Assembly: GCA_963760795.1 (NCBI GenBank)
Contig: CAVXEP010000012.1
Location: 382,185 to 446,184, forward strand
Source: an uncultured delta proteobacterium
GTDB taxonomy: Bacteria > Desulfobacterota > Binatia > UBA9968
Length of the DNA: 64,000 bases
Reading direction: 5' to 3'
The notes beneath the pieces are model-generated. The model was not told where the DNA came from. It ran no database searches and saw only the letters and a list, made by a program, of their open reading frames with translations. Position numbers and translations under genes: made by a program. This document shows positions 1 through 64,000 of this stretch, in pieces (positions within the stretch are counted from its first letter, which is position 1; each line of letters begins with the position of its first letter).

Positions 1-163
1 CAAGCTGCAACGCTTCGTCGCCGTTCAGGGCCGTTTGCACCTCGTACCCCCTCTTGGACAAAAACCAATCCAAAAGATTCACGAAGTTTTGCTCATCATC
101 AACAACCAACACAGATTTGACCATCGTTTTTTCCGTACTTACGGCGGTCCATAAGTTTTCCAT
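1..163 (-). CDS. Response regulator receiver domain, 5' part (runs off window edge)
   Basis: Manual minus-strand translation MENLWTAVSTEKTMVKSVLVVDDEQNFVNLLDWFLSKRGYEVQTALNGDEALQL: receiver beta1 (VLVVDD) and GYEV..A..G.EAL. Alternative start at 124. Confidence 0.8.
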   Translation of the reverse strand, partial: MENLWTAVSTEKTMVKSVLVVDDEQNFVNLLDWFLSKRGYEVQTALNGDEALQL

Positions 164-718
164 AACCCCACCCATCCTAGAAGCGCAAATCGCCTCCTCT
201 TCTCAGCGCTACGCTCCTTTTACTGAAGCAGACTTAAGCAGAAAGCATTCCAACCTTCGAGTTTCTTAAACGTTATTGAATTTAAGGGGTTTTCTCACCA
301 CTTATCGTTAAAGCGAATTTATTAAGAAGTCGTTTCCCCTATTGTGAAAGAATTTTCCAGACAACGTGATGCGTTAAATAAGCTTTCCTGGGCAGGTATT
401 TGATTCTCCCTAAACGCACGGCGAGGTTTGCTGATGCGTCAGCTGAAACAGATACCGCATGGAACTTCCCTTTCAGTCGAAAGACGCGCAAGAAATCCGC
501 TGCGAATGCGGAATCGATCGCAACAGTTGCCAAGCACGGCTTGCAAGAGTCGGTTAGCCGATCATTTCATTGTCGTATCCCTGGATAGCGCTGAAATCGC
601 GAGGACAGCGGAAAATCCCGCTCCTGTCGGTATGAAAAACTCTTTCACGATTTCGCCCCACCCACACCGTTAATTACAAAAATGCTTTAAGTTCAGGCTC
701 ATCCAGCCATGCGGCTGT

Positions 719-734
719 TGGCATCTCGCTTGCT
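719..734 (+). promoter_or_regulatory. Sigma-54 (-24/-12) promoter upstream of mlaC-like gene
   Basis: TGGCATCTCGCTTGCT, with GG and GC 12 nt apart as in TGGCAC-N5-TTGC, about 65 nt before the ATG. Confidence 0.65.
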
Positions 735-797
735 CACCTGACCGGGCGAAGATGAACAATCGGTTTAAACTTTGTTATTAGCTGAGGAGACGCACAA

Positions 798-1412
798 ATG
801 AAGTCCTATTCCACGCACAAACGCTGGCTGTTTTTAGTTGGAGTCATCTATCTGTTCATCGCTCTACCGCTAAGCGCCGGAGTGCCGAGCGATCAGACGC
901 GGGCCACCATCGAAAAGGTTCTGTCGATTCTCAAAGACCCAGCCGCTAAATCAGAGCGACGCGAACGATTGCGACAAGTCATCTACCCAAGTTTCGACTT
1001 TGCCGAAATGGCCAAACGTTCTCTCGGAACCCACTGGCAACGGCGCAACCCGGCTGAACAGCAGGAATTCGTCAAGCTCTTCACGGATCTTGTCGAATCA
1101 TCCTATGTCGACGCGATCGAGTCCTATAATGGTGAAAAAGTTGTGGTCTCAAATGAGAAGCAGGACAAAGAATTCGCGGAAGTAAATACCAAGATCGTGA
1201 CAAAAAAAGGCGAAGAATTTGCCATCGATTATAAACTTCACCAGATCAGCGGCAGCTGGAAAATTTACGACGCCGTGATTGAAAATGTCAGCCTGGTCAA
1301 CAACTACCGTTCCCAATTCAACCGCGTTATCGCTAAGTCTTCCTACGAAGATCTCTTGAGTAAAATGAAAGATAAGCAGTTCGAAACACCGGGGAAAAAG
1401 GTAAAAACATAA
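798..1412 (+). CDS. mlaC: MlaC/Ttg2D-family periplasmic phospholipid-binding protein
   Basis: Signal peptide; FDFAEMAKRSLG..W, EFV.LF, WKIYD..IENVSLVNNYRSQF; GAGGAG RBS. Confidence 0.9.
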   Translation: MKSYSTHKRWLFLVGVIYLFIALPLSAGVPSDQTRATIEKVLSILKDPAAKSERRERLRQVIYPSFDFAEMAKRSLGTHWQRRNPAEQQEFVKLFTDLVESSYVDAIESYNGEKVVVSNEKQDKEFAEVNTKIVTKKGEEFAIDYKLHQISGSWKIYDAVIENVSLVNNYRSQFNRVIAKSSYEDLLSKMKDKQFETPGKKVKT

Positions 1413-1454
1413 ATCCGCGCATTGATTCTGTAAACCGAATAAGGAGGTTGTCTT

Positions 1455-1840
1455 ATAAAAAAGTTTGCACCCAAATACTTGGTTGTTGGATCAGTGATCG
1501 CTTCCTTGGCCGGATTAACCGTAAGGGTAACCGGCGCGCAGGAAAGACCGGCACTGCAACAACCCAGAGAGCAAACCGAAATCGGTGACAAAGAACTTAA
1601 AGCCTTTGCCAAGAGCTCCATAAGATTCGCGCTGAGTACGAACCGGCGCTAAACACGGCTCGCGATCCGCAAGAGCAGGGAAAGATCGAGCAGGATGCTC
1701 TAGAAAAGTTTGACAAGGCCGTGCAGAAACAGGGCCTCACGCTGGAAAGCTATTTCCGGATGTATCAAAGCGTCAACGCGAACGAACAGATTCGCGCGAA
1801 GGTCCTCAAGTTAATCGATGAAGAACGAAACAGAGCTTAA
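1455..1840 (+). pseudogene. DUF4168-like secreted helical protein, disrupted
   Basis: AAGGAGG RBS followed by ATA rather than ATG; signal-like N-terminus and ..EIGDKELKAFAK, then a frame change near 1613 to ELHKIRAEYEP...AVQKQGLTLESY..MYQSVNANEQIRAKV. Confidence 0.6.
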
Positions 1841-1927
1841 CCGTTGTAACCGCCGCAATAACCCGACGTCCGAGATGTACCCACCTTAACGTCCGACCTG
1901 GCAACACTAGCCTCGAGGATAAAGCAG

Positions 1928-2428
1928 ATGCTTAATGAAGGCATTGAATTAGTGGCTCACGCAATCAGTAGACCGTCACGGGAAGTAAATGCCGGCTCGT
2001 CGTTTCAGGCCGACACGCTTGCTCCGCAGCAATATCAGCAGACCAAGCGCCGAAACGCTTGTCGGGAACCGGAACAGGAGCTTATGTTAGCGGTCCTGAA
2101 GGAAGCAATTTACTGTATCCAGGGATATGTTTCGGCGCGCGACAAAGTGAGAACGCGCCAGTATCTCGAAGCCAAAAACTGGATCATGGAAGAGGATAGC
2201 GATTGGCCATTTGCCTTTGCCAACATCTGTGAGGTCTTCGGTCTCTCGCCCCAATATATTCGTGCCGGCTTGCTGCGGCGAGAGGAAATGAATTTGGCAA
2301 AAGTTTCCAAAGGTAAGATCTATCAATTCCCAGCTAGCCAAGCGAGACAAAAAGCGAGTCATTCAAAGTCAAAACTCACGCCGCTCCACACTGAGAATTG
2401 GGCACCTCCCAAAGGGAAGGAGCTGTAG
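1928..2428 (+). CDS. Conserved hypothetical protein
   Basis: GAGGA RBS; EPEQELMLAVLKEAI...EAKNWI...DWPFAFANICEVFGL pattern that I recall from uncharacterised deltaproteobacterial proteins. Confidence 0.7.
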   Translation: MLNEGIELVAHAISRPSREVNAGSSFQADTLAPQQYQQTKRRNACREPEQELMLAVLKEAIYCIQGYVSARDKVRTRQYLEAKNWIMEEDSDWPFAFANICEVFGLSPQYIRAGLLRREEMNLAKVSKGKIYQFPASQARQKASHSKSKLTPLHTENWAPPKGKEL

Positions 2429-2458
2429 CTTTTTTTGGCTTTGTCATAGCAGCGGTTT

Positions 2459-2599
2459 GTGCGTCAATTCGCGGAAGGATCCGGCACCCACGTCGTTGAC
2501 CTTCCGGGCTAACGGCGAACCATTAAACGCATCGATTTCAACGACAAAAGTATCAGTCGCCGCGAAGGAAAAGGCAGTGTCGAAGTGTTAGCCCGTTAG
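2459..2599 (+). pseudogene. C-terminal remnant of a DUF2541-like secreted beta protein
   Basis: VRQFAEGSGTHVVDLPG*RRTIKRIDFNDKSISRREGKGSVEVLAR*: internal stop, no start. Confidence 0.4.
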
Positions 2600-2857
2600 C
2601 ACTAATTCTAAAATATTTTGCCGCGGGAGCGCGGGGCCGCACGCGCCTCCGCCGCGCAGAGTCAATAGAGAATGCAAATTGGTCTGAATTCGCTCCGCTG
2701 AGGAAGATCGCTTCCCCAGAACCATCAACTCTCTCGCTCCGCCCATCGATGCTCGTTAGAAAAATTTCTCGTGGACGAAGGGGAAACCTCCTTCTAGGAA
2801 GAGTTTTTCCACTCGTCAGTCATGACGAAAACCCTTTAGAATCAACTTCGTACTAGC

Positions 2858-2872
2858 TGGCATGCCCTTTGC
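2858..2872 (+). promoter_or_regulatory. Sigma-54 promoter upstream of receiver/glycine-zipper genes
   Basis: TGGCATGCCCTTTGC, GG-GC spacing 12. Confidence 0.6.
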
Positions 2873-2973
2873 GCTCATTGCTAATTAGCAATGTTATAGG
2901 CCATAGGCGATTAAGGAGGACTGTAGGGATTTTCCATGGGGGAATTGATTGAGTGAGCGGATAGGAGCGCCAC

Positions 2974-3339
2974 ATGAAAGCGCTGAAAGTCTTACTCGTA
3001 GAAGATGACCAAAATTTATCCTTTATCCTAAAGGAAAGGCTCAAGTCCGAAGGATATGAAACCAGAATAGCCAAGGACGCGGCCGAAGGATATTCCATTT
3101 ATCTGTGGTTCAGGCCAGACCTGGTGATTTCGGATATCCAGTTGCCGGGAGAAAACGGCGTGGAACTCCTGAGTCGAATAAGGAAAGTCAGTAATCCCAA
3201 CATTAGAACGATCTACATGAGCGCGGATCTGGGTTGGTTGGAGGCGGAGATGAAACAGGAGAAGGGCAGACCGGAGGTACACGTGCTCGCGAAACCCTTT
3301 TCCACGGGCGAACTGATGGAATTGGTTTCTGCGCATTAG
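2974..3339 (+). CDS. Single-domain response regulator (CheY-like)
   Basis: VLLVEDD, PDLVISDIQLPGENG, MSA, KPF. Confidence 0.9.
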   Translation: MKALKVLLVEDDQNLSFILKERLKSEGYETRIAKDAAEGYSIYLWFRPDLVISDIQLPGENGVELLSRIRKVSNPNIRTIYMSADLGWLEAEMKQEKGRPEVHVLAKPFSTGELMELVSAH

Positions 3340-3398
3340 CAGGGCCGCCGGAATAGAGATAGCGTAGAGAGCGGTGTTACAAAAAGGAAGGAGTTCAT

Positions 3399-3755
3399 AT
3401 GAATCACAACAACACAGGTATCAAGAATATTGGATTGCTACTTATTGTCATGACTTTAATCGGCGCGGGCTGTGCAGGGGGATCGTTGACGACCAGAGAG
3501 AAAGGGGCAGGGATCGGCGCGGTCGGCGGCGCTGCGACAGGAGGTCTGATTGGCGCAGCCGTCGGCCACCCCGGTGCTGGTGCCGCCATTGGTGGTGCGC
3601 TCGGCCTCGGAGCCGGTGCGCTGGTCGGTGACCAGCTCCAAGGGCAGGAGAACCAAAACTACAGACAACAGGATCAGATCCAACGCAATCAGGACGAGAT
3701 CGATCGGCAGCGTCGGGAGACCGAGCGCTTAAGACGCGAGCGCGGAGAGTATTGA
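3399..3755 (+). CDS. Glycine-zipper lipoprotein
   Basis: Lipobox-like GAGC, GAGIGAVGGAATGGLIGAAVG repeats, Q/R/E-rich tail; AGGAG RBS. Confidence 0.85.
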   Translation: MNHNNTGIKNIGLLLIVMTLIGAGCAGGSLTTREKGAGIGAVGGAATGGLIGAAVGHPGAGAAIGGALGLGAGALVGDQLQGQENQNYRQQDQIQRNQDEIDRQRRETERLRRERGEY

Positions 3756-3784
3756 TGACATTGGTTCGAACAAGGGAGAAAAAG

Positions 3785-4198
3785 ATGCTGTGCCGAGTTT
3801 TAGTTCTTGCATTTGCCCTGACGGTTGGAATGACGAGATCGGAGCTGGCCTATGCGGATGTTGTCGCCGTCGGGGAGGTTAACCAGAGGATCGTCACATT
3901 AAACAATGTGACGATGGACAATGGCGTCATCTCAGGCGAGATCGTAAATCATTCGAGCCAGGAAGTTCGCGAGGTGGAGTTGCTCATTCGCCACATGTGG
4001 CAGTGGAAGGATGAGTTCCGGCCGGGAAATAGCGATCCGGGAATGGCGTCGTATCGTACGGTCAAAAATACAATACGGCCTGGTGAATCCGCGCGCTTCA
4101 CCTTCAACGACATGTCAACACTAGCTGTTCGCACCGATGGCCAATTTCAAACGATGGTGTCGGTAACCGGATTTACTGAGATCGTCAGAAACCGCTAG
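3785..4198 (+). CDS. Secreted hypothetical protein (FxLYD/Ig-like)
   Basis: Signal peptide; ISGEIVNHS...TIRPGESARFTF; GGGAG RBS before 3785 (ORF track start 3752). Confidence 0.65.
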   Translation: MLCRVLVLAFALTVGMTRSELAYADVVAVGEVNQRIVTLNNVTMDNGVISGEIVNHSSQEVREVELLIRHMWQWKDEFRPGNSDPGMASYRTVKNTIRPGESARFTFNDMSTLAVRTDGQFQTMVSVTGFTEIVRNR

Positions 4199-4933
4199 GC
4201 AGGATACTCGCGATGAATCGGCTGACCGGCAATGTTTGGTTAGTTAAGAGCTGTACAAAGCAGGTTGGACATCTTCGCGTGCTTGCCGCCCGTGAGGCTC
4301 AGGTTGAAAAGACCAAGCAGATTACCGAAGCAGATATTACGCCGTCAGTGGCTATGCTGGAGCCCCTGCGCGCGCGCAGCAAAGATAAACTCCACGTAAC
4401 TCGGCCCTGTCGACAAAATCGAGGTGCGTTTATGGAATATCTGAAATTCGGACCAACTGACATCGAGTCGACAAAAGATATCCGCCCAGGGTGGAGGCGC
4501 GAACTACACGAACTATGGGAACGGATGGTCGTGATGGGCCGGGTTGAGCCTCGGCATGTGGATCATGCTTAACGCCGCTCAGCTAATTGCTGAGCAAATC
4601 TTCCGACTCGTGGCGCCCAGCGGATAAGCAGAAATTTCTGGTTTAATTTGGCGGAAACAAGCGGGAAGTAATTACTCGCCACGAAGATCACCAAGGGTAG
4701 CGACTCCCGCGTAGAAATTCCCAACGGAGAAACACTAGTGGAAAATTGATGTTCTCCATGAACCTTCATCTCAATTACCCGTCTTTTCTTAACCCATGTG
4801 GGAATGGAAATCACGGGATTCGTCGTGCAAAGCCGCGATACTGAGCCTACTTTGGGAGGTCTTATCGTGGCGCTGACCGAAGAGTCTGTTCGGCGCGCCA
4901 AGGAAAAACACGAGTCTTGAAAAAGGAATTTAT

Positions 4934-5557
4934 ATGAAAATGCTAATGATCGTACCAATGATTGCCGTGGCTTTGAGCACAGGTTTCATGGGCTGTGAGC
5001 CCAGAAACGATGATGCAAAGGTTGAGCCGAAAGCCGGGGACAGCAACTCGGATCTGGCGAAAAATATCAAGGTGATTCTTGACACTGACGATCAACTTCG
5101 TGCCGCCAATCTTAGCGTCAATGCCGATTCCAACAAAAAAGAAGCAACGCTGTCTGGAACGGTAGAGTCCGAAGCTTTGCGCAGTAGAGCCGTCGATCTC
5201 GCCAAGGGCGCGCAACCGGACCTTAAGGTGAACGACATGATCGAGGTAAAATCGCGTGAGGCGACGCGCGAGGATTTTACCGGAGGTATAGCCCGACAGG
5301 AGCCGGACAAAGCAAAGCAAGTAGTCGAGAACGTCGGCAGGACGATTGAGGACACCTGGCTGCAGGGGAAGATCCTAACCAAGTTGGTTGGCAACGCAAA
5401 AACGCCAGCGCGTAACATCGGCGTAGAGGTCGTTGAGGGGGTCGTTACATTGCGAGGTACTGTCGAATCATCTGACGTAAAGGCCGAGGCGCAGCGACTG
5501 GCACAGGCAACTGAGGGAGTTAAGCGAGTGGATAACCGCCTGGAGGTAAACACGTAA
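4934..5557 (+). CDS. BON-domain (OsmY-like) lipoprotein, two BON domains
   Basis: Lipobox FMGC; ATLSGTVES..., IEDTWLQGKI...GVVTLRGTVES...A..LA..TEGVKRVDNRLEV. Confidence 0.9.
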   Translation: MKMLMIVPMIAVALSTGFMGCEPRNDDAKVEPKAGDSNSDLAKNIKVILDTDDQLRAANLSVNADSNKKEATLSGTVESEALRSRAVDLAKGAQPDLKVNDMIEVKSREATREDFTGGIARQEPDKAKQVVENVGRTIEDTWLQGKILTKLVGNAKTPARNIGVEVVEGVVTLRGTVESSDVKAEAQRLAQATEGVKRVDNRLEVNT

Positions 5558-5949
5558 CGACCGTCCGAGGGATGGAACGTACACAGAAGGCGCGATCTTT
5601 GTCGTCGCCGGGCATACCGATAACATGGGAACCGTGGGTGACCATTGGTAGTTTTTCAGGAGGAGTAACGACAGATTTTCGAAAGGATCGCGCTCTGGAG
5701 CCTCGGACGTCGAACCGCCGCGTTGGTTCCAGAAAACTGCGAAATCGTGCTGCGGACTCTAGCGATCCGGCGCGGGACAAGATTGGCGCCCTCGTTACTG
5801 TCTAGGGCGAGATTCCCTCGCGTGGCATATTACGGGAGGAATCGAATTGTCGAGGCGACTCTATGTCGAAACAGCGGGATTGCGGTCCAATATTGACGGG
5901 TCGCAAATCGAAGTATTTTATCGTAGTTTGATTCGATGATTGCCACGGC

Positions 5950-6567
5950 TTACCAGAGTTTTGTCGTATCGAGCACATAAGCCTGGCCTGAACCTTGAAC
6001 GACGGCATCGTGTAAATGCTTCGTGCCGCCTGGTCCATCACCCGCTTGGCGATCCCACAGGCAGATAAATCTCACTTTCCCGGTTCCATAGGCGCGCGCT
6101 TGATCGAGCATCCATAGGTTGACCGCGGCAAACGGATCTTCGCCGGGGGGCGTAGGTCCCCGCTCTTGCGGCATTATATGCCAACCCCGGACGCGCTCTT
6201 TGACCCAAAAAAACTTCTCCCGCCAATGTTCGCCGGCGAAATTGACGGACTCTTTGAGGAATTCCTCTTCCACGAATGGCAAGTAGATCTCGACGCGCAA
6301 TCCGCGTTGCCAACAAGCTTCGGCAAACAGTAGATCGCCGCCGCAAGCGCCGCTGGAAATCGCCACATCATCGGCGCCTGCGCCTAATTCATCGAGCAGT
6401 TTCTCGATCGCGGCAGTCGCAAGCGGTTCTTTGTCGGGCGGAAAGCGCGCTGGCGAGCGATCGGCGGCATCAATCATATGACCACTGAAAAGAAACACTT
6501 GACGGGGTGCGCTAATTATCTCTTGGTCAGTGGCAACAGTTGGGATTTGTTCTGCAACCTGGTTCAT
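5950..6567 (-). CDS. Hypothetical protein with SLOG-like fold
   Basis: LFSGHMID..DR...RFP, SSGACGGDLLFAE, LPF..EEF...SV, N.WML, LWD...GDGPGGT. Confidence 0.7.
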   Translation of the reverse strand: MNQVAEQIPTVATDQEIISAPRQVFLFSGHMIDAADRSPARFPPDKEPLATAAIEKLLDELGAGADDVAISSGACGGDLLFAEACWQRGLRVEIYLPFVEEEFLKESVNFAGEHWREKFFWVKERVRGWHIMPQERGPTPPGEDPFAAVNLWMLDQARAYGTGKVRFICLWDRQAGDGPGGTKHLHDAVVQGSGQAYVLDTTKLW

Positions 6568-6622
6568 TTGCTTAACCTTCTCGCAATGACCGGTGTATGG
6601 CCAAGGTCCTTCTTTATAAGCG

Positions 6623-6661
6623 CCTCAGGGGAGGCGACGAACTTCCCCGCCTCCCCTGAGG
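6623..6661. terminator. GC-rich 14-bp hairpin, terminator or stabiliser
   Basis: CCTCAGGGGAGGCG-loop-CGCCTCCCCTGAGG just downstream of 6704..7063(-); no clear U-tract. Confidence 0.55.
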
Positions 6662-6703
6662 ATGACAGCCTATTCAGTGCTTTCCAATCGCTATTTGGAC
6701 TTG

Positions 6704-7063
6704 CTAAGAGCCGGCACCCGCCGTCGCTCCAGACTTGCTGATGGAGTTAGCGACCAAAATCCCGCCCTGATCCCGATACGAAACATTCACCTTGTCCCCG
6801 ACTTTGATCGACTCAAGCGCCTTTTTAGTCCCACTCGCCTGAACGTTGAGGCTAAGGTCCTGCTCGGCGGTCTTGACCGCCAGTTTGCCGGTTTTGGCAT
6901 CGATAGATGTCACTTCACCTATCGCACGTTTTTCACTGGCCTTGTTTTCCACGCCCGCATCCGGCTTAGTCGGTTGCGCCGGCATGTTTTGTCCGAAGCT
7001 CAAGCCCGTTACCGCCAGCATTCCAACACCGATCAAACCTGAAGTTATAACTTTTTTGTGCAT
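6704..7063 (-). CDS. Small secreted OB-fold-like protein
   Basis: Signal peptide; GEVTSIDAKTGKLAVKT...IKVGDKVNVSY; AAGGAG RBS. Confidence 0.75.
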   Translation of the reverse strand: MHKKVITSGLIGVGMLAVTGLSFGQNMPAQPTKPDAGVENKASEKRAIGEVTSIDAKTGKLAVKTAEQDLSLNVQASGTKKALESIKVGDKVNVSYRDQGGILVANSISKSGATAGAGS

Positions 7064-7090
7064 AATATTTCTCCTTGTCGTTTTGTTATT

Positions 7091-7330
7091 TTATATATGC
7101 TGTCCAAAGTCCGCCGTTCTGCTGGACTTGATCGCGTTCTTCTCGCACCATTCCTCTGTCCAACGCTGCACTTCGTCTTTTTGGTCACCGTAGCGCTTTT
7201 GAGCTACGCCGAGGAACTTGTCGTAATCACCCTCGGCTTCCAGAAGATCGTTGTCAGTAAAGTGTCCCCACTTCTTCTTCACAGCTCCCTTGAATTGGCG
7301 CCAGCTCCCTTTGAATTGATCTTTATTCAT
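7091..7330 (-). CDS. csbD: CsbD-family general stress protein
   Basis: MNKDQFKGSWRQFKGAVKKKWG.FTDNDL..AEG..DK..G..QKRYG; GGAGG RBS. Confidence 0.92.
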   Translation of the reverse strand: MNKDQFKGSWRQFKGAVKKKWGHFTDNDLLEAEGDYDKFLGVAQKRYGDQKDEVQRWTEEWCEKNAIKSSRTADFGQHI

Positions 7331-7488
7331 AGTTCAAAACCTCCTTGTTAATTGGAACGACTTTTCTCCTACTTCCTCCTCGACACCACCAATAATTTGG
7401 TTCACCGCAATGTTTGTAGAGTTCCCTCTCAAACAAGCGGCTGAGCCTTTGCCGGATTTCTAACAATCGATATTTAAGTGAGAGTAAA

Positions 7489-7504
7489 TGCATATGCGAT
7501 GCCA
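7489..7504 (-). promoter_or_regulatory. Sigma-54-like promoter upstream of csbD
   Basis: Minus strand TGGCATCGCATATGCA, GG-GC spacing 12, one mismatch in TTGC. Confidence 0.5.
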
Positions 7505-7833
7505 ATCCCGAGCTCACGAGAACAAGCGCGACAATTCAACTACTTAATGATTAACGCGAATAGGGCAGATGTTGCATTGGTAAGACATTCGCCTGCAAAT
7601 GAAGATTTATAGCTAGCGAATATCGGACAGCGGCGGCAAACAGGAATATTGTTTATTGAAACCATGAATAGGATTGCGATTGGGCAAATTAAACCACTAC
7701 CCCGGTCTAACTTCAGAAGAGATTTTTGAGTGAATGTGGGACCCCTACGAGGGCGGATATTTCGCCAGACGCAATGGATGCATCATGAGGCGCTCGGAGA
7801 ACATAATTTCCCCGAGTATTGTTTGTCAGCAAC

Positions 7834-7931
7834 CTACACAGGCGGCCGTCGTCCCATGACCATGCCGACAAGGAACAAAACCATAAAGACTACGAACAAG
7901 ATCCATGCAATCTGCGTTGCCGCGCCAGCGA
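7834..7931 (-). pseudogene. 3' half of a DUF1328-family small membrane protein
   Basis: AGAATQIAWILFVVFMVLFLVGMVMGRRPPV*; N-terminal half missing. Confidence 0.7.
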
Positions 7932-8027
7932 GATGGCGACGATATAGTTCAATAGCCGCGGAATCTTCAGGATCAATATTCCCGCGATGAGCGCCACCAA
8001 AGGCTGTAGTGCGATGTGCATTTGCAT
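7931..8027 (-). pseudogene. 5' part of a DUF3096-family small membrane protein
   Basis: MQMHIALQPLVALIAGILILKIPRLLNYIVAI, then breaks where YLI..G is expected. Confidence 0.75.
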
Positions 8028-8082
8028 AATTTGTTGCCAAAGACTCTTAGAGTAGTTCGGTTTGGTTAGGTCGATTGGCGCC

Positions 8083-8583
8083 CTACATGTTCGGCACCGG
8101 TGTCTCATCCAACAATTCAACTTGAACTTTGGCAACTCCGTTGTTTATCAGTCCAATGGCTTCGGCCGCCGCCTGCGATAAGTCGATCAACCGTCCTGCG
8201 ACATAGGGACCGCGGTCATTAATCAGAACCTCTATCGATTTCCCATTAGCCAAATGAGTAACTCTCGCCCTGCGCCCTAAAGGTATTGTCTTATGCGCCG
8301 CGGTGAACTTCGTTTGATCGAAAACCTCGCCGCTGGCGGTTTTTTTTCCGTGGAACCCCGGTCCGTACCATGACGCCGATCCGGTATAAACAGATGCCGG
8401 CGCTTCGGAGCTCGGTGTTCTGCGACTATCTGACTTCATAGGATTAGGTTGGCTTACTAAACTTGAATTGGAAATCTCTGAACCTGAAATTGAGCAACCT
8501 TGGGTCATCGACAGAGCCAACAACACCGTGACAATTCCAAGCAATCCGCCACAACTCGGTATCTGTGGTCTAGTCATTAACAT
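8083..8583 (-). CDS. rlpA: RlpA-family lytic transglycosylase lipoprotein
   Basis: GSASWYGPGFHGKKTASGE.FD...TAAHKT.P.G...INDRGPY..GRLIDLS..AA; lipobox TQGC; start uncertain (ORF to 8652). Confidence 0.9.
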   Translation of the reverse strand: MLMTRPQIPSCGGLLGIVTVLLALSMTQGCSISGSEISNSSLVSQPNPMKSDSRRTPSSEAPASVYTGSASWYGPGFHGKKTASGEVFDQTKFTAAHKTIPLGRRARVTHLANGKSIEVLINDRGPYVAGRLIDLSQAAAEAIGLINNGVAKVQVELLDETPVPNM

Positions 8584-9350
8584 GACTTCACCATTCCTCG
8601 GAGTCATTTTACCAACCTCAAAAAACGCTAAATTAAATAGAGAGACGGTCAACCGCCAATACTGCCTTTTTTACCCATCGATAACTCGGCCTTTTGTACA
8701 TTTCAGCGTTTTCTTGGCTTGCCGAATTAAGCGACTTGTTGAACTCTTCGCCTCTCTGGTTAGTTTTTTTGCGTGGCCAAGCTTATCTAACCTCCTCAGC
8801 TTTGTTATCCGCGCAATATGCGGCGCGCAATCTGTCGCCGCGATGTTTATAACGTTTGAGCAACAGGGGTGCCAACGCATCGTAAAATGCACATTGTCCT
8901 TTGATAACCGGGTTTTCGCTTGTTTATATCGACACGGAAATCTCCGCGATCACATAGAGCTTTTCCTGCAATTTGCCGGCAAATTGTCCGAGTTACTCAT
9001 ACCAAACTTTTGTCGGTGTAACTGTTCAAGAGTTTCTGCGCCGGAAGCGCAAAAACCATTGCCCGGCGAAAAACGTGAGTGACAGTCACTATCGCAAGGA
9101 AATCTCGGTTCTCGGTTATAACCAAAGTCACAACCAAGAGAGGGGTATCGGTCGATGTCAGTGGTTTTCCTTCAGCGGTTAGCAAAAAACTCTGACAAAC
9201 CAGCTCATCTAAGAATGTCGTGGCCGCTAAGTCACCTAAAGAATAGCGATATTGGACACGAAGATATCTGGCATATCTTTTGTACGTTAATAAACCCAAG
9301 ACTCATTTCACGGGGGCGAAAATAAACGCAAAATGAAAAGAGGAGGAGAA

Positions 9351-9701
9351 ATGAAACATGTATTTTGGCTGACACCAATCGTATTGACTTCGGCATTGGT
9401 TTTACCGGCCTGCGACAAGGGACAAAATGATCGCGCACCAACTTCGGAAAGCACTCCCGGTGTTGCAGCTACGAAACCGTCCGATGCCGACTTAGAAAAG
9501 GCAGTTCGGGCGAAGTTGGAAAGCGATGACGCAATCAAACAGGCAAATTTGTCGGTGAGCGCCGATGTCGGAGCTAATAAGGCCACCCTCTCAGGAATGG
9601 TAGTCTCTCAGGATCTCAGGACCAAGGCGATCACTCTCGCCCAAAGCGCCCAACCCGGTTTGACCATCGAAGACAAGATCGATGTTAAGCCGGCCGGATA
9701 A
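9351..9701 (+). CDS. Single BON-domain lipoprotein
   Basis: Lipobox LPAC; paralogous to the first BON of 4934..5557 (ANLSV.AD....ATLSG.V.S..LR..A..LA..AQP.L); GAGGAG RBS. Confidence 0.88.
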   Translation: MKHVFWLTPIVLTSALVLPACDKGQNDRAPTSESTPGVAATKPSDADLEKAVRAKLESDDAIKQANLSVSADVGANKATLSGMVVSQDLRTKAITLAQSAQPGLTIEDKIDVKPAG

Positions 9702-9905
9702 ACTTTTCAGCGCACCGCGCTTTAGATACTGGCCGTCGCCGCGAACGAAAAGAGCAACGGGAATGCGCTAATGCCGTTGAGCCTGTCCATGAAATATCCT
9801 CTGCCGCAACGCAGGCGGCGCCACTTAGTGGACCGGCTATTCATCTTGCTCTGACGCCGGAACAAAACGGCAGGACGAAAGGAATTGAAGAGGAGATCGC
9901 CAGAC

Positions 9906-10153
9906 ATGAGCAACGCAAGAACATGGTTTCCCATACTTGATCATCGGGGCTACACTGGGCGCCCCATGCGGGGAAAGAGACGCGCGCCGAACTTCGCCGC
10001 GGCGCGGATGAGGGGTTGAATATTTTAACCAAAGAAGCAGAGAAAGTCCGCGCCGGCGCCGGCCGTTGGTTCGCCAGAGTAGAAGAACATTTTGGCGGAG
10101 ATAAAACGCGACGCGGTGGTGGCCTTCACGAACCGGAAGGTCGACAAGAATGA
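9906..10153 (+). pseudogene. YtxH-like stress protein, disrupted
   Basis: GAAGGAG RBS and ATG; pieces in different frames: GFPYLIIGATLGA and APHAGKETRAELRRGADEG...; the usual A.GLL segment between them is missing. Confidence 0.6.
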
Positions 10154-10385
10154 ACCACGAATCAGCCGCGGCGCAATGCCACGCGGGAATCCGGCTTTCA
10201 AGCGTGCGTTTGGACGGTACCCATGTTACAGGCGATCAACTTTCTTATCTTGATAATTTGGTTTGCAGGCTCCGTTACCGGAAACACAATCGGAGGATTG
10301 CTTCACCTACTCCTACTGCTGGCGTTGATCGTTCTATACATCCAGTATCTCGAAAAACATAAATCGTCATGAAATGTGGCAGGGG

Positions 10386-10610
10386 ATGAAAATGAAACCA
10401 ATTATGCTCGCCGGTATCGGCTTGATTCTACTTGGCATTGTCGGTCTTTCCTATAATCAAATCACCTATACCAGCAAAGAAAAGATCCTCGATATCGGTC
10501 CGATCCAAGCTACCGCCGAAAAGGAAAAATCGATTCCACTGCCGCCTTTGTTAGGTGGACTGGTTTTAGTCTTCGGCATCGGCCTAGTCGCGGTGGGTTA
10601 CAAGAAATAG
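10386..10610 (+). CDS. DUF3185-like small membrane protein
   Basis: GLILLGIVGL....TYTSKEKILDIGPIQATAEKEKSIPLPPLLGGLVLV. Confidence 0.8.
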   Translation: MKMKPIMLAGIGLILLGIVGLSYNQITYTSKEKILDIGPIQATAEKEKSIPLPPLLGGLVLVFGIGLVAVGYKK

Positions 10611-10658
10611 GCAGGACAGGGCCAATCCAAAATCCCATTAAGGTTAAAGGATCAGGTT

Positions 10659-11279
10659 ATGTACAAAGCCAAACAATTCAATCTAAGCGGCTTGAAAGGA
10701 ATATCCGATCAGACACTGGAGATGCATTTCAAGCTTTACGAAGGTTACGTCAAAGAGACCAACCGCCTTCAAGAAAAGATCTCCCAAATCCTCAAGGATG
10801 GCAATGTCGATCAAGAGGAAATGCCCGCCTATTCGGAACTCAAACGGCGCCTGGGTTTTGAATACAACGGTATGGTGCTGCACGAGTACTATTTCGGTAA
10901 TTTGAAGAAAGGCGGCTCCGGAGAAGCGGAATCACAATCTTCGTTTGTCAAAGCCGCGACTATCAGTTTCGGTAGCCGTGACATTTGGCAAGCGGACTTT
11001 ACCAGCATCGGCAAGATGCGCGGCGTCGGATGGGCGATTTGTTATCAAGATCCGACCACGGGTGAGTTGTCGAATCATTGGATCTCACTGCACGAGATTG
11101 GCAACGTCGCCGGCTACAATCCCGTGCTCGTGATGGATGTTTGGGAACACGCTTTTCTTCTCGATTATAAACCAATCGACCGGGCGAAATATATCGAAGC
11201 GTTTTTCGAAAATATCGATTGGACTGCAGTTGGCCAACGACTGCTAAGACCGGCTATTCGAAAATCTCGCGCAGCCTAA
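10659..11279 (+). CDS. Fe/Mn superoxide dismutase family protein (ChrC-like branch)
   Basis: EMHFKLYEGYV, NGMVLHEYYF.NL, GVGW, MDVWEHAFLLDY. Confidence 0.9.
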   Translation: MYKAKQFNLSGLKGISDQTLEMHFKLYEGYVKETNRLQEKISQILKDGNVDQEEMPAYSELKRRLGFEYNGMVLHEYYFGNLKKGGSGEAESQSSFVKAATISFGSRDIWQADFTSIGKMRGVGWAICYQDPTTGELSNHWISLHEIGNVAGYNPVLVMDVWEHAFLLDYKPIDRAKYIEAFFENIDWTAVGQRLLRPAIRKSRAA

Positions 11280-11509
11280 CCGCCGTTCTTGGAGCCAAGT
11301 CGGGAATTCTAGGAGCAAGTCGTCATCTGCCCTGGCAGCGACGCTCCAATCAGGGATAAGGCGGATCACGCTTGAGTGCTACCGACGGCGGTTTTTAGTC
11401 CATACTTGATTGCTCCGACACGATCGAAACTATTGAAGGTCTCAAGAACTTGTTCAATACCGTGAGCCAGGGGAAAATGGCTAACCCGAAAGGGGAACTA
11501 CTCCCTGGC

Positions 11510-11807
11510 GCGGTGCGAGTCGGCGGCTCGACAGTAGTTACCGAGCTTGCGCGTCACCAACACTCGAGCAGCCACTATCTGGCCGCCAGAGATTCACAGC
11601 CGGCCACGATGGTAACCCGCATGCGAAGTGTCAAATGGTTAGTAACCGACGGTCCTTTCGCGGAGACGCACGAACTGTTGGGAGGCTAATTCCCGGTCGG
11701 GAAGAAGTACATCGACGCGGCCATCGGTATCGCGGCGCGGATTCCCATAGCGCGCAATAGACTGTCGAAGTTCGTCCGGTCACGACACAAGCATCATTGA
11801 CTCTGTG
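11510..11807 (+). pseudogene. YciI/DGPF-family protein, decayed
   Basis: VTDGPFAETHELLGG followed by TAA where Tyr is expected; continues DAAIGIAARIP..., frameshift, TVEVRPV. Confidence 0.75.
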
Positions 11808-11894
11808 ACGAGCTGTCCCGTGAATCGCTAGCCGCGCCACTTCCAGGCGGCAGTTGCGGTGGGTGCAGCTTGAGCGGTGCTGGAGGAAGCAGCG

Positions 11895-12000
11895 CAACCC
11901 TCGTCACGGCGTATTCTAGAGTATTCGCCAATTCGCGCACATTGCCCGGCCAGTCATGCTGCATTAGTTTCTGCATCGCTTCAGGCGATGCCCGCTTCAC
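11895..12000 (-). pseudogene. Fragment of a sigma-54 enhancer-binding protein AAA+ lid region
   Basis: [28 protein letters not shown]; no GAFTGA or Walker motifs nearby. Confidence 0.7.
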
Positions 12001-12158
12001 GGCCGATATACATTTAGTTTACTGCGAGATTCATCGAACCATCCCCCCAGGCCTTCGACTGGTTTCACACCGAAAGCCTTTTTATAAAATTCAGCTAAAT
12101 TTTTTAGGTCGGCGCTGGCGATTGCGATATGTTTAGTTCATTATCCGGCGAATGACAT

Positions 12159-12611
12159 CTATATTTGGTGATCACCCCCACTGCTGGGCAAGATTATACT
12201 ACAGCGAGCAGTGAGAATGACGTGATCGTCCTGGTTCTTCCCTGCCAAATTGCACGCGATCCACGGATCGTTTGGAGTTGATGACTTTTCCGCGACCGTG
12301 CCGGAGTAAATGATCAGATCGCCTTCGAAAGTCGGATAAGACTGGCGCACCGCCAGTTTGCGCAAAACTCCGCGTGAACCGATCCAATCCGTAATGGTGC
12401 GAACGAGCAAAGCCTCGCGATACCCGCCGCTGGCAATAAACGTTTTGAAACCGTTCCGTTCCCGGACGAAATCTCGATCCCAGTGAAGCCGATACCAGTT
12501 TTCCTGAAATCCGGCCCACTCCACCGTGTCGACGATGGTCAAAGGGCCAAAGACGCGCTTCGGAATAGGCTGTCCCACGTCGACGTCTTCGAAGCAATGC
12601 TGTTCAATCAT
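12159..12611 (-). CDS. MaoC-like (hot-dog) dehydratase subunit
   Basis: FEDVDVGQ.IP, LHWDRDFVR..GF, P.FEGD.I..SGTV.EK. Confidence 0.85.
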   Translation of the reverse strand: MIEQHCFEDVDVGQPIPKRVFGPLTIVDTVEWAGFQENWYRLHWDRDFVRERNGFKTFIASGGYREALLVRTITDWIGSRGVLRKLAVRQSYPTFEGDLIIYSGTVAEKSSTPNDPWIACNLAGKNQDDHVILTARCSIILPSSGGDHQI

Positions 12612-12629
12612 GGCAATGGCATGGCCGTT

Positions 12630-13754
12630 TCAAAGAACGCCGCTCTCCATCAGGGCCTGTTGCTCCAAATCTGAATAACCGAGTCGCGACAGGATCTCCG
12701 CGGTGTGCTCCCCTAGCGACGGCGCCTGTTTCAATGGGAGCGCGCGGGTAGTTGAGATCGCGCCTCCGGGAAGTGTGATGGAGCCGAGCGCCGGGTCGTT
12801 AAATGTCGTCAAAAATCCTCGCTCCAGTAATTGAGGATCCTGCAGCAACTCTGCCGGAGTGACGACCGGGGAGGCGGCTATATTGCGAATTTGGGCCCCG
12901 GTGACGAGATGTTCTTTGAGCAACTGCTTCGACCATGCCTCCAACCGGTTGAGAATGAAGTCCCGCTTTCGATCGCGCCCGATATCCTCGTCCAGGGAGG
13001 GATCGTTAGTAAGCGCGGGATCGCCCACCCACTCCTTAATTTTGCTCCACGCCTGGGGATTGGGAGGAACGCTCACCATCCAGTAGCCGTCCGCGCATTC
13101 CAGTGCGCCTGAAACCGAGGTGATTTGGCCCCTTAAACCTCGGCGGCGCGTTACCACTCCTGAGGAAGTGTAGGCGACCACGGCTTGCTCCATCAACGAC
13201 TCCAACGTCTGCTGGGCCGAGACACGAACCACTTCCCCCCGTCCCGTCAACTGCTGAATGTAGATGGCGGCCGCAGCGGCGATGGCTACCTGGACCCCGG
13301 TGATCGCGTACGTGACATGGCCGCCTGCCAGGACCGGCCTCTGCGACGGCTGGCCGGTAATCGACATCAGTCCAGACCGCGCGTAGGCGCAGATCTCCGT
13401 CAGCTCATCTTCAAGCAGCGTCAGCACAAGCCGTGAATTTCTCCGCCGGAGAATTTCTTCTTCCACCGGCAACGGAGCGTTCGCAATCAAAGCGTCGGCT
13501 GTCTCGATCAATTTAAGAAAGACCGCACGACCGTCCGGCAATGTTAGGTCCAGCGTCAAGCTCTTTTTCCCCATGTTCAGAAACATGTGATAGGGCCCGT
13601 GATCGAGATCTAAATGATCACCAACGTGCGGACCGAGTCGCCTGAGCGCATCCCCTGCGCGCGGCTCGACCCTGATCACCTCGTGGCCTGCTTCAGCAAG
13701 AAGGCGTGCGCCGTATGAGGCGGAATGATTGGTAATATCAACGATGAGGGACAT
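12630..13754 (-). CDS. Family III CoA-transferase subunit lacking the catalytic Asp
   Basis: VIRVEPRAGD.LR, N.GKKSLTLDL, DPQLLERGF, APSLGEHT; GHVTYAITG at the usual Asp position. Confidence 0.88.
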   Translation of the reverse strand: MSLIVDITNHSASYGARLLAEAGHEVIRVEPRAGDALRRLGPHVGDHLDLDHGPYHMFLNMGKKSLTLDLTLPDGRAVFLKLIETADALIANAPLPVEEEILRRRNSRLVLTLLEDELTEICAYARSGLMSITGQPSQRPVLAGGHVTYAITGVQVAIAAAAAIYIQQLTGRGEVVRVSAQQTLESLMEQAVVAYTSSGVVTRRRGLRGQITSVSGALECADGYWMVSVPPNPQAWSKIKEWVGDPALTNDPSLDEDIGRDRKRDFILNRLEAWSKQLLKEHLVTGAQIRNIAASPVVTPAELLQDPQLLERGFLTTFNDPALGSITLPGGAISTTRALPLKQAPSLGEHTAEILSRLGYSDLEQQALMESGVL

Positions 13755-14307
13755 TCTGGCTCTCGCTATGAGTATCTTGACCGGAGGGCTTGCGCTTTTG
13801 CAGCTTCACACTGATCTGACGGACCCTGAGGACCAGGTCACCGTCATCTCTTTGAAGCTCCATCTCTCGCGTCACAAAAATCCCCACTCCATTGCGGATC
13901 TTGCGCGAGACAATGTCGACAATCCTGTGGGTAACAGCAAGCTGATCGCCGAGGTAGACCGGTTTGAGCCATTCGAACTCCGCCTGCGCGTTGCGCGATT
14001 CGGTATAGCCTTCGGGAAGGGGTAACGCTTGCCAAAGGCTGTCCGATTGTGTCCCCGTGGAACCTTCATTTCTTCGATACAGCTCGGCAATCATCGCGGG
14101 AGGGATGACTCGGCTCCGATACCCGGCGGAGCGCGCAAAATCGTCATCCAGCCACAGTGAGTTTCTGTCACCCGTCGCATTGATGTACCGGCGCAGGTCC
14201 GATGCCGAGATCCTCTCCGGCAGAGGGATGGGGCCAATGGTCCGGCCACACCAGGCCATAAGCTCGTCGGTCACCACATCGTTCGCTTCATTTTCCATGG
14301 GAAGCAC
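13738..14307 (-). CDS. MaoC/FAS1-like dehydratase N-terminal-type subunit
   Basis: ISASDLRRY..ATGD.N.LW.D..FAR..GY....PP, EFEW.KPV..GD.L. Confidence 0.85.
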   Translation of the reverse strand: MLPMENEANDVVTDELMAWCGRTIGPIPLPERISASDLRRYINATGDRNSLWLDDDFARSAGYRSRVIPPAMIAELYRRNEGSTGTQSDSLWQALPLPEGYTESRNAQAEFEWLKPVYLGDQLAVTHRIVDIVSRKIRNGVGIFVTREMELQRDDGDLVLRVRQISVKLQKRKPSGQDTHSESQNVPHR

Positions 14308-15528
14308 TTACTGGAGGGCGCCCTGGCTTGCCAATGCGGTGATTTCTTCATCCGAGATCCCGATCCACTGGCGCAGAATGTCGCGATTGTGCTCGCCTAG
14401 CAGCGGCGCTGGCTCGAAGCTCGCCAAAGGATGCTGGCCGAAGGCAAAAGGAACTCCGGCGAAAAGCCTCCCGGCTCCGGAAGGATAATTCATCGCCCGA
14501 AACACACTCGGGTTGCTGGAGGATTCTAAAACTTCATCAATGTGCCGCACGCGCTCTGCCGGAACGCCGGCAGCATGTAACAGTTTTTCCACCTCGCTAC
14601 TTTGCAATCGGCTCGTCCATTGCTCCAAACCAGCATCGATTTGGTCGTGAAACTGGCTTCGTCCGAGAAGGGTGCATAGCTTGGGATCCGTTGCCCATGA
14701 TGGATTGCCCAAAGCTCCGACCAACGCCTGCCACTGCTGGTCATCTTCAACCTTAATAACGCACCACTTGTCTTCGCCGGCGCAGCGGTAGCAGCCCTGT
14801 GGAGCGGCGGCGGTTGATCGATTGCCCGTTCGCAATGAACTTTCGTGGTTTAGCGAGGCCGCGCAAAGTAACGACCCAATGCTCGCCACGCTGCACTCAA
14901 ACTGGCTGAGGTCGAGGTAGGCGCCCGAACCTGAGTGACTCCGGTCCGTAAGCGCCTGCAGAATTCCAAAGCAGGCGTGTAATCCGCCGACGAAATCATT
15001 CCAGGAATTTGAGATGGCCAGCGGAGGGTCTCCCTCGTTCCCGGTCGCCATCATCAAGCCGGAATAAGCCTGGAGGTTCAAGTTCATACTTCTCCAGTCG
15101 CGACGCGGGCCTTTGTGTCCGTACCCAGACATGCTCACGTAGACGAGTCGCGGATTCTTGACTTTCAGTCGATCATGTCCCAGGCCTAACCTATCCATCA
15201 CTCCTGCGCTGAAGTTTTCTACCAGCACGTCCGCCGTTTCGGCGATCCTCTCGGCGAGCGCTTTTCCCAAATCGGTTTTGAGGTTTATCGTAAGCGAGCG
15301 TTTGTTGCGATTGATGTTGTGATAGGCAGGCGGCCTTTCATCGGAGTGATTAACGTTGGGATTAGACCTTGTTCCGCCGGCGAAATCTTTGCGCAGGCCC
15401 GTTTCGATTTTGACAACGTCCGCGCCGAGGTCCGCCAGAATCCGCGTGCAAAACGGAGCTGCCACAATGTGACCGAAGTCGAGCACCCGAATACCGCTCA
15501 ATGGCGGATTGTTTGCAGAACCTTCCAT
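14308..15528 (-). CDS. Family III (CaiB/BaiF) CoA-transferase
   Basis: PLSGIRVLDF.H.VAAP, NRNKRS, ENFSAGVMDRLGLG, WNDFVGG (Asp present), APLLGEHN. Confidence 0.92.
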   Translation of the reverse strand: MEGSANNPPLSGIRVLDFGHIVAAPFCTRILADLGADVVKIETGLRKDFAGGTRSNPNVNHSDERPPAYHNINRNKRSLTINLKTDLGKALAERIAETADVLVENFSAGVMDRLGLGHDRLKVKNPRLVYVSMSGYGHKGPRRDWRSMNLNLQAYSGLMMATGNEGDPPLAISNSWNDFVGGLHACFGILQALTDRSHSGSGAYLDLSQFECSVASIGSLLCAASLNHESSLRTGNRSTAAAPQGCYRCAGEDKWCVIKVEDDQQWQALVGALGNPSWATDPKLCTLLGRSQFHDQIDAGLEQWTSRLQSSEVEKLLHAAGVPAERVRHIDEVLESSSNPSVFRAMNYPSGAGRLFAGVPFAFGQHPLASFEPAPLLGEHNRDILRQWIGISDEEITALASQGALQ

Positions 15529-16586
15529 CAATTTCCCATAATTTTTTTCACCCGCTCTATGATGTCAGCGGGCTGGTTCATCACTTCCTGCGCCAGATTC
15601 TGTAGTTCCTCGCTGGAGACAAACTCAACATCCATCTTCACCCGCTGGGCTTCCGCTAAAAGCTCCACATCCTTGAGGGCCGCCGCGTAACCGTCACGCA
15701 ATAATTTAACTCGATCCGGAGGAGTTCCCGGCGCCAGAACAATCGGTTGCCCGAAATCGCTACCCGACAGGACCACGCGAACAACACGCCGGCTGGCATC
15801 GGATGTTTTGTACCGGTCCATGATTTCATAAATGGTCGGGGCGTCGGCTGCCCTGGGGTCGCGCTTTTGGCCGGTTTGCAGGATATGAAGATCGAAGCCA
15901 TTCTTATGCCAGCTATTGAAGGGCTCGCGGCCAAAGTGCGCGGGGAAAATCATTCCGCGACAGACCACTTCACCTTTCTCGACAGCCAAATCGATCTCGC
16001 TTCCCCCGGCGTACCCTAGCACTGTCTGGATTTTTACGCCGACGGCCTCCTGCAGGACCTTGGCTAGAATGTAGTCCGAGCTGACTACGCCCGATCCGCC
16101 GCATTTAGCGGGCTCCTTCGCCTTCAAGAGATCATCGACGTTCTTGTAAGGCGCGTCAGCCCTCATGTACAGGATCAAAGGATTTTTGACCGGCGAGCCG
16201 ATCCAGTGGAATTTTCGGATATCGTACTGAACTTCTTTTTGCCCCGACAATTGAGCAGAATAAATACCGGCGTGGGGCGCGCCCAGCGTCAGTCCGTCCG
16301 GTTTCGCAACGCCGTAAACATAATTCGCCGCTACTATCGAGCCGGCACCCGGCATGTTCTGAACAACGAACGTGGGATTCCCGGGGACATGCTTCCCCAT
16401 ATAGCGCGCGACCAGGCGCGGCCAGAGATCATAAAAGCCGCCCGCGCTCAAGCCGACGACGAAGCGCACCGTCTTTCCCTTATAATAAGGCTCCGGTTGA
16501 GCATTCGGTGTCGCTGCCGGAAGAAGGTCCGGTAAAAGCAACCGGAAAAGCAATACTACGGCCGCGATATTGAGCTGTTTTTCCAT
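15528..16586 (-). CDS. Bug/TctC-like tripartite tricarboxylate transporter binding protein
   Basis: YYKGKTV..VVG..AGG.YD...R, PGNP..VVQNMPGAGS..AANY.Y..AKPDGLT. Confidence 0.9.
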   Translation of the reverse strand: MEKQLNIAAVVLLFRLLLPDLLPAATPNAQPEPYYKGKTVRFVVGLSAGGFYDLWPRLVARYMGKHVPGNPTFVVQNMPGAGSIVAANYVYGVAKPDGLTLGAPHAGIYSAQLSGQKEVQYDIRKFHWIGSPVKNPLILYMRADAPYKNVDDLLKAKEPAKCGGSGVVSSDYILAKVLQEAVGVKIQTVLGYAGGSEIDLAVEKGEVVCRGMIFPAHFGREPFNSWHKNGFDLHILQTGQKRDPRAADAPTIYEIMDRYKTSDASRRVVRVVLSGSDFGQPIVLAPGTPPDRVKLLRDGYAAALKDVELLAEAQRVKMDVEFVSSEELQNLAQEVMNQPADIIERVKKIMGN

Positions 16587-16619
16587 AGGTGAGCCTTAAT
16601 ATTAGATTCGCCCTTACTC

Positions 16620-17660
16620 CTAACGCCCTTGGTAGAGTCGATCCATAAAGCCGCTTTCGTCCAGTTTTTGGCACAGACTCATGTCGAGAACATCATCTGC
16701 TCCTAGCTGCGCGGCCTTTGGGTTCATCCCGAACTGTGCCATGAGTCTAAGCACCAAAGCTGCTCCCTTGGGGGTAGGACATGGTTTACGGGGCAGCGCT
16801 TTCAGGAGACTCACATACGCCTCCTCTACCAATTCGGGCTTGTTCAACTTCAGATACCTGGCGAGCGTTCCTTCCACAGTTTTTCTGTTCGATGGGGTGT
16901 GAATGAATGCTACTGCTTCGATGAGCGCCTTTGTCATATTCTCAACGAGTTGGGGTTGGGATTGCTTCAACTTGCGGGACATAACCAAACCGGTGCTCTG
17001 AAATGGTAAATTTTCTTTGGCGGCGTCGAAAAGAATGGTGAAGCGTTCGTTGGCGACGACCTGAGCAAGCTCGGGTGGAAGACTGGTAGCTTCGACGCTC
17101 CCTGCGCGTAGTGCCGCCATGCGAGCGGGAACACTGCCGATCTGGAGGAGAGTAATATTGTCCCGCTTGGGATTGAGCCCGGCGTGGTCCAGCACCATGT
17201 ATGTCATCAAAACGGGGACGCCGGAAGGCGTCCCAATCGCCACTCTTTTGCCCTTGAGTTCTTCGACACTTTTGATCGAGGGTCGAGCGACGAATAAATA
17301 GTCCAAGGTGTTCAAGAACCCCAATACCATCGTCAGGTCTCCGCCAGCGGCAACCGCGTTGGCGACATTGTTGATGGCAAGCAAACCAAAAGGCACCTGG
17401 CCGGCTAGCATCGCCTGCGTCGCGGTCCCCGCTATGATAAAGACCAGATCTGTGTCCAAACCATATTTACTAAAAAAGCCCTGATCCTTGGCGATCCAAA
17501 TAGGGGTCACGGCGTTGCTGATCACGCCATAAGCAAGGCGCTGTTTAACCGGTGACTGCGCACCCCAAACCGATGAGCATGGGCTCGCCAAATAGAGGCA
17601 ACCCACCAAGACGAAAATTGCCGAGGACCTTAATGACGCCTTCGAAGCTTTAATTTTCAT
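16620..17660 (-). CDS. ABC substrate-binding protein, NMT1/SsuA-like
   Basis: Signal peptide; WIAKDQGFFSKYGLD, ELKGKRVAIG, ARMAALRAGSVEA. Confidence 0.85.
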   Translation of the reverse strand: MKIKASKASLRSSAIFVLVGCLYLASPCSSVWGAQSPVKQRLAYGVISNAVTPIWIAKDQGFFSKYGLDTDLVFIIAGTATQAMLAGQVPFGLLAINNVANAVAAGGDLTMVLGFLNTLDYLFVARPSIKSVEELKGKRVAIGTPSGVPVLMTYMVLDHAGLNPKRDNITLLQIGSVPARMAALRAGSVEATSLPPELAQVVANERFTILFDAAKENLPFQSTGLVMSRKLKQSQPQLVENMTKALIEAVAFIHTPSNRKTVEGTLARYLKLNKPELVEEAYVSLLKALPRKPCPTPKGAALVLRLMAQFGMNPKAAQLGADDVLDMSLCQKLDESGFMDRLYQGR

Positions 17661-17772
17661 TTTCCGCCGGTTTTAAATTTTTGTTGGCAGCCAAAGACTC
17701 GCAGTCGCTCGATGCCGATTAAATTACAACCAATCGGTCCCATGGATATAGCACCGATCGATCCCCAGCAGA

Positions 17773-18186
17773 TCAGGGTTTCCTTAACCTGAATTTATAA
17801 AGAGTCGTGTCGTCCGTCACATCCTCGAAGAATGCTTCTACGGGCATGTCGCAGCGAAGCTCTTCCACGGCGCAACCTTCGACATTGCTGATGAGACGGG
17901 GACCCTCGTCCAATTGCACCAGCGCCACTGCATAGGGGATCTGGGGTTCAAAACCTTTTTGATAGACACGGTGATAAACTCCGAATGAGTGGATCTTGCC
18001 CATGCCGCGCGAGGGTGTCCATTGCCACTCCAGGCTCAAGCATCCCGGGCAGGTCACGCTGGCCGGAAACCAATACCAACCGCAACGAAGACAGTGGGGC
18101 AGGAGCAATTGATGTTTCCTGCATCCGTCCCAAAAGGGCTTGGACTCAACTGCAGGCCTAGGCAACGGTTTTTTGTACTCGCTCAT
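17773..18186 (-). CDS. DUF35 Zn-ribbon/OB-fold protein
   Basis: PFWDG....L....CxxC....P...CPxC, PY..A.V.LDEGPRL.SN; 4-nt overlap with the thiolase-like gene. Confidence 0.92.
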   Translation of the reverse strand: MSEYKKPLPRPAVESKPFWDGCRKHQLLLPHCLRCGWYWFPASVTCPGCLSLEWQWTPSRGMGKIHSFGVYHRVYQKGFEPQIPYAVALVQLDEGPRLISNVEGCAVEELRCDMPVEAFFEDVTDDTTLYKFRLRKP

Positions 18187-19361
18187 GATGCCTCCCTCCC
18201 CAGGATGACCGCGGACTGGCAGACAGTATTACCGCCGTGCCCTGTCACCAGGGCGATCTTTGCATCCTTTACCTGGCGGTCGGGTCCATGCTCATGACGG
18301 ATTTGCCGAACGCCTTCGCAGAGCTGAAGCATGCCTTGCACATGGCCTTCGGACAGTTGACCGCCGGACGTATTGGTAGGTAAAGCGCCGTCGAACTCCA
18401 AAGCACCCGAAGCTGCGAAGGGCCCGCCTTCACCCTTTTTACAAAAGCCGTAGTCTTCGAGCTGCAAAAGCACCATGTGGGTGAAGCAGTCATACATCTG
18501 TGCCGTATCGACGTCTGCGGGGCCGACTCCGGCCATACGATACGCGGTCTCTCCTGCCTCTTTCGCGCCGGTCGTGATCATATTGTCGCCCGCGAACCAG
18601 CCCGTTAGCCGATTGCCGAAACCGAAACCCAGGACATATGCGGGTGGCTTTTTTAAGTCTCGGGCGCGTTCCGCCGAGGTCACGACGACCGCTCCAGCCG
18701 CATCGACGTAGACGCTGCAGTCATACAACCCGAGCGGATCGACAATCAGTTTTGCCTTCATGTACTGCTCGATCGTGAGCGGGTCACGGAGAAACGCGTT
18801 GGGGTTTTTTTGCGCGTGGTTGCGGAAAGCGATCGCGATCGCGCCGAGCTGTTCTTTTTTGGTGCCGAACAGTTGCATGTGACGCCGGGCGGCAATGGCG
18901 TAGTGTGCCGGTTGACCGAACAGACCGAATTCGGGTCCGAATTCTTTCAGGGCCTGGGCATCACTATTGGCGGCCACCAGCGCCCTAGCCTCGGCGCTGC
19001 GATGTGTGCGCGACCACGCATCTCTGGAGTATCCAACCACGACGGTATTGCACAAGCCGGCATCAATCGCCATGCAGGCCATTGCCACGCCGAGGACTTG
19101 ACTCGCTCCACCGTTGTCCGTGGAGGTACTAAAGGATGTGTTGATCCCCAGGGCCTGGCCGACTTGTTGATGATGCGTATACGCGTCGTCGGGCCCGTGC
19201 GAAATGAGACCATCCACGTCTGCTCTGGTCAAGCCGGCATCTTCAATCGCATTCTTCGCCGCAATGGCAAAAAGACCGATATCGCCGTGCTCGGGAACCT
19301 TCCCCAGCGGGCTCTGCCCAACCCCCACGATTGCGTACTTACCTTTAAGATTTTGGCTCAT
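18183..19361 (-). CDS. Thiolase-superfamily protein (SCP2/Ltp2/BbsB-like)
   Basis: AIVGVG, A.KNPNA, PL.LYDCS..VD.AGA, MYDCF, NTSGGQLSEGH. Confidence 0.9.
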   Translation of the reverse strand: MSQNLKGKYAIVGVGQSPLGKVPEHGDIGLFAIAAKNAIEDAGLTRADVDGLISHGPDDAYTHHQQVGQALGINTSFSTSTDNGGASQVLGVAMACMAIDAGLCNTVVVGYSRDAWSRTHRSAEARALVAANSDAQALKEFGPEFGLFGQPAHYAIAARRHMQLFGTKKEQLGAIAIAFRNHAQKNPNAFLRDPLTIEQYMKAKLIVDPLGLYDCSVYVDAAGAVVVTSAERARDLKKPPAYVLGFGFGNRLTGWFAGDNMITTGAKEAGETAYRMAGVGPADVDTAQMYDCFTHMVLLQLEDYGFCKKGEGGPFAASGALEFDGALPTNTSGGQLSEGHVQGMLQLCEGVRQIRHEHGPDRQVKDAKIALVTGHGGNTVCQSAVILGREAS

Positions 19362-19455
19362 ATTTTCTCTCCTGAGTGACGGGTCAATCGCACGACTGTT
19401 ATGAACTATTAATGAGTGAGATCGTGGCTCAGAAAAACCATTCGCCGGCTGTTAC

Positions 19456-21840
19456 TCACTCAAGCGCACCATCCCGCTTGTATGCGGCAATCGTCGTTGC
19501 GCTGTAGCCGACAACGTCTCGCAGCACCGCCTCCGTATCCCGGCCAAGCTCGGGGAACTCCCACCTGCGGCCCAGCTTCGCATTGGCAAATTGCAGCGGA
19601 AAATTCGGCAGCACCACATGTCCTAATCTTGGATTCTCCACAGCGACGATGAATCCACGCGCTCTTAGGTGCGGATCATTGGTTAAATCCTCGCCGGTTT
19701 GGACGACGCCCGCAGGAACACCTGCCCTTTGTAACTGATCTCGGATCGCGAAGACATCCTTATCCCTGGTCCATCGCGAAATGATGGAGTCGAGCGCAAC
19801 GCGGCTTTTGAGTCTGTCAGCGCTGGTCCTGAAACGCGCATCCTCGTCAATACCATCGCCCAAGACTTTCGCCAAGGCCGACCATTGTTGATCGGTCTCC
19901 GCAGCGATAACGCACCAGTGATCGTCCCCGGCGCAAGCGTAGCAACCATGCGGCGCCGACGCCAGCGAAGCATTGCCGATGGGCTCAGGATCATGACCGC
20001 TCGCCACTGCCTCCATCAAATTCGCGCCAATCATGAACGCCGTCGCTTCCGACTGTGCCAGGTCGATGAACGCGCCCTTGTTCCGGAGCTCGCGATTGAG
20101 CACACCGGAAATAATCAGGATGGCCGACAGAACGCCGGAAACATAATCAGGCAACACCGTCTGCGAGCCAACCGGCGGGTTGGTATTGCCCGGGTGATTC
20201 CATAGGTGCGTGAGCCCGGTGAACGACGCGATATTCACGCCCAGGGTCGAAAAATGACGCTTCGGGCCGCTCGTGCCGAGGCCTGGCATGCGCAGGTTGA
20301 CGATATCCGGCTTGGCAGCGCAGAGCTGATCGTAGCCCAGGCCAACGCGACCGACCACATCAACGCTGAAATTGTCGAGCACGGCATCCACTTTCGCGAC
20401 CAGGTCGTGCAGAATCTTCTGACCGTGCGGATGTTTAAGATTGACCGTGAAAGAACGCTTGTTGCGATTGAATTCGAGGAAGCGTGCCGACAGGTTTGGA
20501 TCTCCGCTGACGCCGAAAAATCGAAACGGGTCCATACCGCCCTTGCTCGATTCGACTTTGATGACCTCCGCGCCGAGTTCGGCCAGGATCGTAGTACCAT
20601 ACGGCCCGGCGAGCACGTGATCGAAGCTGACGATGCGCATGCCGTCCAGCGGACCATCGCCGGCCGTCGCGCTGACATTCTTTTTCGCCGGCGGTATTCT
20701 CCTATCACCGCCATCGCGCCAGCTATCGAGCACCGGCACGCTACCTGGCGCGGCACGGACACCGTCAATGACGAATGGCATTGCCGGCTGTTTTGTCCGG
20801 CCGAATCCCACATGATCGACCCAAGCCATAAAGCCCCGGGCCTGCACATGGTCATCGCGGACAAACCCTCCGGGTGTGTTCACAGGCACACAGGGAATTC
20901 CCTGCGACTGCAGCGACTCGGTGATTTCAGCCACGGTATATTTAACTACGAAGGCCTCGACGGCGGGATTGAGCTCCTCCACATGCGAACGGCGATAGAC
21001 ATAACTCAGCCATTCCGGCGCGTCGAATACCGGAGGATGATCTTTCCACAAATCCAAGAACAATTTCCAATGCTGCCGCGTGATGTAAATATAAACAAAG
21101 CCATCGCGGCAAGGAAAGATTTTTGCCGGAGCCACCGAGGCATGTTGGCTGCCGGCGCGTTTGAGGATCTCCTTGTCGTTGGCCCAGAGACGGATGACAT
21201 GCTCCTGGGTCGCCAGGCATTCTTGCATCGACGCGTCGACGTGATCGCCCTGTCCGGTGCGCTCGCGCCGGTAGAGCGCCGCCAGCACTCCCGCCGTGGC
21301 GAATAAACTGGCGAAGTAATACGCCTGGGTTTCCGGCGGCTTGCAGGGCGGCAAGCTGGGATCACCGGAAATATAGAGAAAGCCGCTCTCCGCCAGCGCG
21401 ACCAGATCGTTGCACGCGAACTGGCTCTTCGGGCCGGTCTGGCCGAAGCCGGTGATCGAAGCCAGGACAACACCCGGGTTAATCTCAGCGAGGTCTTTGT
21501 AGCCGAGCCCTTTGGCCGCCAAATCGTCCGGTTGAAAACTTTCCAGCACCACGTCCGCCGATTGCACCATATTGCGAAAGGTCGCACGGTCCGCTGCCAT
21601 CTCCAGGTCAAGAACCTTACTGGCTTTGCCGGCGTTGAGATGGGCAAAGGTCGTGCTGAGCAGTTGGCCATCCGAAAACCTGACGAAAGGCGCCAACTCC
21701 CTGACCGAATCTCCCCCTGGCGGCTCGATTTTGATTACCTCCATCCCCAAACCGACAAGCACACGGCCGCACAGCTGCCCGCTCAAGCCTGTGAGATCGA
21801 GCGCTCGATAGCCCTTGAGAAATGCTCCGGGCGATTCCAT
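19456..21840 (-). CDS. Fused double-domain family III CoA-transferase
   Basis: Two CaiB/BaiF repeats (N.GK.S..LDL; PLDGMRI..F.HVLAGP, NRNKRS); Asp only in the second half (VLPDYVSG). Confidence 0.92.
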   Translation of the reverse strand: MESPGAFLKGYRALDLTGLSGQLCGRVLVGLGMEVIKIEPPGGDSVRELAPFVRFSDGQLLSTTFAHLNAGKASKVLDLEMAADRATFRNMVQSADVVLESFQPDDLAAKGLGYKDLAEINPGVVLASITGFGQTGPKSQFACNDLVALAESGFLYISGDPSLPPCKPPETQAYYFASLFATAGVLAALYRRERTGQGDHVDASMQECLATQEHVIRLWANDKEILKRAGSQHASVAPAKIFPCRDGFVYIYITRQHWKLFLDLWKDHPPVFDAPEWLSYVYRRSHVEELNPAVEAFVVKYTVAEITESLQSQGIPCVPVNTPGGFVRDDHVQARGFMAWVDHVGFGRTKQPAMPFVIDGVRAAPGSVPVLDSWRDGGDRRIPPAKKNVSATAGDGPLDGMRIVSFDHVLAGPYGTTILAELGAEVIKVESSKGGMDPFRFFGVSGDPNLSARFLEFNRNKRSFTVNLKHPHGQKILHDLVAKVDAVLDNFSVDVVGRVGLGYDQLCAAKPDIVNLRMPGLGTSGPKRHFSTLGVNIASFTGLTHLWNHPGNTNPPVGSQTVLPDYVSGVLSAILIISGVLNRELRNKGAFIDLAQSEATAFMIGANLMEAVASGHDPEPIGNASLASAPHGCYACAGDDHWCVIAAETDQQWSALAKVLGDGIDEDARFRTSADRLKSRVALDSIISRWTRDKDVFAIRDQLQRAGVPAGVVQTGEDLTNDPHLRARGFIVAVENPRLGHVVLPNFPLQFANAKLGRRWEFPELGRDTEAVLRDVVGYSATTIAAYKRDGALE

Positions 21841-21983
21841 ATTGCTTTCTGCTCCCGCGTGTAGGCCGCTTAGCTACCGAGGTTTTTAGGATTGTCTAGC
21901 TTCTTCCACCAACCGTTGCACGATCGCTTTCAATCAACTCCATAGAACCGGAACTTAACCCGGCTGCACTGTTTTCCGGCCTG

Positions 21984-22783
21984 CTAGCGCCCCTTCCACG
22001 CCGGAGGACGTTTCTCGGCGAATGCACGGGAGCCTTCCTTTTGGTCCTCCGTTGTCGAAAGGGCCAAAGCCAATTCGCTCTCAAGCCGCAAACCTTGGTC
22101 AATGGGGAGTTCCACACCTTTCGTGATAGCTTTCTTGATGGCAATCACCGAAAGTGGCGCGCCGAGGCAAATTTTCGCGGCAATTTCTTCTGCGGCGCCG
22201 AGCATCCGTTCAACAGGAACCACCCGGTTCACGAGACAAAGATGATAAGCCTCCGCGGCATCGACAAGCTCACCGGTAAGACACAACTCAAGCGCTTTCG
22301 CGGTTCCGATCAGACGCGGCAACCGTTGAGTCCCCCGGAGCCGCCGAGTCTCCCCCGGCGGACTTCCATCATGCCAAGCTTCGCATCCTCTGCCGCGACG
22401 CGTATGTCACAAGCCAGCGCCACTTCCAGACCGCCGCCAACAGCGTAACCTCGTATGGCCGCGATCGTCGGCTTGTCCATTGCCGAGATGGCTTGATGAT
22501 GCAAATGGATCCCAGGCCGGTCGCGTGCATGGAGCTGCGCGAAAAAACTCGGTTCTCCGCCCTGAGGCGGCCGCTCCTTCAGATCGAAGCCGGTGCTAAA
22601 AGCCCGCTCGCCCGCGCCCGTGAAAATACCCACCCGGACTTCAGGATCACGTCTCAGCTGGTCACAGACATCGATAATTTCCCGTCGCATTTGCTGATTG
22701 ATCGCGTTCATAACCTCAGGACGATTCAATGTGACGTAACCAACATGATTCTTGATTTCGTAGATAATGGCTTGGTAATTCAC
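21984..22783 (-). CDS. Enoyl-CoA hydratase/isomerase, split by a 1-nt frameshift near 22334
   Basis: TLNRPE.MNA, AFSTGFDL, KPTIAAI.GYAVGGGLE.ALACD; adding one base to the G5 run gives GGTQRLPRLIG...EG.RAFAEKRPP.WKGR. Confidence 0.88.
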
Positions 22784-22830
22784 GATAAATGCTCCTTCTT
22801 CATCTGCGCCGTTATTTCAGACAGGCTAAA

Positions 22831-23661
22831 CTACTCTTCGACTGCTATGAAACGGCAAGGCGAAGCTCCGCCCCTTTTGATCAAGAGAGGCAACACGATC
22901 ATCTTCACACGATTTTTTGCGATCTGGTCGCAATCAATCAAACACTTGCAACCAGCCATCGCCTTTTTGATTAGCGCGCCGTAGCTGCTCGGCTGTGGGC
23001 TGCCGTGCTTATGCGCGCCAAGATCTATGACTCTTTCTCGAGCTTCGGCCGATGGCCAGGGCTTCGGATGCGGGAGCAACGGGGTCTCACCGCGGAACCA
23101 GTTGTTGCCCTGAACGCTGGGCGGATTCACCAGACCGCAATCGGTCATGAACAACCCACTACCCATCTCGTCCATCTTTTTTGCCAATAGCGCGGCCGCA
23201 TCGAAGTGAATGCTGGGAGTTCTTTTGTAGTAGTCGATGCCAAGCTCGTAGGCTCGCGCGCGCGTGCCCCAGCCGGTCCGGAGCAGCACCTCGTCGCCTT
23301 TCTTATAGTCGGCTTTATTGATAGCCGTCTCCATCTCGTCGGGCGTGATCTCATGCCCTTCCGGAGCGCTAATATCGAGAAGTACGGTATCCCTGAGAAT
23401 TAGTTTTTCGAGTGGTATTTCATCGAGCAACCATGAAAATTTAGGGTCGGGCTGGAGCGGGGTTGCATCAAAGGGGTTGCGCTGGTGCGGGACCATGAAC
23501 GGACTGCCGGTCTCGCCGTCGAGCTTCATGCGGGTCATGCGCAGGCCGTGCTTGTCGTAGTACATATATTCGTGCAACCGCACGGGAGAATTCGTAAAAG
23601 GCAAAATCTCGCCGTATCCCGCGCCTTCCCAGATCGGCATCGTCAAATCGATAAGTTTCAT
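22831..23661 (-). CDS. Cyclase/kynurenine-formamidase-fold protein, metal motif degenerate
   Basis: MKLIDLTMPI, LDEIPLEKLI, GD.VLLRTGW, LPLLIKRGGASPCR..A; ETGSPFMVPH replaces HxGTHxDxPxH. Confidence 0.75.
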   Translation of the reverse strand: MKLIDLTMPIWEGAGYGEILPFTNSPVRLHEYMYYDKHGLRMTRMKLDGETGSPFMVPHQRNPFDATPLQPDPKFSWLLDEIPLEKLILRDTVLLDISAPEGHEITPDEMETAINKADYKKGDEVLLRTGWGTRARAYELGIDYYKRTPSIHFDAAALLAKKMDEMGSGLFMTDCGLVNPPSVQGNNWFRGETPLLPHPKPWPSAEARERVIDLGAHKHGSPQPSSYGALIKKAMAGCKCLIDCDQIAKNRVKMIVLPLLIKRGGASPCRFIAVEE

Positions 23662-23665
23662 CGCG

Positions 23666-24421
23666 TCAGTCCTCCAAAGCTACGACTCTGCACGTTGAAG
23701 CCACGCCGCGCACAACTTTCAACGGTGACACAATTATTTTGATTTTGTCTTTCTTGATCTGGCCACAGTGAACCAACTTCCGCACAGTCATGATGCCCGC
23801 GCGGGCGAGTACCATCTCTGCGGCAAAATCTTTCTTGGCTTTCTCGCCGTCGTAAAGGTGCAAGTACATGCGCGCCTCGGGGGACTCCGCCGCGGGAGTC
23901 GGCAGCATGGAACACCACTCGGGGATTAGATGTTTGTCCGGCCAGCCGACCAGCGCCGTATCGACCAACAACAAATCGCTCTGGTTCTGATTCATTCGTT
24001 TCGCCAAATATTGTGCTGCTTCCAGAGATAAATGCGGGCTGCCGAGGAGATAGGATTCTCCATAAGGCTTGTCGCCCCACCCTGTCGCGATCAGAATCGC
24101 TTCTCCCTTCGCAGGTTGAGCTGCATCGAAGCCATGTTTGACATCTGCATCGTTTATCTCTTCACCCTCCGACTTGGCTATATTGATCACAGTGGTAGGC
24201 CGCAAAACCAATTTATCGAGCGCCACTTCATCGAGCCGCGCGGTCTTGCGAAACGCTTCGAACACCGCAGGCAAGGTCAGACACGTGCCCGAGTCGCTAC
24301 CGATAACCATCCCCTTTTCTTGATGATTCTTGGGTCCGAGAAAAAACTTTACTGATGTCGGCAAGACATCGTCGGGCATCCATTGATGATTCAATGGCAT
24401 TGTCAATTCATGGAATTTCAT
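23666..24421 (-). CDS. Second cyclase-fold protein, metal motif degenerate
   Basis: MKFHELTMPL, LDEVALDKLV, GEAILIATGW, PHLSLEAA, PLKVVRGVASTCRVVA; DSGTCLTLP replaces the His motif. Confidence 0.72.
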   Translation of the reverse strand: MKFHELTMPLNHQWMPDDVLPTSVKFFLGPKNHQEKGMVIGSDSGTCLTLPAVFEAFRKTARLDEVALDKLVLRPTTVINIAKSEGEEINDADVKHGFDAAQPAKGEAILIATGWGDKPYGESYLLGSPHLSLEAAQYLAKRMNQNQSDLLLVDTALVGWPDKHLIPEWCSMLPTPAAESPEARMYLHLYDGEKAKKDFAAEMVLARAGIMTVRKLVHCGQIKKDKIKIIVSPLKVVRGVASTCRVVALED

Positions 24422-24479
24422 AATCCTCCCATGCTAGTTTTCGAGATTTTCGATCCTCCCGCTTGCCCCCTCCACGCCG

Positions 24480-24628
24480 AAACCTTGGCGCGGCAAATGA
24501 TTTACCCATGCGAGTCCCGGTGACCAAAGCAGCACCCAACCAAATGCTTTCAACATCGTCGGCACCGCGAGCGATACCAACATCGTTGAGTAGATCGTGG
24601 AGCGAAAAGGAATAGCGGTATTTACCAA
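24480..24628 (-). pseudogene. Internal fragment of an Fe3+/thiamine-type ABC permease
   Basis: NTAIPFRSTIYSTMLVSLAVPTMLKAFGWVLLWSP...VN resembles the FbpB-type T..P.R......P....A..W..L.SP..G.IN segment. Confidence 0.5.
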
Positions 24629-24633
24629 GAACT

Positions 24634-25474
24634 TTAGCGTTCTAAAGAGTAATTGATCATGATCCGCTCGGCGCCATAGTATTCTTGCAAGAACTCACCC
24701 TGGTTCGCATAGCGCCGCTTGGGCAAGAGGCGGGCTTGAAACGACACGGGCAATGGATCGATATTGAACGGATAAGGTGAAACCGTGGCACGGCTTTCAT
24801 CTTTTATGATGAAAGTCAGAATTGCATCGGCCTTGCCGGGTTGGGTCGGCGTTGGAACATTGCTCATGGTGTTGCTCGGGCCGTTCTTGCGCTGGGTGCT
24901 ATTGAACGGATAACGATTACAAACGAACTGCCCCATCTGATCGTAGACTTCCATCAATTTGAAGTTGGTCCAGATTTGTTCCTCCGACAAGTAGTCGTGA
25001 TACTCGGGCGAGCTTTTCAGTTGCTGCATGAGACCGTTGCGATAGCTCTCTTGCTCGCGGAGAAATTCTTGGACTTCCGGATAGACTTTGTAGTCCGGCA
25101 TGTAAGGCAGCAAGCCGCGCCCTTGAGTGAGCAAGCCGTCGGAATGCAGCGACACGATGTAGCCGGCATAGGGATCCTGCTCGGCGAGCCGCTCGATGCC
25201 GTGGCGGTAAAAGTCGAGCCAGACTTTGCTGCCGAGATGTTTGATGCTGCCGATATAATCTGGCGGCACTCCTTCGCTATTTAATTGTGGCTTGATCTCC
25301 CAGTCCCACCAGCCGGTATCATGTTCCTGCGCCGCCAGAACCATGGCAGCGTAGGGCGAAGGCCGGGCGAATTTGTCGTTGCCCCAGTGGGCGGCAAACC
25401 AGCCGGTGACTTTGGAGTGATCGACTTGGAGAATCAATAACAAGTCGGTTGTCATCGTAAGGACATACCATCAT
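24634..25474 (-). CDS. DUF3891-family protein (+1 indel near codon 9)
   Basis: QVDHS...GWFAAHWGN..F..P, A.QEHDTGW..WE; AAAGGAG RBS precedes ATGATG at 25474 (MMVCPYDD.., colinear with paralogue MMAYPYDN), but the long frame starts at 25455. Confidence 0.8.
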
Positions 25475-25511
25475 AGAGCGATCTCCTTTCGCCTGGATCG
25501 TATCGTTGAGC

Positions 25512-25576
25512 GTTCAGGGTTCAAAGGTTCAATGTCAGACTCCGCAGTCTTACCTTGGACTTTTGAACCCTTGAAC
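25512..25576. repeat. Intergenic hairpin made of GTTCAA-type short repeats
   Basis: GTTCAGGGTTCAAAGGTTCAA...TTGGACTTTTGAACCCTTGAAC; related TTGAAC units near 51511-51602. Confidence 0.6.
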
Positions 25577-25584
25577 AAATGGCG

Positions 25585-26550
25585 CTAAGCCATAAGTTTC
25601 CCTATTGTCGCAGCGAAAATATCCTCGAGCTCAGATGTCGACCAACCGGTATTGTTTAGCGCCGCGATGGTTTCTTTTTCCGTGTTCGGCACATGGGGCA
25701 CATCGGTGCCGAACACCAGCGTATGGACACCCCAGGTTGCGCGCGCGCAGTGCAACGCCGGCACATGGGCGCAGGCGGTGTCAAAGTAGCAACGGCGCAG
25801 ATAATAGCTCGGCGGATGGGGACAGCTTGAAAACCGCTGATAGCCGCGGTCGATCCGATCCAGAATCATCGGCAGGCCGCCGCCCAAGTGCGACCAGACG
25901 ATTTTCACATCGGGGCACTCGGCGAGGACCCCGGCCAGGGCGAGCTTGGTCGCCGCCATGGCAGTTTCGTTCGGATAACCGACCGAAAGAAAAGTTCCCG
26001 GATCATTCTGGGGCGCGTCGCAGGGACAAGTCGGGTGGACAAGAACCAGCAATTTTCGCCGGTTCATCTCCTGCCAAAAATGACGCACCGCCGGCGCCTG
26101 CAGTTGATGGTCGCCGATATTCGTCGCTATGCCGACACCGGCGGCACCGAGACCGAGAGCGCGATCGAGCTCACGTACCATCTCGGAGCGGTCGGTTGTC
26201 GGCAAGACGGCAACAAATCGAAATCGCGTTTGATGTTGGCGGCAGACGGCGGCCAGCCCATCGTTGATCACGCGCGCCGCGCCCGCTTCACGTGCGCCCG
26301 CCCAACCGATATTCAGTGCGCCGACCGAGAGCACCGCGGTATCGATGCCGGCCTCATCCATAGACGCTAGGCGCTTTTGCAGGTCATCTTGTTCCGTCGG
26401 CATGGACATGACATGGGTGCCGCGGTAGATCAGCGATTGTCCGCGCGGATTGTCGATGAGTTTGAAGTCGGCGCGATCCTTCAGCACTTCGGTGAAGCAG
26501 CCGGCGGGGTAAACATGGGAATGAACGTCGATGATTTTGCTCGGCGCCAT
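25585..26550 (-). CDS. Amidohydrolase_2 family (ACMSD/LigW-like decarboxylase or hydratase)
   Basis: IDVHSH, VHP, SHLGG.LP, FDTA, FGTD.PH. Confidence 0.88.
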   Translation of the reverse strand: MAPSKIIDVHSHVYPAGCFTEVLKDRADFKLIDNPRGQSLIYRGTHVMSMPTEQDDLQKRLASMDEAGIDTAVLSVGALNIGWAGAREAGAARVINDGLAAVCRQHQTRFRFVAVLPTTDRSEMVRELDRALGLGAAGVGIATNIGDHQLQAPAVRHFWQEMNRRKLLVLVHPTCPCDAPQNDPGTFLSVGYPNETAMAATKLALAGVLAECPDVKIVWSHLGGGLPMILDRIDRGYQRFSSCPHPPSYYLRRCYFDTACAHVPALHCARATWGVHTLVFGTDVPHVPNTEKETIAALNNTGWSTSELEDIFAATIGKLMA

Positions 26551-26599
26551 GGATTATCCTTCACTGCTAGATGTTTTTTGCAGTGTTTCTTCAAAGCGA

Positions 26600-28924
26600 T
26601 TACGTTGCCGCACCAACGCCTACCCCTCTGCCAGCTTTCCGTATCAGTTCCAGTATGTAATCCGGCCGCAAGGGCAACTTCGTTACTTCAACACCCAACG
26701 CGTTCGACACCGCGTTGGCTAGAGCCGCTCCGGCAGCGGTGATGCCGCCTTCGCCGGCGCCTTTGACGCCCAGGGGGTTGTGCGGCGATGGAAAGTCTTC
26801 CGTCGAAATGAACTGCGCCTTGGGCATTTCCATGGCCGTCGGCAGCAAATAATCCATGAAGCTGGTCGACAGCGGTTGGCCGTCTTCGCCGTAGACGAAT
26901 TCTTCCAAGATCGCTCCGCCGATGCCTTGGGCCAAGCCGCCGGCCATCTGGCCTTCGATGATCATTGGATTGATTTTGCGACCGACATCTTCGGTGACTA
27001 AATAATCGAGAATTTTGATCTTGCCGGTCTCTTTATCGACTTCGACTGCGGCGACATGGACACCGTAGGGAAATGGGCGTTTGTCGGTGGCAAAAAAGTC
27101 TTCTTCCGAAATGCCCGGTGTGATGCCGCTCTTGAGAGCCGGACCCGGGAGCGCGAGACGCGCGAGATCGGTGAAGGTCAACGACCGCTCGGGCGCTCCG
27201 CGCGCGACCACTCGGCCGTCGCGTAAAATCAAATCCGCCGCGTCGATTTCCAGATTGGCCGAGGCCAGGCGCAGGAGTTTGTCTTTTACTTTGCGCGCAG
27301 CGCCAACCGCGGCGCTGCCGGCCATCACCGTAGATCGGCTGGCATTGCTGCCGTTGCCGTAGGGAACTTTGGCCGTGTCGCCATGAACCACGCTTACGTC
27401 GTCGATGGAACATTCCAGCTCATCGGCGACGATCTGGCTCAGCGCGGTTGCAATGCCCTGGCCCACCGAGTTGCATCCGGAATACAGCACGACCTTGCCG
27501 GCGTTATCGATCTCGATGCGGGCGTATTCCCAGGGGCCGATGCCGCTGGTTTCGACGAAGCAGCCGATGCCGACGCCGATGGCGCGGCCTTCCATCTTTG
27601 CCGCAGCAATTTTCTTTTTCCACTCGTCGTAGCCGATTTTTTCCAGCGCTCGATTCATCTGGCTGATAAAATCGCCGGTATCATAGACCATATAATGAAA
27701 AGGATGTTTGCCCAGGTCATAGGGCATTTCTTCATGCCGTATCAAATTGCGCCGGCGCACGTCCGCCGGATCTAGCTGCAAACGATGAGCGATCATGTCG
27801 ACCAGCCGCTCGCGCACGAAATTCGCTTCGTAACGCCCCGGGCTGCGGTAGGTGCCCACCGGAGTTTTGTTGGTGAGCACGCAGAATACGTTGGCGCGGT
27901 AGTTCTTGATCCGCAACGGACCGCGCAGCATGGCGGAGGCCGAGATTGCCGGCACACCGCCGTGGGTGCGAGTGTAGCCGCCCATGTCGAAGAGAACCTC
28001 GGCATCCATCGCCAGGATCGTGCCGTCGCTTTTAACGCCGATTTTAACGCGGTGGTTTTGCTGGCGCGATTGATTCATCGCCTTGAGATTTTCCGAGCGA
28101 TCTTCAATCCAACAGATCGGTTTGCGAAAATGCCTCGCCGCGAACGGGATCAAGAAGTCCTCCGGATAAAACTCACCGCGCGCGCCGAAGCCGCCGCCCA
28201 CTTCAGGCTCGATGAAGTGGATGCAGCTCTGCGGCAGGCCGATCAGATCCGAGAGTATGCGCCAATTGGTGTGGGTCATCTTGGTCGGTCCCCACATGGT
28301 TAGAAACCCGCGGCCTTCGTCCCACTCGGCGACCAGGCCGCGATTCTCCAGTGGCACGGCGGAGTGGCGCTGCGTCGAAAAGTTTTCTTCGAAGATTAGA
28401 TCGCATGCCGCGAATGCGGCGTCGACTTCACCCACGTTGACTTGAAAGTTGGCGGCAATGTTATTCGGTGTCGCGTCGTGAAGTTGCGGCGCGCCGGGTT
28501 GCATGCTCGCGCGCGCGTCGGTGACCGCGCCCAACGGATGGTATTCGACATCGATCAATTCGAGCGCGTCTTCCGCCAGGTATCGGCTCTCCGCCACCAC
28601 CACGGCGACCGGGTCACCGACGTAACGGACTTTTGTCGTTGCTATGGGTGTCTGCTGCGAACGCTCCAGTCCGGGAATAACACCGGTGCGCATCGGGATG
28701 GTCTTCACTCCCGGCATGTCGGCGGCAGTGAGCACGCCGATGACGCCCGGTAATTTGAGCGCCGCGCCAGCTTCGATCTTCAGCAGGTGCGCGTGGGCGT
28801 GGGTGCTGCGCAGAATTGCCGCGTGCACCATGCCGGGACGGTGGATGTCGCCTACGTATTTGCCGATACCGCGCAGAAGCCGCAAATCTTCTTTGCGTCT
28901 AATTCTCGAACCGATGTACGCCAT
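26600..28924 (-). CDS. Xanthine-dehydrogenase-family molybdopterin large subunit (CoxL-like, not form I CODH)
   Basis: IG..I.RKEDLRLL.G.G.YV.D, VGGGFG, active-site loop TYRSPGR, GQG..TAL.QI, KGAGEGG; start taken at MAYIGS. Confidence 0.93.
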   Translation of the reverse strand: MAYIGSRIRRKEDLRLLRGIGKYVGDIHRPGMVHAAILRSTHAHAHLLKIEAGAALKLPGVIGVLTAADMPGVKTIPMRTGVIPGLERSQQTPIATTKVRYVGDPVAVVVAESRYLAEDALELIDVEYHPLGAVTDARASMQPGAPQLHDATPNNIAANFQVNVGEVDAAFAACDLIFEENFSTQRHSAVPLENRGLVAEWDEGRGFLTMWGPTKMTHTNWRILSDLIGLPQSCIHFIEPEVGGGFGARGEFYPEDFLIPFAARHFRKPICWIEDRSENLKAMNQSRQQNHRVKIGVKSDGTILAMDAEVLFDMGGYTRTHGGVPAISASAMLRGPLRIKNYRANVFCVLTNKTPVGTYRSPGRYEANFVRERLVDMIAHRLQLDPADVRRRNLIRHEEMPYDLGKHPFHYMVYDTGDFISQMNRALEKIGYDEWKKKIAAAKMEGRAIGVGIGCFVETSGIGPWEYARIEIDNAGKVVLYSGCNSVGQGIATALSQIVADELECSIDDVSVVHGDTAKVPYGNGSNASRSTVMAGSAAVGAARKVKDKLLRLASANLEIDAADLILRDGRVVARGAPERSLTFTDLARLALPGPALKSGITPGISEEDFFATDKRPFPYGVHVAAVEVDKETGKIKILDYLVTEDVGRKINPMIIEGQMAGGLAQGIGGAILEEFVYGEDGQPLSTSFMDYLLPTAMEMPKAQFISTEDFPSPHNPLGVKGAGEGGITAAGAALANAVSNALGVEVTKLPLRPDYILELIRKAGRGVGVGAAT

Positions 28925-29022
28925 AAATACTAATTTCGGGTTTGGAGTCGAGAGTTTTGGGTTTTCTGTTGCTAAATCATCCTGCGCCAGGGCTTTTTCC
29001 ACGGTCACTCTCGGGCATCTAT

Positions 29023-29508
29023 TCAGGACTGCGGGCTATTCTTTAACTTGGCTGTCGCCAATATCGCCGTCACGATGTTTTGATATCCGGTGCAACGGCA
29101 AAGATTTCCGCTGATCCATTCGCGCACTTCTTCCTCGCTCGGGTTCGGTATCTCTTTTAACAGTGCTTCGGCGGTAAGTAAGATTCCCGGCGTGCAGAAG
29201 CCGCATTGCAAACCATGCAGTTCCCAGAATTTTTCTTGTAGGGGATGGAGTTCGTCGGCGTTGGGCGCGAGCCCTTCAATAGTCTTTATTGCCGCCCCAT
29301 TGGACTGCACCGCGAACAGCAAACAAGAGCGCACCGGTTCGCCATTAAACAAGATCGTGCACGCGCCGCACACGCCATGCTCGCAGCCGACATGGGTGCC
29401 GGTGAGACCGAGATCGTCGCGCAAGAAATCCGTCAGGAGTTTGCGCGGCTCCACATCGCCGCGGTATTCGCGGCCATTGATCGTCAAGCGCACTGGCTGG
29501 CTGCTCAT
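29023..29508 (-). CDS. (2Fe-2S) small subunit (CoxS-like)
   Basis: GCEHGVCGACT, SCL, QCGFCTPG, GNLCRCTGY. Confidence 0.95.
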   Translation of the reverse strand: MSSQPVRLTINGREYRGDVEPRKLLTDFLRDDLGLTGTHVGCEHGVCGACTILFNGEPVRSCLLFAVQSNGAAIKTIEGLAPNADELHPLQEKFWELHGLQCGFCTPGILLTAEALLKEIPNPSEEEVREWISGNLCRCTGYQNIVTAILATAKLKNSPQS

Positions 29509-30389
29509 CGCGCTGTTCCTTTCACCAATGTTGCTGATCGTTGGGCCGCTTGGGCGAGGGCTCGCCGCGCCAACGCGGCGCAAGCACTGCGACGGTATTC
29601 CGCGCTGGCGTGAATGTCCGAATCCTGTTCGAGCGTTTCGGTGGCGCGCCGAGCGGCGGTCTGGAAAAGCGCCTCGGACGGTTTCTCGCCGAGCAGCGAT
29701 GCTTCGACACTTCGGGCTCGAATCGGCGTTGTTCCTGTGAGTGTTAGCCGACCATGAGCAATTTTCCCGTTGGCGTCCAAAGCGATGACCGATGCGGCAC
29801 CCGCCAGGGCGAAGTCGCCATGACGCCGGCTAACCTCTTGATAAGACCAACCGCAATGAACTGGTAGGGCGGGAATTTGAATCTCGGTCAACAGTTCCCC
29901 CGGCTCCAGCGCGGTGGTCATGAAAGAAACAAAAAAATCTTCGGCAGCGATGGTCCGTTGACCGGTCGGGTTACGCAGGATCATTGACGCACCCAGGGTG
30001 ACCATGACGACCGGCAATTCCGCCGAGGGGAAGGCATGAGCCAGGCTGCCGCCGACGGTGCCGCGGTTGCGTATCTGAATATGGCCGATGAAAGCCGTGG
30101 CCTCGCGCAAAAGCGGCCAGTCCTGGGCGACTATATCTGATTTCTCGAGCTGTCGTTGCCGCGTGGTCGCGCCAATATGCAGCGCACGATTGGCTACTGT
30201 CAAATAATTGAGACCGCTAACCCCATTGAGATCGATCACATGCGCCGGCCGGAGCAGGCGAAAATTCATCAGCGGCACCAAGCTCTGGCCGCCCGCCAAT
30301 GGCCGGGCTTGATCGCCGAAGCGCGCCATGAGATCGAGCGCTTCGGCGATGGTTGTCGGATTGTGATATTCGAAATTTGCCGGTTTCAT
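29505..30389 (-). CDS. FAD-binding medium subunit (CoxM-like)
   Basis: MKPANFEYH.P, LAGGQSLVPLMNFRL, IRNRGTVGGSLAHA, RRHGDFA, DIHASAEYR. Confidence 0.95.
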   Translation of the reverse strand: MKPANFEYHNPTTIAEALDLMARFGDQARPLAGGQSLVPLMNFRLLRPAHVIDLNGVSGLNYLTVANRALHIGATTRQRQLEKSDIVAQDWPLLREATAFIGHIQIRNRGTVGGSLAHAFPSAELPVVMVTLGASMILRNPTGQRTIAAEDFFVSFMTTALEPGELLTEIQIPALPVHCGWSYQEVSRRHGDFALAGAASVIALDANGKIAHGRLTLTGTTPIRARSVEASLLGEKPSEALFQTAARRATETLEQDSDIHASAEYRRSACAALARRALAQAAQRSATLVKGTAR

Positions 30390-30578
30390 TAGTATGTTTT
30401 CGATTTCTAATCGGTTGCGTAAAAACGCCGCATTACTTGCTCGTATCAATCCGCGCTTTCAACTGTCAAGGCAATCGCGCGGGATTTTACGCTACGACGC
30501 CCCGGTTTCGCTTGACCACCGGGCGGTGGGAACGATTCATTGGTCACAACGGCCCCCGGGCGGCCGTTTCTCCGCCAG

Positions 30579-31424
30579 CTAAGCGGAGGCGAGCGTATGG
30601 GTTACCGTGATCCGCGCGGCGCGGTAGAACTCGCCGAGAAACTCTTCGCCGTCGTTATAGGCTCGGTTCGGCACCAGCCGCGCGGTGAAGGAAACTGGCA
30701 GCGGGTCGATGTCGAACGGATAGGGCCGCAGGATCGCCTTGTTCGCGGCAACCGTATCGACGTTTATTTTTACCGCCGGCTGGCCATGTTTGGTCGGAAT
30801 ATCGACGTCATTCAAGCTATCGCTCGGGCCGAGCTTGCGCGCCTTGCTGTTCAACGGATAGCGATTGCAGACGTACTGAGCCAGCTGGTCGAAGACCTCC
30901 ATATATTCATAGTTGGTCCAGATCTTCTCGTCGGAACAATGCTGTTTAAACTGCTCGGATTGGCGCAACTCCGCGAGCAGCTTTAAGCGCAGAGCTTCTT
31001 GATGATCGACGTAGGCTTTCACGCGCGGATCACCGGTGCGGTCCGGCGGGTAGGCGTATTTGCCGTAACCCGCGTTCATCAACGCCACGCCGTGCATCGC
31101 CATCAACATGGCCGCATACGGATCGCGCCGCATTACACTGTCCACCGAGTTTTTGTAAAAATCGAGGCGCAATTGGCCCAAATATTTTAAACTGCCGTCG
31201 TGATAATCCAACGGATACCCCTTCTCGTTCAGCGTCGACGGGCACATCTCCCACTCCCACCAGCCGATGTCATGTTCACCCGCAGCTAAGACCACCGAAG
31301 AGTAAGGCTTGGGTCGATCAAAGTCCTCATTCCCCCAGTGTGCGGCAAAGTAACCTGCTACCCGCGAATGATCGATTTGCAGAGCTAAGATCAAACTGGA
31401 GTTATCATAGGGGTACGCCATCAT
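30579..31424 (-). CDS. DUF3891-family protein, paralogue of 24634..25474
   Basis: LQIDHSRVAG..AAHWGN, EHDIGWWEWE, DPYA, MEVFDQL.Q.VCNRYP.NS..RK.GPS. Confidence 0.82.
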   Translation of the reverse strand: MMAYPYDNSSLILALQIDHSRVAGYFAAHWGNEDFDRPKPYSSVVLAAGEHDIGWWEWEMCPSTLNEKGYPLDYHDGSLKYLGQLRLDFYKNSVDSVMRRDPYAAMLMAMHGVALMNAGYGKYAYPPDRTGDPRVKAYVDHQEALRLKLLAELRQSEQFKQHCSDEKIWTNYEYMEVFDQLAQYVCNRYPLNSKARKLGPSDSLNDVDIPTKHGQPAVKINVDTVAANKAILRPYPFDIDPLPVSFTARLVPNRAYNDGEEFLGEFYRAARITVTHTLASA

Positions 31425-31509
31425 AAGAACTGCTCCTCACAAGATTGAGATCTCAAGGTTAAGACAGTATTCCGTAAATACTCCGATACCAACCATTCAT
31501 TGTGCGCGG

Positions 31510-32466
31510 CTATTTTGCCCCGAGTTCGCGGGCCACCTCATCGAGCATTTTAAAATTAATCACGCGTGATAACGGCACCGTGCCTTTAATCGCTCCGAGC
31601 TGCCGCGATATTTCCAAGTCTTTTTCCAAAACCTCAGCCGAAGTCCTGCCGTCGGGTGGATAGGCAAGGATTATTTGATCATAGGAGTCCGCCGCCGTCT
31701 CCCTGTCGACGTTAAACCAATCGACGATGAGTTTGACAACCTCGCTTTTTTTCTCTTTCTGGCGGAGAAAGCCGATGCCTTTCAAAGTCCCCCTTAGCAC
31801 CCGCTTAAGGGTGTCTCCGCGCTTCTGAATAAACTCATCCGACGCACCCAGACCACCGAGAGGCATGCGCAAAACATCGCCGTAATAGGCGACTACCTTC
31901 AGACCGGCTTTTTTTGAGACGACCTGCCACGGAACCGGTACGACGGTCGCATCGATTTGCCCGACATGGACCGATTCGATACTGCTCTTATGATCACCGG
32001 ATACGATCATCGTAACGTCCTTATCCGGATCGAGCCGATAATGAGCGAGTAATTCCTTGGTCATCAAGTGAGCCGAGCCTCCGAGCGAATTCAAACCGAT
32101 GGTCTTTCCTTTCAGTGCGTTGATCGACGTTACGGCTTCTCTGGCGACCAAGTAATACACCGGGCGATCGGCAATCACAGCCACGCTTTTGATCGGAAGC
32201 CCTCTGGCTGCGCCCCTGATTATAGATCCTTGAACCGTGACAAACTCAACTTGATTATTTACCAACGCAATAATGCTAATATTCGGCGCCATCCTAATCA
32301 GCTCAACCCGCAATCCTTCCTGTGCAAAAAAACCATTTCGAAGCGCGGCGACAATCGGCAGTGTTGTATAGCTCGTCGAGGGATAGCCGATCTTGATCGG
32401 TTCCTGCGCCGCTACGGAATCGACATAGAACAAGAATAATAAAAGGATTGCGCACAGATGTTTCAT
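31510..32466 (-). CDS. ABC substrate-binding protein, NMT1/SsuA-like
   Basis: Signal peptide; GFFAQEGLRVEL, LKGKTIG, LDPDKDV; overlaps the stop of the upstream TPP gene. Confidence 0.85.
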   Translation of the reverse strand: MKHLCAILLLFLFYVDSVAAQEPIKIGYPSTSYTTLPIVAALRNGFFAQEGLRVELIRMAPNISIIALVNNQVEFVTVQGSIIRGAARGLPIKSVAVIADRPVYYLVAREAVTSINALKGKTIGLNSLGGSAHLMTKELLAHYRLDPDKDVTMIVSGDHKSSIESVHVGQIDATVVPVPWQVVSKKAGLKVVAYYGDVLRMPLGGLGASDEFIQKRGDTLKRVLRGTLKGIGFLRQKEKKSEVVKLIVDWFNVDRETAADSYDQIILAYPPDGRTSAEVLEKDLEISRQLGAIKGTVPLSRVINFKMLDEVARELGAK

Positions 32467-33089
32467 CCGTCACTCGCCTTTCCGCCCGTATAGCGTTGGG
32501 TCGGCGGCGAGAAAATGTTTTTACCCAGTCTTTCCTCGACGTAGCGCATAAAGCGAAATTTGTTTTCCATTCCAGAGATTGTCTTTGGCGCACCGGCGAC
32601 TCGCCCGGGTTTTACCTTGACGACGAAGAAGCGCAAAGCGTCATGACTCAGGGCTGCCTTGAGCTCCGTAACAAAATCTTCGACGCTTGTCTGCACCGTA
32701 ACCCCTTGGACTCCGGCTCCCCGCGCGAGTTCCTCGAGCTTGGTTCCCTTGCTGGCCAAGGTAGGCACATTTCCTCCGGCCTCGTAGACGCCGTTATCAA
32801 AGACGATGACAAAAAGGTTTTTCGGTTTTTGGTCCGCCAGCACCGGCAGAATTCCTAGGTTGAGAAGCAGACTGCCGTCGCCGTCTAAAGCGATCACCGT
32901 CCGCTCTGGAATCGCCAACGCGACCCCTAATGCCACCTGACAAACCAATCCAACGCCAGGGGCGTAAATATTCGCTTCTCGATCGGCGGCGGTATACAAC
33001 TCGTCCTGGATGCCGCCGCTGTTGCAGACAATAATTTCGTCTTTAAGTTCCCGGACGAGAGCCGCGATATATTCGTGACGTAAATTCAT
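32463..33089 (-). CDS. TPP-dependent decarboxylase beta subunit (ComE/phosphonopyruvate-decarboxylase-like)
   Basis: GDGSLLLNLG...VFDNGVYE TPP-binding motif; start MNLRHEY overlaps the alpha-subunit stop. Confidence 0.85.
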   Translation of the reverse strand: MNLRHEYIAALVRELKDEIIVCNSGGIQDELYTAADREANIYAPGVGLVCQVALGVALAIPERTVIALDGDGSLLLNLGILPVLADQKPKNLFVIVFDNGVYEAGGNVPTLASKGTKLEELARGAGVQGVTVQTSVEDFVTELKAALSHDALRFFVVKVKPGRVAGAPKTISGMENKFRFMRYVEERLGKNIFSPPTQRYTGGKASDG

Positions 33090-33592
33090 ACACCCCCCAC
33101 GCTGCCGAATCCCAAGAGTATTGCGGTCGGCAGGAGCGAAGCAGCACTGCTCCGGTCGGCTTTTCTTATAGCTCCGGGGATCTGATCCGCCGAACGCACA
33201 ACTTCGTAGCTGATACCGAGCCCCCGTAACACCGGCTCGGTAACCCGTCCCACGGATGATCCCCACCAATTGCCATCGCCAAAATCTCCCCGGTACGACA
33301 CAAGCATAAGGGTCGGGATGCCGAATGTTAGATGGAATCTCGTAAGCGCATAAGTGGAAACGAGCAGGCCGGTATTCTCCATTAGCATGGCGGCTTTTGT
33401 CCCTCCCAGCCAAGCCCCACCACAGATGGCCACTCCGTCGCCTTCGTTAGTGACAGAGACGTGCATCAGATCCGGATCCTGGGCAGCAAGCTGTCCGGTT
33501 CCGCCAAGCCAACTGTCCGGAAGCGATACCACTAGCCGAACTCCGATGCCTTTGAGTGCATCGACGATTTGATTACTGACGTCTGATTTCAT
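33086..33592 (-). CDS. TPP-dependent decarboxylase alpha subunit (ComD-like)
   Basis: SLPDSWL, V.VTNEGDGVAICGGAWLGG, LMENTG, IP.LMLVSYRG..G. Confidence 0.85.
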   Translation of the reverse strand: MKSDVSNQIVDALKGIGVRLVVSLPDSWLGGTGQLAAQDPDLMHVSVTNEGDGVAICGGAWLGGTKAAMLMENTGLLVSTYALTRFHLTFGIPTLMLVSYRGDFGDGNWWGSSVGRVTEPVLRGLGISYEVVRSADQIPGAIRKADRSSAASLLPTAILLGFGSVGGV

Positions 33593-33688
33593 TGAACTCC
33601 TCTCACAGCGACGGCACGCCCGGCGCGCTGACCACTACTAAGATGGCTGCGACGAAACCTATAAGTAAACGTCGGCCACACAGAGATT

Positions 33689-34663
33689 TCACTTGAGCCC
33701 CTCTTTTTGCAGGCGATCGGAGAACTGGGTGGTGATGAAAGCGTCGAGATTCATGCTTTTGACCTCAGGGTCGGTCTGCGCAAGAAAGTCTCGCACGACT
33801 CTTATGCCAGCTACCGGGGGCGAAGGAATGTCTTTGAGTACGTTCACGTTCATACGACGCGTTTCTTCCAGGGCTTCGCTATCATTGAGCCTCATGAAAC
33901 GAGCGATAGCGCCCAACGCTTGTTCCTTGTCGGTTTTGTAAATGCGTATCGCCTTGGCGACTGCGCGCAGCACTCCATAGATCTCTTTGGGATTTCTCTC
34001 GACAGTCGACTGCATTACGACGAAAGCTCCTGACGATGACGGGAAGCCAAGTTCGCCGAGATCGGCTAGCTCGCGCAAACCGGCCTTCCTTGCAATCAGT
34101 GTCAGTGGTGGAACGACAAAGGTCGATTGCACCTGGTTGTTCCGCAGGGCGGCGAAGCGCGCCGTCTGGGAGCCGATTTGCAGCAACGTGACATCTTTTT
34201 GAGCCTGCAATCCGAACATTTCGAGCACTTTCCTAGCGCGGAAGTCGCTATAGTCACCGAGCCGATCGATAGCTAAACGCGTTCCTTTTAAATCCGCGGG
34301 GGTTTTGATATTCGCTGCAGAGACAAAGGAGGCTACTTCTTTGTCAGTAATCCCACCAACGAATCTGAGATCGGCGCCGTGCGCTGCCGCACGGATTGGA
34401 CTTGCCGCGGCGACAAGGGCCATCTTGATGTCGCCCGAGATAAGCGCCTGCGAGACTTGCGGCCCTCCTATGTAGACAAACATCGGACGAATGCCTTCCT
34501 GCTCGAGCAATTTATGCTGCTCAATCAAGCTTATAAAGGCATAAGTACCCCCTCGCGACACATAACCAATTGGAAACTCTGCCTGCCCATCCGCCTGACC
34601 AATCCGGCCGGCAATGACGAGACCCGGTAGGATCAGAATCAAACTCAGTTTACGAAAAATCAT
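33689..34663 (-). CDS. ABC substrate-binding protein, NMT1/SsuA-like
   Basis: Signal peptide; QALISGD, DLKG.R.AI.R.G..SD, KDVTLLQIG...ARFAAL. Confidence 0.85.
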   Translation of the reverse strand: MIFRKLSLILILPGLVIAGRIGQADGQAEFPIGYVSRGGTYAFISLIEQHKLLEQEGIRPMFVYIGGPQVSQALISGDIKMALVAAASPIRAAAHGADLRFVGGITDKEVASFVSAANIKTPADLKGTRLAIDRLGDYSDFRARKVLEMFGLQAQKDVTLLQIGSQTARFAALRNNQVQSTFVVPPLTLIARKAGLRELADLGELGFPSSSGAFVVMQSTVERNPKEIYGVLRAVAKAIRIYKTDKEQALGAIARFMRLNDSEALEETRRMNVNVLKDIPSPPVAGIRVVRDFLAQTDPEVKSMNLDAFITTQFSDRLQKEGLK

Positions 34664-35233
34664 TTTTATCGGCTCCTATGAGGCGTTGAGAGAGTCACCC
34701 AAGGCTAGCTATCTCTGAGAATAAAATTTGGCCGTGGCTCGGTTGCAAGCCGCCTGGGGAATTGTCATTTTTCGTGATCGAAATCGATCCGCGAAAATAG
34801 CTGGCGTGTGGATGACCAACTCGGCTGGTGCCTCAGGTTAGAATAGCACGGCAAATTGCCGACGCTGGCAATCTTACGAATGCGAAAAAAAGAGATCCTA
34901 CCCCAAACCAAAGTTTCATAGCACCTGCCTTTCCGAAGGTATCTAGACGACGTTAGTTCGGCAGAGACGACGCAGATCTAAATCGGTAGACCGCTGACTT
35001 TGGAAAAATCCTGCTCGGGAATTAACAATTATTCGGATGTTCTGTCAATCAACCGTAGGATATTTTTCGGAGGTAATTTAGAACTAGACTTGGTCCCGTA
35101 AGGTTTTTTTTAGACTGATCAATTTGCTACACACAAAGAATTCCGGCTATGTTTATGCACACTAGGAGAGCGTACTTTGGCGGGATAGAAAAGCAACCTT
35201 GCCGTCAGAGCTTCCGCATTAAAGCGCATTGCC

Positions 35234-36184
35234 ATGGACAACTTATCTTTGAGTCTTTCCTGCGGTGACTATGATCGCACTCGTCCGTTGATCGACGGCA
35301 GGGTAGCCACTCCCGGCCTCGACCTAACGGTAATACCGCTGCCATCGGGGGAGCGGCACAAACGGTTCGTCAAAAATTTGGAATTCGATGTCTGCGAGCT
35401 TCAGATCGCGCAGTACCTAGGTTTGAAAAGCCGTGGAGCGCCGATCACCGCGATACCGGTGTTTCCGCATCGCCGATTTAATCATAGCTGCGTCATGGTG
35501 CGCATGGATTCCGATATCACCCATCCCGGAGATCTGCGCGGACGCCGGGTCGGCGTTCATGGCCATTTCAATCCGATCGCGCTCTGGGTTCGCGGCTTAC
35601 TGGAACATGAGTTCAACTTGCCGCCGAGCGAGATCCAGTGGGTTGCGGATGGGTCCGAGGACATTCCAGGTTGGTCGCCGCCTCCCTGGCTGAAGATCGA
35701 GCGCGCCCCGGCCGGGAAAAAGATGCAGGATTTACTGAAGGCGGGAGAGATCGATGCGCAGATCCTATCCGATAGCGGCTCCGACGCCGCCACCATCAAC
35801 CAACTCGTGCGCCGGCTTTGGCCCAATTATCGCGAAGCGGAGGCCGACTATTATCGCCGCACCGGCATTTTTCCGATTCGCCATCTTGTTGTTGTTAAAG
35901 ACGAGGTGCTCCAGCGCGATCCCGCCGCAGCGACACATCTTGTCAGCGCCTTCGAAGCTGCCAAGCAGCAGGCTTATATTTATTGGGCGGACCACCGCCG
36001 CTCATCTTTGGCGTGGTTCGGCGCCGAACAAGAAGAAGAACGGGCGCTGCTGGGCGCCGATCCATGGCCCTATTCCATCGATAAAAATCGTCCGGCGTTA
36101 GAGACCGTGTTGGATTACGCATTCGAACAAGGGCTAACCGATCGCCGCCTGGAAATTAATGAAATTTTTGCCGCGCTCGAATGA
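35234..36184 (+). CDS. 4,5-dihydroxyphthalate-decarboxylase-like protein (periplasmic-binding-protein fold)
   Basis: CGDYDRTRPL.DG.V, EFDVCEL, PVFP.R.F, DYY.RTGIFPI.H.VV, DPWPY; no signal peptide. Confidence 0.82.
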   Translation: MDNLSLSLSCGDYDRTRPLIDGRVATPGLDLTVIPLPSGERHKRFVKNLEFDVCELQIAQYLGLKSRGAPITAIPVFPHRRFNHSCVMVRMDSDITHPGDLRGRRVGVHGHFNPIALWVRGLLEHEFNLPPSEIQWVADGSEDIPGWSPPPWLKIERAPAGKKMQDLLKAGEIDAQILSDSGSDAATINQLVRRLWPNYREAEADYYRRTGIFPIRHLVVVKDEVLQRDPAAATHLVSAFEAAKQQAYIYWADHRRSSLAWFGAEQEEERALLGADPWPYSIDKNRPALETVLDYAFEQGLTDRRLEINEIFAALE

Positions 36185-36251
36185 ATCGGCAACGGTCACG
36201 TCAGCAGAACTAGAGTTTCGCTGGATTCCACACCGCGAAGGAAGCCGGCGG

Positions 36252-37233
36252 CTATGAGCCGGATCGGCCGAATTCTTTATTGATGGCGCGCACCATGTTG
36301 AAGTCGTAAACGCTCTCCGGACTGACTTCCCGCTCGACTTTGAGCGCGCGCCGTTGCAACGTCAGCATGTTGTTTTGCAGCACCGCTGGAATGGTTCCGT
36401 CCACTGACATGCCCTTGAGCGAGGAGCGATAGACCACGCTGGCCTCGCTCTCGTTTAACTTCATTGATTTCATCAGCCGGCTGACCACCTCTTTTTCATT
36501 GGTCTTGAACCACCAGAATCCGCGCAAAGTGCCGCGCAGAAAGCGCTGGACGAACTCCGGCCGCTGCGCCAGCGTTTTTTCGGCGACGGCAACGCCGGCG
36601 GTGACGAACTCGAGATGATCGCCGTAGAAAAGCAGTTCATTGTAGCCGTTCTTCTTGGCGATCAGGCTGTCCAACTGGTTGAGCACAGCGGCATCGACGG
36701 CGCCGCTCATCAAGGCGCCGATGCGCGCGGGGGTGGGCTCGATGGCGCGCAGGACGACGTCGCGCTGCGGATCGATGCCGTATTTGACCAGGAGCTCCCG
36801 GGTCATCTGATCGATCGCCGCGCCAAAGCTCGACACCGCGATTTGTTTGCCTTTTTTCAGCTCCTGCAGACTGGTGATCGATTTCGCGGAATACAACCAG
36901 TTGAGCGGGCGGGTATCGAAGACCATGATAATCTTGAGCGGCAGACCGCGCAGGATCGCGCCGGCGCTTTGACCCAAGATTTGCGTGAAGTCGAAAGTGC
37001 CGGCGACCAACCCCTGAATGCCTGGAAGCATGCCGGCCTGCACCGGCAACACTTCTAACCCTTCTTCGGTGTAAAACCCTTTGTCGATGGTATAGCGATA
37101 CAACAAACTGTTCGGGCTGATCCCCGCGGCGATATGCAAGTGCGCTTTGTCCAGCGCCTGCGCAATGCCGGCGAAGCAAAGCAGCACCGCCAAGGCCATC
37201 GACCGTTGCAGTTGTTTTGAGAATGGTGTGCAA
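36252..37233 (-). CDS. ABC substrate-binding protein, NMT1/SsuA-like (probable +1 indel in signal peptide)
   Basis: KGFYTEEGLEV, GIDPQRDV, R.GAL.SG.VDAA; AGGAG RBS and TTG at 37233 join the frame if AAAA near 37216 is AAA (MHTILKQLQRSMALAVLL); open frame starts at 37199. Confidence 0.8.
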
Positions 37234-37248
37234 GTTGATCACTCCTGG

Positions 37249-38280
37249 CTAAAAGCCGTATTTTCGTTCCGCCGCCCGGGCGATTTCCAGCGCCGCTTTC
37301 AATTCCGGCCGGCTGCTCACCGCTTGATAGGCTTCGCGCGCCGCTTCGTCACGGAGAATTTCCTTGACCGGGCGGACCTTCGGCAGTTTGCCGGCGCGGA
37401 CCATCTCGTCGGTGATGCGCTTGACCGAGTCGGCGGCCACCGCGCCGTCCACCGGGATCGCCCAGCTATCGACGCGGTCGGGCGCGGTGACGATCGCCAC
37501 ATGCAACTCTTCCTCGTTGTGGGTAGTGGTTTTGCGCAGGCGCGCTTCGAGATCCTTCAGATACTCGAAATGGCTGACGTCGCGCATAAACCAGAAGCTG
37601 CGGGTGATCGCGCGCAGATAGGCGCGCAACTCTTCGCCCCGCTGTTCAATAGTCTGGCGCGTCGCCACGGTGATCTTTCCCGGGCGGCGCGGGAAAACCT
37701 CATTGGGATCGAGAATCATTTTAAAGCCGTCTTTTTCGAGCTGATCGGAGAACGGCGACTGCGAGGTGATCGCATCGACTTTGCCGTGGCGCAGCATGTC
37801 GGCATGGGCGGGGTTATTCCGATAGCCGAATACCTTATCGTAGACCCATTCGACATCTTTTTCCGGATCGATGCCCGCCGCTTGCAGCGCATCGTAAACG
37901 AAAACTGTGGTGAGTCCCTCTTTTTCCCGCGTGCCAATGCGGCCGCCGCGCATATCTTTGATCGCTTTCGAACCGTACCATTTGAGCAGGGGCGTATAGC
38001 GCCAGCCGCCGACGATGTAAACGTCTTCGCCCTGGCAGCACTGATAGATCGCCGCCTCGATGTCCACCGCCGTCGCGATATCCACCCCGCGCATTTTCAT
38101 CGCCATGGCGAGGCCATCGCGTTCGAGTGGGCCGGGAATTACTCCGCCGGAATCGTAGACGTACGCCGATAGCCCCTCTTCTTCGAAGAACTTCTGCTCC
38201 TTGGCGACGGCGATCGCTACCTGGTGGCCGACGTGATAGTTGCTGTTGGCAATCATTAAAGGTTGATCGAGAGCACTCAT
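37249..38280 (-). CDS. NMT1/SsuA-fold protein without signal peptide
   Basis: VAKEQKFFEEEGL, AGIDPEKDVEWV, G.VDAI; AAGGAG RBS; no hydrophobic leader. Confidence 0.78.
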   Translation of the reverse strand: MSALDQPLMIANSNYHVGHQVAIAVAKEQKFFEEEGLSAYVYDSGGVIPGPLERDGLAMAMKMRGVDIATAVDIEAAIYQCCQGEDVYIVGGWRYTPLLKWYGSKAIKDMRGGRIGTREKEGLTTVFVYDALQAAGIDPEKDVEWVYDKVFGYRNNPAHADMLRHGKVDAITSQSPFSDQLEKDGFKMILDPNEVFPRRPGKITVATRQTIEQRGEELRAYLRAITRSFWFMRDVSHFEYLKDLEARLRKTTTHNEEELHVAIVTAPDRVDSWAIPVDGAVAADSVKRITDEMVRAGKLPKVRPVKEILRDEAAREAYQAVSSRPELKAALEIARAAERKYGF

Positions 38281-39021
38281 GGATTCTCCTTATCGGGTGA
38301 AAATAATCGCAGTCATCTTACCGCCCCTCTTGCTCGACAGTCTGCAAGAAACTGCGATCGACGAACTCCGCGAGCTTCAAGTTGCGCAGCACCTGAGCGC
38401 CGTCCGGCAGATCGATGAGTAACCGATGCGAATCCGTGCTGGGGAAGCGGTAGCCGCGACGATTTCGTTGGCATCAAGAATATCGACACAGAAACAGAAC
38501 GAGCGCAAGGACGAAGTGAGATAAACCACTGCGTGCTCGCCGACTGAAACGGTCACCGAGCCTCACGCGCGTCCGGGTTTTTTTCATTGGACCCCGGATA
38601 ACACCCGACCCGTATCAAGTCAACGCTGCGAGACACGCCGCACAGTTTTTCAGACTCCGTGCCCGAGCGAAACTTGAGATCGATTGGCTCGATGGAGTTG
38701 CATAGGGTGTACCCATGAAAGCGAATCCGTGAGAGCAACGCTTATTTGGTCTTGGTTTTCACCAGCCGTCCCCGCTGACTCCATTTTGCAATTAACCGCG
38801 CGGCAAGATCGGCGCCGCGAACAACAATGTGAATCGCGACAATTGAAAGATTTTACTGATCGTTATGTCAGACCCCAACCCCAACTATCAAGTACAGCCC
38901 TGAGCCTCCTGACGCTTCGTCATCCGCAGCGCCATGTCACTTCTTTGTGTCGTCCCTGACAACGCGCTAAGGTTGCCGCATCTCGCGCCGCCGGCGCAGA
39001 GCATTTGCCGCAGGAGATTTC

Positions 39022-40307
39022 ATGGCAACCACAAGGGGCGCATCACTGGGAAATATTTCACTTGCGGGCGCAATTGCCGGTTTGATCGCGACGGAAATTG
39101 CCCTGCGCCACGGTGTCGTGGCGGGCGCGAGTTGGCAAGTCATTCTAAAAGCGTTCGAGGCGGCGACCATCGGCGGTTTCGCGGATTGGTTCGCCGTGAG
39201 CGCGTTGTTTCATGAAGTTCCCCTGCCGTTGATTCGCCGGCACACCAATATCATCGTCAAAAACCGCCGGCGAATCGTCGAAGGCATAGCCGACATCGTG
39301 CAGAACCGCTGGCTGGCGCCGCAGATCATTCGGGAGCATTTGGCTCTCTTCTCAGCCTCCCAATATGTTTTGCATTACCTCGGGCAAGAAGAAATTTCGA
39401 AAAGGTCCTCGCAATCATCCGCGGCATCATCGGGCAAGTCGGGCGCGGACTGGAAGCGTCTGAATTTGCCGGGTTTATCGAACGCGTGGTCAGAGACCAG
39501 CTGCGCGACATTCAATTCGCCAAACCGTTGGGCGGATGGTTCGGGCAATATCTACGACGAGGCGATCACCACCGCGTCTGGACCGCTCTACTCACCGCCG
39601 TGGAAAATGGCGCGCAAAGATCCGACTTGCAGCGACTCTTCCAAAGGATGATCGGCCGCGCACTGGACGAATACCAGGCGGCAGGTTTCTTGAAACAGCT
39701 CGGCATCCAAATGGCTCGACGCTTGAACCTCGTGAACGAAGAGCAGCTGGCTGCGATTCTCATAAGCAAAATAACCGAGGCCGCGCGCGAAGCCCGATCC
39801 GATCCGGGCCATCCACTGCGAACTTGGGTCGACGGCATTGTCATCGAATTCGCCGACAAGCTTGCTGGGGGCGACCAGGATGCGTTGGCGATTGTCGAGA
39901 GCGTGCGAATCGCGCTTATCGAAGCGGCGGGCTCCGGCGAAATACTCCAGCGCGCGTTGCGGCGACTCGGCGCAACCATGGAGGAAGGGTTTAAAAACGT
40001 CGATTCGGATCTCAATCGACTTCTGCGTCACGAGCTGCACAGGCGTCTCGAGCTTTTCCGAGTGAATATCCCGGCGCAAGAACAACTCGATGACTGGGTG
40101 AAAAACCTTGCGCTGGAGTTGGTCGAGCAGCGTCACGACATGATCGGGCAGATGGTCCGCGCCAGCCTGGAAAAACTATCGGATCTTGATTTGGTCAGGC
40201 AGATCGAAACCAAGGTCGGTCAGGATCTTCAATATATTCGATTGAATGGCGCGATCGTCGGCGGATTCGCAGGTGCCGTGCTGGCGATCATAAGAATGCT
40301 GACATGA
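39022..40307 (+). CDS. DUF445 (YjiN-like) membrane protein, split by a 1-nt frameshift near 39393
   Basis: EAATIGGFADWFAVSALF..P.P....HT.II.KN; C-terminal IETKVGQDLQYIRLNGAIVGG; adding one A gives EENFEKVL. Confidence 0.88.
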
Positions 40308-40353
40308 ATCTGCCTTTGCGAAGCATACCTTTCACGATGAATGGCTTTGGCGC

Positions 40354-40380
40354 CAATCTTATCCGATCATGGCTCTGCAT
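40354..40380 (-). pseudogene. N-terminal stump of a HEPN (DUF86/HepT-like) toxin
   Basis: ATG overlapping the MNT gene end reads MQSHDRIRL, then loses similarity. Confidence 0.45.
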
Positions 40381-40678
40381 ATTGAACGCTTGCCGTGGAA
40401 ATAACCTGGTCGCGAAAATAGCGGCTTAACTCGTTGGGGGTGCGCAAGTCCACCTTGCGCCCACCGAGCATGGCTGACAGTTCCCGTTCCATTCGAGCCA
40501 GGTCGATCAAGCTCGTCGCCGCACCGGTCTGGAACTCGACCAGAAGATCGATGTCGCTATCCGGGCGAAAATCCTCTCTCAACGCCGAGCCGAATAACGA
40601 AAGCTTCCGAATCCGATTGTTCTTGCAGAACTCGGCGACCTGAACCGTCGGAAACTCAATTTTTTTCGTCTCGCTCAT
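40367..40678 (-). CDS. Minimal nucleotidyltransferase (MNT) antitoxin
   Basis: [48 protein letters not shown]. Confidence 0.92.
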
Positions 40679-40908
40679 ATGCGACACGTCCTCCCCGCTC
40701 TGGTGGTTATGGCGATCGCCTCAATCTCTTTATACCATCATTTCGTTCACTTGCCGAACATCAGCAAATCCGATCGATAGCCGCGCCGAACTGGGGTAGC
40801 GCAGCAGTCCCATAAATGTTTGCGTTCGTGCACGGGTCCATTCGCCGCGCTGCTGTTTGTCACTGATTCAATAGTTTGCGCTGGTCCAACCCGGTAAGCC
40901 GGCCCATA

Positions 40909-41078
40909 GCAGGTTGCTGAAAAAAGCCTCTTGCAGGCTGCTCAAAAGATCCATAGGCAAGGCGCGCGAAATATCGATCCTTCGACTCGGCTCAGGACAG
41001 GATCGACGCGAGGCGATTGAGTGCACCCTTCGACGATGCTCAGGGCAGTCGGCATACGGGTCTTTTTCAGCAGCCTGC
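40909..41078. mobile_element. MITE-like element with 16-bp terminal inverted repeats and nested REP-like hairpins
   Basis: GCAGGTTGCTGAAAAA...TTTTTCAGCAGCCTGC (15/16 match); internal CCTTCGACTCGGCTCAGGACAGG and CCCTTCGACGATGCTCAGGGC. Confidence 0.7.
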
Positions 41079-41097
41079 GCATGTTAGTGTCTAGACC

Positions 41098-42102
41098 ATG
41101 CGCATGAGGTTACCTGGAACGTCGACCGCAAGTTCGAATTGGCGCTATTGGCTCTGGTTCGTGCTGATGGCAGTGCTGTCGGCGTGCTCGGTTACCTCAT
41201 GGCAGTCTCATTACGGCCGCAACCATCCGCTAACCGGCCGCATCTGGGACGTGGCGTCTGGCAAATTCATCGATCACCACAGCCTCATGAAGCGTTTGGC
41301 TCGCGCCGAGTTCGTGCTCCTGGGCGAGATGCACGACAATCCAGACCACCACAGGTTGCAGGCCGAGGTGCTGCGTGGCTTGATCGCCGCCGGCCGCCGG
41401 CCCGCCGTAGGTTTCGAGATGTTCAGCCTCGACGACGCCGGCGCCATCGCCAACCAGCTGGCGCGCGCGCCAAGCGATGCCGCAGGCCTGGGTCCGGCGG
41501 TGAATTGGCAAAAGAGCGGTTGGCCTGACTGGGCGATGTATCAGCCCATCGCCGAGGCAGCGCTTGCGGCAAAGCTGGCGATTGTCGCAACCAACCTGCC
41601 GCTCGCCACCGCGCGGCAAATGAGCCGTAACGGCTTGGCTCTCGAGCCATCCGTGCGACACGACTTGGGTCTGGATCGGCCGCTCTCCGACGCGATGTTG
41701 GCGACAATGGCCGCCGACATCCGCAATGCGCACTGCGGCTATGGCTCCGCGGAAAGCGTCCAAACCATGGTGCAGGTCCAGCGCGCCAGAGACGCGCAGA
41801 TGGCGCAGAGTTTGATTGCCGCAGCCAGCGCCGACGGCGCAGTACTGGTGGCCGGAGCGGGTCATGTCCGCAGCGATTACGGGATTCCTGTCTATCTCAC
41901 GGCAAAGGCGCCGGGCCGGCAGGTTGTCAGCATCGCTTTCGTCGAAGTCGACGAGCCGGAGCCCGAGCCGCATAAATATCTCTTGGCAAACGCTGCGGGA
42001 CGGGCACCCTTTGACTATCTCTGGTTTACCCCGCGCGTTGACGATGAGGATAGCTGTGAAAAGTTCAAAGTTCAGTTCGAGAAATTTAAAAGAACTCCGT
42101 GA
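41098..42102 (+). CDS. ChaN-family (haem/iron-uptake-associated) lipoprotein
   Basis: Lipobox LSAC; VLLGEMHDNPDHHRLQ, FEM, W..Y.PI, Q.ARD..MA, AG.GH.R.DYG.P. Confidence 0.88.
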   Translation: MRMRLPGTSTASSNWRYWLWFVLMAVLSACSVTSWQSHYGRNHPLTGRIWDVASGKFIDHHSLMKRLARAEFVLLGEMHDNPDHHRLQAEVLRGLIAAGRRPAVGFEMFSLDDAGAIANQLARAPSDAAGLGPAVNWQKSGWPDWAMYQPIAEAALAAKLAIVATNLPLATARQMSRNGLALEPSVRHDLGLDRPLSDAMLATMAADIRNAHCGYGSAESVQTMVQVQRARDAQMAQSLIAAASADGAVLVAGAGHVRSDYGIPVYLTAKAPGRQVVSIAFVEVDEPEPEPHKYLLANAAGRAPFDYLWFTPRVDDEDSCEKFKVQFEKFKRTP

Positions 42103-42563
42103 CCAGCCTCGTTGACTGTAACACTGGTAGCCTCGCTTGTTCATGTTTAGCCAGCGGGAAAAAACAGCGCTAAGCCCAAAACCCACGCTTGTTATGCAAT
42201 CTCGAATTTGTTGAATCAACAGCTTGCGCTGGTCGCACTCGGGCAGCCGGCGCCGGCCATAGGTCGCGTTGCAAGACCCTATCCCTATCTTGCTGAACAT
42301 GGCGCGTTGCATGCGCCGCCATGACGCGACTCCGCCGACAATTAGATCGGCGAAATTGCGACAAGTAGACGCGAGAAACGGAGCATTTTGTATGGCCGTT
42401 TCAAGGGATTCTAAGTTGCAACAGGATTGGAATGAGCCGCCATCATTCGAAACCAGTTATCTCTGTAGAGATAACCTACCATAAAAACCAACGTGATTTC
42501 AGTGAGATAAGCTCTTTGAATATGTTTAATCAGATCGCATATTCTAAATATTATCTGTTATTT

Positions 42564-42601
42564 TAGATTAAAATTGACTTTTTCAATCTAGTTATTAGTA
42601 T
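42564..42601 (+). promoter_or_regulatory. Sigma-70-like promoter overlapped by an inverted repeat; probably leaderless
   Basis: TTGACT-N16-TAGTAT ends 6 nt before ATG 42608; no SD; TAGATTAAAA/TTTCAATCTA repeat flanks the -35. Confidence 0.55.
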
Positions 42602-42607
42602 ATTGAT

Positions 42608-43075
42608 ATGGCCCGCAGACGTTTAAACATAGTCGATGAAATGGCGTTGACTCGCCTGCCGCCACCAGCGGCTAAGACACACGAGCCTGCACATGGAGAC
42701 TGGATCAGAATTCTGCGTGAGTCGCTGCGCATGACCCAGGCCGAATTGGCAGGCCGCGCCAAGATAACTCAATCGCATCTGGCCGGGATTGAAAGCGGCA
42801 AGACCGATCCGCAGGTCAGCACCCTGAAGCGTATCTTTGATGCGATGTCTTGCGATTTGGTTCTTGAGCCCAGACCCAGAAAGCCGATCAAAGAAGTGCT
42901 GCGCGGACGAGCGCGCAGTGTGGCTTTGAAACGCTTAAAACAATCCATGGGCACGATGGCCCTCGAACATCAGGCGCCGGAAGCGGACGTATTCAAGCAG
43001 CTCTTGGAAAAACATACCGATGAGATATTGACCGATCGGCGCGAAAAGCTGTGGCGACAGCCGACAGATGAATGA
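42608..43075 (+). CDS. Mobile mystery protein A-like XRE HTH protein
   Basis: P..G.WIR.LRE.L.MTQAELA, TL.RI..AM.C.LV, TMALE.Q; coupled to a Fic gene. Confidence 0.85.
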   Translation: MARRRLNIVDEMALTRLPPPAAKTHEPAHGDWIRILRESLRMTQAELAGRAKITQSHLAGIESGKTDPQVSTLKRIFDAMSCDLVLEPRPRKPIKEVLRGRARSVALKRLKQSMGTMALEHQAPEADVFKQLLEKHTDEILTDRREKLWRQPTDE

Positions 43076-43676
43076 CAAAACTAATATCCCCGGCGCCACT
43101 CCGGGAGACGACGCGTCGGGTCTAATTCAAAGGCAACTGACCGATCGCGCCTCCCGCAATGCCGCCGAGTTAGATGCGATTTCACGCGCATACAACAAGC
43201 ACATTTATCGAGCCCGGCGAAAAAGAGCCGGCGCCATATGGTTGACCGATCAGTTTATCCGCGCGGTCCATTACGACATGTTCGGTGAGATCTGGGAGTG
43301 GGCCGGAAAATATCGCACCGGTCCCGTCAACATCGGTGTCGACTTTCACCTTATCCCAGAACAGATAAAGTTGTTGTGCGGCGATTTCAGCTTCTGGAAC
43401 TCCGCCAAGAGTTCGATGCCGCCGCTTGAAATCGCTGCTCGGTTACAGAACCGGTTCACCCGAATTCATCCGTTTACCAATGGCAACGGCAGACACGCGC
43501 GACTCATCACCGACATTTACTTTCACTCGGTCAGACTTCCTCTGCCCAAATGGCCGCAGATTCAGCTCTTGTCGGAAGGCGATCAAATTCGCTCGCGATA
43601 TATCGGCGCGATGAGGACCGCGGATCAGGAAGATTATCGTGAGTTGATCGCATTCATGAAAGCGCTCGTTGAATAG
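43068..43676 (+). CDS. Mobile mystery protein B-like Fic-domain protein
   Basis: PGATP, MFG.IWEWAGKYR, HPFTNGNGRHARL Fic motif, YI.A.R.AD..DY..L. Confidence 0.9.
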   Translation: MNDKTNIPGATPGDDASGLIQRQLTDRASRNAAELDAISRAYNKHIYRARRKRAGAIWLTDQFIRAVHYDMFGEIWEWAGKYRTGPVNIGVDFHLIPEQIKLLCGDFSFWNSAKSSMPPLEIAARLQNRFTRIHPFTNGNGRHARLITDIYFHSVRLPLPKWPQIQLLSEGDQIRSRYIGAMRTADQEDYRELIAFMKALVE

Positions 43677-44070
43677 CAAAACTGTCGCATCGCGAGACCC
43701 GAATCTCCTGCTGTAGTGTCACCCAGGACGATCGCAGAAATAAAGGGCGAAGCGGCGGGCGGAGACTTCTACGGCTAACATTTCAGATGGAGATGCAATA
43801 ATGGCGCAAGCAAAGAGTCAGATAAAAAAGCGCGTGCTCAGCACCAGGGCCCGGTGCAGCGGAGTGCGATTGCGAATGATTGTCGTCTAGCGTCAGTGCC
43901 TCTGGGTCACGTGTACTTTTCGGCGCCGATGCCGCACGTCTTGCTCTCTTCGATCTTGGCAACCCTCTCAACATTGGAGAACACAATAACTGGGTCAAGC
44001 CAGGAGACATTGCCCAAACTTCAATTTGTTTAGAATGCGGGGCCTGGGCCCGGAGCCGGGTCCAAAAGTT

Positions 44071-44385
44071 TTAGGTCGCGCGGACTTTCAATTGCAGGCC
44101 CTCTTTTTTCTGCAAGTAGGAGACGATCTCGAAAAAATTGCGCGCCTGCGGATTGCCTTTGGGACCGAGCATACGCAGGAGACTCTTCGGCGATTTCTTC
44201 GTGAGACTTGCCAGCTTGTCGAAACCCACCGTGGCATTGATATAATCACGCAGAACGGTCTTGCCTAGGTTGACGTCTCCCGATAGTAGAGCATTGACAG
44301 CCTCTTCGAGTAAGGCTTCGCGGAACGCAGCGTCCCGGCGCGCCCGCGTCTGAATGGTTTCTTTAAAATTTCTAGTCAGCGGCAT
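44071..44385 (-). CDS. Addiction-module antidote-like HTH protein (orphan)
   Basis: MPLTRNFKETI..RA.RD.AFREALL.E.V..LL.GD...GK..LRDYINATVGF..LA......KSL.RMLGP.GNP. Confidence 0.82.
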   Translation of the reverse strand: MPLTRNFKETIQTRARRDAAFREALLEEAVNALLSGDVNLGKTVLRDYINATVGFDKLASLTKKSPKSLLRMLGPKGNPQARNFFEIVSYLQKKEGLQLKVRAT

Positions 44386-44410
44386 TATAAGAACCGATAT
44401 TCTCCCGTTT

Positions 44411-45769
44411 CTACTCCGAGATAACCCGAACCGGCGTATCCTCAGGCGCGATCGCCGGCAGGCCGCGATAATCCACCGGCAGGGGTTGCTCGCCCAGCAT
44501 GTGGGCAACCAGCACTTCGCGCACGCTTTCCAAGTCCAGCCCGGCTGCCTGCGCTGGTCCGGCGACTTCGGCCAGCACGCGATCGACGTCTTGCATCATT
44601 TTCCACTGCTTGAAGAGATCGGTCTTCTCGATCCCCATGGCCTCGCCGACCAGTTCAAGAAAGTTGACGATCTTGAACGGCGAAGTGGTTTCGTGGGCGC
44701 AAAGTTCACGATGGCAGGCATGGTAGATGCCGACAAGGTAGTCGACGCCGGCGGCTGCCGCGGCGTCAAGCTCGCGGGCATGCAGTTCGCGTTTGTAGGC
44801 CGGAACCGGCGCCAGCGAGTTGCACATGTAGCCGACCCGCGGTTGTTCAAGGTCGACCAGCTCCAACCCGGGAATCGCGGTGAGTATTTTGATGGCGCCT
44901 TCGGTCACGCCGGCCACGCCCGGATGCTCGTGCAGCGCGACCCGCTTCTTGATCGGATGGACGAAGTGGGGGCGAAGCCGCTCGATGCGCGCGGCGATGT
45001 AGGGCACGACATGCTCAAGATTGAAGCTCGCGTCGGTGCTCGGCATGACGATCTCGCTCAGTTGGATGTTGCACGTCGGGCACCACGTGAGCACCTTAGG
45101 GGCGCCCGTGCCGGCGAATCCGGCCACCGTATTGCCGCCGATCCGCCCGGAGGTCTTGGTGTCGCCCGTGCGGTACTGAATGACACCGCAACAAAAGGCC
45201 GGTCCGGCAAAAACTTTGTAGCGCGTGCCGAGACGAGCCAAGACCTCGAGGCACAACAGCGCGATGTGCGGCGTCTTGAGAACGTTACAACCGAGATACA
45301 TGACTATGTCCGGCGCCGGTTCGGCATCGGCTACTGTCGCTCGGGTGAAGCCGGCCAGCAGATCAGCGGGGAGTTGCAGGCGCGAGAGCACCTTCACCGC
45401 GGTGGACATTTTCTTAAACCCGGCTCGACCCGTGGCGCGCCGCTCGTTGGTTTGGCGTCGCTCGTTGAGCCTGAGGCGGGTCGCCGCCAACATGAAACGC
45501 GGGTTAATGCCGTCGTCGCATGCGGATATACATCGACCGGAGCCGGTGCAGGCATTTGCCCAACGGGCGCCGCGGCTTGCCGGATCACCGCCGCCGCGCA
45601 GGATATCAAGCACATCGCCGACGATCTTGGCGGGCTCGCTGGTATCTATCCCGGCTGGCGCCGCGGTCGGGCAGACCTCGACGCATTTTGCACAGCGGGT
45701 GCAGCGGTCAAGGATGTCGCCTACCCTTGCGTCGATGGTCGCGATGAATGCGTCAGCGTGATCGGTCAT
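44411..45769 (-). CDS. Fe-S oxidoreductase with ferredoxin and CCG domains (GlcF/HdrD-like)
   Basis: CTRCAKCVEVCP, CTGSGRCISAC, Y.GC, CCG...WCPTC; start taken at MTDHADAF. Confidence 0.85.
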   Translation of the reverse strand: MTDHADAFIATIDARVGDILDRCTRCAKCVEVCPTAAPAGIDTSEPAKIVGDVLDILRGGGDPASRGARWANACTGSGRCISACDDGINPRFMLAATRLRLNERRQTNERRATGRAGFKKMSTAVKVLSRLQLPADLLAGFTRATVADAEPAPDIVMYLGCNVLKTPHIALLCLEVLARLGTRYKVFAGPAFCCGVIQYRTGDTKTSGRIGGNTVAGFAGTGAPKVLTWCPTCNIQLSEIVMPSTDASFNLEHVVPYIAARIERLRPHFVHPIKKRVALHEHPGVAGVTEGAIKILTAIPGLELVDLEQPRVGYMCNSLAPVPAYKRELHARELDAAAAAGVDYLVGIYHACHRELCAHETTSPFKIVNFLELVGEAMGIEKTDLFKQWKMMQDVDRVLAEVAGPAQAAGLDLESVREVLVAHMLGEQPLPVDYRGLPAIAPEDTPVRVISE

Positions 45770-46044
45770 CACTTCCCCCTTTTGCCAAGCGGGCGAACTA
45801 GCGGCTGTCGGCAGGTAGCTTTTTATCATAGCGCCACCCTCGATCAAAACTAATTATAGTAGCCTGAAACTCCGGTAGAAGATTATTGCAGTGCCTGGAT
45901 GAATCGGCACGACGGCCGAGAACCGGTCGCCGATACCTGCCTTCTAATCAGTGACGCTGAACGCATTGCACCAAACATTGTGATGATAGTTGTGCCAGAC
46001 CCCCAGCCACAGTTACCAATTTAAGACAGCGTCGCAAGGCTCAT

Positions 46045-47031
46045 TCAATGCGCTTGAAAGAAGGCGTCTTCTTCATGGACATAACCGCTAACCCGCGCAT
46101 CGTTCAATGAGCGGACACGTAGATAGTCTCCCGTTTTGCTTTCCACCATCACCTGCGTGCCGCGCCGGAGGGTCGTGATCACGTTGGCATTCGCTGCGGG
46201 TCTATCGCGGACGAAGGAATTGTCGACGACCTCAAACTTCCCCAAATAGGGCGGCGCTGTTTTGGCGGTGATTTCTCCACCGTCAGGTTGAACAGGTTCA
46301 TGATTTGTAGAAGTGAGTTGAGGCGTGGCGGACTGCACTTTCGAGCCTTCAATCGTCACCTCTGGGTCAGAAGTATGACCTGGGCCTTGCCGAGCGATGG
46401 CTCCCGACTTAGTGATTTCTCGACCGTCAGGTTGAGCTGGTACATGATTTGTTGAAGAGAGTTGAGGCGTGGCGGGTGGCACTTTCGAGCCTTCAACCCG
46501 CACCTCTGGGTCAGAAGTATGACCTGGGCCTTGCTGAGCGATGGCTCCCCACTTAACGGTTAGATCGGACAAATAGTTTTTACTCCGCTGCCAATAGGCC
46601 ATCGTCCCGGCCCCGGCCAGTAAAATGATCCCCAGGACTATTGCCATGGCCGATGTCATGGCCGATTTTGTTGGGCCTCGCTTGAAATAAATCGCTCCGA
46701 ATTGCCCGCGTTGGCATTCCTCCGCCTGAACTTCATGTCGGTTCGTCGCTGCTCGAAAATTTGCTCGCACCGTTGCCGTCCAGGTTCTAAGCCGGTGGTT
46801 AAAGTTCACGTCCCAGAGACGCAGCGCCGAAGCTTTTAGTTTAGGGAGGTCTCTAGAAATGTCCTCGGTGATAACTTTCATCCGACTTGGCGGCAATGAT
46901 CGGCAGCGCGCCTGCCTCGCTTTGTCTCGCTCCGCCTCCGCCCGAACGGCTTCCTGCCAAGTGATGTGAACTGGTTTCTTCGCTTGCCCTTCCATTTCGA
47001 ACCTCCGTCTATTGCCTTGGTCGAAAGCCAT
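46045..47031 (-). CDS. Membrane-anchored protein with C-terminal bacterial SH3-like domain
   Basis: Central TM helix; VRDRP..NANVITTLRRGTQV.V....GDYLRV......GYV. Confidence 0.65.
   Translation of the reverse strand: MAFDQGNRRRFEMEGQAKKPVHITWQEAVRAEAERDKARQARCRSLPPSRMKVITEDISRDLPKLKASALRLWDVNFNHRLRTWTATVRANFRAATNRHEVQAEECQRGQFGAIYFKRGPTKSAMTSAMAIVLGIILLAGAGTMAYWQRSKNYLSDLTVKWGAIAQQGPGHTSDPEVRVEGSKVPPATPQLSSTNHVPAQPDGREITKSGAIARQGPGHTSDPEVTIEGSKVQSATPQLTSTNHEPVQPDGGEITAKTAPPYLGKFEVVDNSFVRDRPAANANVITTLRRGTQVMVESKTGDYLRVRSLNDARVSGYVHEEDAFFQAH
46268..46555. repeat. Tandem in-frame 144-bp (48-aa) duplication
   Basis: GTGATTTCT at 46268 and 46412; GAIA.QGPGHTSDPEV..EGSKV..ATPQL.STNH.P.QPDG.EIT occurs twice. 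Confidence 0.9.
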
Positions 47032-47121
47032 GAGCAGCCCAGCGGTTTATGACATTCGCTTCAAGATGCCAGCAACAAGAGAAGTGGGTACACTATTATC
47101 GACCTACGCTTGAATCAAGAG

Positions 47122-47137
47122 AGCAACAGGGATGCCG
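47122..47137 (-). promoter_or_regulatory. Sigma-54 promoter upstream of the SH3 gene
   Basis: Minus strand CGGCATCCCTGTTGCT, spacing 12. Confidence 0.55.
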
Positions 47138-47271
47138 AAAGAGTGTCAAATAACGATACGATTTCTTTAACTTTTTAGCTTTTTCCTTTGGCATCCTTCG
47201 CATAATTGCGAGAAATAAAATCAGTTTTTGCATCCATGCCAATTCGTACCGGCTGGGCCTGTCTTCAAACG

Positions 47272-47664
47272 CTAATTAGAACCATTCTTCTGCATGGCCT
47301 TGGCGCCCAGCAGCCCGACGGCCGCACCAAAACCAATTTTCGCCATATCCAATAGACCATCTATCAGTTTTGCGAGAGCAGCAGGCGGTTGCCCGTCAGT
47401 ATACAAATGAAGACCTACACAAATGATTACAAAAAACAGCGATCCTACCGCGGCAGTAAGGAACACAAGCTTGAACTGAGGATCAATACGCAAAGGTGGC
47501 GGCAGTGCGCTCGAAGGGTTCGGCGAGCCCTGTGTCTCCGCCAAAACGCGCTGTCCTTGTCGCGAATCCGGACAAATGAAGGACCCCAACTCAGGCACTA
47601 AAATGGAGGGCCTCGTAGGATTCTTGACGCATTCCGACGCAATATTAGCCATCTCGTTAATCAT
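47272..47664 (-). CDS. Small two-TM hypothetical protein
   Basis: AGGAGG RBS before ATG 47664; FKLVFLT...GLHL and MAKIGFGAAVGLLGAK helices. Confidence 0.65.
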   Translation of the reverse strand: MINEMANIASECVKNPTRPSILVPELGSFICPDSRQGQRVLAETQGSPNPSSALPPPLRIDPQFKLVFLTAAVGSLFFVIICVGLHLYTDGQPPAALAKLIDGLLDMAKIGFGAAVGLLGAKAMQKNGSN

Positions 47665-47676
47665 TACTTCCCTCCT

Positions 47677-47834
47677 ATTCAACGTTCACTGCAAAGAATC
47701 CGCTCATTGCGTCAACACCACGAAATCCCAGTCCTTGAAATCTATTCTCTGGTGCTGAAGTCAGACTACGAATTCCCTTTAACGCCGTGAGCAGTCTCGA
47801 AGTGACCCGTCTCTTGTTACAATTTACGTTGGAT
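47677..47834 (-). other. Putative integron attC-like site
   Basis: Minus strand ATCCAAC (RYYYAAC)...GTTGAAT (GTTRRRY); arms ATCCAACGTAAATTGTAACA and ATTCAACGTTCACTGCAA-A pair with a central mismatch and one extra C; RBS and ATG follow directly. Confidence 0.45.
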
Positions 47835-47902
47835 TCGGCCGGCCGAAAAAATGTCAACTTCAACGCGCAACATAATAGCCATACTTAATCTTCGGTAAAC
47901 AA

Positions 47903-48784
47903 TTACCAGCGAAATGGATCCAGACGCGGTCCGACATGGTGCCACTCATCGCCGCCGTGATGTGCCTCATGCGCTAAGTGACCGCAGTACCAGACGACAA
48001 CATCTTGGCCATCGGTGTTCTCACCGTTGAGATAAGCAGGCAGATCATCATTGCTCGCCGATCCTTGGTTGCCCTGCCGGTCTTCGCTTCCTCGATAACG
48101 CATCACCCAAAGATCATGGCTCGAGAATCCGTCACCCACGCCGTCGTTGGGATCTGGGACTAGGAAATATCCATTACCTGCCGAGCGATCCATAACCGCC
48201 CAATGTCGATTCGTCGGCGGGTTTTTAACTCGCCTAATTTCTGAGAGTTTTTTGTGCCAGCCCGGACCATATCCGACATTCGGTGTAGTCGTGTTGAATT
48301 CATACACTGCGTCGCTCGCTGCGTCGTTTATGTCAAAATCGAATCGCCAATAGGCATGATGGCGATGATTCTGGTTGCATTGCAGACCTGCGCTGAACAG
48401 GCGAGGCAGCACTGTGCCCGATAATGTGAAACTCCATCGTTGACGCAAGCGATAAGACCCAATTCTATGATATGACTCTAAAGCGAGGACCGGCAGAAAT
48501 CCGCTTAAGTAAGTGTAAATGGAAACTTTTTTTCCATTAGACTGAACATCTGCATTACCAAAATGGAGAGGGTCTTTATACGGGCCGCAGGCGCTGCCAC
48601 CAGCAGGAGCGTCATATTGAACGCGCAATGATGGCAGGCTTGCTTTGTAAAATACTTGTCTGCCTCTATATCGGACACCGTGAATCGCTATCCCCTCGGG
48701 TTGTGAAGAATCCCCGAGAACATAAGAAAGCTGCCAGACCGGGGAACCTGCACTTGGCCAAGTAACAAATCCGCTTTCGCTCAT
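47903..48784 (-). CDS. Minimal copper-amine-oxidase-like catalytic domain
   Basis: EGIAIHGV, ASL..L.V.YD, PYKD, IGSYRL, HRHHAYWRFDFDI, DLWVMRY, LPAY....DGQDVVVWY....AH, VGP.L.P, all colinear with the Cu amine oxidase catalytic domain. Confidence 0.75.
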   Translation of the reverse strand: MSESGFVTWPSAGSPVWQLSYVLGDSSQPEGIAIHGVRYRGRQVFYKASLPSLRVQYDAPAGGSACGPYKDPLHFGNADVQSNGKKVSIYTYLSGFLPVLALESYHRIGSYRLRQRWSFTLSGTVLPRLFSAGLQCNQNHRHHAYWRFDFDINDAASDAVYEFNTTTPNVGYGPGWHKKLSEIRRVKNPPTNRHWAVMDRSAGNGYFLVPDPNDGVGDGFSSHDLWVMRYRGSEDRQGNQGSASNDDLPAYLNGENTDGQDVVVWYCGHLAHEAHHGGDEWHHVGPRLDPFRW

Positions 48785-49470
48785 CGCTCTTCTCCTTCCC
48801 CTGGTACGAATCCGGATCGGGTAACCTTTCCTTTATCAAGGTCTACGATCGCCACCAGTTGGGCGAGGCGCTCCTCTGGCTTAAAAAAACGCACATCCAT
48901 TAAACGTCGACTATATTCGGGATTTGTCGGGTCGTCGTTTGTGATCGCGATGACCCCCGAGATTAGATCGTCGCTCCAGTCCCTTCGCTTGTGTAACAAC
49001 CGGCGTGCGAGAGCAACAGCCTTTCGAATCTCTTCTTCCGTTGCGGCGGGTTGATACCGATAGTCTTCGACACCTACAACCCGACCACCCTTGTCGAGAA
49101 TCGCTTCGACAGCTATTTGGTTTGAATAGCTGTAGAACATTGCACGAGTCACCGTAGATTTTCGCTTTACATCCTCGGAGGTACGAACGCCAATTGACAC
49201 AAACTTTTCACCTAGAAGTTTCTTGACAGTTGGAACCCGCGCAGCCAGCTTTTGTAAGTCTTGAATGCGCGCTGGGGTAAGGGCTGGCTTGAGGTCTCTA
49301 GCGGTAAAATCCTCCCGTTTGGAGATTTCTGGCGGAATTCCCACGTCGCCGCGTTCTCGAAGCGGTGGAATTGTCACAGCTGGGAATTCGTAGATTGGAG
49401 ATTGATCGCTTTGAGGCGTAGGAAGCTTTTTTTCAGCGTCTCGGCGACTGCCCGGTTTCTTGATAGCCAT
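48781..49470 (-). CDS. Protein resembling copper amine oxidase N2/N3 domains
   Basis: EAILD...VVGV....QPAATEEE...A..LA, RRL, AIVDL..GKV; ATGA overlap with the catalytic-domain gene. Confidence 0.6.
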   Translation of the reverse strand: MAIKKPGSRRDAEKKLPTPQSDQSPIYEFPAVTIPPLRERGDVGIPPEISKREDFTARDLKPALTPARIQDLQKLAARVPTVKKLLGEKFVSIGVRTSEDVKRKSTVTRAMFYSYSNQIAVEAILDKGGRVVGVEDYRYQPAATEEEIRKAVALARRLLHKRRDWSDDLISGVIAITNDDPTNPEYSRRLMDVRFFKPEERLAQLVAIVDLDKGKVTRSGFVPGEGEER

Positions 49471-49563
49471 CGTTTACCTCTCCTTGAATTTGTGAACATG
49501 TATTGAAGTCGCCTGATCGTCTCCGTATCGAAGATCGTTACTGCATCCTTCACTCGTACTGAG

Positions 49564-49579
49564 AGCAACCAGAATGCCA
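49564..49579 (-). promoter_or_regulatory. Sigma-54 promoter of the amine-oxidase-like operon
   Basis: Minus strand TGGCATTCTGGTTGCT, spacing 12; nearby palindrome GGTTAAC-N6-GTTAACC at 49604-49623. Confidence 0.65.
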
Positions 49580-49857
49580 AACCGGGATGAACGGAAGTGG
49601 CGCGGTTAACTGTAAGGTTAACCGGGATTACCCAAATTAAGCGTGGATCCACGATCGTGCAGATCGAGTGAGCGTAAACGTTGTTGACTGCTTCAGTTGT
49701 CAGCAGTGTTAACTAAGAGTGGCAAACGAGGGAGAAGAAAGGTTTGCAGCGACGTGAGCGGTGTTTTCGTTCTGGTCTACCTAGCGCTGCAGCGTTGAAT
49801 GGCAGATGGGGTAAAATCGTTTAGGATTTGGTTGAAACGCCGTTGAGTTACACCGCG

Positions 49858-50688
49858 TCATCTCAAATCAGTGGGTGGCAGTGTCCAGTATCGCCTATAG
49901 GTCGACACGAAATCCTCGAAAAAACGCCGGACATCAGGGGACAAGCATCCGAGTATCTCGGAATTCTTGAAGCAAGTTGGAGGCGGCATAGCAGGTCCGA
50001 GCTGGCACGGTCCAAAGCCGTAGATGATGTCCAACGTCCTGCGGATGGGAGTTCGACGGTAAGTGCCGCGATGAATACCCCAAGCGTGAAAGACGCAAGC
50101 ATCACCCGGTTCGAGAGCGATTCGATCTGAGCCGAGGATCAGACCATTCGGAACAGAACCTTTCCGAATCTGGTATTCGTCAGTCGTATCCCACCGAGCG
50201 TGCGACCCAGGTACGAATTCCAATCTGTCGTCGCTGACAAAAGCCACGCGAAAATGGATTGCGGTCGTGGTCAACGCAAACTGCCTCTCTGCTTCCGCGT
50301 CCGGTATGCAGAATTGGCTATCGCGATGCCAGTTACCGTCCCAGTCTCCCCTTGTCTGCTCGTGGAAGTACTGAGTATTGTGAAAAAGAAGCGGTCGTTC
50401 GTCTGGATGCGAAAGACCGCTGATTAAATTTCGCACTCGTACTGAACCCACGAACTCAAGCAACCGGTTAAGCGCTTGCCGGTCGCCTGTGAAATATCTC
50501 GGCTCTGTGAGATAGGCAATGTTCGCGTTTGAGTGGCCGAGATCATTGGATTCGGCTCTGATCTGATCGAGTACGATATCGCACGACCGACGGAGTTCGC
50601 GAGTCTCATCGGGCTTCGCAAACCCCCGAATCACGAAGTATCCGCGCTTCGCCCAGCTCGCCATATACTCTTCGGCCAAAAAGTTCAT
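49858..50688 (-). CDS. Phytanoyl-CoA dioxygenase (PhyH) family Fe(II)/2OG oxygenase
   Basis: GYFVIRG, WHRD, L..VPGSH, L.PGD..VFH...IHRG. Confidence 0.85.
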   Translation of the reverse strand: MNFLAEEYMASWAKRGYFVIRGFAKPDETRELRRSCDIVLDQIRAESNDLGHSNANIAYLTEPRYFTGDRQALNRLLEFVGSVRVRNLISGLSHPDERPLLFHNTQYFHEQTRGDWDGNWHRDSQFCIPDAEAERQFALTTTAIHFRVAFVSDDRLEFVPGSHARWDTTDEYQIRKGSVPNGLILGSDRIALEPGDACVFHAWGIHRGTYRRTPIRRTLDIIYGFGPCQLGPAMPPPTCFKNSEILGCLSPDVRRFFEDFVSTYRRYWTLPPTDLR

Positions 50689-50853
50689 AAGGTAACTCTT
50701 TGTCGACCCAACCCATCTGGCTGTAAAAAGCAGGCAACCGGCTTAATGTATTGCACACCTAATTACCGCGATATTTATCACTAACACAGAAGCTGAGAAA
50801 AGCACTATTTACGATAAGGGAAACTGAATTTGTCGAGGGAAGCAAGGCGAAAT

Positions 50854-50991
50854 TCGCCGTAGGATTGAAAGGCGTTTCGGTTCGACCTCACGCGTGATCG
50901 GTTTGTAGGAGAATTCGAGCCAATCCTACGATTGACCAGCGCCGCGCGATTGATTGATTACCTTGTCGCCTGTCGGGAAAGAAATCGTGAA
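50854..50991. repeat. About 140-bp repeat, copy 1 (inverted GTAG-hairpin REP-like doublet plus conserved tail)
   Basis: TCGCCGTAGGATTGAA...TCACGCGTGATCGGTTTGTAGGAGAATT...GATTGACCAGCGCCGCGCG...GATTACCTT...GAAAGAAA.CGTGAA shared with 52528..52671. Confidence 0.85.
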
Positions 50992-51058
50992 GTTAGTTAT
51001 CACGAACGCTGCTGGCATAAATGCGACCCTCATCGTGCGGGCGTCGGTGACCGGAGCG

Positions 51059-51481
51059 TCAACCGTTTTCGAGCAGATAACTGCGCCGATCGATTTTTAC
51101 GGTACCGTTGGTAAAGCTGATCGAAATATTGATATCTCCTTCCCCTCGGAGCCACGGCATTACCTTCATGGTTCGAAGACCCGCTTTGGTATTGGGCTCT
51201 TGGAACGCGATCGCTTCGGCTTCCGCCCGAGTCTCAGCGCGCAAGATGAACATGCCGTAACCAAGATCACAGGATGTTTCATTATCCTTGTCGTTCTTGA
51301 GCAGCCCCGCGCCAAACAGCCGCCCCTCGCTTTCGAGTTTCGCCATGTACTCCTTGTGCGGCCGGCGGACTTGCTCACGGGATGGCGCGTTCGGCGGCGG
51401 GGATTCAACGAGCGTCATGAAACAAAGGTAGCACTGCTCGTGCTTTAACGGATGCATCGGGTCTTGCTTCAGTTCTGCCAT
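51059..51481 (-). CDS. YciI-family protein
   Basis: H.EYM.KLE.EG.LF.AG, GMFILRAE...EAE.IA..EP...AG.R...V.PW; GAGGA RBS. Confidence 0.8.
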   Translation of the reverse strand: MAELKQDPMHPLKHEQCYLCFMTLVESPPPNAPSREQVRRPHKEYMAKLESEGRLFGAGLLKNDKDNETSCDLGYGMFILRAETRAEAEAIAFQEPNTKAGLRTMKVMPWLRGEGDINISISFTNGTVKIDRRSYLLENG

Positions 51482-51550
51482 GGTCTTTCCTCCTCGAAAC
51501 GAATTCGGCTTTGAACGATTTGAACGGAGCGAATCTAAGTCAATCCGTGC

Positions 51551-51585
51551 GTCCTGAGTAGGTCCGGAAGGACCGTATCGAAGGG
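51551..51585. repeat. REP-like hairpin of the CCCTTCGA...CTCAGGAC family
   Basis: Reverse complement CCCTTCGATACGGTCCTTCCGGACCTACTCAGGAC; same family as the units inside the MITE at 40.9-41.1 kb. Confidence 0.6.
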
Positions 51586-51737
51586 CTTAAACGTTTTGAA
51601 CGTATTCGATCTTACTGCCGACTCAGGCCTCATGCCCAGTCTAATCATTCGGGTAAGCAAGCGGTGACGGTTATTTCCACAAGCAGCTCGGGGAAGTTCA
51701 ATATCGCCACCACCGTGGTGCTGGCTGGTTTGTTGGT

Positions 51738-52328
51738 TTAGGCGATCGGTGGAAGTACGTCTTGAAACAGTATGCCAAGCAATTGGCCACCTTCTGGCCG
51801 ACTCCAATCCTGAGCGAGTTCGGCCATGAGCGTGTTTGTTGCGGTAAGCACTACTCCCTCGCGTTCCATGCGCCGCCGCGACATATCTTCGGAAAGTTCG
51901 TATGGCGATCCTGAAGCGTCCATAACTGCCTGTACTTGGTAGCCCTCGCGACAGGCACTAATTGTCGGATACACCAAACACACATCGGTGGTCACACCGG
52001 CCATGATGAGATTCCTGCGACCTGTCGCTTCGACGGCCTTTTTGAAGTGCGGATCACTCCAAGCGTTAACGATTCCGGCTCGCTGAACCCTGGCAGCAAA
52101 CGCCTCAGGAAGAATTTGTTCGAGTTCCGGAAGCAATGGACCCTGAACATTCTGCTCTTGCGAACTCGTAATGACGACAGGGATGTTCAAAATCTTGGCT
52201 GTTTTGGCAAGCGCCAGCGTGTTTCGTTTGACCATATCAAGCGGGATGTTCTTGATGAGCTTCATCGTCCCGACTTGATGGTCGATGAGCAACAAGGCAC
52301 TGTCCGCGGACGAAAACGTGCCGATCAT
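51738..52328 (-). CDS. Isochorismatase-family hydrolase (YcaC-like)
   Basis: LLLIDHQVG, GPL.PEL, NAW.D..F..AV.ATGR..LIMAGVTTDVCL. Confidence 0.9.
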   Translation of the reverse strand: MIGTFSSADSALLLIDHQVGTMKLIKNIPLDMVKRNTLALAKTAKILNIPVVITSSQEQNVQGPLLPELEQILPEAFAARVQRAGIVNAWSDPHFKKAVEATGRRNLIMAGVTTDVCLVYPTISACREGYQVQAVMDASGSPYELSEDMSRRRMEREGVVLTATNTLMAELAQDWSRPEGGQLLGILFQDVLPPIA

Positions 52329-52527
52329 TTGCGTTTCTCCTTTAGGTTTGCGCCTAACTATTAAGTGAGCCGCCGTAGACGGCGGAAATTACCGGTCGGC
52401 TTATCTCAGGCAACGGCTCCGACATCAAAAGAAAAATCGGTTGGAATATCCAACGGATACTCCAACTTGTCAACTATGAATGATCGGCGGATTATTTCGT
52501 CTACTTGACCACAGTCAAAATCTTTTA

Positions 52528-52671
52528 TCGCCGTAGGATTGAACTGTAAGACGCTTCGGTTCGATCTCACGCGTGATCGGTTTGTAGGAGAATTAAATCC
52601 GATCCGACGATTGACCAGCGCCGCGCGGTTGCTTGATTACCTTATCCGCCGGTCGAGAAAGAAAGCGTGAA
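52528..52671. repeat. About 140-bp repeat, copy 2
   Basis: Direct repeat of 50854..50991; GTAG-GATTGAACTG-loop-CGGTTCGATC hairpin intact. Confidence 0.85.
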
Positions 52672-52737
52672 AGAAAGGGGCTATCCTTTAGTTTGATCGT
52701 TATGTCAGGTAGACCCCAAGCCCGTTATGGCTCTGCG

Positions 52738-53763
52738 CTATTTAAGGATCTCTTTGAGTTTTACAACCAAGCTCCGATCAAGTTTAAAGACCCCAGCAAT
52801 GGTTTTTTCCAGCGCTTCGCCCGACAGTGGGTTGATGTCAAGCCTAGCTTTCTTGGCATCCGCCAGGAATTCGGGATCTCCCATGGTGTCCATGAAGGCC
52901 TTGCGCAAAAGCAGCACCCGTTCCCTAGGCACACCTGGGGGTAAAACGTAAGGACGAGCCGTCAGCCCGTAGTTGTGGATGCCCACCTGAATCAAATGCC
53001 GCGCTTCCTCGGTCTTGGCAAATTCGACAATCAAAGGAACATCAGGAAGATCAGGATGCCGTTTCGCGACCGCTTGCAGGACAATCTTAAGAGCACCGGA
53101 TTCCAATTCTTTGGTCCACGTCGATTTGAATGATTCCCAGGAACTCGAAAGTCCGTGAATCTCTCCACTATTGAAAGCCAGGCGAATTTCAGCAGTCCCT
53201 TTGTAGCCAGTGACCAATTGGATTGGCAAGCCGATAGTAGCCTTTGCCACCTTGGGAATATCGTCGGCGGCGGAGCCCGGCCCAATCCCACCAAATTTAA
53301 CGGTTGTTTTTGACGCGATCCACTGCTCCGCGCTGGCGATACCGGCGGCCGCCGAGATGCCTATCACCGTGTTATCCTGTGCCGGGACACCGAGGTATTC
53401 GAACCTGCGCGCATCAAATTGAATCCCCGGTTTTTCCAGGAGTTGCTGCAAAAACAGGCCGCCAATGAAATGTCCAATGGTGAGACCGTCTGGCTTCGCT
53501 ACGTTATAAAGATGGTTTGCCGCAATGAGGCTGCCGGCGCCGGTCATGTTCTCGACCATGATGCTCGGGTTGCCAGGGATGTACTTCCCCATATAGCGAG
53601 CCATAGTACGTGTGTAAGTGTCGAAGCCTCCTCCCGCGCCCTGTCCGACAATAACGCGAATAGTTTTGCCCCCATAAAAAGGCGCAGCAGATTCCGCCGC
53701 CCGCACCGTCACTGCCAGGCTGAACAGTGCAACCAGAGCCCATGAGCCACGCCTAACGTTCAT
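52738..53763 (-). CDS. Bug/TctC-like binding protein
   Basis: FYGGKTIRVIVG..AGGGFD.Y.R, PGNPS..VENM.GAGSLIAAN.LY..AKPDGLT. Confidence 0.9.
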   Translation of the reverse strand: MNVRRGSWALVALFSLAVTVRAAESAAPFYGGKTIRVIVGQGAGGGFDTYTRTMARYMGKYIPGNPSIMVENMTGAGSLIAANHLYNVAKPDGLTIGHFIGGLFLQQLLEKPGIQFDARRFEYLGVPAQDNTVIGISAAAGIASAEQWIASKTTVKFGGIGPGSAADDIPKVAKATIGLPIQLVTGYKGTAEIRLAFNSGEIHGLSSSWESFKSTWTKELESGALKIVLQAVAKRHPDLPDVPLIVEFAKTEEARHLIQVGIHNYGLTARPYVLPPGVPRERVLLLRKAFMDTMGDPEFLADAKKARLDINPLSGEALEKTIAGVFKLDRSLVVKLKEILK

Positions 53764-53996
53764 AATTTACTCCGCTATCCAAACAGGTGGACTACGAACC
53801 CACTTGATGCATGGTTTTTGTGCCATCTATATCTGGCTCGGTTTTTTGTCAAGCAACGAGTCACCCTTGACAGGTTTAAGGTCGCAAAGTAGAAAGAAAA
53901 AGAATCTGTTCGATCGAACGGAGCGCAATCGTTGAGCTGCACAAGAGACGCGCGGGATATTTGCCTGAAGCTTTAGTTTGTCCAGGAGGATAAGAA

Positions 53997-54836
53997 ATGC
54001 CAGTTGCAACGTTACCGACCGGCGTTGATATTTACTATGAATCACACGGCAAGGGCGAACCGCTGGTCTTCATACCAGCCACCGGACTCTCGTGTGAAGT
54101 CTGGAAGGCCTTCCAGGTTCCGGAACTCTCGAAGTCGCTCGATGTCATCATCCATGATCCGAGAGGTTGTGGCCGCTCCACCCGCGTTCAGGCTGTCTGC
54201 GCGATTGACCAGATGGCTTGCGACGTCGCCGCGCTACTCGACCACCTGGGAATAGCGTCCGCTCACGTCTTGGGCCATTCCATGGGAGGACGCATTGCGC
54301 TGGCGATGGCATTGAATTTTCCACGGAAAGTCAAAAGCCTCATCCTTGCCGCAAGCGGCTCAGGCCCTGCCGCAAGGACTGGGGCGGATTGTATTCCCGG
54401 CCTGCAGCTTTTCCTTGTCGAGGATCTGATTGAAATGGGATTTGAGGGATTTATCCGGCACGATATCTGTGATACCGAGACCTACTTTACTACCGATTTT
54501 CGCCAGCGCCATCCGGATCGCGTCCGGGCTTTTTATGAATCGGCTTGGCCCACTCACTCCAAGCTGACGGAATACCTTCAGCTTTGCATCGCGCGGCATA
54601 ACTACGAAGCGACCCACCGGCTGCGCGAGGTGAAGGTGCCGACGCTGGTCGTCTGCGGCGATGCCGATGTCGGTGGCAGCAACCACGTGCCACAGTCCGA
54701 AGTTCTCGCCAGCCGTATTCCGGGAGCCGAATTTAAGATTCTTAAAGGCCAGTCGCACGGCTTCTTCTGGCAAGTGCCAGAGGAAACCAACGCTTGGCTA
54801 CGGGCTTGGGTCGAGAACCACCGGAGAGAGGGGTAG
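53997..54836 (+). CDS. Alpha/beta hydrolase
   Basis: HDPRGCGRS, GHSMGG nucleophile elbow, PTLVV.G..D, G.SH. Confidence 0.9.
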   Translation: MPVATLPTGVDIYYESHGKGEPLVFIPATGLSCEVWKAFQVPELSKSLDVIIHDPRGCGRSTRVQAVCAIDQMACDVAALLDHLGIASAHVLGHSMGGRIALAMALNFPRKVKSLILAASGSGPAARTGADCIPGLQLFLVEDLIEMGFEGFIRHDICDTETYFTTDFRQRHPDRVRAFYESAWPTHSKLTEYLQLCIARHNYEATHRLREVKVPTLVVCGDADVGGSNHVPQSEVLASRIPGAEFKILKGQSHGFFWQVPEETNAWLRAWVENHRREG

Positions 54837-54940
54837 AAAGATTCTCAATGAGTCGGGGCGGCGGTCTAACAAAGAGCCAAGAGCGGACCTGCGCCCTTAT
54901 TCCCCGAAAACTAAAATTGAGAATGAACTAGCGAGTTGCT

Positions 54941-55534
54941 TCACCGCTTAACTTCGCGAATGACGGGAAGATTCAAGTCCACGTCCCAGGACAATCTCAA
55001 TTTCTCGCGACCTTTCTCTGAATCGGAATAACTTCCCTTGCTATTCAAAACCAGCCGCTTCCCGTCGAATCTATAGTCAGAGAAGTATTTTTGCAGCTCT
55101 TCGGATTTCCATGCGACGGTTCTGGCCACCGTCGTACCTTGAACTACATAACTCAGATTCGCCTGCCGGATCTTATTGTCCTTACCGAGATAGAGGACGA
55201 AAGCGGCATAGCTGTTTTTTTTCAATTCCTTTGCGTCATTCTCCAGCATGTCAGCTTTAACTTTCTCCGTGATTGGCTGGGGAAAGAACTGGATTTCGAG
55301 CCCGTCGGAATTTCCCGGGACTAAGCCGTGCGCGAGCATGACATAGGCGCTTTGAGTCACGATTTTGCTGGTGCCGGGCGTCAGAGGTTTGGAATCACTA
55401 ACAATCAGTTCAAAAGCTGCCCTAGTCTGAAAATCCTGCAAGGTAAAAGGCCCATACGAACTCGCGTGCAGTGGACTCAAAACAACTAAGATCACAGCGA
55501 TCACGGTCCACCCCGGTATGGAAATAAGCTTCAT
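54941..55534 (-). CDS. Secreted hypothetical protein
   Basis: Signal-like MKLISIPGWTVIAVILVVLSPLHA; long open frame; no recognised motif. Confidence 0.65.
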   Translation of the reverse strand: MKLISIPGWTVIAVILVVLSPLHASSYGPFTLQDFQTRAAFELIVSDSKPLTPGTSKIVTQSAYVMLAHGLVPGNSDGLEIQFFPQPITEKVKADMLENDAKELKKNSYAAFVLYLGKDNKIRQANLSYVVQGTTVARTVAWKSEELQKYFSDYRFDGKRLVLNSKGSYSDSEKGREKLRLSWDVDLNLPVIREVKR

Positions 55535-55938
55535 TAATATCCCACCAACTTGGCTGCCTCTCTTGTCAATCCGCGGCCGCCCACAACGACACAAAGTACC
55601 TCCGGCATTGCACTGCTCTTAGAGCATCGATTTCAACACGAAAAAGCTGCTCCTAACCTCTTACACCGCGCCCATTCCGCACTCTCTTTTGCCAAATCAA
55701 TGCCTTGCGTTGGTCCGACCTGGGGTTTGGGCTCTCAGCTTACGCTGGTCCGACCGCAAGATTTTTCTAACCGAGCCTCTTGGGAGTGCTTCATCCAGAT
55801 CAGCGAAACCCGACTGCTGCCACTGGCAAAAAGCCGATTGACTGATTGTTGCAACGGAAGTATATCAAGCCAATCCGGTGATTGCCTCGCGTCAACTGAC
55901 TCCGTTCTGCGCGATATCGTTTACAAAGGAGAAACATT

Positions 55939-56964
55939 ATGAAGCTCGGCCAGACGGTTCTCCAGTTCATCCTAACCGGCGCTTTGTGCTCTCTCGTGGG
56001 ACTTGCTGTACCGGTCACCAGCCACTCACAGGATATCATCGAGGGCGCAAAAAAGGAGGGCAAGTTTCTTTTGTACACCTCGTTGACCCTCCAGGAAATC
56101 GATGAGGTTGCCGCGCCATTTACAAAAAAGTATCCGTTTCTAAAAATCGAGTCGTATCGCGGCAACGCCCTGCAACTGCTTCAGAAAATTACCACCGAAG
56201 CACGCGCCGGCCGGCCACAAGCCGATGTCGCTCAATTCAACAGCTTTGAAGCGTGGCAACTGCAGAAGCTCGGGCTATTACAAAGTTACAAGTCGCCTGA
56301 AGCAAAAAAGTTTCCCGACAACTTCAAGGACCCGGACGGATACTGGACCACCCTTTACATGAATTATCTCGTGTTGGGTTACAACCCGACCAGCGTAACC
56401 GCAGCCGACGTGCCAAAGAAGTGGGACGATCTTTTACATCCCCGATGGAAAGGCAATAAATTCGCGCTCGACCGCGATAATGCCGTCTGGTACGGCGGCC
56501 TGGCGCTTTATTGGGGCAAGGAAAAAGCCGGGAAGTTCATGAAAGCTTTGGCTGGCCAACAACCGACCATGCGCAAGGGGCATACCTTGATTGCCAATCT
56601 GATGTCGAGCGGCGAGTTTCCGCTCGGATTAGTCTACGCCCACCGCGTTGAAGAAATGAAATCGAAAGGAATGAACACCATCGAGTGGGTTCCGCTCGAA
56701 CCGATCGTCGCGACGCCGATTGTCATCGGCATAGCGAAAAACGCGCCGAGTCCCAACGCCGCCAAGTTGTTCGTCGACTTTTTTCTGTCGAAAGAAGGTC
56801 AGGTCATCTCCCAGAAACAGCAATTCAGGGTGCCGGCAAACCCGGATATGCCTCCCGTTTCGGCCAAACTCGATCCCAAGAATCTAAAGATTGCTCTGAT
56901 CAATAGGCAGCTCGCGGATAGCTACCAGGAGTACGACAAGGAATACCAGGAGCTTTTTAAATAG
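55939..56964 (+). CDS. Fe3+/thiamine-type ABC extracellular solute-binding protein
   Basis: GAKKEGK..LYTS, F.KKYP, D.DGYW, P..W.DLL.P.WKG, AP.PNAAKLFVDF.LSKEGQ. Confidence 0.88.
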   Translation: MKLGQTVLQFILTGALCSLVGLAVPVTSHSQDIIEGAKKEGKFLLYTSLTLQEIDEVAAPFTKKYPFLKIESYRGNALQLLQKITTEARAGRPQADVAQFNSFEAWQLQKLGLLQSYKSPEAKKFPDNFKDPDGYWTTLYMNYLVLGYNPTSVTAADVPKKWDDLLHPRWKGNKFALDRDNAVWYGGLALYWGKEKAGKFMKALAGQQPTMRKGHTLIANLMSSGEFPLGLVYAHRVEEMKSKGMNTIEWVPLEPIVATPIVIGIAKNAPSPNAAKLFVDFFLSKEGQVISQKQQFRVPANPDMPPVSAKLDPKNLKIALINRQLADSYQEYDKEYQELFK

Positions 56965-56990
56965 CTCGAGGCAAATGTTCGAACCCGCGG

Positions 56991-58484
56991 TCAACTTGTG
57001 CTGGCAGGCGGGCGGCGATGGCGGGTCGCCTGCTCGTAGCCGTACGCGAGCCTGATCATTTGACCGTCGCTGTAAGGGCGCCCGAGAAAGCTGATTCCGG
57101 CTGGCAGCCCGTCGCGCGTGAATCCCGCGGGCACGACAATCGTCGGCACAAAGATCAAAAACGTGTTTAGGTGCGGCGCGCCGCGATGGTTCACGTGCGG
57201 CGGGTTGACACCATCCCGGATCAAGGTCGGCTGATGTTCGACGGATTTATGAACGATGGCGTCGAGCTGGTTGTCCGCCATGACCTTCAAGACGTTGGTC
57301 ATTAGCTCATCGCAGGCGATGAGGTAGGCATAGTATTTTGCCGCATCCGAAGCCGTCTGCAGCCGATTCTTTGCCCCGGGAAACACTTTGGCAAACGCCG
57401 GCGCAGCCATCGCCTCGGCACGGGACTTAAACGGCGGATGGCTATTCCGACCGTAGTAGATACTGAACGCTTCTTCTCCTGCTGTGGGATTTTCCGCGCG
57501 CTTGGCTAACAATGCATTGAGCTTAGGAATCACGATTGGGTCGACCAGTTGGGCCCCGCCGGCTTTTAGCTCGCCGACCGCGCGGTCGAAGACCGCACCG
57601 ACTTGCTTGAAATCGTCCGAATCAGGTTCAGAATTGTATCCCATCGGCTCGCGCAATATGCCGATGCGCGCGCCTCTCAGACCGTCCTTGTCGAGAAAAG
57701 TAGTAAAGCTCTCGGGAATGTGACCAACGCCCCTAGCCGTTAGCGGGTCTTCGGCATCGTAGCCAGCGATGGCGTCCAGCAGTAACGTCAGGTCTTTAAC
57801 CGTGCGGGCCATGGGTCCGAGAGTGCCGGCTTTCTGCGGCCAACCGGAATAGCTGCCGCTGCGGCTGACAACGCCGGCGGTGGTGCGCATTCCAACTATC
57901 GAGTTCCACGTTGACGGGCGGCGTATCGAGGCCAAACCTTCCTGGCCGACACCCAGAGCGGCGAGATTGGCCGACACGCTTGCCGCAGACCCGCCCGAGG
58001 AGCCGCCGACGGTGCGCTCTAAAGCATAGGGATTTTTTGTCGATCCAAACAGCGAACCATGGGTATCACCGCCACCCAGCTCACCCAGGGTCGCCTTTCC
58101 CAAGATGACTGCTCCCGCGTGGCGCATTCGTTCGACGATGAAAGCGTCTTTGTCCGGGTAGAAGTTTTTGAACAACACCGATCCCAAGGTGGTCGCCATC
58201 CCCCGAGCATCGATCTGGTCCTTGAGGATCACCGGGATGCCATGCAGCGGCCCGATCGGACCGGAGTTCCTGTAGGCGTTGTCCAGACGATCCGCTTCGG
58301 CGAGCGCTGTCGAGCTGACGGCGATGATCGAGTTAATAGCCGGGCCGGCTTTGTCCAAGGCCTCGATGCGGTCGATATAGGTTTGGACCAGCTGGCGGCA
58401 GGTTAACTGGCCGGATTTATACGCGCTGTGAATGCTGTCGATAGTTGCTTCGAGAATCTGAAATGGCGCCGTTGCTTGCCCCAT
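56991..58484 (-). CDS. Amidase signature family protein
   Basis: GPLHGIPVILKD, GGSSGGS, ASIRRP, GPMARTV. Confidence 0.92.
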   Translation of the reverse strand: MGQATAPFQILEATIDSIHSAYKSGQLTCRQLVQTYIDRIEALDKAGPAINSIIAVSSTALAEADRLDNAYRNSGPIGPLHGIPVILKDQIDARGMATTLGSVLFKNFYPDKDAFIVERMRHAGAVILGKATLGELGGGDTHGSLFGSTKNPYALERTVGGSSGGSAASVSANLAALGVGQEGLASIRRPSTWNSIVGMRTTAGVVSRSGSYSGWPQKAGTLGPMARTVKDLTLLLDAIAGYDAEDPLTARGVGHIPESFTTFLDKDGLRGARIGILREPMGYNSEPDSDDFKQVGAVFDRAVGELKAGGAQLVDPIVIPKLNALLAKRAENPTAGEEAFSIYYGRNSHPPFKSRAEAMAAPAFAKVFPGAKNRLQTASDAAKYYAYLIACDELMTNVLKVMADNQLDAIVHKSVEHQPTLIRDGVNPPHVNHRGAPHLNTFLIFVPTIVVPAGFTRDGLPAGISFLGRPYSDGQMIRLAYGYEQATRHRRPPASTS

Positions 58485-59309
58485 CCTTGGCCTCCCTAAT
58501 TTCCCGAGAAATTAATCTTGTCGAAACCATATGGCAGGCCAAAAAAGATGTCTACTACTTTGCCGCCAATTACATTTGCGCCTCTACCCAAAGCGTTTTG
58601 TCTTGTCTCATGCCTGACCCCATACCTGCATAGCGCCAGTTTAAGACGGCCAATACCATCGATAGGCTAGCCAGAGCAAATCGAGCTTGCGATTTTTGAT
58701 GTCACGCGTCTCGTATTGTCAATGATCGCATATGCATGGCGGTCACGACCCTGGGATCCTAATCAACTCTCGATTCTGAAAGACCCCATCAGGCGGTTTT
58801 TCTTTTTTTCAGTTTTGGCGTTTTTCGCATAATTCAAAGTTTGTAGCGGCTCCCATTCGAGGGCTAACCCTCTTCCCTCTCATTGGCAACCACGGACAGA
58901 AATAGGCGATAAAGCGAAGCGGTATTTCAGCGCTTCAAGGTCTGTGAGGACACTGAGACAACAGTAGTTCTCGGCAAAACTCGGACAGTACCCCGATCCT
59001 AGCACTCGATTGATGGAGAATTCAGTTCAATCCTACGTTGCTGATGAGCTAAAAAGAAAACGGCGACCCGATGTGGAGCGCCGGTACGATCTTAGATAGA
59101 ATTTCTTTGAATCTGCGCTCGCTTTTATGCGCAAACCCCGCCTGAGCGCAATCCCCACCTAACAGTCGCGCGCTTGACGGTTCGCCGGTTTGGCGATATA
59201 GCTCCGGCGACAAAGAGTATCAACACTCCCATACATACCAGGACGATGAGCGAATCCGTAGACTACGATGTCGCCCTGGGCCCACAGCGCGAAGCACGCA
59301 AAGGCGTAA

Positions 59310-60851
59310 ATGGCGCAAACTAATTCTGCAATGAAAAATCTAAAAATATTTGTAAGCTACTCACACGACGATGGCCGGATCGCAACCGCGCTGTCAAATC
59401 TCCTGCAACTGGCGTTCGGGCCGGCATTGACGGAAGTCTTTCTTGATAAAACATCTATCTCTTTTGGCGCCAACATAAAGGCGACAGTCACCGATGCCTT
59501 GAGAAACGCCGATGTGCTTATAGCGGTAAGTGCCGGCGCCCAGCCTGCAAGCGCCCTAAGCTGGCCTGGTTTCGAAATCGGCATGTTCTCCGGATACTGG
59601 GACAATGAGCACTACAAGCAAGGGCCCCACAAGGATAGAGAGAAACGCGGCGTCATGGGCCAGGTTGTTGTACTGAGTAATGAAAAAATCCCGTTAGGTC
59701 CAGAGGAAGGGCAGAGGCCTGTTAATCTGGGAATATCGGAAGATAGGCTATCTGGGGGAGAAAGCGAGGAAGAGTTAAAAAAATCCCGCACTGCTGCCGT
59801 TGTCGAAAACAGCGAGCTTCTGGAGTTTCTCCAGGATATCGAAGAACTAGTGAAGGATGAACCGGATTACGTTCAGTTCCAAAACGATCGGGACAAAACT
59901 CTTCCTGAACTCGTCCGCAATTTTAAGTTTCAGGTATTTGATGTTTTAAGAAACCGCGTTAGGAGTAGATCAAAGCCCACCAAGCAGCTGATAGTGCGGA
60001 CCAAAGGGAGAGGCTCCTCGTTGACAGACGAAACAAAGATCATTTCGGTTGCTGGGGCTAGTGAAATCTTCGGGAAAAGTGAGGGCGATCCCAGGCTTTT
60101 CAAGAAAACAGACGACGGCTTTCCCGGTAGCGAGCGTTACGAGGCAGCCTGGGGTCAATTTAAAACATCTGTCAAGGATCATCGGTATGGGGCCTATTGG
60201 TGCGGGGTCATCGAACAGGCTGTCATTGGGTCGACAGCGATCGGTGCCGAATTGGACTCGAATTTGGTGCTCATTTCTAATAGAGAGCAGCGATATCGAA
60301 TTATTGCAGCAACCGTTACCACCTACTTCAACAACGATTCGGAGGTTAGCCTTTATCTGATCGAGGCCCTTCAGAGACGTCAGGGCGGCGATGCTGAGAC
60401 CTCCAACCTGCTCAATTGTATCACCATTATATTGAGGTTCAGGTTCGCGTTTCTGGAAGGAACGAGCCCCTTTTACTGGCGAAACTTTGGTTCGTCGGCC
60501 GTTGTTGGCCCGAGGGATCTGTTGATGGAACTCGACTATCTGAAGGGCGAAGCCACAAATGCGAACCTAGAAAAGCCAGGCGCCTGGGAAGATTTTATGA
60601 GTAACGAACAGCTGACAGAAATGATGAGAGTTTGGAACGAAGTAGACATAGAATTGCGGAAAGCCTGTTGTGCCGCAATCGCGCAACGAAATGGCGTGCC
60701 GGCTACGGCAGAACTGACTGAAAAGATTGTTATACAGCTAAAGAAGATGTTTGATGAAGTAAAGCCATTCAACACCTTTCTTGGTATTGCGATTACTCAG
60801 CAATTATTAACCATATTTCAACAGGACACCACCAAACCAGTTCACACCTAA
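59310..60851 (+). CDS. TIR-domain protein with long uncharacterised C-terminus
   Basis: KIFVSYSHDD, VFLD..SI..G, AL..AD.LI.V, SWPGFEIG (conserved Glu); start uncertain. Confidence 0.8.
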   Translation: MAQTNSAMKNLKIFVSYSHDDGRIATALSNLLQLAFGPALTEVFLDKTSISFGANIKATVTDALRNADVLIAVSAGAQPASALSWPGFEIGMFSGYWDNEHYKQGPHKDREKRGVMGQVVVLSNEKIPLGPEEGQRPVNLGISEDRLSGGESEEELKKSRTAAVVENSELLEFLQDIEELVKDEPDYVQFQNDRDKTLPELVRNFKFQVFDVLRNRVRSRSKPTKQLIVRTKGRGSSLTDETKIISVAGASEIFGKSEGDPRLFKKTDDGFPGSERYEAAWGQFKTSVKDHRYGAYWCGVIEQAVIGSTAIGAELDSNLVLISNREQRYRIIAATVTTYFNNDSEVSLYLIEALQRRQGGDAETSNLLNCITIILRFRFAFLEGTSPFYWRNFGSSAVVGPRDLLMELDYLKGEATNANLEKPGAWEDFMSNEQLTEMMRVWNEVDIELRKACCAAIAQRNGVPATAELTEKIVIQLKKMFDEVKPFNTFLGIAITQQLLTIFQQDTTKPVHT

Positions 60852-61122
60852 ACTCGTCGCAGAACAGCCGTCTTCGGACAATGACGGTCGCGGGTTGTAT
60901 GTCGCGACTTTCAAGAACACTCGCGATGTCTTCGAGACGAAAGCCCGCGCGATTCGGCAACGAATTTCTTAGCTGCAAAGGAAGTTTTTTCAATTCGAAT
61001 GGTCATCGAACAACTGCACCCGATAGAAGCGTCGCGCGGGAACGAATCCTGGACCAATGTTTGTAGTCTTTCTCTCGCGTGGAGATTTCTATGTGAATCG
61101 CCAGCTCTATCGCGGCAGACGA

Positions 61123-61635
61123 TTATAGGATGATGCTCACCGCTCCGTGCTCCCTCAGCGCTTCCATGTCGAGAACGGCCTTCCTGTGGTGGATCTTCAA
61201 CTCTCCGTCCACCTGTTTCAGTCTATGCTCGTACCAACCCACATAGGGGCTCGATTCCGCCATGCGGAAACGGTAGACGAGGAACGAGGAAGTCACGACG
61301 ATGCCACCATCCTCTACTTTGATGCGCAGATTGGAAATGAAATGCCGGGTGCGCGACGAAGGATATTCCCGGTGACCGTGGCGGCTCTTCAGTCTTTCGA
61401 CGCGGGCGCGCAGCCGCACCATGTCGTCGTCGATAAAAACTAAATCCTTCTGGGGATCGCCATCCGGCAGATCCGTGGTCGGGACGAAATATCTGCCATC
61501 GGCGGTGAAAAGCGCCAACCACTCATCCAGCCGCCAGGCGTCCAGAAGAGCTGCCTCGCGGTAAAGAAACTCCTCCACCGTCTCGCGCAAAGTGGGTGCG
61601 CTGCCCTGATTTCCGGTGAAGCTTGCTTCCGGCAT
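61123..61635 (-). CDS. Aromatic-ring-hydroxylating dioxygenase beta subunit
   Basis: VEEFLYREAALLD.W.LDEWL.LF, R..RL, P.SRTRHFISN. Confidence 0.93.
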   Translation of the reverse strand: MPEASFTGNQGSAPTLRETVEEFLYREAALLDAWRLDEWLALFTADGRYFVPTTDLPDGDPQKDLVFIDDDMVRLRARVERLKSRHGHREYPSSRTRHFISNLRIKVEDGGIVVTSSFLVYRFRMAESSPYVGWYEHRLKQVDGELKIHHRKAVLDMEALREHGAVSIIL

Positions 61636-61649
61636 GATTGCTCCCGTAG

Positions 61650-62957
61650 TTAGCGGGCGAGCGCCGCCCTCTCCCTGATCACCGGATCGTTTGTTTCAAC
61701 CGTCCCCAGGCCCGACATGTGGCCGAACCACTGGCGCCAGAACGCGCGGAGCTGAAGCTCGTCCTCGGCGATCGCTTCCCGGTGCATGCCTCTGGATAGT
61801 TCGGACCATTCGACGCCCTCGGCTTTATAGCCCGCTTGACAGGATTCGATCGCTTCGACGTCGTCGGGTGTCGCGAATCCCCCCGGCCCATGGAAAGTAA
61901 GAAAATTGTCGAGCCGCCGCGCGAGGAGTTCGGGCTTCTCTTCCTTGGGGGCGAGCTGCCAGGCGGTCACGTCCATTAGGTCCGGAGCCAAAGGCCAGAA
62001 TATTCTTACGGTGATGTCGATGGAATCGATGATGAGGAGATTAGGATAAACCAGGAGGTTGCGGCTGATATCGGCCATATGCCGAGCCCTTTGCTCGCCG
62101 AACTTCCGCACCAGTCCGGCGCGGATTGCAGCGATTTCGTCTTTGTTCTCTTCGCCGAAGAGCGGGCTCCAGCGAGCGATGGGCCGGCCCCTGATGCCGT
62201 CGTGTTCCTCCACTGCATGACCGTTGCCGAGCACCAGCGCTGGCCGGCTGAATGCGGTCTGCACGCCGCTGGTGTTGATGCCCAGGCTGTTTACATATTC
62301 GAAGTAGGTCTTGTGCGTCGGCCTGACGTGGTATCCGTCCAGGCTGTTCTCGACCAGCAGCTTCCAGTTGGCCTTGATCGAGTAGCGGTTGGAGCCCGGG
62401 ACGATCCGCATGCCTTTTTCGGCCTGATCGACGATCAGGTCCAGATACTCCCGCGCGCCCGCGAGATAAGTCACGAGCTCTTCGACATCCGAATTGAAGC
62501 TGACAAAGACAAAACCGCGGTAGCTTTCCACGCGCGGCGGCGGCTTGAGACCCATCGCAGTTCGGTCGAAACTGGCCGGGTAGCCGGCCTCGTCCGGCAC
62601 GCCGACGAGGTCGCCGTGATTGTTGAAGCTCCAGGCATGATAGAAGCACTGCAAAACGTCGGCATGCCCCCGGTCGTGCCGGCAAATCAGCGCGCCTCGG
62701 TGCGTGCATGTGTTCAGAAAAACCCGCAGCTTGCCATCGCTGCCGCGGATGAAGAAAAGCGGTCGCCCCGCTACGTTGCGGCGCCGGTAGTCGCCCGGGT
62801 TTTCGACTTCGGATTCGTGGCACAAATACAGCCAGCATTTGTTGAAGATTCGCTCCTGCTCCATCCGAAGAACTTCGAGCGACGTCATGGCGGAGCGATG
62901 GACTCGAAATACGCCTTCGTCCGGATTGTCTAGGATCAGATTTTTAGGGTCGAACAT
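61650..62957 (-). CDS. Rieske aromatic dioxygenase alpha subunit (cumate/benzoate-type)
   Basis: NTCTHRG...CFYHAW, NWKL..EN..DGYH...TH, PDD.E. Confidence 0.95.
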   Translation of the reverse strand: MFDPKNLILDNPDEGVFRVHRSAMTSLEVLRMEQERIFNKCWLYLCHESEVENPGDYRRRNVAGRPLFFIRGSDGKLRVFLNTCTHRGALICRHDRGHADVLQCFYHAWSFNNHGDLVGVPDEAGYPASFDRTAMGLKPPPRVESYRGFVFVSFNSDVEELVTYLAGAREYLDLIVDQAEKGMRIVPGSNRYSIKANWKLLVENSLDGYHVRPTHKTYFEYVNSLGINTSGVQTAFSRPALVLGNGHAVEEHDGIRGRPIARWSPLFGEENKDEIAAIRAGLVRKFGEQRARHMADISRNLLVYPNLLIIDSIDITVRIFWPLAPDLMDVTAWQLAPKEEKPELLARRLDNFLTFHGPGGFATPDDVEAIESCQAGYKAEGVEWSELSRGMHREAIAEDELQLRAFWRQWFGHMSGLGTVETNDPVIRERAALAR

Positions 62958-63121
62958 CGCGCGTCCCTCGTAGATTTCCTCGAGTCACGAACACTGGGCT
63001 GAAACAGAGTCTTATCCTATTCTACGGCACAGCGTCGTGGCAAGGACGGTTTGGTTCGCTTCACGCCTTAACGCCTTTGCGGGAGACATTCCGGTGTCCG
63101 CGGGTGCCGTTCATCCACTCC

Positions 63122-64000
63122 TCACTCCACGTCCGCTGCGAACAACTCGTCAGGACTGACGATACGGGGCGAGAGACCCTGTTCGTAGACATACCGGCCA
63201 ATAGCCTCCAGCGCCGGCCGGTTAGGCTCCAACCCGTACGCCCAGAAATCCTTCCCCATGACCCGCCAGGTCTCTTCGATGTGATGGATCAACCAGGGGA
63301 GCGAAAGGCGCAGCGCGTCCGTGTCGTAGAGTCCGTCGATTGCCAGATCGCGAGCTTCGCAGAAAGCCCGATAAATGCTCCGCGCCGCCCATGGGTGCTC
63401 GCGATAAATATCCTGGCGGAGCACCACCGTATGCATGATCGGGAAGATGCCGGTGCGGCGATAATAGTCCTGCTCGACCTCATAGTAGTTCGGAAAGAGG
63501 CGCGCTATGCGAGGCGAGCCCTTGTCAAAGATGGACGGGATAAAGATCGCCAGCAACGCGTCGAGTTCGCCGCTCTCCAGCATGCCCTCCAGTGTCCGGT
63601 CCGCCGGCAGAAACTCGACCTTGACTTTGTCCGGCAGCTGCAACGGAATCAGCGGTCGCTGGGTCGGCGTTGTCAATCCGCCGATGAACCAGTGAATATC
63701 CTCCATTGCCACATCGTACTCGTGATGCAGCATCCCATTCATGAAAACGGCGGCGGTCGAACCGAGCTGCGTAGTTCCCACCCGTTTGCCCCGAAGGTCC
63801 TGAGGTATTCTGATACCCGCACCGGTCCGTATGTAAATGCACGAGTGGCGGAAGATCTTGGATAACGCGACAGGCACCGCAACGAAAGGGCAAGTGCCGC
63901 GGCCCTTCAAGCTCGCGTAGGAAGCGAGCGATAGCTCGGAAACCTCGAACTCTTTGTGCTCCAGCATTCGCGGAAAGGTCTCGCGCGGACGCAAGACCTT
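63122..64000 (-). CDS. 4,5-dihydroxyphthalate-decarboxylase-like protein (5' end beyond window)
   Basis: EFEVSELSL..Y, FRHS.I, DYYRRTGIFPIMHTVV, LPW, DFWAYG.EPN. Confidence 0.85.
   Translation of the reverse strand, partial: KVLRPRETFPRMLEHKEFEVSELSLASYASLKGRGTCPFVAVPVALSKIFRHSCIYIRTGAGIRIPQDLRGKRVGTTQLGSTAAVFMNGMLHHEYDVAMEDIHWFIGGLTTPTQRPLIPLQLPDKVKVEFLPADRTLEGMLESGELDALLAIFIPSIFDKGSPRIARLFPNYYEVEQDYYRRTGIFPIMHTVVLRQDIYREHPWAARSIYRAFCEARDLAIDGLYDTDALRLSLPWLIHHIEETWRVMGKDFWAYGLEPNRPALEAIGRYVYEQGLSPRIVSPDELFAADVE

Follow-up and report, generated by a model that had tools for sequence, protein, structure and literature searches.

We find that an operon of an uncultured delta proteobacterium encodes what is, on balance, probably one enzyme made in two chains: a compact copper/tyrosine-quinone amine oxidase. 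The operon lies in the window, by which we mean the whole 64,000-nucleotide stretch of DNA analysed here. The product of its downstream gene is a member of the copper amine oxidase (CuAO) superfamily (PF01179) by sequence and by fold, and the upstream partner resembles the D2 and D3 (N2/N3) domains of canonical CuAOs. The family to which the pair belongs keeps the positions of the copper ligands and of the cofactor tyrosine, with a basic residue in place of the acidic one in the classic cofactor motif.

Locus and expression signals

The partner gene and the catalytic gene share a strand and meet in a stop/start overlap (Table 1). The first-pass annotation of this DNA had read the ATGA overlap, a ribosome-binding site belonging to the downstream gene and a TGGCAT-N5-TTGCT motif upstream of both genes, and each of these was located as read. 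It had also held that neither protein carries a signal peptide, in agreement with our inspection of the translations by eye, in which no signal-like hydrophobic stretch was seen at either N-terminus.

Table 1 Features of the two-gene locus, with positions in the window
Feature	Position	Strand	Basis
Partner gene, 229 aa	48781..49470	-	ORF
Catalytic gene, 293 aa, compact CuAO D4-type beta-sandwich domain	47903..48784	-	ORF
ATGA stop/start overlap (translational coupling): partner-gene stop and catalytic-gene ATG	48781..48784	-	Read from sequence
Ribosome-binding site AAGGAG, partner gene	49480..49485	-	9 nt 5' of ATG at 49470
Ribosome-binding site GGAAGGAG, catalytic gene, within partner-gene end	48792..48799	-	7 nt 5' of ATG at 48784
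Sigma-54-type promoter motif TGGCATTCTGGTTGCT, TGGCAT-N5-TTGCT	49564..49579	-	Exact match; motif only, predicted
Y57 codon, equivalent of conserved Tyr H-bonding TPQ O4	48614..48616	-	Alignment to Arthrobacter enzyme/TynA
D71 codon, presumed catalytic base	48572..48574	-	Asp in 215/215; equivalence presumed
S110-Y111-R112 codons, presumed cofactor Tyr, non-canonical x-Y-[R/K/H]	48449..48457	-	Alignment to TynA
H140-R-H142-H143 codons, putative HxH copper ligands and family-specific third His	48356..48367	-	Alignment to TynA
H269-L-A-H272 codons, putative third copper ligand H272 and family-specific H269	47969..47980	-	Alignment to TynA/Arthrobacter enzyme

The sigma-54-type motif stands 94-109 nt upstream of the partner-gene ATG. 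Its degenerate form, TGGCAY-N5-TTGCW, is present three times in the window, where 0.18 occurrences are expected; none of 100 shuffles reached three, and each of the three sites faces an ORF from its upstream side. The genome carries the sigma-54 gene rpoN and 31 matches to the sigma-54 activator domain at E ≤ 0.001, 26 of them strong (>200 bits); none of these matches falls inside the window, where we found no dedicated activator. Short contigs from four soil metatranscriptome libraries, one from each of four studies, match both genes and are mostly at least 99% alike. They leave positions 47800-47991 and 48696-48951 and the gene junction uncovered. As libraries of this kind can contain DNA, and the junction is not spanned by any contig, they are weak evidence of expression.

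Fold of the two chains and their relation

The catalytic chain scores 47.8 bits (E 1.3e-12) with PF01179, whose curated cut-off is 27, and the alignment of its family profile with five canonical CuAOs by hhalign reaches a probability of 99.1% (E 5.8e-19), at a sequence identity to canonical enzymes of just ~15-23%. Its structure model (pLDDT 95.4) retrieves CuAOs in Foldseek at an E of about 3e-15. In a VIA overlay, 275 of the 293 residues superpose on residues 235-616 of the Arthrobacter globiformis phenylethylamine oxidase (AGAO) with a Z of 29 and an rmsd of 2.4 Å, and the same D4 beta-sandwich is shared with E. coli TynA (Z 26.7; rmsd 2.4-2.6 Å across the two enzymes) and with the Pichia pastoris lysyl oxidase PPLO (Z 25.7, rmsd 2.6 Å, 276 residues). 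The chain is thus predicted to form the antiparallel D4 beta-sandwich that defines the superfamily, in a reduced version: its D4 is about 107 residues shorter than that of AGAO, whose aligned span comprises about 382 residues against the 293 of the whole catalytic chain. According to hhalign, the two largest deletions measure roughly 48 and 20 residues, and the largest deletions fall between the base and the tyrosine and between the tyrosine and the HxH motif. These would be the regions from which the dimer-forming arms of canonical CuAOs emerge, and the compact enzyme must then depart from them both in quaternary structure and in the back wall of its active site. The annotators' description of a CuAO-like chain of 293 aa with long loops deleted is therefore well founded.

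The partner is predicted to consist of a disordered, Pro-rich N-terminus (about residues 1-60), which sets it apart from AGAO and TynA, followed by two alpha/beta domains resembling CuAO D2 and D3. Its model has a pLDDT of 87, low over residues 1-60, and the top Foldseek matches are all CuAOs (E 1e-5). In VIA overlays, residues 61-226 align onto AGAO 12-196 (Z 8.1, rmsd 3.9 Å, 161 residues) and onto the E. coli enzyme 96-285 (Z 8.1, 160-161 residues). The partner profile matches the five canonical CuAOs with a probability of 93.9% (E 1.6e-7); against TynA by itself the match is weak (1.9%), and it becomes clear only with the five-enzyme profile. Searches of the partner against Pfam (even at E up to 1), NCBIfam and PDB sequences were all empty, the N2/N3 profiles PF02727 and PF02728 included, so that homology is seen through profile-profile comparison and fold only. 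In the ESM Atlas the nearest clusters are named 'hypothetical protein' (0.92), and clusters bearing N2/N3 appear only at 0.80-0.86, the level of a lead. Residues P141, R189 and D210 are invariant among 49 partner sequences. Fold and profile together support the proposed likeness to N2/N3, and the structural match to CuAOs that the first-pass annotation had asked for was found for both ORFs.

Classical CuAOs such as AGAO and TynA carry D2, D3 and D4 on a single chain of 70-80 kDa, whereas the system in the window is divided into chains of 229 and 293 aa, with two tandem alpha/beta domains predicted to be attached to D4 as in D2-D3. According to PMC3382800, every CuAO whose structure has been characterised is a homodimer held together by two beta-hairpin arms, in which each chain measures 70-80 kDa and the N-Y-D/E motif is fixed. 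The division seen here recurs widely. Among 80 related loci, 58 are split and 22 hold both parts in one chain; in 46, tblastn places a partner immediately upstream of the catalytic gene in the same orientation, and in most split loci of the closer clade the two genes overlap by 4 or 8 nt. On the tree the split loci form one clade, 49 of whose 51 rows are split and which also holds two fused Nocardia loci, and the fused state needs just two changes. Partner and catalytic parts share one chain in 22 of the 23 longer homologues. The fused compact relatives, found in Acidobacteriota, Rubrobacteraceae, Chloroflexota and other groups, are single chains of 515-600 aa that are unnamed or called 'hypothetical'. 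They are 33-39% identical to the catalytic chain of the window and share its compact D4, here with W-Y-R, and its His set, and their N-terminal region matches the partner profile; they differ by about 30 residues inserted behind the base loop and by a long, fully supported branch that parts them from the split clade.

That a normally single gene has been broken here by a frameshift or by an error of assembly, or that the pair is a decaying pseudoenzyme, would be compatible with the fused relatives, with the fact that a one-base change at the ATGA could fuse or split the genes (the two Nocardia loci being fused inside the split clade) and with the few relatives that lack two copper ligands. It is hard to reconcile with 58 split loci, with a clade that is split in nearly every row, with the strong ribosome-binding site of the downstream gene, with intact frames and an apparently full set of catalytic residues in the window copy, and with 55-70% identity across phyla. 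We give this explanation very little credence and regard the split as real, as had been proposed.

A complex prediction, likewise suggested at the outset, scored 0.79 for partner plus catalytic chain, against 0.21 for the best of three controls, and so passed. Of 80 solved complexes 58 attain this mark, and of 110 mismatched pairs 2; since solved structures of CuAOs exist, the pass may reflect likeness to them. The runs share at least 83% of their contacts, with a partner pLDDT of at least 83, and the predicted interface includes residues 67-76 and 107-112 of the catalytic chain, around D71 and Y111. Sequence comparison and modelling together suggest that the two chains are parts of the same enzyme.

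Active site and probable chemistry

Conservation was counted over 215 aligned family sequences. Y57, D71, Y111 and H142 are each present in all 215, and H140 and H272 in 213 each. In the alignments the TPQ tyrosine of TynA corresponds to Y111, its HxH to H140 and H142, the distal His of TynA and AGAO to H272, and the second active-site Tyr of both enzymes to Y57, which yields the three putative His ligands of a classical TPQ enzyme. Loss of H140 is accompanied by loss of H272 in 3/3 cases, all three with Arg at position 140. Because both profile alignments set D71 three residues before the canonical base Asp, in the right loop, its role as base is presumed; a phmmer search of the PDB with catalytic-chain residues 40-135, run to place D71, gave only chance matches to PsbU. 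As aligned, the complete set of residues on which classical CuAO chemistry depends appears to be retained, with D71 as the presumed base. The residues picked out by eye in the first-pass annotation are all present, S-Y-R in place of N-Y-D included, and Y57, D71, Y111, H140, H142 and H272 are invariant or nearly so; its by-eye alignment is borne out for these residues except D71, which alone falls a little short of the canonical base in the profile alignments.

The surroundings of the tyrosine set the family apart. CuAO precursor tyrosines lie in the consensus T-x-x-N-Y-D/E (PMC3382800), and AGAO and TynA have N-Y-D/E, whereas here the tyrosine is kept within x-Y-[R/K/H]: the following residue is R in 163 sequences, K in 31 and H in 21, never D or E, and N precedes it in just 10 of 215. 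The annotators had allowed that homologues might always be fused and canonical; most loci proved to be split, and the fused proteins too have x-Y-R. Replacement of the Asn by Ala in yeast HPAO-1 left 5-10% TPQ, and with Gln in place of the Glu biogenesis was ten times slower (PMC3382800). Since the classic motif is lost and the flanks matter in HPAO-1, formation of normal topaquinone is not assured.

Further residues are conserved that canonical CuAOs lack, namely H143 (213/215), H269 (214/215), H282 (201/215), W146 and W265. The His-rich C-terminal tail noted earlier is present, with H269 and H282 conserved and H275, H276 and H283 variable. Covariation of H143 with H269, which would hint at another metal site, was sought in the wider family and not found, and the two residues are not retained across it. 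D149, D151 and E182 align with TynA D533, D535 and E573 (mature numbering), which we take to be its secondary metal-site residues.

In the reading that we favour, both genes would be carried on one mRNA, and with the ATGA overlap and a ribosome-binding site each the chains would be made in step and bind each other. The upstream chain would supply the D2/D3-equivalent domains and the disordered Pro-rich tail, the downstream chain would be the catalytic D4 beta-sandwich, and the D3-like part of the partner would sit against the active-site loops. Cu(II) would be held by H140, H142 and H272, and Y111 would be oxidised by copper and O2 to a topaquinone-type quinone; with D71 acting as base, a primary amine would then be converted to an aldehyde, ammonia and H2O2. 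The operon would stand behind the sigma-54-type promoter, and use of amines as a nitrogen source would fit this arrangement.

The same fold and copper site could instead serve another chemistry, either through a different Tyr-derived cofactor, of which a cross-linked quinone and a radical site would be examples, or by acting on amines or other groups borne by macromolecules, such as peptidyl-lysine or cell-wall or polysaccharide-bound groups, in place of small free amines. The tyrosine flanks are systematically unlike the N-Y-D/E that matters for TPQ biogenesis (PMC3382800), and the split clade has the near-invariant H143, H269 and H282; yet the classical catalytic residues all appear to be kept, and H143 and H269 neither persist family-wide nor vary jointly. 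Among the best 150 representative clusters, 25 have a C-terminal extension of at least 100 aa on the catalytic domain. A domain scan of 25 proteins of unusual length or domain position, mostly from that set, recognised in the extensions mainly Ig, PKD, fn3, CBM_4_9, ricin-B lectin, laminin-G and dockerin domains and a type IX secretion tail, and most of the scanned extension proteins have signal peptides by eye. Such fusions, and a Variovorax plasmid copy next to a gene annotated galactose-oxidase-like, speak for this reading, but fusion to a binding domain tells the site of action and not the reaction, and the window copy is apparently cytoplasmic, as AGAO is too, and has no targeting domain. 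PPLO, a single chain of 735-787 aa (structure listings) that acts on peptidyl lysine, shows that the CuAO fold can accept macromolecular amines; nothing ties the family in the window to protein substrates. We consider such a departure from classical chemistry unlikely, while giving it real weight beside the two-chain amine oxidase that we favour.

Distribution and implications

The family is large, with 427 clusters (50% identity) matching at E ≤ 1e-30, and is spread over many phyla, with soil bacteria including Nitrospira among its carriers. Within the lineage of the present genome the gene was found in none of 24 genomes of the genus and none of 16 of the order (0/40); the nearest relatives belong to other phyla, and GC content is about 0.50 at the operon against 0.56-0.63 in the flanking parts. 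The distribution is patchy, and the operon is probably a horizontally acquired accessory unit in this genome.

Gene neighbourhoods vary from locus to locus and gave no clue to the substrate. Clustering of 853 ORFs from 80 loci revealed no conserved neighbours outside the Nitrospira clade, in which upstream ORFs that have no Pfam family recur, and the PhyH, SH3 and 136-aa genes that neighbour the operon here have no counterpart in any of the 80 loci. Elsewhere in the window lie an HTH/Fic pair and a TIR-domain protein. A graspetide group is reported to co-occur with 'a copper amine oxidase' (PMC13097080); Pfam scans of a set of genes at 35-64 kb of the window and of 114 flanking genes elsewhere contained no ATP-grasp family, and we set a graspetide link aside.

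The same observations bear on whether amine oxidation here is nutritional at all, or whether the operon is a mobile stress, defence or antagonism module in which H2O2 or the aldehyde is the point. Absence from the 40 related genomes, nearest relatives in other phyla and the lower GC would fit such a module, as would the HTH/Fic pair and TIR-domain protein of the window, the restriction-modification parts and Uma2, HTH-TPR, HEAT, WD40 and Barstar proteins that neighbour copies in other genomes, and the integrases, IS elements and group II intron that adjoin plasmid copies. However, accessory metabolic genes of any kind commonly lie in islands, neighbours are not shared from one phylum to another, and both proteins and three neighbours matched 0 families of PADLOC-DB 2.0 at E up to 1. 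We therefore think such a role improbable and continue to favour a two-chain amine oxidase.

A literature search, in which most subscription journals lay outside coverage, yielded neither a paper on this family nor any account of a CuAO that is short or split; an earlier characterisation, which the first-pass annotation had listed as counting against its reading, did not come to light there. In databases the catalytic chain is named 'Cu2+-containing amine oxidase' or 'hypothetical', and the partner has no family at all. Tentatively, the x-Y-[R/K/H] proteins might even be a separate enzyme class, with a minimal two-part scaffold and a cofactor that differs from topaquinone or is retuned relative to it, in which members oxidise groups on macromolecules or surfaces and the cytoplasmic split form is a mobile module with a role beyond simple amine catabolism; taken as a whole, we hold this rather doubtful.

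CuAOs serve as the textbook example of enzymes whose quinone cofactor is made by the protein itself. If our reading is true, the operon encodes a natural CuAO at about two-thirds of the usual size, in two chains, which would show the minimum of the fold needed for copper binding and tyrosine oxidation. Apparently free of dimer arms, and with a basic residue in place of an acidic one, such a compact enzyme would also offer a small scaffold for engineering. The family is a large one that keeps the copper and tyrosine site without the classic cofactor motif and has apparently never been studied. Since its members are spread over many phyla, and some are secreted and bear carbohydrate- or surface-binding domains, an entire group of copper oxidases in soil bacteria, Nitrospira among them, may have undescribed substrates.

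Domains of a copper amine oxidase in two coupled chains

The two genes form one operon, and their products together carry the D2–D3–D4 set of a copper amine oxidase (CuAO), with the copper ligands, the cofactor Tyr and the second Tyr conserved. The downstream, catalytic chain is a compact CuAO catalytic domain, a member of the superfamily by both sequence and fold. It scored 47.8 bits against Pfam PF01179 (cut-off 27) and was the only match to that family in its genome. In the PDB, its sequence matched the Arthrobacter globiformis enzyme (E 3e-4), and a profile of 71 relatives reached the enzymes of E. coli and Arthrobacter with E values of 1e-11 to 1e-10. An AlphaFold model built on the 71-relative alignment (mean pLDDT 95.4) gave exclusively CuAOs as top Foldseek matches (E ~3e-15, TM 0.72–0.75 on the query). 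VIA-align superposed it on Arthrobacter residues 235–616 (Z 29, rmsd 2.4 Å, 275 residues aligned) and gave Z 25–27 against E. coli, yeast, plant and mammalian enzymes; profile–profile comparison with five canonical enzymes returned a probability of 99.1% (E 5.8e-19, 288 columns). The domain is ~107 residues shorter than the aligned Arthrobacter stretch. The largest gap relative to canonical enzymes (~48 residues) follows the base loop, ahead of the cofactor Tyr, and the second largest (~20 residues) lies between that Tyr and HxH, regions from which the two dimer-forming beta-hairpin arms of CuAOs presumably emerge.

The upstream chain (partner) is the front half (D2–D3) that the catalytic chain lacks. 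Sequence searches of Pfam, NCBIfam and the PDB returned no match to it. Its model (pLDDT 87) comprises two helix-plus-four-strand units, and its best Foldseek matches were again all CuAOs (E 1e-5). VIA-align placed residues 61–226 on D2 and D3 of the Arthrobacter (12–196) and E. coli (96–285) enzymes with Z 8.1 and rmsd 3.7–3.9 Å over 160–161 residues. Taken alone, Z 8 would be middling; single PepSY-like domains scored similarly, yet over just ~60 residues. Profile–profile alignment of partner residues 62–222 with canonical CuAO residues 18–197 (probability 93.9%, E 1.6e-7) lends the D2/D3 match independent support. Residues 1–60, modelled with low confidence, form a Pro-rich tail in which, across the split clade, one Pro (P19) is nearly invariant and a PP motif recurs.

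Features of the gene pair, its active site and the surrounding window
Feature	Position	Strand	Details
Partner gene	48781..49470	minus	ORF, 229 aa
Partner Pro-rich tail	49291-49470	minus	residues 1–60
Catalytic-chain gene	47903..48784	minus	ORF, 293 aa
ATGA	48781-48784	minus	shared partner stop and catalytic-chain start
Ribosome-binding site GGAAGGAG	7 nt 5' of catalytic-chain ATG	minus	
Ribosome-binding site AAGGAG	9 nt 5' of partner ATG	minus	
Sigma-54-type motif TGGCATTCTGGTTGCT	49564-49579	minus	94–109 nt upstream of partner ATG
Second exact sigma-54-type motif	719-734	plus	64 nt before ORF 798..1412
Third exact sigma-54-type motif	8859-8874	minus	~207 nt before ORF 8083..8652
DUF445, first ORF	39022-39651	plus	profile positions 2–99
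DUF445, second ORF	39486-40307	plus	profile positions 113–366
HTH_3 and Fic/DOC proteins	42608-43676	plus	155 and 202 aa, overlapping
TIR_2-like protein	59310-60851	plus	513 aa; N-terminal match, 25.9 bits (cut-off 28)
Y57	catalytic chain		215/215; aligns with conserved second active-site Tyr
D71	catalytic chain		215/215; aligns 3 residues before canonical base Asp
Y111	catalytic chain		215/215; aligns with topaquinone Tyr of E. coli TynA
H140	catalytic chain		213/215; aligns with first His of HxH
H142	catalytic chain		215/215; aligns with second His of HxH
H272	catalytic chain		213/215; aligns with distal His ligand
R147, W265	catalytic chain		215/215 each
D149, D151, E182	catalytic chain		215/215, 214/215, 215/215; align with TynA D533, D535, E573

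Split and fused forms across the family

Partner and catalytic chain probably make up one enzyme. A region matching the partner profile precedes the catalytic domain in 22 of 23 longer homologues, and among 80 loci from species-representative genomes both parts share one frame in 22 and are separate in 58, with the partner directly upstream on the same strand in the split loci. Most loci of the closer clade show a 4- or 8-nt overlap of partner and catalytic gene; in Nitrospira the two lie 33–127 nt apart. Classical topaquinone (TPQ) amine oxidases are single 70–80 kDa chains with arms, a feature absent from this pair; the departure could be put down to an artefact or a pseudogene, but beside 58 separate loci we consider that highly improbable. 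A tree from a quick maximum-likelihood search only falls into a fused clade of 20 rows and a split clade of 51, with a long branch of full support between them; two fused Nocardia sequences are nested in the split clade. These two (N. crassostreae L018, 5158-6843; N. blacklockiae L019, 5293-6840) hold both parts in one frame, whereas sister Nocardia loci have a 4-nt overlap instead; this could be re-fusion or sequencing error.

Complex prediction for the pair, with the partner tail omitted, scored 0.79, and the highest-scoring of three controls 0.21; the pair passed a mark that 58 of 80 solved complexes attain, as do 2 of 110 mismatched pairs. Contacts agreed by at least 83% between runs, partner pLDDT was at least 83, and the predicted interface would take in catalytic residues 67–76 and 107–112, around D71 and Y111. 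Because CuAO structures are solved, the pass may reflect likeness to CuAOs and not independent evidence.

At E ≤ 1e-3, 286 proteins of similar length matched the catalytic chain, named 'Cu2+-containing amine oxidase', 'hypothetical protein' or not at all. With one genome searched per species, a pattern scan yielded 337 stretches that tblastn confirmed as relatives. From 1.84 billion representatives, the family profile picked out 427 clusters (50% identity) at E ≤ 1e-30, a number that rises to 1780 at E ≤ 1e-3. Among the 150 best clusters, 62 have a recognisable partner domain fused N-terminally, 16 an N-terminal extension of at least 150 aa that the partner profile does not recognise, 47 the catalytic domain alone and 25 a C-terminal extension. 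Extensions in 25 proteins chosen for unusual length or domain position included Ig, PKD, fn3, CBM_4_9, ricin-B, laminin-G, dockerin and type IX secretion tail domains, and most of these proteins carry signal peptides by eye. Neither chain of our pair shows a hydrophobic signal-like N-terminal stretch by the same inspection; in Nitrospira the N-terminus looks like that of a lipoprotein in the partner and like a signal sequence in the catalytic chain, so localisation varies in the family. In the Nitrospira clade (e.g. L066, L050), three to four same-strand ORFs of 173–401 aa without a Pfam family precede the pair in 13–17 loci, the nearest abutting the partner start. Brevibacillus dissolubilis (L042) carries tandem fused-type paralogues (3212-4888 and 5128-6858), the upstream one (559 aa) also matching PF01179.

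All 50 best structure entries, re-examined with VIA among the Foldseek matches, were full-length enzymes, and full-text searches of largely open-access main texts gave no description of a short or split form.

Active-site conservation and cofactor chemistry

Conservation was counted over 215 aligned family sequences (207 distinct), and every residue named in the first-pass annotation was found at its assigned position. D71, offset from the base Asp of classical enzymes, is the sole invariant acidic residue of its loop and may be equivalent to the catalytic base. The TynA residues aligned with D149, D151 and E182 we take to belong to its secondary metal sites. Of the 150 best representative clusters, three have Arg at 140, and none of these three has His at 272, a joint loss expected if both residues bind the same metal. 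These three and, in the 215-row alignment, P0138 and P0143, all fused relatives, combine H140→Arg with H272→Arg/Lys/Phe, keep the Tyr and may be pseudoenzymes that lack copper.

The His-rich tail of the first-pass annotation is conserved in part: H275, H276 and H283 are variable, while H269 (214/215) and H282 (201/215) join H143 (213/215) as extra near-invariant residues of the split clade. In the wider family, neither H143 nor H269 is kept, and they show no joint variation.

The classical N-Y-D/E consensus is absent from the family. The position after the Tyr is R in 163 sequences, K in 31 and H in 21, never D/E; Asn precedes it in 10 of 215, and the wider family mostly has W-Y-R. For yeast HPAO-1, PMC3382800 reports that Asn→Ala leaves 5–10% TPQ and that Glu→Gln makes biogenesis tenfold slower. 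Since these flank mutants impair TPQ formation, the family's flanking residues are a real functional difference and no mere detail. They speak for the same scaffold serving a different cofactor or substrate chemistry, which, set beside the retained ligands and Y111, we regard as unlikely, though a serious contender.

Mobility, regulation and proposed function

The window copy clusters with Actinomycetales and Acidimicrobiia metagenome-assembled genomes (99% support); the catalytic-chain gene was found in 0 of 24 same-genus and 0 of 16 same-order genomes, and local GC is ~0.50 at the pair versus 0.56–0.63 nearby. Six plasmid records hold relatives. The copy on a conjugative Bacillus wiedmannii plasmid adjoins a group II intron, an integrase and an IS6 transposase, and a fused Variovorax plasmid copy adjoins an integrase and a gene annotated galactose-oxidase-like. 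The B. wiedmannii copy (pFCC41-3-257K, L084, 4047-6832), just after the group II intron reverse transcriptase gene, looks disrupted because it matches in two pieces and only its final third is annotated as CDS. Neighbouring genes are not constant between loci, and PADLOC matched neither chain. Elsewhere in the window, the HTH_3 and Fic/DOC layout resembles a toxin–antitoxin or regulator/Fic pair and, with the weak TIR_2 match, suggests a variable region; the divided DUF445 may be a frameshift or assembly error.

Soil metatranscriptome contigs of 131–209 nt, mostly at least 99% alike and from four libraries of four studies, map to both genes; none bridges the junction and such libraries can contain DNA, leaving a weak hint of expression. 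The motif TGGCAY-N5-TTGCW occurs three times in the 64-kb window versus 0.18 expected (at least three in 0 of 100 shuffles), each time with an ORF downstream. The genome is rich in sigma-54 machinery: it encodes sigma-54 and has 26 strong activator-domain matches (>200 bits) out of 31 at E ≤ 0.001, none within the window.

The analysis gave no clue to the substrate. The same chemistry in a non-nutritional role we judge improbable. We somewhat favour a two-chain CuAO that makes a topaquinone-type quinone and oxidises a primary amine with D71 as base. Partner and catalytic chain would assemble, H140, H142 and H272 would hold Cu(II), and Y111 would be self-oxidised to the quinone; with D71 as the putative base, a primary amine would then yield aldehyde, NH3 and H2O2. 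The sigma-54-type promoter fits nitrogen-regulated amine use.
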